Assembly: GCF_900167265.1 (NCBI RefSeq)
Contig: NZ_FUWT01000002.1
Location: forward strand, 396,770-420,769
Source of the DNA: Clostridium tetani
Lineage (GTDB): Bacteria; Bacillota; Clostridia; Clostridiales; Clostridiaceae
Direction: 5' to 3'
DNA: 24,000 bases
Both the position numbers and the translations under genes were made by a program. Of this stretch, positions 1 through 24,000 are shown in pieces; the first letter of the stretch is position 1, and each line of letters starts with the position of its first letter. Under the pieces are notes generated by a model. That model was given only the letters and a program-made list of their open reading frames with translations, made no database searches and was not told the DNA's origin.

Positions 1-418
1 AAAAATAGAAAGAAGTGCTATTAAACATATTTTTAAAGAAAAGGGAGAAAACTACTTTAGAAAATTGGAAAGAGATTTATTAAATGATATAATAAAATTT
101 GATAAAAAAGTAGTTGCTACAGGTGGAGGATTGCCCATATTTTTCAACAATATGGACATATTAAATAAAAATGGTATTACTATTTTTTTAGATGTGCCAT
201 TGGAAGAACTTTTAAAACGAAATGAAAAAAATGACAATAGGCCTTTATTGGATAAAGAAAATAAATATGATAAATTAAAAGAAATATATAATTCTAGAAT
301 CCATATATATAATAAATGTAAAATTAAAGTGGAAAATTATAATATATCTGCCTATGAATTAAGCTATAAAATATTAGAAGAGATGAGAAATAAATACCAC
401 CATATTATTTGCAAATGA
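1..418 (+). CDS. aroK: Shikimate kinase, 5'-truncated by window edge
   Basis: The frame in phase with position 2 is open from the window edge (KIERSAIKHIFKEKGENYFRKLERDLL...), so the ORF-track TTG at 65 is internal. 'VVATGGGLPIF' and 'DNRPLL' resemble shikimate kinase lid and substrate motifs. It sits directly upstream of aroQ. Confidence 0.8.
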   Translation, partial: KIERSAIKHIFKEKGENYFRKLERDLLNDIIKFDKKVVATGGGLPIFFNNMDILNKNGITIFLDVPLEELLKRNEKNDNRPLLDKENKYDKLKEIYNSRIHIYNKCKIKVENYNISAYELSYKILEEMRNKYHHIICK

Positions 419-517
419 CCTTAGATTCTGATAAAATATCATTGTTAAGTAAATGGTTATTTGCCATATTAACTCCATGGAAGATAAGTTTCACTTGATT
501 GGAGATGTATAGTAATA

Positions 518-958
518 TTGCGTAAATTAAACATATTAATAATAAATGGACCAAATTTGAATTTATTGGGAATTAGGGAAAAAAATATATATGGGTCTAC
601 CACATTAGAAGATATGAATTCCACTATAATGAAGAATTTTGATGAGGATTTAGTTAAAATAAATTTTTATCAAAGCAATATAGAAGGGGAAATAGTTTCT
701 AAAATAGGTGATGCCCCAAAAGAATATAATGGAATAGTGATAAATCCAGCGGCGTATTCTCACTATAGTATAGCTATTTTAGATGCTATAAAGAGTATTA
801 ATATACCTGTAGTAGAAGTGCACATTTCTAATATCTATAAAAGAGAAGAATACAGAAGAAAAAGTGTTACAGGAGAAGGGTGCATTGGTGTTATCAGTGG
901 ATTTGGATATTATGGTTATATTATGGCTATTAACTACCTTTTAAAAAATATAAAGTAG
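518..958 (+). CDS. aroQ: 3-dehydroquinate dehydratase, type II
   Basis: 146 aa. 'INGPNLNLLGIREKNIYG' and 'HISNIYKREEYRRKS' are hallmark type II DHQase motifs. TTG start lies 12 nt after GGAGA (501..505). Confidence 0.9.
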   Translation: MRKLNILIINGPNLNLLGIREKNIYGSTTLEDMNSTIMKNFDEDLVKINFYQSNIEGEIVSKIGDAPKEYNGIVINPAAYSHYSIAILDAIKSINIPVVEVHISNIYKREEYRRKSVTGEGCIGVISGFGYYGYIMAINYLLKNIK

Positions 959-970
959 GTGAACCTATCT

Positions 971-2038
971 ATGTATTTAAAGAGATTGGAAAAATTAAGA
1001 GAAAAAATGCAAGAAAATTTAATAGACGGAATTTTACTTGTAGGAGATAGTAATAGAAACTATATTACTGGTTTCACAGGAGAGGAAAGCTTTGCATTAA
1101 TTACAAAAAAAGAAGCTATATTTATTACAGATTCAAGATACGTATCTCAAGCTAAAACAGAAGTGGAGAACTTTGAGATCATGGAGTATAAAATAGATAT
1201 ACATGAATTTGTAGCAAATCTAGCTGAAAAGTTATGTGTGAAAATGCTAGGATTTGAAGAAGATATAATAACTTATGGAGAGTATGAAAAATACAGAAAA
1301 AAGTTTAAAGGTGAATTAAAGCCTTTAAATGGAATCGTAGAAGAATTGAGAAGTATAAAAGACGAATTTGAAATTAAATGTATTAAAGAAGCAGCAAGTA
1401 TTGCTGATAAAGCCTTTGAAAATATTTTAAAAATTATTAAACCAAAGATTACAGAGAAGGATATAGCTTTAGAATTAGAGTATTTTATGAAGAAAATGGG
1501 TGCTAGTGATCTATCCTTTGACACTATAGTAGCATCAGGAAAGAGATCCTCTCTACCTCATGGTAGAGCAAGTTCTAAAGTTATTGAAGAAGGAGAATTT
1601 GTAACTTTAGATTTTGGTTGTATTTATAATGGCTATTGTTCAGATATGACTAGAACAATAGCAGTTGGAAGTATTTCAGAAGAAATGAAGAAAGTGTATG
1701 ACATAGTTTTAACTGCACAAAAAATGGCTATAGAAAAAATAAAACCTGGCGCAGTAGCTTCACACATAGATAAATATGCAAGAAATTATATAATTGAAAT
1801 GGGATATGGAAGATATTTTGGTCATGGTCTCGGTCACGGAGTTGGAAGAGATATTCATGAAGAACCAAGGCTTAGTCCAAAAGGAAATAAGACACTAAAA
1901 CCCGGCATGGTAGTAACTGATGAACCAGGTATATATATAGAAAATTCCTTTGGTGTAAGAATAGAAGATTTAATTCTTGTTACAGAAAATAGCTGTGAAA
2001 TAATAAGTAAATCACCAAAAGATTTAATTATTATTTAA
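971..2038 (+). CDS. Xaa-Pro aminopeptidase/dipeptidase, peptidase family M24B
   Basis: 'HGLGHGVGRDIHEEP', 'DEPGIY' and 'RIED' are M24 metal-ligand motifs, and there is an N-terminal creatinase-like domain. ATG 971 is preferred (AGGTGA 8 nt upstream) over the ORF-track GTG 959, which abuts the aroQ stop and has no RBS. Confidence 0.85.
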   Translation: MYLKRLEKLREKMQENLIDGILLVGDSNRNYITGFTGEESFALITKKEAIFITDSRYVSQAKTEVENFEIMEYKIDIHEFVANLAEKLCVKMLGFEEDIITYGEYEKYRKKFKGELKPLNGIVEELRSIKDEFEIKCIKEAASIADKAFENILKIIKPKITEKDIALELEYFMKKMGASDLSFDTIVASGKRSSLPHGRASSKVIEEGEFVTLDFGCIYNGYCSDMTRTIAVGSISEEMKKVYDIVLTAQKMAIEKIKPGAVASHIDKYARNYIIEMGYGRYFGHGLGHGVGRDIHEEPRLSPKGNKTLKPGMVVTDEPGIYIENSFGVRIEDLILVTENSCEIISKSPKDLIII

Positions 2039-2115
2039 AAAATAAATGGTATTAACTTACCTAATTAGGTTATAATATATAATGAATTTTATAAGTTTTG
2101 GAGGGATACATAAAA

Positions 2116-2673
2116 ATGATATCAGCAGGAGATTTAAGAAAAGGAAATACTTTTGAATTAGATGGACAAGTTTATACAGTTGTAGATTTTTTACATGTTA
2201 AACCTGGGAAAGGTGCGGCATTTGTAAGAACAAAACTAAGAAATGTTTTAAATGGAGGGCTTAAAGAAACTACTTTTAACCCTACAGAAAAATTTCAAGA
2301 AGCTGTTATAGAAAGAAAAGAAATGCAGTATCTATATACAGATGGTGAATTATATTATTTCATGGATCAACAAACTTTTGAACAAATTCCGCTAAACTTT
2401 GAACAAGTTGAAGGAGCTATAAAGTTTTTAAAAGAAAATATGTTTGCTATAATAAAATTCTACAAAGGAGAAGCTTTTTCAGTAGAAGCACCAAACTTTG
2501 TTGAATTACAAATTACTCATACAGATCCAGGGGCAAAAGGAAATACTGCTACAAATGTTATGAAACCAGCAACAGTAGAAACTGGAGCAGTAGTTCACGT
2601 TCCTCTATTTATAAATGAAGGGGATTCAATAAGAATAGATACAAGAACAGGGGAATATATGGAAAGAGTTTAG
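2116..2673 (+). CDS. efp: Translation elongation factor P
   Basis: '[16 protein letters not shown]' is the EF-P loop carrying the modified Lys, and length is ~185 aa. ATG 2116 lies 10 nt after GGAGGG (2100..2105); the ORF-track TTG 2098 overlaps that RBS. Confidence 0.95.
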
Positions 2674-2696
2674 GCAATAATATAGATAAACTTAAA

Positions 2697-2735
2697 AGTA
2701 ATAAAGGCATACATTTTATGTATGTCTTTATTACT
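2697..2735 (+). terminator. Hairpin after efp (18-bp stem, 3-nt loop), likely intrinsic terminator
   Basis: agtaataaaggcatacat (2697..2714) pairs with atgtatgtctttattact (2718..2735) with one G:U. The T-rich tail is partly inside the stem, so it is not a textbook T-run. Confidence 0.45.
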
Positions 2736-2760
2736 AATAAAAATAGTGGAGGGTGATTAA

Positions 2761-3168
2761 ATGAGTTCTATTAAATCAAGAGTAGCTTATCTAAGTGGAT
2801 TAATTGATGGATTAGAAATCGAAAAGGGAAGTAAAGAAGGGAAGATAATAAGAGAAATAGTAGATATTTTAGAAGATATAGGAGAGGAGTTTGAGGATAT
2901 TCAAGAATCTCAAAGAGAAATTCAAGAATATGTAGATGCATTAGATGAAGATTTATCTTTGATGGAAGATGAAATATATGATGAAGATGATGACGATGAT
3001 TTTGATGAAGAGGACATAGAGAATTTTATAAATTTAAAATGCCCAAACTGTGATGAAACATTGTACATAGATACTGCAATAATTCACAGTAAGGATAAAA
3101 TACTTTGTCCAAATTGCCGTAAGAATATAGATATAGACGTAGATTGTAATTGTGATTGTTGTGAGTAA
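2761..3168 (+). CDS. Conserved hypothetical acidic protein with C-terminal zinc ribbon
   Basis: 135 aa, GGAGGG RBS at 2750..2755. The central region is extremely acidic (EDEIYDEDDDDDFDEEDIE). The C-terminus has CPNC-x19-CPNC and a Cys-rich tail CNCDCCE. Function unknown. Confidence 0.7.
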   Translation: MSSIKSRVAYLSGLIDGLEIEKGSKEGKIIREIVDILEDIGEEFEDIQESQREIQEYVDALDEDLSLMEDEIYDEDDDDDFDEEDIENFINLKCPNCDETLYIDTAIIHSKDKILCPNCRKNIDIDVDCNCDCCE

Positions 3169-3187
3169 TTAAAATTAAAGTATCTTA

Positions 3188-3267
3188 AAAGAGAGTTGAT
3201 TTTTATTATGGCATTGAAAGACCATAGGTTTTTCAATGTCATAATTTTTATCAGCTCTCTTTTTTTA
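3188..3267 (+). terminator. Long imperfect hairpin (~33-nt arms) followed by a T-run
   Basis: aaaagagagttgatttttattatggcattgaaa (3188..3220) pairs with tttcaatgtcataatttttatcagctctctttt. The arms are interrupted by a tttt/tttt internal loop and G:U pairs. The hairpin is followed by ttttttatttttt. Confidence 0.5.
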
Positions 3268-3274
3268 TTTTTTA

Positions 3275-3304
3275 GTCATATTTTTCCTATTTTATAAATA
3301 ACTT
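3275..3304 (+). promoter_or_regulatory. Putative sigma-E-type promoter for the spoIIIA operon
   Basis: GTCATATT (3275..3282) matches the sigma-E -35 consensus (kcATATT). The downstream ATAAATAACT is only a partial match to CATACA-T. The position is as expected from B. subtilis spoIIIA regulation. Judged by eye only. Confidence 0.3.
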
Positions 3305-3327
3305 TTATATAAGAAAGGAGGGATAGG

Positions 3328-4239
3328 ATGATGGAGGAAAAAGAAATTTTGGAGATATTACCAAGTGAAATAAAAAAACAATTAAATGCACTTAATTTTA
3401 AGAACCTTCAAGAAATAAGAATTAGATCTCAAAAGCCAATAATAGTTAAAGATGGGGCTTGTGAGATTGTAACAGATTATATTGCAACATTAGAAGAAGT
3501 GGGAAGCATTGTTAAAAGAATGAGTAGCTATTCTATATATGCCTATGATGATGAAATTAAACAGGGATATATAACTATTAATGGAGGTCATAGAGTAGGG
3601 ATATGTGGCAAATGTGTTGTGGAAGGAGAAAAAGTTAAAACTATTAAGTACCCTGCATCATTGAATATAAGAATATGCAGAGAGGTTGCGGGATGCTCTG
3701 ATAAAATATTACCCTATATTTTAAAAAGTTCTATGGTGGAAAATACCATAATAATCTCACCTCCAAATTGTGGGAAGACTACTCTTTTAAGAGATATTGC
3801 AAAAAAATTATCTAATGGAATAAGCAAATTAGATTTAAAGGGAATGAAGGTATGTGTAATAGATGAAAGAAGTGAAATAGCTTCTTGTGTCAATGGAGTA
3901 CCTCAATTAAATTTAGGACTTAGAACAGATGTATTAGATAGTTGCCCTAAAAGTCAGGGAATAATGATGGCTATAAGAAGTATGTCTCCAGATGTAATTG
4001 TATGTGATGAAATAGGAAGTACAGAGGATATAGAAAGCATAATAAAGGCTATGAACTCAGGAGTAAAACTTATTACAACAGTACATGGATATGATGTCAA
4101 AGACATATATGAAAGAGAAGTTTTTAAAGGAGCAATAGAAAACAAAGTATTTCAAAAGGCTATAGTTTTAAGTAGTAGAAAAGGTGTAGGCACAGTTGAG
4201 TACATATATAGTTTCGAAGAAAAAAATATAATATATTAG
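3328..4239 (+). CDS. spoIIIAA: Stage III sporulation protein AA (ATPase)
   Basis: 303 aa with Walker A 'SPPNCGKTTLLRD' and Walker B-like 'VIVCDEIG'. It is the first gene of an 8-gene cluster with spoIIIA sizes and order. AGGAGG at 3316..3321. Confidence 0.9.
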   Translation: MMEEKEILEILPSEIKKQLNALNFKNLQEIRIRSQKPIIVKDGACEIVTDYIATLEEVGSIVKRMSSYSIYAYDDEIKQGYITINGGHRVGICGKCVVEGEKVKTIKYPASLNIRICREVAGCSDKILPYILKSSMVENTIIISPPNCGKTTLLRDIAKKLSNGISKLDLKGMKVCVIDERSEIASCVNGVPQLNLGLRTDVLDSCPKSQGIMMAIRSMSPDVIVCDEIGSTEDIESIIKAMNSGVKLITTVHGYDVKDIYEREVFKGAIENKVFQKAIVLSSRKGVGTVEYIYSFEEKNIIY

Positions 4240-4255
4240 GGTTAATAGGGTTAAA

Positions 4256-4777
4256 ATGTATTATAAATTATTAGGAGCGTTATTAACTATAGCCTCTTCT
4301 ACTGCTATAGGATTTTTGTATAGTAATAAGTTTAAAAAAAGAGTTTATCAACTTAAAAGCATAGAAAGAGCTGTATATGAAATTAAAAATGAAATTTTAT
4401 ATACCTATACTCCATTACCAGAGCTATTTTCTAAAACCTCAGAAAAAAGTTCTTTTCCTATAAATAAGCTATTTGAATCCATAAGTAATTTACTTAAAAC
4501 AAATGCTGTAAATAGTGTTTATGAAGCTTTTATTAAAGGCTTTCAAAAAGTTGAAGATAAAATGGAATTAAAAAAAGAGGATAAGGATCTAATTTTAAAT
4601 TTAGCTAAAACTTTTGGTGAATCTGATGTACAAGGACATATGAACATAATTTCTTTAACACTAGAAGGATTAAAAAAGCAAATCACCGAAGGGGAGATAG
4701 CTATGAAAAAAAACATTAAAATGTACAGATATTTAGGTTTTACCATAGGAATGATGATAGTTATTACTCTGTTCTAG
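4256..4777 (+). CDS. spoIIIAB: Stage III sporulation protein AB
   Basis: 173 aa with N- and C-terminal hydrophobic segments flanking a soluble domain. It occupies the second position of the spoIIIA cluster. Confidence 0.8.
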   Translation: MYYKLLGALLTIASSTAIGFLYSNKFKKRVYQLKSIERAVYEIKNEILYTYTPLPELFSKTSEKSSFPINKLFESISNLLKTNAVNSVYEAFIKGFQKVEDKMELKKEDKDLILNLAKTFGESDVQGHMNIISLTLEGLKKQITEGEIAMKKNIKMYRYLGFTIGMMIVITLF

Positions 4778-4789
4778 GGGGGAGAAAAA

Positions 4790-4987
4790 ATGTTGGATAT
4801 AAATCTTATCTTTAAAATAGGTGCTGTAAGTATATTAATAATTATATTAGATAAAATATTAAAAACTAGCGGATATGATGATTATGCAGTTATCACAAAT
4901 CTTGCAGGCATTGTGATTATACTTATGATGGTAATAAATTTAATAAATAAGTTGTTTAATGCTGTAAGAACAATGTTTTGGCTTTAG
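4790..4987 (+). CDS. spoIIIAC: Stage III sporulation protein AC
   Basis: 65 aa with two hydrophobic helices, a GGGGAG RBS, and the third position of the cluster. Confidence 0.8.
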   Translation: MLDINLIFKIGAVSILIIILDKILKTSGYDDYAVITNLAGIVIILMMVINLINKLFNAVRTMFWL

Positions 4988-4996
4988 GAGGAAAAC

Positions 4997-5383
4997 ATGG
5001 ACATTGTAAAGGTTGTAGCTTTTGCTTTTGGAGCACTATTTATTACCTTAGTAGCAAGAGAAAGTAAAAGAGAGGATTTGGCTGTACAGATAAGTATATG
5101 TGCAGGAATACTTATTTTCTTATTTATGATGGATAAGATAACTGCAATAGTAAACTTTCTACAAAAATTATCGTTAAAAGCTAATATAGACTTTGTGTAT
5201 TTAACTACGGTATTTAAGATATTAGGAATTGCATATTTGGCATCCTTTTGCAGTGAAATATGTAAAGATGCAGGGCAGGGAAGTATCGCTGCGAAAGTAG
5301 AATTTGCAGGAAAAATACTTATATTACTACTTGCAATACCAATATTAATGGCTGTTTTACAATCAATTTTCAAAATAATGTAA
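4997..5383 (+). CDS. spoIIIAD: Stage III sporulation protein AD
   Basis: 128-aa polytopic membrane protein with a GGAGG RBS, in the fourth position of the cluster. Confidence 0.8.
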   Translation: MDIVKVVAFAFGALFITLVARESKREDLAVQISICAGILIFLFMMDKITAIVNFLQKLSLKANIDFVYLTTVFKILGIAYLASFCSEICKDAGQGSIAAKVEFAGKILILLLAIPILMAVLQSIFKIM

Positions 5384-5393
5384 GGAGAGAAAG

Positions 5394-6554
5394 ATGAGAA
5401 AATGGAAATTTATTATTTTAATTATACTGCTCTTTACGCTGATTTTTAATTCTAATGTACAAGCGTCTATGGATGAGGTTTCAGATATTAAAGAAAGTAA
5501 AGAAATAGAGGAACTTTATGATTATATAAGCAATATGAAAAGTGAATATGAAATTTTAAATGATATGAATGTTAGAAAATATATAGAGAGTTCGATGAAA
5601 ACAGGTGAAGGAGATATATCCATAAAAAAAATAGGGAAAGCACTTGTAGGATTTCTATTTAAAGAATTGGCAACTTCTATAAAACTTATGTCCATAATAG
5701 TGATAATAGCAATTATATGCACCTTAATAACCAATTTAGAAATGGCTTTTAGTAATGAAAGTCTATCAAATATTGCATATTTTGCTTGCTATTCTCTACT
5801 AATCGTGATAATGGCACGAAGTTTTTATTTAGGAGTTGATTTAGCTAGAATTACTATAGAAAGAATGTCCAATTTTATGTTAATTTTAATACCGGTACTA
5901 ATTATGATTTTATTTAGTGTAGGTGGGGTTGCAGAGGCGGCAGTAATGGATCCAGTTATTATAGTTTCCATAAATGTAGCTTCTAAAATATTTGCTAAAA
6001 TATTAATACCTCTAATTTCAATGGTGTTTGTATTACAATTTGTAAACAATATTACAGAAGAATATAAAATAGATAAATTAACTAAATTATTAAATCAAAT
6101 TGCCCTATGGGGGCAAGGTATATTGATGACTGTTTTTATAGGAATTATGACCATAAGAGGAATAACATCGAAGACCTTAGATAAAGTAGTTGCAAAAACT
6201 GCAAAATACGCTGTAGACAATTTTATTCCTGTAGTTGGTAAATGTTTATCTGATGCAGTATCAACTGTGGCAGGTTACTCTGTACTCTTAAAGGATGCTA
6301 TAAGTGGACTAGGATTAATTATGTTAATTGTAATGGTGAGTTTTCCTACTATAAAGCTTTTGATAAATGCCTTTGTATATAAGCTAACAGCAGCTTTAAT
6401 AGAGCCTATTGGAGATAAGAGGCTTATAAATTCTATTAGCTCAGCAGGGGATTCTCTTATTTTGATAAGTTCTTGTGTTATATGTGTATCTATAATGTTT
6501 TTTATAATGATATCTATTATAGCAGCAGCAGGGAAGGTGGCTATAGGAGGATGA
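5394..6554 (+). CDS. spoIIIAE: Stage III sporulation protein AE
   Basis: 386 aa with an N-terminal signal-like segment ending 'VQAS' followed by multiple TM helices. Size and position match SpoIIIAE. Confidence 0.85.
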   Translation: MRKWKFIILIILLFTLIFNSNVQASMDEVSDIKESKEIEELYDYISNMKSEYEILNDMNVRKYIESSMKTGEGDISIKKIGKALVGFLFKELATSIKLMSIIVIIAIICTLITNLEMAFSNESLSNIAYFACYSLLIVIMARSFYLGVDLARITIERMSNFMLILIPVLIMILFSVGGVAEAAVMDPVIIVSINVASKIFAKILIPLISMVFVLQFVNNITEEYKIDKLTKLLNQIALWGQGILMTVFIGIMTIRGITSKTLDKVVAKTAKYAVDNFIPVVGKCLSDAVSTVAGYSVLLKDAISGLGLIMLIVMVSFPTIKLLINAFVYKLTAALIEPIGDKRLINSISSAGDSLILISSCVICVSIMFFIMISIIAAAGKVAIGG

Positions 6555-6558
6555 TTAT

Positions 6559-7140
6559 ATGTTCTTAAAGTTTTTAAGGAGTTGGATTGTAAATATAGCT
6601 ACAGTAGTTTTATTTATAACAGCAGTAGAAATGTTACTACCTAATAATAATTTAAAGAAATATTCAAAATTTGTTATGGGATTAATTTTAATGGTAACTT
6701 TAATTAATCCTCTAATAAAATTAATAGATAAAGATTTTAACATAAATAAATATTCCTATGAATTTTCTAAAGGAATAGATCATGAAGAATCAAAAGAAAG
6801 TTTTTTTCAATATAAAGAAAAAAATATAGAAAGAACTAAAGAAAATTTCAATAAAAACTTACAAGAAGTAGTAGATAAAAAGCTAAAAAATAAATTTCCC
6901 AAGGGTAAGTTTAAAGTAGATACAAAAGTTGAATTCAATGAAGAAGATAATAATTTTACTATAGAAGGCATAAAGGTTGGGTTTAAAGATAAAAGGGTGG
7001 AAAAAGTTAAAAAAGTCCAGGTGAGTATAAATGAAAATGATAATAATTCAGAAGAAGATGAACTATCAAAGAATATAAGAAATTATTTAAGTGAAGAATT
7101 GGAACTTTCAAAGGATATAATTTCAGTAAATAAAATGTGA
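6559..7140 (+). CDS. spoIIIAF: Stage III sporulation protein AF
   Basis: The N-terminus 'WIVNIATVVLFITAVEMLLPNNNLKKYSKFVMGLILMVTLINPLIKL' closely resembles the SpoIIIAF N-terminal TM pair (compare B. subtilis 'DMLLPSSSMQKYAKMV'). Confidence 0.8.
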   Translation: MFLKFLRSWIVNIATVVLFITAVEMLLPNNNLKKYSKFVMGLILMVTLINPLIKLIDKDFNINKYSYEFSKGIDHEESKESFFQYKEKNIERTKENFNKNLQEVVDKKLKNKFPKGKFKVDTKVEFNEEDNNFTIEGIKVGFKDKRVEKVKKVQVSINENDNNSEEDELSKNIRNYLSEELELSKDIISVNKM

Positions 7141-7151
7141 GGAGGGAAAAT

Positions 7152-7769
7152 ATGAATTTAAAAAAACTATTGGAGAAAATCAAGGAAGACTTTGAGAAGA
7201 AGGGTTCTAAAAATATAAAAGCAAATCTACTTATAGTTTTTTTAATAGGTGTTTTAATACTAGTTACTTCTAGTTTCTTTAAAAGTAGTAGTACTATAGG
7301 AAAAGAAGAAGCAGAAGATAATAAAGAAATAGAAGAAGTTCAGGGAGAAGTATCTATAAAAGATATTAATAGAAATAAAGAAAAGCAATTAGGAATAGAA
7401 TTAAAGCAAATACTAGAAAAAACAGAAGGCATAGGAAATGTAGATGTTATGTTGTATTTTTCAGAAGGTGAGGAACAAGTGCCGGCCTTTAACATAAACG
7501 ACTCCACTAATTCAACAGAAGAAACGGATAATGAAGGTGGGAGAAGAAAAACAACACAAAAAAATAATGGGAATACAGTAGTTACCACCAATAAAGGAGA
7601 GAAGACAGAACCTTTAATACTAAAAACTAAAAAGCCTGAAATAACTGGTGTGCTAATAGTAGCAGAAGGGGCTGAGAATAAATTAACAGAGTATAGAATT
7701 AAAAAGGCGGTTATAAATTTATTTAATATACCAGAAAATAAGGTAAATGTATATCCTATGAAAAAATAG
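7152..7769 (+). CDS. spoIIIAG: Stage III sporulation protein AG
   Basis: One N-terminal TM segment and a C-terminal 'ITGVLIVAEGAENKL...NIPENKVNVYPMK' typical of SpoIIIAG. ATG 7152 follows GAGGAGGG (7139..7146); the ORF-track start 7137 overlaps that RBS. Confidence 0.8.
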   Translation: MNLKKLLEKIKEDFEKKGSKNIKANLLIVFLIGVLILVTSSFFKSSSTIGKEEAEDNKEIEEVQGEVSIKDINRNKEKQLGIELKQILEKTEGIGNVDVMLYFSEGEEQVPAFNINDSTNSTEETDNEGGRRKTTQKNNGNTVVTTNKGEKTEPLILKTKKPEITGVLIVAEGAENKLTEYRIKKAVINLFNIPENKVNVYPMKK

Positions 7770-7827
7770 TATATATTTTAAATTAAAAGCATATAATTTT
7801 GTAGAAGAATAGATAGGGGGAATTTTC

Positions 7828-8337
7828 ATGAATAAAAAACAAGCTGCAATTATTACGACTTTAGTAGCTCTTATAGTTTGTATGGGACTTCTAGCAACTT
7901 GGCTTAATAATCCACTTTATGTACAAGAAGGTGGAGATAAACCTGCAATAACTTTTAAAAATGTTGGCAATAAGAAAAAAGAAGTGGAGACTGGTAATTA
8001 CTTTGCAGAAGCTAAATTAGTAAGAGACAATAAGCATAATAGTACATTACAAAATTTTAAGAGTATAATGGAAGACAAGAACATATCTCAAGAACAAAGG
8101 GATAAAACTGCTAATAAGTATGCATCTTTAGCTCTAGCAGTTAGCCAAGAAAATAAAGTAGAGTTAACACTTCAAGCTAAAGGCTATGAGGATGCAGTTT
8201 GTCTTATAGGAGACAATAGGGCCAATGTAGTAGTAAAGGCTAAGGATAAATTAACAGATAAGCAATTAAAAGAAATTCAAAGTGTAGTTGTAAATGAATG
8301 TAAAATAAAAGATGTTGAAATTCATACAAAGGAATAG
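7828..8337 (+). CDS. spoIIIAH: Stage III sporulation protein AH
   Basis: 169 aa with an N-terminal TM anchor (AAIITTLVALIVCMGLLATWL) and a soluble C-terminal domain. It is the last gene of the spoIIIA cluster. Confidence 0.75.
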   Translation: MNKKQAAIITTLVALIVCMGLLATWLNNPLYVQEGGDKPAITFKNVGNKKKEVETGNYFAEAKLVRDNKHNSTLQNFKSIMEDKNISQEQRDKTANKYASLALAVSQENKVELTLQAKGYEDAVCLIGDNRANVVVKAKDKLTDKQLKEIQSVVVNECKIKDVEIHTKE

Positions 8338-8346
8338 CTAGATTAA

Positions 8347-8375
8347 TTGTAAAAGAAAATGGTATTTGATATAAT
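8347..8375 (+). promoter_or_regulatory. Sigma-A-type promoter with extended -10, upstream of the asp23-family gene
   Basis: TTGTAA (8347..8352), 17-nt spacer, then TATAAT (8370..8375) preceded by TG at 8367..8368 (TGaTATAAT). Confidence 0.5.
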
Positions 8376-8439
8376 ATATGATAAGATATAGAAAAACCTT
8401 TTACTAGTGTAGAAGACGATGAACTAGGGGGTAGAAAGT

Positions 8440-8835
8440 ATGGAAAAAAACACAAAAAAAGATGTGGATATGGGTATAGTGAAAATATCAGATGAAGTGG
8501 TAGGAGTAATAGCAGGTCTTGCAACTACAGAAATTGAAGGAATAGCTGGCATGAGTGCAGGTCCTGTAGAGGGAATAACTCAAATTCTAACAGGAAAGAA
8601 AAATCTATCAAAGGGAGTTAAAGTAACTGTTGGAGAAAATAGTGCAACTATAGATTTATATCTAGTAGTAGAGTATGGTATAAATATTCCAGAAGTTGCA
8701 TTAGGAGTTCAAGAAAATGTTAAAAAAGCGGTAGAATCCATGACAGGTTTAAATGTATCAGATATAAATATTCATGTTCAAAATGTAATTATTCCAAAAT
8801 TAGAACAAGATTCCATAGAAGAACCTGAAGAGTAA
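8440..8835 (+). CDS. Asp23/Gls24-family alkaline shock protein
   Basis: 'KISDEVVGVIAGLATTEIEGIAGM' and 'VVEYGINIPEVA..VQENVKKAVE' match the Asp23/DUF322 family. Same position as yqhY upstream of nusB in Bacillus. Confidence 0.85.
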   Translation: MEKNTKKDVDMGIVKISDEVVGVIAGLATTEIEGIAGMSAGPVEGITQILTGKKNLSKGVKVTVGENSATIDLYLVVEYGINIPEVALGVQENVKKAVESMTGLNVSDINIHVQNVIIPKLEQDSIEEPEE

Positions 8836-8841
8836 AAAAAC

Positions 8842-8875
8842 CACCCTCTGATTTCAGAGGGTGTTTCCATTTTGT
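8842..8875 (+). terminator. Rho-independent terminator after the asp23-family gene
   Basis: caccctctg (8842..8850) pairs with cagagggtg (8855..8863). The stem is GC-rich with a 4-nt loop and is followed by tttccatttt. Confidence 0.7.
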
Positions 8876-8984
8876 AAATAAATTAGTATAATGGATAAAG
8901 TGAAACTTAGTTTAGATGGATTTTTTGACGCTATCTGAGCTTTAGATAATAATCTTAAAATGAAGGAAAAATAGGAGGAAAACT

Positions 8985-9446
8985 ATGAAAAGAAAGAAAT
9001 CTAGAGAAATGACAATGCAATTACTATTTGAAATGATGATAAAGAAAGAAAACTATGTGGAAATAATAAATACTTTAAAGGAAGCCTTAACAGAAGAAGA
9101 GGATATAAATAGTATTTTAGGCGAGAAAAAAGAAATGGATGAGGAAAGAATAGATTTAGACGAAGTGGATTTAGAGTATTTAATACATACATTAAAAGGT
9201 GTAGAAGAAAATTCTAAGGTTTTAGATGAACATATTGAAAAATACTTAAAAAACTGGACACTAAATAGATTAGCTAAAGTTGATTTAGCTATATTAAGAT
9301 TATGTTCATATGAAATTTTATTTAGTAATGAAGTACCAGATAATGTGGCAATAAACGAGGGAGTGGAATTAGCTAAAAAGTATGGAGATGACAAATCACC
9401 AGCCTTTATAAATGCTGTTCTAGATAAAATTGCGAAACAAATGTAA
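8985..9446 (+). CDS. nusB: Transcription antitermination factor NusB
   Basis: 153 aa. 'R..AMQLLFE'-like N-terminus, 'LAILRLCSYEILF' and 'AFINAVLDKI' are typical NusB helices. AGGAGG RBS. Confidence 0.9.
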   Translation: MKRKKSREMTMQLLFEMMIKKENYVEIINTLKEALTEEEDINSILGEKKEMDEERIDLDEVDLEYLIHTLKGVEENSKVLDEHIEKYLKNWTLNRLAKVDLAILRLCSYEILFSNEVPDNVAINEGVELAKKYGDDKSPAFINAVLDKIAKQM

Positions 9447-9461
9447 TAGGAGGCACTAACA

Positions 9462-10298
9462 ATGGCAGTAGCTATAGATGGAAAAAGAGTTTCAGAAGAG
9501 TTAAGAAAAGAGTTGAAGAACTTCATTGATGAAAGAGTAGAAAAAGGTTTAAAGGTACCTTGTGTATCAAGTATATTAATAGGAAATGATAAAGGCTCTC
9601 TTTTTTACATAAAAAATCAAAGGAGAATATGTAAAGAAATAGGAATAGAGTTTAAAAATATAGTTTTAGAGGAAAATATAGAAGAAGATAAAATAATAGA
9701 AGTAATAGAAGATTTAAATAAAGATGAAAATGTACATGGAATTATACTTCAAATGCCTCTTCCAAAGACATTAGATGAGGAGAAAATAGTAAATAAGATA
9801 TGCCCATCTAAGGATATAGATGGTCTAACAGATATAAATGCAGGAAGATTTTATAAAGGAGAAAAATGTTTTATACCATGTACAGCTCAGGGAATAATAG
9901 AAATAATAAAAAGTACCAAGGAAAGCATATCTGGTAAAAAGGCAGTAGTTTTGGGAAGAAGCGTTATAGTTGGAAAGCCTGTAGCTCAACTTTTAGTAAA
10001 TGAAGATGCTACAGTTACCATTTGTCATTCAAAAACAAAGGATATAAAATCTCTATGTAAAGAAGCTGATATAATTGTTTCAGCTATGGGTATACCTAAA
10101 TTTGTTAAGGAAGATTTTATAAAAGATGGTGCCATAGTAATAGATGTAGGTTTCTCAGTATTAGATGGCAAAATGGTGGGAGATATAGATTACGATAATG
10201 TATTTAAAAAAGCTGGATTTATAACACCAGTTCCAGGAGGTGTAGGTTCAGTAACTCCAACAATGCTTATAAAAAATTTATGTGAGGTTTTTAAATAA
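9462..10298 (+). CDS. folD: Bifunctional methylenetetrahydrofolate dehydrogenase/cyclohydrolase
   Basis: 'GIILQMPLP', '[14 protein letters not shown]' and '[15 protein letters not shown]' are FolD signature segments. Confidence 0.95.
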
Positions 10299-11488
10299 TG
10301 TATATAAAGGTTCTTTCTGTAACGGATATAAATAATTACATAAAAAACACCATGGATAATGATTTTATATTAAATAATGCGTCTATAAGAGGAGAGATAT
10401 CTAATTTTAAAATTCATTCCTCAGGACATGTTTATTTTTCTATGAAGGATCAGTGGAGTAAAATAAACTGTGTAATGTTTAGAAGTGCAGCAAAAGGGTT
10501 AAAATTCTTACCAGAGGATGGAATGAAAATTATTGCAAATGGAAGAATTTCTGCCTATGTAAAGGACGGATCTTATCAACTTTATTGTGATAAATTGGAA
10601 TTAGAGGGTTTAGGAGAATTATATATAGCCTTTGAAAAACTAAAAAATAAATTAGAAAAAGAGGGGCTTTTCAAAGAGGAATGCAAAAAAAGCTTACCAC
10701 AATATGCTAAAAAGATAGGAGTAATAACTTCTGAGACAGGAGCAGCTATAAGGGATATAATAAATGTAGCCACTAGAAGAAATAAAAATTGTGAAATTCT
10801 AATTTATCCCTCCTTAGTTCAAGGAACTAATGCTAGTTCTGATATAATTAAAGGTATAAAAGAATTAAATAAAGTAAAGGATTTAGATGTTATAATTTTA
10901 GCACGTGGTGGAGGTTCTATAGAAGAACTATGGGTTTTTAATGATGAAGAGTTAGCAAGAGAGATTTTTAAATCTAAAGTACCAATAATTACAGGGGTAG
11001 GTCATGAAACTGACTTTACCATAGCAGACTTTGTAAGTGATAAAAGAGCTCCTACACCTTCTGCTGCTGCAGAAATAGCTATAAAAGATTTGCAGGAGTT
11101 AAATAGTAGACTGGAAAACTATAAAAACGCATTAAACTATTATGTTTTAAATAATTTAAAAGAAAAATACAACAAATTAGATAGGCTTAAACTTTCTATG
11201 GAGGGAAATAGTCCAGAAAGGATTATAATAAATGAATATAATAAAATTGATTTTATTATAAATAAACTAAATTCATATATAAAAATAGAAGTAGATAAGA
11301 GGAAAGAAGAATTATCAAGAATGTCAATTTTACTTTCCTCTAATAATCCGTTAAATATATTAAATAAGGGTTATTCTGTCATTCAAGATGGAACAGGAAA
11401 AGTCATAAATACCATTAAAGAACTGGATAAAGAGAAGAAAGTAACTATTAATTTAAAGGATGGGAAAAAAGAATACCAAATTCAGTGA
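10298..11488 (+). CDS. xseA: Exodeoxyribonuclease VII large subunit
   Basis: N-terminal OB fold '[22 protein letters not shown]', then '[15 protein letters not shown]', '[11 protein letters not shown]' and '[14 protein letters not shown]'. The start overlaps the folD stop (TAATG). Confidence 0.92.
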
Positions 11489-11499
11489 ACAACTTTAAT

Positions 11500-11549
11500 T
11501 AATGAACAATGAAGGATGATTTTCTTCCACAATTATTCATTGTTCATTA
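11500..11549. repeat. Perfect 14-bp inverted repeat (22-nt spacer) in the xseA-xseB gap
   Basis: taatgaacaatgaa (11500..11513) is the exact reverse complement of ttcattgttcatta (11536..11549). A further TTATTCATT copy lies at 11554..11562. Confidence 0.9.
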
Positions 11550-11581
11550 TTAGTTATTCATTAACAAAAGGGAGTGTTATT

Positions 11582-11806
11582 GTGGCCGCAAAAAAGGATA
11601 ACTATGAAGGATTAATAAAAGAATTAGAAGAAGTAGTTACCCAAATGGAGAATGGGGAACTTTCATTAGATAAATCTATGGACCTATATGAAAAGGGAAT
11701 AAAACTCAGCAATAAAATTTACAAAATATTAAACGATGCAGAGGGAAAGATAAAAATATTTACAGAAGAAGGAGAGAAAAACTTTTTACAAGAGGAAAAG
11801 AAATAA
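11582..11806 (+). CDS. xseB: Exodeoxyribonuclease VII small subunit
   Basis: ~74 aa from GTG 11582, 7 nt after AAGGGAG. 'LEEVVTQMENGELSLDKSMDLYEKGIKL' is the XseB core. The ORF-track ATG 11516 would add a hydrophobic extension across the hairpin and has no RBS. Confidence 0.85.
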   Translation: MAAKKDNYEGLIKELEEVVTQMENGELSLDKSMDLYEKGIKLSNKIYKILNDAEGKIKIFTEEGEKNFLQEEKK

Positions 11807-11831
11807 TAGTTTATAATAGGAGGTTAAGTTT

Positions 11832-12701
11832 TTGAATTTAAATTCATATAAAGATGAAGTAGACACATGGTTAAAAGAATACTTTAAAGATAAGGGAACT
11901 TATAATAAAAGTGTGTATGAAGCTATGTCCTATAGTGTAAATATAGGGGGAAAGAGAATACGACCTATATTAGCACTAATTACGTATAAAATATACAATA
12001 AAAACTACAAAGAAGCCCTTTCAATAGCTTGTGCAATAGAAATGATACACACTTATTCATTGATACATGATGACTTACCATGTATGGATGATGATGATTT
12101 AAGAAGAGGCAAGCCAACTAATCATAAAGTTTTTGGAGATGGATTAGCAGTTTTAGCAGGAGATGGATTATTAAATGAGGCATTTAATATTATATTGAAA
12201 AACGGTTGCCAAAAAGGTATGACATGGGTTGAAGCTGGATACGAAATAGGAAAAGCTTCCGGAGTTGAGGGAATGATTGGAGGTCAAGTGGTAGATGTTT
12301 TAAATACAAACAAAAGTATAGAAATTGAAGAACTTGATTATATCCATGAAAAAAAGACTGCGGCTTTAATAACAGCGTCTATAATGACAGGGGCAATTCT
12401 TGGTGAAGCCAATGAAAAAGATACAACTATTTTAAAGGAATTTGGTAAAAAATTAGGTTTGGCTTTTCAAATAAAAGATGATATCTTAGATATTGAAAGT
12501 GATACAAGAAAGCTAGGGAAAACCATAGGAAAAGATAAAGAACAAAATAAAAATACTTTTGTTAAATTTTATGGATTAGAAAAATGCAAAAAAATGTGTA
12601 AAGACTTAACAAGTAGTTGCATAGAATTATTACAAAACATGAATAAAGACACTAAAGAATTAGAAGAAATCACTTTATATTTGTTAAATAGAGATTTTTG
12701 A
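11832..12701 (+). CDS. ispA: Farnesyl/geranyl diphosphate synthase (polyprenyl synthetase)
   Basis: First Asp-rich motif 'LIHDDLPCMDDDDLRRG' and second 'FQIKDDILD'. TTG start 8 nt after AGGAGG (11818..11823). Confidence 0.9.
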   Translation: MNLNSYKDEVDTWLKEYFKDKGTYNKSVYEAMSYSVNIGGKRIRPILALITYKIYNKNYKEALSIACAIEMIHTYSLIHDDLPCMDDDDLRRGKPTNHKVFGDGLAVLAGDGLLNEAFNIILKNGCQKGMTWVEAGYEIGKASGVEGMIGGQVVDVLNTNKSIEIEELDYIHEKKTAALITASIMTGAILGEANEKDTTILKEFGKKLGLAFQIKDDILDIESDTRKLGKTIGKDKEQNKNTFVKFYGLEKCKKMCKDLTSSCIELLQNMNKDTKELEEITLYLLNRDF

Positions 12702-12724
12702 TAGAATATAAACTTTTTTATTAA

Positions 12725-12753
12725 TTGACTTTAATTTAAAAATAGGTTAGAAT
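12725..12753 (+). promoter_or_regulatory. Candidate sigma-A promoter P1 in the ispA-OLE gap
   Basis: TTGACT (12725..12730), exactly 17-nt spacer, TAGAAT (12748..12753). No terminator hairpin is visible between the ispA stop and this site. Confidence 0.45.
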
Positions 12754-12793
12754 TATGAACCATTGATTATAAGTTTTATATTCAAATTTAATT

Positions 12794-12822
12794 TTGACTG
12801 TAAGTGAAATTTATGATATTTT
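12794..12822 (+). promoter_or_regulatory. Candidate sigma-A promoter P2 just upstream of the structured RNA 5' end
   Basis: TTGACT (12794..12799), 17-nt spacer, TATTTT (12817..12822), a weak -10. This would put a transcription start a few nt before the terminal helix at ~12832. Confidence 0.3.
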
Positions 12823-12835
12823 TCTAATAGGAAAA

Positions 12836-13416
12836 GGTGGCACAGTATTCTAGTCAGGTAAGTATTTCTTGAAGGCGGGGCTAAAAATCCGCCAAAGGGC
12901 ATATCGATGAAGCTTCTGGTGCTGGCTTATGACGCCCAGTTATGGGCTGGTGCTGGGAGTAAGAAGGATGGGGCGGCCGCAATGGCATGCGCAACTGACC
13001 CTACCTTCATGGAGACCATTAATTGTGTTTTAGGTTAGTCGCCTATTGTACGATAATGGATTAAACCTGTATTGTGGTTAAAAGCTATGTGCAGTGTAGC
13101 CTGCCTTGAGTGATGTAGGGAGAGGTAATATCAACTTTAACCTTTGGCCAAAGGTTAAAGCTCTTGGTTACTGAAACCTACATTGCAAAAGAGGCTAGAG
13201 ATATACCTAACTGTCGAGGAAATCTCCTAGACTGTTCCATTTTGTATGAAGTGAATTAAGGATTATAGTGCGGACTAAGTGGTAATCCAGTCCTACTTAT
13301 TGGTAACAAAGTAGATAGGGTATTAAAGGGAAACCGTCAAAATGGCGACATTTTGGTTACTCTATGGGAAAGCCTACTGGACCTAAGCCGTAAGGTTTAC
13401 TTAATTTACTGCCACT
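12836..13416 (+). ncRNA. ole: OLE (ornate, large, extremophilic) RNA; boundaries approximate (+/- ~15 nt)
   Basis: The ORF track has no ORF of 60 aa or more in any frame across 12702..13445. G+C is locally high: I counted 32/60 for 12901..12960 and 34/60 for 12961..13020, against 10/60 for 12661..12720. A terminal helix pairs 12832..12842 (aaaaggtggca) with 13410..13420 (tgccacttttt). Many internal and nested helices are present. The synteny ispA-RNA-small TM protein-dxs-tlyA-nadK-argR-recN is the published OLE context. Confidence 0.8.
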
Positions 13417-13445
13417 TTTTTCTGGAAAATTTATGGAGGAGCTAA

Positions 13446-14021
13446 TTGGATAAGATAGTTAAGTCGAATAATAAAGAAAAGAAAAATGGTAAAAAGAATT
13501 CTAATAGTAAATGGATAGTTACTATTATATTTTGGACAATATTAATATCTGGAGGGGTAAGCCTTCTATCTGATATGCTACTAAGAAATGTAAATATATT
13601 AGTAGCTTTTATTATATTAATTTTTATTATTTCAATAGGTATAATTTTTGATATAATAGGGGTAGCGGTAACAGCTGCTGAAGAAAGACCTTTTCACTCT
13701 AAGGCTTCTAAAAAAGTTCCAGGTGCTAAGATAGCTGTTAAGCTTATAAGAAATGCAGATAAGGTATCAAACTTTTGCAATGACGTAGTAGGTGACGTTT
13801 GTGGAATAATAAGTGGTACTACAGGAGCTGTGATAGTTTCCAAGATTATAAAACAGACAGCTGGGTTAAATGTGACTTTAACCACTGCTATTATTGGATC
13901 TTTAATTGCAGCTTTAACTATAGGTGGCAAAGCCTGGGGTAAAAGTTTTGCAATAAAACAAAGCGAAATTATAATTGACAAGGTATCTAGAATAATTTAT
14001 ATTGTGAAAAAGGAACGATGA
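13446..14021 (+). CDS. oapA: OLE-associated protein A (small 4-TM membrane protein)
   Basis: 191 aa, TTG start 6 nt after GGAGGA (13435..13440). Lys-rich N-terminus ([17 protein letters not shown]) and four hydrophobic segments. It lies immediately 3' of the structured RNA and overlaps the dxs start, as described for oapA. Confidence 0.75.
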
Positions 14022-15880
14022 TAATGATTAATACTCTTGATAGGTACAAAGATGTTTATGATATAAAAAATATGTCTTTAGATGAACTAAATTTATTATC
14101 TAGAGAATTAAGAAATTTTATAATAGAAAGTGTTTCTCAAAATGGAGGACATCTTGCTTCAAATCTAGGTGTAGTAGAATTAACTTTAAGTTTATATAAT
14201 GTATTTGATTTTTCTTATGATAAATTAATTTGGGATGTAGGACATCAGTGTTATGTACATAAAATACTCACAGGAAGACGTAGTGGCTTCCAAAACCTTA
14301 GAAAAATAAATGGATTAAGTGGTTTTCCAAAGAGGTGCGAAAGTAAATTTGATCATTTTGAAACAGGTCATAGTAGTACCTCTATTTCTAGTGCTCTAGG
14401 TATGGCAAGAGCTAGAGATTTAAAAGGAGAAAACTATAATGTAGTTGCTGTAATAGGAGATGGAGCTTTAACAGGGGGAATGGCTTTAGAAGCCTTAAAT
14501 GATGTTGGAGATAATAAAACAAAATTAACAATAATTTTAAACGACAATCAAATGTCCATAGGTAAAAATGTAGGTGGATTATCTACATATTTAAGTAGTT
14601 TAAGAATAGATCCAAATTATAATAAATTTAAAAGAGATGTGGAGGGAATTATAAAAAAAATTCCTAATATTGGAAAGGGAGTGGCTAAAAACTTAGAAAG
14701 AGTTAAAGATGGAGTAAAACAAGTACTTGTACCTGGAATGCTTTTTGAAAATATGGGTATAAAGTATTTTGGACCTATAGATGGACATAACATAAAACAG
14801 TTAAGTAAGGTAATGGATAAAGCTAAAAATATGAAAGAACCTGTGATTATTCATGTTGTAACTACTAAGGGGAAAGGATATAAATTTGCAGAGCAGAATC
14901 CAGATAAATTTCATGGAATAGGTTCTTTTGATTACATGACAGGTTGCTCTAAAAAAAGTAAAGGGGTTACATATTCTAAAGCTTTTGGAAAAGCTATGGT
15001 AAGTATTGCATCTAAAGATAAAAGGGTAGTTGCTATAACTGCTGCCATGAAGGATGGAACGGGATTAAATGAGTTTTCAAATAAATTTAAAAATAGAATC
15101 TTCGATGTAGGTATTGCAGAGCAACATGCCGTTACTATGGCAGCAGGCATGGCAACAGCAGGATTAAGACCAGTCTTTTCAGTGTATTCTACATTTTTAC
15201 AAAGAGCCTACGACCAAGTATTACATGATGTATGCATACAAAACTTACCCGTAGTTTTTGCCATAGATAGGGCTGGATTAGTTGGAGAAGATGGAGAAAC
15301 TCATCAAGGAGTTTTTGATATGTCCTATTTATCTCATATGCCTAACATGACTATAATGGCTCCTAAATGTGTAGAGGAATTAGAATTTATGTTAAATTGG
15401 GCATTAAGCCAAGAGTCGCCTATAGCTATAAGATATCCCAAAGGTGAAAGTAGACTAAATTTAAAGCCTATTAAAAATTTTCAAAAAGGTAAATGGGAGG
15501 TTTTAGAAGATAAAGGCAAAATTTCCATTATTGCTACGGGCAGAATGGTGGAAAAGGCATTCAATGTGAAAGAAACTTTAAAGGAACGAAATATAGATAT
15601 AGGTTTAATTAATGCTACATTTGTTAAACCTATTGATAAAGAGATGTTAAATAAAATAATAGATGAAGAAAAAACTATAATAACTTTAGAAGATAATGTG
15701 ATCTTAGGAGGATTTGGAAACTCGGTATTGAATTATGTAAGAGATACAAATTCTAATATAAAGGTTGTTAACTTAGGATTTAAAGATGAATTCATACCAC
15801 ATGGAAAAGTAGATGATTTATTTAAAATGTATGGTTTGGATGAAGAAGCTATACTAAAAGAAGTTATGAAATTAATGTAA
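14018..15880 (+). CDS. dxs: 1-deoxy-D-xylulose-5-phosphate synthase
   Basis: 620 aa. '[14 protein letters not shown]', '[14 protein letters not shown]' and '[15 protein letters not shown]' form the TPP-binding region, plus a transketolase-like C-terminus. ATG 14018 (or 14024) overlaps the oapA stop (ATGA). Confidence 0.95.
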
Positions 15881-15901
15881 GTTATTTTAAAGGAGACAAT
15901 T

Positions 15902-16720
15902 ATGGCAGAGAAAAAACTTAGACTAGATTTATTATTAGTAGAAAAAGAAATTTTTACATCTAGAGAAAGAGCTAGATCTAGTATAATGGCAGGAGAAATA
16001 TTCGTAGATGGAATTAGAAAAGATAAATGTGGAGAAAAAATTAATGTAGATGCAAAAATTGAATTTAAAGGAGATACAATGCCCTATGTAAGCAGGGGAG
16101 GATATAAATTAGAAAAGGCAATAAAAGACTTTAATGTAGATTTAAAGGATAAAGTTTGTTTAGATATAGGAGCATCTACTGGAGGTTTTACCGATTGTAT
16201 GCTTCAAAATCATGCTAAAAAAGTATACTCCATAGATGTAGGATATGGTCAATTAGCATGGAAACTTAGAACGAATCCTAAAGTAGTCTGTATGGAAAGA
16301 ACAAATTTTAGACATATAAAATTTGAACATATAGGAGAATATGCTGATTTTGCAAGTATTGATGTGTCTTTTATTTCTCTTGAAAAAATAATTCCAGCGG
16401 CTATTAATATATTAAATGATAAAGGAGAAATAGTTGCATTAATAAAGCCGCAATTTGAAGCAGGAAGAGAAAAAGTAGGTAAAAAAGGAGTAGTTAGAGA
16501 AAAATCTACGCATATAGAAGTAATAGAAAAGATTGTGGATTTTGCTAAAACATTGGATTTGAAAATAAAAGGTATAAATTATTCGCCTATTAAAGGTCCA
16601 GAAGGTAATATCGAGTATTTACTTTATATTACCAAGGATGAAAAGTATAATGAAATATTTTCTAAGGAATTAATAAATGATATAGTGGAGGTATCACATA
16701 AGGACTTAGATGAAAGGTAG
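15902..16720 (+). CDS. tlyA: TlyA-family rRNA 2'-O-methyltransferase (S4 domain + FtsJ-like MTase)
   Basis: N-terminal S4-like 'RLDLLLVEKEIFTSRERARSSIMAGEIFVDG' and SAM-binding 'CLDIGASTGGFTDCML'. Confidence 0.85.
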   Translation: MAEKKLRLDLLLVEKEIFTSRERARSSIMAGEIFVDGIRKDKCGEKINVDAKIEFKGDTMPYVSRGGYKLEKAIKDFNVDLKDKVCLDIGASTGGFTDCMLQNHAKKVYSIDVGYGQLAWKLRTNPKVVCMERTNFRHIKFEHIGEYADFASIDVSFISLEKIIPAAINILNDKGEIVALIKPQFEAGREKVGKKGVVREKSTHIEVIEKIVDFAKTLDLKIKGINYSPIKGPEGNIEYLLYITKDEKYNEIFSKELINDIVEVSHKDLDER

Positions 16721-16728
16721 ATAATATT

Positions 16729-17553
16729 ATGAGATATATAGGGATAAATGTTAATACTGGTAAGGACGTGGAGGGTAGACTTTTAAAAAAAATAGTAGAG
16801 GCAATAGAAGATAACTGTAAAGATGTAGAAGTTAAGATTTATAAAGATTCTATAGGTCTTGAAAAGAAGGAAACAGAAAATTTAGAGGTTGTAATTGTAT
16901 TAGGTGGAGATGGAACAATTCTTAAAGCTTCTAAATATTTAGCTAAATATAATGTGCCTATTTTAGGAATAAATATAGGAAATTTAGGTTTTTTGACGGA
17001 AACTGAAAGCTCTAACTTTATTTTCTCTATTAGAAACTATTTTAAAGGTAAATATTATATAGAGGAAAGAAATATGGTGCAGTGTACTACTGAATATAAA
17101 GGCATAAAAAAAGAGTTTCATGGTTTAAATGATATAGTAGTTACAAAAGGTGATGTAGGCAAAACTGCTAAATATGATCTATATATAGATGGAAATTTTT
17201 ATACTAAATTAAGCTCTGATGGTGTTATAGTATCTACATCTACAGGATCTACAGCCTATTCCTTGTCTGCTGGTGGTCCCATAATTTATCCCACACTAGA
17301 TGCTTTATGTCTAACACCTATCTGCGGTCATTCTTTGAGAATCAGAAGTATTGTGCTAAATCATAAAAGTATAATAAAAATAATTTCACAAAGTGAAAAT
17401 GTAATTTTAACAGTAGATGGAGAAGAAATTAATTTTTTAGAAAATGTAAAAGAGTTTTTAATAACATCCTCTCCTTATAAATGTAAACTAATAAAATTAG
17501 AAGGAGAACATAGGGATTATTATAGTATATTAAGAAATAAATTATACCTATAA
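16729..17553 (+). CDS. nadK: NAD kinase
   Basis: 'LGGDGTILKA', 'NDIVV' and 'STSTGSTAYSLSAGGPI' are NAD kinase motifs. Confidence 0.9.
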   Translation: MRYIGINVNTGKDVEGRLLKKIVEAIEDNCKDVEVKIYKDSIGLEKKETENLEVVIVLGGDGTILKASKYLAKYNVPILGINIGNLGFLTETESSNFIFSIRNYFKGKYYIEERNMVQCTTEYKGIKKEFHGLNDIVVTKGDVGKTAKYDLYIDGNFYTKLSSDGVIVSTSTGSTAYSLSAGGPIIYPTLDALCLTPICGHSLRIRSIVLNHKSIIKIISQSENVILTVDGEEINFLENVKEFLITSSPYKCKLIKLEGEHRDYYSILRNKLYL

Positions 17554-17571
17554 GAATGAGAAGGTGATGCT

Positions 17572-18033
17572 ATGAAAGTAACTCGTCATGAAAAAATACT
17601 AGAACTAATTGAAAGAAAAGATATAGAAACTCAAGAAGAATTAGCAGAAGAACTTAGAAAAAGCGGTATAGAAATAACCCAAGCAACGGTTTCTAGAGAT
17701 ATAAAAGAATTAAAACTTATAAAAGTATTAGGAGAACAGGGAAAATATAAATATGCAGCTATAGTAAAAAATGAAAATGATTTATCAGATAAACTTGCAA
17801 ATATATTTTCTCATTCTGTAGTAAGTGTGGAGAATATAAATAATTTTGTTGTAGTAAAAACGTTGTCAGGCTCTGGAAATGCAGCAGCAGAAGCAATAGA
17901 TTCTTTAAATTTTAAAGAAATTGCAGGCACCATAGCAGGGGATAATACTATTTTTATTATGGCAAGAACTTCAGAACAAGCCTTTGAAATAGTTAAAAAA
18001 ATGAAAAGAGTTATAAGAGAACGGGGGGTTTAG
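17572..18033 (+). CDS. argR: Arginine repressor
   Basis: Winged helix 'TQATVSRDIKELKLIK' and C-terminal oligomerisation/arginine-binding 'GTIAGDNTIFIM'. Confidence 0.9.
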   Translation: MKVTRHEKILELIERKDIETQEELAEELRKSGIEITQATVSRDIKELKLIKVLGEQGKYKYAAIVKNENDLSDKLANIFSHSVVSVENINNFVVVKTLSGSGNAAAEAIDSLNFKEIAGTIAGDNTIFIMARTSEQAFEIVKKMKRVIRERGV

Positions 18034-18037
18034 AGCG

Positions 18038-19735
18038 GTGCTTCTACAACTAAATATAAAAAATTTTGCATTAATAGAAGAGCTTAGTATTTCCTTTGAA
18101 AGAGGATTTAATGTGCTTTCAGGTGAAACTGGAGCTGGAAAATCTATTATAATAGATGCAATTAACTATGTTTTAGGTGGAAAATTTAACAAGGAACTAA
18201 TAAGGACAGGGGAAAATAAAACCTTTGTAGAAGCTATCTTTACCTTGGAAAACGAAATGTCCAAAGAAGAACTTATAGATCAAAATATAGAGTATGAAGA
18301 TTGGATAATAGTAAGTAGGGAGAGTTTTCAATCTGGTAAGAGTATAACAAAAGTAAATGGAAGAAGTATATTAATTTCTCAATTAAAAAAAATAACAGAA
18401 ACTTTATTAGATATACATGGGCAACATGAGAATCAAAATCTATTAGACTCTTCAAATCACATAAATTATCTAGATTATTTTCAAGAAAAAAAAATAAAAA
18501 AGTCTTTAAAAGAATATAATTTAATTTATGAAAAGATTAAAGACATAGAAAAAAAAATAAAGGAACTTTCTGGTCAAAATAGTGATAGGGAAAAAATAGT
18601 GGATTTTTTAAAATTTCAAATAGAGGAAATAAATGGTGCAAATTTAAAAGAAGAGGAAGAAAAGGAATTAGAAGAGAAATTTAAATTATTATCTAATTCT
18701 GAGAAGTTTACTAAAGTATTAAACTATAGTTATGAAGTGTTAAAAAATGGAGAAGAAAATGGTAATTCTGTAATAGACACTTTAGATTTAGTTATAAGAG
18801 AATTAGCTTCCATAGAGAAGGATATGAATCATATAGAAAAGGTAAATAAATCCCTAGAGAATATATATTATGTTTTAGAGGAGAATATAAATGAGATAAG
18901 AAATTTAAAGGATAATATATATTATGATGAAGAAGAACTTAATATTATAAATAGTAGACTTTATCAAATAGGAGCATTGAAGAAGAAGTATGCACCAACT
19001 ATCTTTGAAATATTAGAATACAAAGATAAATTAGAAAAACAATATGAGGAACTTGTACATAGTGAAAAAATAATTGAAGAGTTAAATAAAAAAAGAACAA
19101 TTTTAATAAAAGATATAAAAAAAATAGCTTTAGAACTTCATGCAATTAGAGAAGAAGGAGCAATAGATTTAGAACAAAAAGTAAAAAAAGAGCTAGATTA
19201 TATAGGTTTAGAAAAAAGCACTTTTAGAGTATCAGTAGAGTTAAGAGAAGAATTTAAGGAACAAGGCATGGATGGAGTGCAATTTTTAATATCTACAAAC
19301 CCAGGTGAACCATTAAAACCGCTAGAAAAAATTGTGTCTGGAGGAGAACTATCTAGGATAATGCTAGCACTTAAAACTGTATTTGTTGATAAGGATAAAA
19401 TACCATCTGTAATATTTGATGAAATAGATACAGGAATAAGTGGAAGGGTAGCTCAGAGTGTAGCAGAAAAAATGTATTCTATATCTCAAAAACATCAAGT
19501 ATTCTGTGTAACGCATCTTCCACAAATATCTTGTTTTTCAGATACTCATTATTTAGTAAGTAAAAAAGTTAAAGAAAATAAAACATATACAATTATAGAA
19601 AAATTAGATAGTAGTGGTAAGAATGAAGAATTAGCAAAAATGATTGGAGGATCAGAGGTAACAGATTTAACTTTAAAGCATGCTGAAGAAATGATATTTA
19701 TAGCAAATAAAAAGAAGGAAAGCTTAAAAATTTAA
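18038..19735 (+). CDS. recN: DNA repair protein RecN
   Basis: 565 aa. Walker A 'GETGAGKS', long coiled-coil middle, signature 'SGGELSRIMLALK' and Walker B 'VIFDEIDTGISG'. GTG start after a GGGGGG RBS. Confidence 0.95.
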   Translation: MLLQLNIKNFALIEELSISFERGFNVLSGETGAGKSIIIDAINYVLGGKFNKELIRTGENKTFVEAIFTLENEMSKEELIDQNIEYEDWIIVSRESFQSGKSITKVNGRSILISQLKKITETLLDIHGQHENQNLLDSSNHINYLDYFQEKKIKKSLKEYNLIYEKIKDIEKKIKELSGQNSDREKIVDFLKFQIEEINGANLKEEEEKELEEKFKLLSNSEKFTKVLNYSYEVLKNGEENGNSVIDTLDLVIRELASIEKDMNHIEKVNKSLENIYYVLEENINEIRNLKDNIYYDEEELNIINSRLYQIGALKKKYAPTIFEILEYKDKLEKQYEELVHSEKIIEELNKKRTILIKDIKKIALELHAIREEGAIDLEQKVKKELDYIGLEKSTFRVSVELREEFKEQGMDGVQFLISTNPGEPLKPLEKIVSGGELSRIMLALKTVFVDKDKIPSVIFDEIDTGISGRVAQSVAEKMYSISQKHQVFCVTHLPQISCFSDTHYLVSKKVKENKTYTIIEKLDSSGKNEELAKMIGGSEVTDLTLKHAEEMIFIANKKKESLKI

Positions 19736-19750
19736 AAAAATAATAGTATA

Positions 19751-19792
19751 AAAAATCTATAATGCCTCTATATGGTATTATAGATTTTTAAT
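19751..19792 (+). terminator. Rho-independent terminator after recN
   Basis: aaaaatctataatgcc (19751..19766) pairs with ggtattatagattttt (19774..19789) with one mismatch. The hairpin ends in a T-run. Confidence 0.7.
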
Positions 19793-19931
19793 TTACAAAT
19801 AGTGTACGACATATGGCATAAATTTAGTTTATACAAGTAATTCTTGACGTGTTATGAAAACATTTTATAGCATAATAAGATAGTATAAGGGCAACTTAAA
19901 ATTAAATAAATAAAACAGGAGGTTAAAAAGT

Positions 19932-21140
19932 ATGAAGAGAAATAAAGTTAAAATTGGATATTCTTTTTTATTATCCATCCTGTTAATAAGCTTAATCGCC
20001 CTTTCTATACGTTTTTCTATGCCTTCTACGGTTTTTATACGAGAAGGAGATGTCTTTAGTAATAATAAAGTTTCAAAATTAGTAAATACTACTTATATAA
20101 GTAATAATAATGATTCTAAAGATAAAAATTTAAATGTAAATTTATTTGGACTATTAAAGATAAAATCCATTTCTGTGAATAAGGTACCATCAGAATTATC
20201 TGTGTACCCTGGAGGACAGCCTATAGGAGTTAAATTAAATACTGAAGGAGTATTAGTTATAGGACTAAGTGATTTGGAAGGGGAAAAAGGGAAAATTACA
20301 TGTCCTGCAACTTTAGCAGGCATAGAATTAGGAGACAGTATATTAGAAATTAACAATGAAAAGATAGAAAATGGAGAAAAAATTTCATCTATAATAAGTA
20401 AAAGCAATGGAGAAACATTAAAAATTAAAATAGAAAGAAAAGGTAAAATAGTAGAAAAAGAAATGAAAGCTAAACAAAATAAAGATGGAGATTACAAAAT
20501 AGGTCTTTGGGTAAGAGATTCAACTACTGGAGTGGGAACTTTAACTTTCTATGATGATAAAACAAAAAACTTTGCAGCTTTAGGTCATCCTATTACTGAC
20601 ATAGATACAGGTGTTACATTAAATGTAGATACTGGAGAAATTGTACCTTCATCTATAATATCCATTAAAAAAGGTGTAAAAGGAAATCCTGGAGAATTAA
20701 AAGGTATATTTTTAGAGAATAAAAGCTCTATAGGTAATATAAAAAGTAATACTGAATGCGGTATATTTGGTAATATAAATAATAATACAATTTATGATTA
20801 TAATAAAAAAATGAAAGTTGCTCTAAGAGATGAAATAAAAGAAGGTCCTGCCCATATTTTAACCACAATACAAGGAGAAAGACCTAAAAAATATAGCATT
20901 AATATAGAAAAACTTCTGCCACAGGGAGAAGTGGGTCCTAAAAGTATGCTTATAAAAGTTACGGATAAAGAATTATTAGATAAAACAGGTGGAATAGTTC
21001 AAGGAATGAGTGGAAGTCCTATTATACAAAATAATAAAATAGTAGGTGCGGTTACTCACGTATTAATAAATAAGCCTGATACTGGATATGGTATATATAT
21101 TGAGTGGATGTTAAAGGATGCTGAAATAATTAGTAATTAA
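19932..21140 (+). CDS. spoIVB: SpoIVB peptidase (S55), sporulation signalling protease
   Basis: N-terminal TM anchor, a PDZ-like region (GIELGDSILEINNEKI), and S55 catalytic regions 'ALGHPITD' and 'GMSGSPII'. AGGAGG RBS. Conserved position before spo0A. Confidence 0.9.
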   Translation: MKRNKVKIGYSFLLSILLISLIALSIRFSMPSTVFIREGDVFSNNKVSKLVNTTYISNNNDSKDKNLNVNLFGLLKIKSISVNKVPSELSVYPGGQPIGVKLNTEGVLVIGLSDLEGEKGKITCPATLAGIELGDSILEINNEKIENGEKISSIISKSNGETLKIKIERKGKIVEKEMKAKQNKDGDYKIGLWVRDSTTGVGTLTFYDDKTKNFAALGHPITDIDTGVTLNVDTGEIVPSSIISIKKGVKGNPGELKGIFLENKSSIGNIKSNTECGIFGNINNNTIYDYNKKMKVALRDEIKEGPAHILTTIQGERPKKYSINIEKLLPQGEVGPKSMLIKVTDKELLDKTGGIVQGMSGSPIIQNNKIVGAVTHVLINKPDTGYGIYIEWMLKDAEIISN

Positions 21141-21159
21141 TAGAATAAAATAATTAAAT

Positions 21160-21199
21160 AGTAAAAAGAGACTTTACTTACAAAAAGTCCTTTTTACTA
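21160..21199 (+). terminator. Hairpin after spoIVB
   Basis: agtaaaaagagactt pairs with aagtcctttttact, with a one-base bulge and a 9-10-nt loop. There is no clean T-run beyond the stem. Confidence 0.4.
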
Positions 21200-21247
21200 T
21201 TTATAAATCCCTTTTATCCTAATAATGTAAAAAAATTTCTTAAATAA

Positions 21248-21276
21248 AAAGGATTTAACTTTGTTTTGTCGAAATA
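21248..21276 (+). promoter_or_regulatory. Sigma-H-like promoter with overlapping Spo0A box upstream of spo0A
   Basis: aaAGGATTT (21248..21256), 11-nt spacer, gtcGAAAta (21268..21276), against the sigma-H consensus RNAGGAWWW-N11/12-RNNGAATWW (one core mismatch). TGTCGAA (21267..21273) matches the 0A-box consensus TGNCGAA. Confidence 0.4.
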
Positions 21277-21322
21277 GTTAGTTGTTAGGATATGGAATAA
21301 TTTTGTGAAGGGGAGTATATTT

Positions 21323-22141
21323 ATGGAAAATTCAAAAATTAGCATAGTTATTGCAGATGATAATAAGGAATTTTGCAACATATTAAAGGATTATCTCTCA
21401 AATCAAAAAGACATCGAAGTAGTAGGTATTGGAAAAGATGGAGTAGAGGCAATAAAATTAATAGAAGAAAAGAAACCAGATTTAGTAGTATTGGATATAA
21501 TAATGCCACATTTAGATGGATTGGGAGTTTTAGAAAAATTAAATTCAATAGCTACAGATTATATGCCGAGAGTTATAATACTTTCCGCTGTAGGACAAGA
21601 TAAGATAACTCAGAGAGCAATAAATTTAGGAGCGGATTATTATGTGGTAAAACCTTTTGATATGGAGATTTTCGTAAAAAGAATAAGACAAATGTTCAAC
21701 AACACTATATCAGGGGAATCTGTTAGAATAAACAATATTCCCGCAACACAAAGCATGACATTACAGAACACTAATAAAGAGGAGTCTTTTGATTTAGAAA
21801 CAGAAATAACTAATGTAATACATGAAATTGGAGTTCCTGCGCATATAAAAGGATATATGTACTTAAGAGAAGCTATTACTATGGTGGTAAAGGATATGGA
21901 ACTTTTATCAGCGGTGACTAAAGAATTATATCCTTCTATAGCTAAGAAATATAATACCACCGCTAGTAGAGTTGAAAGAGCAATAAGACATGCTATCGAA
22001 GTAGCTTGGTCAAGGGGTCAAGTAGAGACTATTAATAAAATATTTGGATATACTATTCATAATGATAAAGGTAAACCCACAAATTCAGAATTCATAGCTA
22101 TGGTAGCTGATAAATTAAGACTTAAAAATAAAGTAAGTTAG
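21323..22141 (+). CDS. spo0A: Sporulation master response regulator Spo0A
   Basis: Receiver domain '[12 protein letters not shown]...[14 protein letters not shown]' and Spo0A-specific C-terminus '[19 protein letters not shown]' and '[15 protein letters not shown]'. ATG 21323 lies 7 nt after GGGGAG; the ORF-track GTG 21305 is upstream of that RBS. Confidence 0.95.
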
Positions 22142-22268
22142 AGTAGGCGTACCAATGGTTTGAGAGATTTATGTATATACTGTGGGGGCAACAAATACAT
22201 TTTCAAATCAACAAACATATTTAAGTGTTTAACCTCTAATGTTTATAAAAATATTGGAGGTTTTTCTT

Positions 22269-23270
22269 ATGCTAAAAAACAATATTAATTATGCCATTGA
22301 CGATTTTATGTTTTATTGTCAGCAGAAAGATTTAAGACCTAAAACTATAGCGAGCTATGAATCTACTTTAAGATTATTTGCTAGATATTTAGAAGATACA
22401 TTTAGCATTAATAATGTAAAAGACATAACAGAAGAAATGTGTAAAGATTATATTACTTATACAAAGGAAAGAGGTAAATATACTTTTGTAGCAGATAAAA
22501 ATACTACTTTTATTAATCAACCTTCAAATAGAGAAGATTATGGTAAAAAGATTAGCACTACTACAGTTAATAATTATATAAGAAACTTAAAAGTATTTTT
22601 TAATTGGTGCATAGAAGAAAGAATTACAAATGTAAATAATATGCAAAGAATTAAACAGTTTAAGAATAATAGAATTTCAAAAGACCAATTAACAGATGAA
22701 GAATTTAAGAGATTAGTTAGATATTTGGATACTACAAAATACCACGAATTTAGAGATTATGTAATTATACAACTAATAATAGACACAGGTATGCGTATAG
22801 GAGAAACTTTGGCTTTAACAATAGATAATGTAGATTTAGATAGGAGAGCTATATTAATACAAGCAGAAATAAATAAAGGCAGAAAGGATAGATATGTATT
22901 TTATAGTTACACCATGTCCAGACTACTAAAAAGATGGATACAGTATAAAGATAGATATGTAGAATCGGATTTGCTGTTTTGTGTTAAAAGAGGAACCCAA
23001 CTACAAATTAGTAACTTTGAAAAGAATTTTAGTAAATACATAAAAAGAGCAAGAATAGATAAAAAGATAAGCCCACATACCTTAAGGAATAACTATGCTA
23101 GACGTTTTTTATTAGCTGGAGGGTCGATTTTCGATTTATCTAGAATTTTAGGACATAGTTCTGTTACTGTTACAGAAAAAGCATACGCCGATTTAACTAC
23201 AGAAGATATAAGAAAGAATTACCAACTTTTTAGTCCCTTAGAAAATATTGCAAAGGGAGGTAGAAGATAA
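22269..23270 (+). CDS. Tyrosine-type site-specific recombinase/integrase
   Basis: N-terminal SAM-like core-binding domain (FMFYCQQKDLRPKTIASYESTLRLFARYL). Catalytic residues are 'DTGMRIGE' (Arg), 'HTLRNNYA' (His-x-x-Arg) and 'LGHSSVTVTEKAY' (His and Tyr nucleophile). ATG 22269 follows GGAGG (22254..22258). Confidence 0.85.
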   Translation: MLKNNINYAIDDFMFYCQQKDLRPKTIASYESTLRLFARYLEDTFSINNVKDITEEMCKDYITYTKERGKYTFVADKNTTFINQPSNREDYGKKISTTTVNNYIRNLKVFFNWCIEERITNVNNMQRIKQFKNNRISKDQLTDEEFKRLVRYLDTTKYHEFRDYVIIQLIIDTGMRIGETLALTIDNVDLDRRAILIQAEINKGRKDRYVFYSYTMSRLLKRWIQYKDRYVESDLLFCVKRGTQLQISNFEKNFSKYIKRARIDKKISPHTLRNNYARRFLLAGGSIFDLSRILGHSSVTVTEKAYADLTTEDIRKNYQLFSPLENIAKGGRR

Positions 23271-23752
23271 TGGCTAAAAAAAGATTTTGGGAACATACAA
23301 AAACATACATTAAAGATATATTTTTAAGAAAAATCCTGCAAGCTAATCTATCTCCACAGGCAACAAAATTATTATTAATCCTTATGGGACATAAGAATAG
23401 CAATACAGGGCTGTGTAACCCTTCACAAGCACTTCTAAGCAAAGAAATGAATAGAAGTGTTAGAAGTATACAAAGATACTTGCAAGAGCTTGTACAAGCC
23501 GGAATAATAGCGATAGAACGTATTGGTAAAATGATTACTAATAAATATTTTCTGTTAGTAGATAAAGAATTGGAAGAATTTAAAGAACAATATGCAGATG
23601 CAAAGGAAACTACAAATAATATTAAAAATAAATGTAAATCTTATGCAAATAATTATAAAGATAGTAAGAAAAAAGATAGTTGGAATTATGAAGGGCAAAG
23701 GGATGCTAGTTATTATACGGATTTAGCAAAACGGCTATTAGGACATGTTTAG
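23270..23752 (+). CDS. Winged helix-turn-helix protein (plasmid/phage replication-initiator-like or regulator)
   Basis: 160 aa. 'LSPQATKLLLILMGHKNSNTGLCNPSQALLSKEMNRSVRSIQRYLQELVQAGIIAIER' is a typical wHTH of the type seen in Rep/DnaD-like N-terminal domains. The start overlaps the integrase stop (TAATG). The functional assignment is tentative. Confidence 0.55.
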   Translation: MAKKRFWEHTKTYIKDIFLRKILQANLSPQATKLLLILMGHKNSNTGLCNPSQALLSKEMNRSVRSIQRYLQELVQAGIIAIERIGKMITNKYFLLVDKELEEFKEQYADAKETTNNIKNKCKSYANNYKDSKKKDSWNYEGQRDASYYTDLAKRLLGHV

Positions 23753-24000
23753 CAAAGTCCTTTAAGGACTTATGTCAAAAGAAATAAGCACCTGTGAGAG
23801 CCAGTAACTCTTACAAGTGCAGACAATTAAATATCTATCTATCTTATAACACACTTATATTATATACAATTTTTAAAAAAATATCAATGTAAGTGCTTTT
23901 GTCATGTTTAAATTTAAAAAGAAAATCATTATCAATTAATATTTGTGTTTTGTTATTAGTGTTTATTGTTATAAGGTAGTAGGTTGAACCTACTACCTAC

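What the first reader, a model, noticed from the sequence alone, without database searches (positions are those of the whole stretch)
12836..13416. ~580-nt ORF-free, GC-enriched, heavily structured RNA between ispA and a small membrane protein: an OLE RNA locus
Seen directly: the 744-bp ispA-to-next-CDS gap has no ORF of 60 aa or more in any frame, in a window otherwise densely packed with genes. G+C jumps there: 32/60 at 12901..12960 and 34/60 at 12961..13020, against 10/60 at 12661..12720 (hand counts). The ends pair over up to 11 bp (12832..12842 with 13410..13420). The interior holds nested helices: 13097..13102 with 13192..13197 encloses 13110..13119 with 13177..13186, which encloses a perfect 11-bp hairpin at 13135..13160. 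Other local hairpins include GGCGG/CCGCC at 12874..12893 and GCCCA/TGGGC at 12934..12947. Established knowledge: OLE RNA (Puerta-Fernandez et al. 2006, Breaker lab) is a ~600-nt ornate RNA of anaerobic or extremophilic Firmicutes. It is typically found between ispA and oapA-dxs, in an operon with xseA/xseB, tlyA, nadK, argR and recN, which is exactly this arrangement. B. subtilis keeps the same backbone order (ispA-dxs-yqxC-ahrC-recN-spoIVB-spo0A) without the RNA. OLE forms a membrane-localised RNP tied to stress responses (short-chain alcohol, cold, Mg2+ and energy stress), and its biochemical mechanism is still unresolved. It is therefore the most biologically interesting object here, though it is a described class and not a new one.
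Basis: partly seen in the sequence, partly recalled or inferred. Interest (0 to 1): 0.85.

Follow-up and report, generated by a model that had tools for sequence, protein, structure and literature searches.

The report
Known OLE RNA of Clostridium tetani

Summary
Window 12821..13431 (+) matches Rfam RF01071 (OLE) end to end at 555 bits (threshold 50; E 1.7e-160). In a sequence-only alignment with 108 OLE RNAs from other genomes, the consensus structure pairs in 86% of cells, against 40-47% when partners are slid. 129 of 155 pairs show compensatory changes. GCCCA/TGGGC is not a stem, because GCCCA is the invariant L5 loop. The 13097/13192 register cannot be told apart from Rfam's. The dimerisation loops, GNRA loops and k-turn strands are present. 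The downstream 191-aa protein has the OapA hallmarks: four hydrophobic segments, DxxxD and a sub-threshold CNNM match. A homolog follows OLE in 106 of 107 loci. The window is 100% identical to C. tetani strain 1586-Z1, a species named as an OLE host in 2012. Verdict: a genuine, intact, already known OLE locus. The only local oddities are a 2-nt P13 bulge and no terminator before oapA. OLE's biochemical function remains unsolved, and this copy adds no new handle on it.

The parts
12794..12822 (+). Candidate proximal promoter of ole: TTGACT (12794-12799), 17-nt spacer with TG at 12814-12815, then TATTTT (12817-12822). It ends 12 nt before the first well-supported P1 pair (12835).
   Evidence: Consensus scan, (9 of 12 matches, TG present; the scan as a whole is not above chance). 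Across 107 OLE loci, promoter-like sites with at least 9 of 12 matches pile up 7-24 nt upstream of P1. A proximal promoter was shown experimentally in H. halodurans (PMC3413148). For this window it is an inference.
12821..13431 (+). OLE RNA gene (ole): full extent of the Rfam RF01071 match.
   Evidence: 555.2 bits, E 1.7e-160, model 1-616/616, not truncated. 150 of 155 consensus pairs are canonical in this copy.
12832..12842 (+). P1, 5' strand. It pairs with 13410..13420. The core of 7 well-supported pairs is 12835-12841 with 13411-13417.
   Evidence: 10 of 11 pairs show compensatory changes in 109 sequences (for example GC 55 / AU 43, and UA 61 / CG 27 / UG 19). The innermost pair 12842-13410 is not supported (62 of 109 unpaired); 13410 belongs to P12. 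This helix is not in Rfam's structure line.
12843..12853 (+). P2, 5' strand: 12843-45 pairs with 13232-34 and 12849-53 pairs with 13227-31, with a 3-nt bulge UAU at 12846-48.
   Evidence: 96-100% of sequences pair. The helix is nearly invariant, with rare compensatory changes (UA to CG 11 times; CG to UA 3 times).
12855..12870 (+). P3 (12855-58 with 13210-13) and P3.1 (12864-70 with 13198-204), 5' strand. This long-range helix encloses domain 1 and is proposed in the literature to cross the membrane.
   Evidence: strong covariation (for example 12857/13211 GC 60, AU 37; 12865/13203 AU 37, GC 33, UA 14, GU 12). In this copy 13 of 16 stacked positions between 12855-70 and 13198-213 are canonical. 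The membrane-spanning proposal is from PMC12265935.
12874..12893 (+). P4 hairpin (GGCGGG/UCCGCC) with the A-rich loop L4, GCUAAAAA (12880-12887). In the cryo-EM structures this loop forms the A-A dimer bridge B1.
   Evidence: 98.9% paired, 4 pairs covary; loop CUAAAAA conserved. Role from PMC12286853 and PMC12265935.
12894..12912 (+). P4a / J4a-5 strand AAAGGGCAUAUCGAUGAAG: the region of one OapA site and one strand of the k-turn bound by OapC.
   Evidence: near-identical in 109 sequences. Roles from PMC9723947 and PMC12286853. The 3-D motif itself cannot be tested here.
12913..12959 (+). P5/P5.1 hairpin of 20 bp, with the invariant loop L5 GCCCA (12934-12938), a dimer kissing contact.
   Evidence: 95.9% paired, 16 of 20 pairs covary; GCCCA in 109 of 109.
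12963..13008 (+). P6/P6.1 hairpin with loop L6 AUGGCA (12982-12987). It is the dimer partner of L5, and its internal loop is the proposed bS21 (RpsU) site.
   Evidence: P6.1 100% paired, 3 of 4 pairs covary; GGCA invariant. Roles.
13009..13015 (+). J6/7 AUGGAGA: the second strand of the k-turn according to the cryo-EM structure.
   Evidence: GGAG conserved; PMC12286853.
13016..13059 (+). P7, a hairpin of variable length (15 of 17 consensus pairs canonical here).
   Evidence: all pairs covary; the region varies in length between species.
13067..13094 (+). P8, a variable hairpin that is short in this copy.
   Evidence: The literature notes that P7 and P8 are dispensable in some natural variants.
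13103..13195 (+). P9 to P9.3 long arm: 13103-07 with 13191-95, 13110-19 with 13177-86, and 13125-44 with 13151-71. The tip is the perfect 11-bp hairpin 13135..13160, with the palindromic loop GGCC at 13146-13149 (L9.3, dimer kissing loop, bridge B3).
   Evidence: GGCC in 97 of 109 and the palindrome AGCU in 3, matching the palindrome-to-palindrome covariation reported in PMC12286853.
13196..13234 (+). 3' strands of P3.1 (13198-204), P3 (13210-13) and P2 (13227-34), around the small hairpin 13216-18 with 13224-26 (probably P10).
   Evidence: the hairpin is 99% paired, all 3 pairs covary. The name P10 is my inference from helix order.
13250..13410 (+). 3' domain (domain 2). Outer helix 13250-60 with 13400-10, then 13269-73 with 13388-92, then P12.2 at 13286-91 with 13376-81. 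P12.2 encloses the four-way junction with P13, P14/P14.1 and the P15 region 13366-75.
   Evidence: 94.8%, 97.4% and 99.7% paired; 10 of 11 pairs of the outer helix covary. Junction architecture from PMC7936274.
13293..13314 (+). P13 hairpin, the primary OapB site. The GNRA loop is GUAA (13303-13306). The bulge is 2 nt here (U13298, A13299) instead of the usual 1 nt.
   Evidence: loop GNRA in 108 of 109; single-nt bulge in 106 of 109 and 2 nt in 3, including the window. One search shows the extra base as an insertion. Requirements for OapB binding are from PMC7936274.
13315..13365 (+). P14 (13315-22 with 13358-65) and P14.1 (13336-44 with 13349-57), with GNRA loop GCGA at 13345-13348 (secondary OapB site).
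   Evidence: GCGA 59, GCAA 39 of 109; PMC7936274.
13410..13420 (+). P1, 3' strand (UGCCACUUUUU). Its U-run 13415-13420 continues directly into the 25-nt spacer before oapA.
   Evidence: No terminator-like site lies between OLE and oapA.
13436..14021 (+). oapA: ribosome-binding site GGAGG (13436-13440), TTG start at 13446 and stop at 14019-14021. The product is a 191-aa membrane protein, the OLE-associated protein A.
   Evidence: ORF; four hydrophobic segments at about 22-46, 50-80, 114-132 and 139-161; DVVGD at 113-117; Lys-rich N-terminus; homologs of 33-56% identity directly downstream of OLE on the same strand in 106 of 107 loci. D113, G116, D117, K162 and K166 are invariant; sub-threshold CNNM match (24.2 bits against a cut-off of 28.4; 31 of 44 homologs also match weakly). 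The defining features are from PMC11332333 and PMC12265935.
11832..12701 (+). ispA (polyprenyl synthetase), the upstream neighbour.
   Evidence: PF00348, 206 bits. Present upstream of OLE in 85 of 97 loci.
14018..15880 (+). dxs (DXP synthase), the downstream neighbour. Its ATG overlaps the oapA stop codon (ATGA at 14018-14021).
   Evidence: Present downstream in 70 of 91 loci.

Best explanation
This is the ole gene of Clostridium tetani, a complete, intact member of the OLE (ornate, large, extremophilic) RNA class, together with its obligate partner gene oapA.

Shown here: family membership, the full conserved architecture, the partner gene and the host species.

Inferred from work on other species:
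1. The roughly 590-nt RNA is made from a proximal sigma-A-type promoter ending about 12 nt before helix P1, and probably also by read-through from the xseA-xseB-ispA genes. With no terminator in between, the transcript continues into oapA-dxs.
2. It folds into two domains joined by the long-range helix P3/P3.1. Domain 1 is P4-P9; domain 2 is P1, P2 and P10-P15.
3. Two copies dimerise through the A-rich L4 loops, the L5/L6 kissing contacts and the palindromic GGCC loop of P9.3.
4. OapA dimers bind near P4a and hold the RNA at the membrane. K-turn-binding (OapC), GNRA-binding (OapB) and ribosomal (bS21) proteins may join where the species encodes them.

Most likely function (a hypothesis from the Breaker laboratory, not proven): the particle senses and responds to stress (short-chain alcohols, cold, excess Mg2+, poor carbon sources). 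In this view the RNA acts as the cytoplasmic regulatory module of the CNNM-like membrane protein OapA, the role that CBS and CorC domains play in the Mg2+ exporter MpfA/CorB.
For: Membership: 555 bits, full length; 150 of 155 consensus pairs canonical.

Conserved, covarying structure in 109 sequences aligned by sequence alone: (86.1% of cells paired against 40-47% slid; 129 of 155 pairs with compensatory change; covariation score 0.472 against 0.10-0.15 slid; 0 of 500 shuffles reach it).

Long-range helices P1, P2 and P3/P3.1.

Dimerisation and protein-site motifs present.

Strand-specific fold stability.

OapA hallmarks and adjacency.

Synteny.

Promoter position conserved across the family.

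No terminator between ole and oapA.

Species.

Literature for the inferred steps: promoter, stability and alcohol/cold phenotypes, PMC3413148; dimer and bridges, PMC12286853; membrane model and stress role, PMC12265935; OapB site, PMC7936274; OapC k-turn, PMC9723947; OapA-MpfA relationship and anticorrelation, PMC11332333.
Against: Nothing argues against membership. The weaknesses lie in the mechanism.

All functional data come from Halalkalibacterium halodurans, and all structures come from C. acetobutylicum and C. botulinum. None come from C. tetani.

The biochemical activity of OLE is unknown. The regulatory-module idea rests on a weak OapA-CNNM similarity: sub-threshold in Pfam, and a profile of 44 OapA homologs finds no PDB sequence at E <= 1.

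The promoter hexamers in this window are imperfect (9 of 12), and the promoter scan as a whole is not above chance.

P13 has a 2-nt bulge here, whereas a single-nt bulge was reported as critical for OapB binding. I could not check whether C. tetani encodes OapB or OapC.
Confidence: 0.97

Rival explanations
1. OLE works as a large ribozyme. The conserved core would catalyse a still unknown reaction at the membrane, and the proteins would serve only as scaffolds.
For: Size, structural complexity and the share of invariant nucleotides resemble those of large ribozymes, an argument made in PMC12265935 and PMC11332333. In alignment A1 more than 100 positions are invariant across 109 species, many of them in unpaired joining regions.
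Against: No catalytic activity has been reported. No splicing or self-cleavage products were seen in H. halodurans (PMC3413148). Many invariant loops are already explained as dimer bridges or protein sites. Nothing in this window bears on catalysis.
Confidence: 0.15
2. The element is a cis-acting leader (riboswitch-like or attenuator) that controls the downstream genes oapA-dxs, not a free-standing RNA.
For: It sits directly upstream of oapA on the same strand, with only 25 nt between P1 and the oapA start codon and no terminator. dxs overlaps the oapA stop codon. P1 is followed by a U-run (13415-13420).
Against: In H. halodurans, OLE accumulates as a single, very stable (half-life about 3 h), highly abundant RNA with its own promoter, and it acts in trans when moved to another locus (PMC3413148). 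In 8 of 109 relatives a separate terminator-like hairpin lies between OLE and oapA. That fits a discrete RNA product, not a leader. At 611 nt with about 25 helices it far exceeds known leaders, and Rfam types it as a gene.
Confidence: 0.04
3. The region encodes a small protein, for example the 43-codon ORF at 12907..13038, which starts at a conserved AUG preceded by AGGG.
For: The AUG at 12907 is present in 107 of 109 homologs, and a purine-rich AAAGGG lies 8-13 nt upstream.
Against: The reading frame from that AUG runs from 5 to 125 codons in different species (the modes are 7 and 18). Variability shows no codon periodicity (9.69, 8.67 and 10.15 at positions 1, 2 and 3). Conservation follows base pairing instead. 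The AUG lies in the conserved J4a/5 strand of the k-turn.
Confidence: 0.01

Closest known systems
OLE RNA (Rfam RF01071), specifically the OLE RNAs of Clostridium botulinum and C. acetobutylicum whose dimer structures were solved by cryo-EM (PDB 9LCR; Kretsch et al. 2025)
   Same: It matches the full-length model. It has the same helices P1-P15, the same invariant loops (L4 A-rich, L5 GCCCA, L6 GGCA, L9.3 GGCC), GNRA loops on P13 and P14.1, the same k-turn strands, the same genus, and the same neighbours (ispA upstream, oapA-dxs downstream).
   Different: Only copy-specific details differ: a 2-nt instead of a 1-nt bulge in P13, a short P8, the J6/7 sequence AUGGAGA (rare; 2 of 109), and no terminator-like hairpin between ole and oapA.
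OLE RNP of Halalkalibacterium halodurans (OLE with OapA, OapB, OapC and bS21), the only genetically studied system
   Same: It shares the RNA class, the adjacent oapA with a DxxxD motif and four membrane segments, a proximal promoter just upstream of P1, and the same gene cluster (xseA, xseB, ispA, dxs, tlyA, nadK, argR, recN).
   Different: The host is a neutrophilic, anaerobic, spore-forming pathogen, not an aerobic alkaliphile. Whether OapB and OapC exist in C. tetani was not testable here. No phenotype data exist for this species.
MpfA/CorB/CNNM Mg2+ transporters (a CNNM/DUF21 membrane domain followed by CBS and CorC domains)
   Same: OapA gives a weak match to the CNNM membrane domain (PF01595: 24.2 bits here, with 31 of 44 homologs matching). 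The literature reports structural similarity to CorB (PDB 7M1U) and an anticorrelated distribution of MpfA and OLE.
   Different: OapA has no CBS or CorC domains, carries a DxxxD motif that CNNM domains lack, falls below Pfam's threshold, and has no sequence-level PDB match. It is partnered with an RNA. Transport activity of OapA has not been shown.
Other ornate bacterial RNAs that form homo-oligomers (ROOL, GOLLD, raiA motif)
   Same: They are also large, highly structured non-coding RNAs of unknown biochemical function found by comparative genomics. ROOL and GOLLD also self-assemble through kissing loops and A-minor contacts.
   Different: No other Rfam family hits this window. ROOL and GOLLD are linked to phages and form cages. 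OLE is chromosomal, forms a dimer, localises to the membrane and binds proteins.

Membership tests
OLE RNA (Rfam RF01071) | Scores above the curated covariance-model threshold over the full model length | tested here: met
   555.2 bits against a gathering score of 50; E 1.7e-160; model 1-616/616; not truncated; the only Rfam hit in the window.
OLE RNA (Rfam RF01071) | An ornate secondary structure of about 25 helices, kept through compensatory changes across species | tested here: met
   150 of 155 consensus pairs are canonical in this copy; 86.1% of cells paired in 109 sequences aligned by MAFFT, against 40-47% slid; 129 of 155 pairs have changes on both sides. P1, P2 and P3/P3.1 are recovered by covariation.
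OLE RNA (Rfam RF01071) | A high share of invariant nucleotides in joining regions and loops (about 25% of positions more than 97% conserved) | tested here: met
   One search lists more than 100 invariant positions, all carried by the window sequence (it is the reference row). L5 GCCCA in 109 of 109, and J4a/5 and L6 conserved.
OLE RNA (Rfam RF01071) | Dimerisation elements seen by cryo-EM: the A-rich L4, the L5/L6 contacts and the palindromic L9.3 | tested here: met
   window L4 is GCUAAAAA, L5 is GCCCA, L6 is AUGGCA and L9.3 is GGCC. The family shows GGCC to AGCU palindrome switching, as reported in PMC12286853. Only the sequence motifs were tested; dimer formation itself was not.
OLE RNA (Rfam RF01071) | OapB site: P13 closed by a GNRA tetraloop, with a single-nucleotide bulge, next to P12.2 | tested here: inconclusive
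   The GNRA loop is present (GUAA at 13303-06) and P12.2 is present. However, the bulge is 2 nt (U13298, A13299), whereas 106 of 109 homologs have 1 nt. The effect on binding is unknown. OapB is absent from about 40% of OLE hosts (PMC11332333).
OLE RNA (Rfam RF01071) | K-turn at the base of P5 (J4a/5 with J6/7 or J5/6) for OapC | not testable with these tools
   The strands are conserved in sequence (CGAUGAAG at 12905-12; GGAGA at 13011-15). The 3-D motif and protein binding cannot be assessed from sequence here.
OLE RNA (Rfam RF01071) | Host is an anaerobic and/or extremophilic member of Bacillota | tested here: met
   The window is 100% identical over 6,576 nt to QMBH01, which is C. tetani strain 1586-Z1 (PMC6677821). 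Sporulation genes spoIIIA, spoIVB and spo0A are in the window.
OLE RNA (Rfam RF01071) | An oapA gene immediately downstream on the same strand (OLE and OapA are almost always found together) | tested here: met
   the ORF at 13446-14021 starts 25 nt after P1. A homolog is present in 106 of 107 OLE loci.
OLE RNA (Rfam RF01071) | Expressed as a discrete, abundant, stable, membrane-localised RNA | not testable with these tools
   This needs RNA-seq, a northern blot or fractionation of C. tetani. Only indirect support is available: a promoter-like site in the position conserved across the family.
OapA (OLE-associated protein A) | A small integral membrane protein with four predicted transmembrane helices | tested here: met
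   191 aa. Kyte-Doolittle windows of at least 1.6 cover about 22-46, 50-80, 114-132 and 139-161. This is a simple hydropathy scan, not a dedicated topology predictor.
OapA (OLE-associated protein A) | A DxxxD motif, which is distinctive of OapA and absent from CNNM domains | tested here: met
   DVVGD at residues 113-117. D113, G116 and D117 are invariant in 44 homologs. The motif definition is from PMC11332333.
OapA (OLE-associated protein A) | Distant, sub-threshold similarity to the CNNM/DUF21 membrane domain, without CBS or CorC domains | tested here: met
   PF01595 at 24.2 bits (cut-off 28.4), with no other domain; 31 of 44 homologs match weakly; no PDB sequence match, so the reported fold similarity to CorB was not reproduced by sequence. 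No structure prediction was run.
CNNM/MpfA/CorB Mg2+ transporter family | Passes the Pfam CNNM threshold and carries tandem CBS and CorC/HlyC domains | tested here: not met
   the score is below the gathering threshold and the protein is too short (191 aa), with no CBS or CorC domain. It is therefore not filed as an MpfA family member.

The most novel reading that the evidence does not exclude
In C. tetani the OLE particle may be wired slightly differently from the studied models.

First, the 2-nt bulge in P13 could mean weakened or lost dependence on OapB (3 of 109 copies have a 2-nt bulge, including this one; a single-nt bulge was reported as critical for OapB binding).

Second, there is no terminator between ole and oapA, and the long-range helix P1 is followed directly by U6. 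P1 plus the U-run could therefore act as a leaky, folding-dependent terminator. In that case correct closure of the whole 590-nt RNA would set the ratio of free OLE to oapA-dxs read-through.

Neither idea is excluded by my data, and neither is supported beyond the sequence features themselves.
Probability: 0.1. Interest if true: 0.4.

Novelty: already known. Interest (0 to 1): 0.2.

Why it matters
OLE is one of the largest and best-conserved bacterial non-coding RNAs whose biochemical function is still unknown. Recent cryo-EM work suggests it is a dimer that may cross the membrane, so the class itself is of high interest. This particular locus is simply the expected copy in a species already listed as a host, the tetanus pathogen. 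It is identical across sequenced C. tetani strains, apart from one SNP in one strain. Its value is as a positive control: the first-stage reader recognised a real, complex RNA gene from raw sequence. It does not open a new question.

Tried and rejected
1. Small-protein reading. The ORF from the conserved AUG at 12907 varies from 5 to 125 codons across species and shows no codon periodicity. Rejected.

2. It has no compensatory change, and its closing pair is unpaired in 53 of 109 sequences. The bases belong to loop L5 and the covarying P5.1 stem. Rejected as a structural element.

3. Both are nearly invariant (1 against 3 pairs with compensatory change). Left undecided.

4. A conserved U-tract after P1 as a family-wide terminator. 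There is only modest enrichment (the commonest value is 4 T in 8 nt, against 2-3 in a downstream control). Not a family feature.

5. A sequence-level link from OapA to solved CNNM/CorB structures. A profile of 44 OapA homologs against PDB sequences gave no hit at E <= 1. NCBIfam has no model for the protein. I ran no further search on it because the relationship is already published and is peripheral to the finding.

6. Whether C. tetani encodes OapB or OapC could not be checked.

7. The minus strand as the functional strand. It folds much less well (z = -3.09 against -6.75), and the Rfam hit is on the + strand. Rejected.
Full report
**Observation.** The polyprenyl synthetase gene (ispA, 11832..12701) is followed by 744 bp without a called gene before the next ORF at 13446. 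The longest stop-free run in any of the six frames of that gap is 58 codons. The hand-counted G+C values are exact: 32/60, 34/60 and 10/60. The region is 42% G+C in a window of 28.8%. The + strand folds to -213.6 kcal/mol, against -168.5 +/- 6.7 for dinucleotide shuffles (z = -6.75). The reverse strand reaches only z = -3.09.

**Identity.** A scan of the whole window against Rfam 15 returns a single hit. It is RF01071, OLE, at 12821..13431 on the + strand, with 555.2 bits (gathering score 50), E 1.7e-160, covering model positions 1-616 of 616 without truncation. When the consensus structure is threaded onto this copy, 150 of 155 pairs are canonical.

**Independent test of the structure.** I collected 120 loci from GTDB species genomes with an exact pattern from the most conserved OLE segment. 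All of them hold an OLE homolog by nhmmer. I aligned the 108 full-length ones with the window copy by MAFFT, that is by sequence alone (A1).
- The Rfam structure, which was not derived from these sequences, pairs in 86.1% of cells, against 40-47% when the 3' partners are slid by 1-3 columns.
- 129 of 155 pairs show changes on both sides.
- The covariation score is 0.472, against 0.10-0.15 for the slid versions, and no shuffle out of 500 reaches any measure.

**Helices that Rfam does not annotate.**
10 of 11 pairs have compensatory changes, with a solid 7-bp core at 12835-41 with 13411-17. This is P1 of the published model.
- A column-pair scan also recovers P2 (12843-45 with 13232-34, and 12849-53 with 13227-31).
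- The same scan recovers the long-range P3 (12855-58 with 13210-13) and P3.1 (12864-70 with 13198-204), the latter with rich covariation. These match the description of P3 plus P3.1 as about 12 bp enclosing domain 1 (PMC12265935).

- GCCCA/TGGGC has no compensatory change, and its closing pair is unpaired in 53 of 109 sequences. GCCCA is the invariant loop L5 of the 20-bp P5/P5.1 hairpin.
- The 13097-102/13192-97 helix competes with Rfam's 13103-07/13191-95 for the same 3' strand. Both are nearly invariant, so the choice stays open.

**Functional motifs.** I mapped published names onto the window using PMC12265935, PMC12286853, PMC9723947 and PMC7936274.
- P4 (12874-93) carries the A-rich loop that forms the A-A dimer bridge.
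- L5 (GCCCA, 12934-38) and L6 (AUGGCA, 12982-87) are the kissing contacts.
Its palindromic GGCC loop (13146-49) is the symmetric kissing loop. In my alignment it is GGCC in 97 of 109 sequences and the palindrome AGCU in 3, the switching pattern reported by Kretsch et al..
- The k-turn strands J4a/5 and J6/7 are conserved.
- P13 ends in a GNRA loop (GUAA) and P14.1 in GCGA. These are the primary and secondary OapB sites.
- The one deviation is a 2-nt bulge in P13 (U13298, A13299), whereas 106 of 109 homologs have one nucleotide.

**Partner gene.** The ORF at 13446..14021 has a TTG start, with GGAGG 6 nt upstream, and encodes 191 aa.
- It has four hydrophobic segments, a Lys-rich N-terminus and DVVGD at residues 113-117.
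- Homologs of 33-56% identity follow OLE on the same strand in 106 of 107 loci with room.
- D113, G116, D117, K162 and K166 are invariant in 44 of them.
- Pfam gives only a sub-threshold CNNM match (24.2 bits against 28.4), shared weakly by 31 of 44 homologs.
- This is exactly how the literature describes OapA: weakly CNNM-like, with a distinctive DxxxD motif (PMC11332333).
- A profile search of PDB sequences found nothing, and NCBIfam has no model.

**Context and host.**
- Pfam and NCBIfam identify the gene order: aroK-aroQ-(peptidase)-efp-...-spoIIIAA..AH-asp23-nusB-folD-xseA-xseB-ispA-[ole]-oapA-dxs-tlyA-nadK-argR-recN-spoIVB-spo0A, then an integrase and an HTH protein.
- The core arrangement is typical of the family: ispA upstream in 85 of 97 loci, xseA in 63 of 72, dxs downstream in 70 of 91 and tlyA in 59 of 63.
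- The exact OapA protein occurs on chromosomes of 2.75-2.81 Mb.
- The window is 100% identical over 6,576 nt to QMBH01, and its OLE is identical in five of six strains. One strain has a single SNP, 13116 T>C.
- PMC6677821 lists these accessions as Clostridium tetani strains (1586-Z1, Mfbjulcb2, 1240, COR1, C2).
- C. tetani is named as an OLE host in PMC3413148.

**How it is made.**
- A promoter-like site, TTGACT-17-TATTTT with TG at -15, ends at 12822, 12 nt before P1.
- On its own this is weak evidence. Across 107 OLE loci, however, such sites concentrate 7-24 nt upstream of P1, often as clear TGnTATAAT boxes. In H. halodurans a proximal promoter gives more than a 100-fold increase in expression, with 5' ends at the start of P1.
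- No terminator-like site separates ispA from ole, or ole from oapA. dxs overlaps the oapA stop codon.
- I therefore infer transcription from the proximal promoter plus read-through from upstream, continuing into oapA-dxs.

**Mechanism.**
- Shown here: family membership, intact architecture, the partner gene and the host.
- Inferred from other species: dimerisation, OapA-dependent membrane localisation, stress-response roles, and the idea that the RNA regulates the CNNM-like OapA in place of the CBS/CorC domains of MpfA.
- Rivals: a ribozyme function cannot be excluded but has no support. A cis-acting leader is unlikely, given the behaviour of OLE in H. halodurans and the separate terminator hairpins in some relatives. 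A small protein is rejected.

**Verdict.** The object is an already known RNA in an already known host, so novelty is nil and interest is low, despite the intrinsic appeal of the OLE class.

Noticed in passing
L041, L037, L082, L029, L020, L064, L023, L062: 7-12 nt after the 3' strand of P1 (for example L037 'GGGCTGATAGCTTAGCTATCAGCTTTTTT'): A terminator-like hairpin with a sequence-conserved stem, GCUGAUAG-loop-CUAUCAGC followed by U-rich sequence, sits between OLE and oapA in 8 of 109 loci from several Clostridia genera (Alkaliphilus, Gudongella, Dethiothermospora, C. thermobutyricum and others). Terminator stems usually keep their structure but not their sequence, so the conserved stem sequence is odd. 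The window has no such element.
   Followed up: partly
window 13298-13299: P13, the OapB-binding hairpin, has a 2-nt bulge (UA), whereas 106 of 109 OLE RNAs have a single bulged nucleotide. A single-nt bulge was reported as critical for OapB binding in H. halodurans. Whether C. tetani has OapB could not be checked.
   Followed up: partly
window 13116 (L122 = C. tetani strain 1240, QMBG01): This is the only OLE polymorphism among six C. tetani genomes. T>C at 13116 turns the U13116-A13180 pair of P9 into a C-A mismatch. OLE is otherwise identical across the strains.
   Followed up: no
window 22239-23752: Directly after spo0A lie a tyrosine recombinase (343 aa; XerC/XerD-like but far below the equivalog cut-offs) and an overlapping HTH_36/DnaD-N-like protein (160 aa). 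This may be the edge of an integrated mobile element or prophage.
   Followed up: no
window 11516-11806 (xseB): The longest xseB ORF is 96 aa, but the domain match begins at residue 24-30. Deposited annotations of identical DNA disagree: 96 aa in some strains and 74 aa in others. The real start is probably the downstream one.
   Followed up: no
window 14018-14021: The dxs ATG overlaps the oapA stop codon (ATGA), which suggests translational coupling of oapA and dxs. Some deposited annotations instead start dxs 6 nt later (618 aa).
   Followed up: no
L027, L030, L038, L107, L011 (record titles): Full-length OLE loci occur on contigs of MAGs labelled Actinomycetota, Fibrobacter, Deltaproteobacteria, Spirochaetia and Tenericutes. 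These are most likely binning or labelling errors, or RF39-type Bacilli in the Tenericutes case, and not OLE outside Bacillota.
   Followed up: no
L003 (Ammoniphilus sp. MAG): This is the only locus of 107 with room downstream of OLE where tblastn found no OapA homolog.
   Followed up: no
window 2761-3168: A 135-aa ORF between efp and spoIIIAA has no Pfam match.
   Followed up: no
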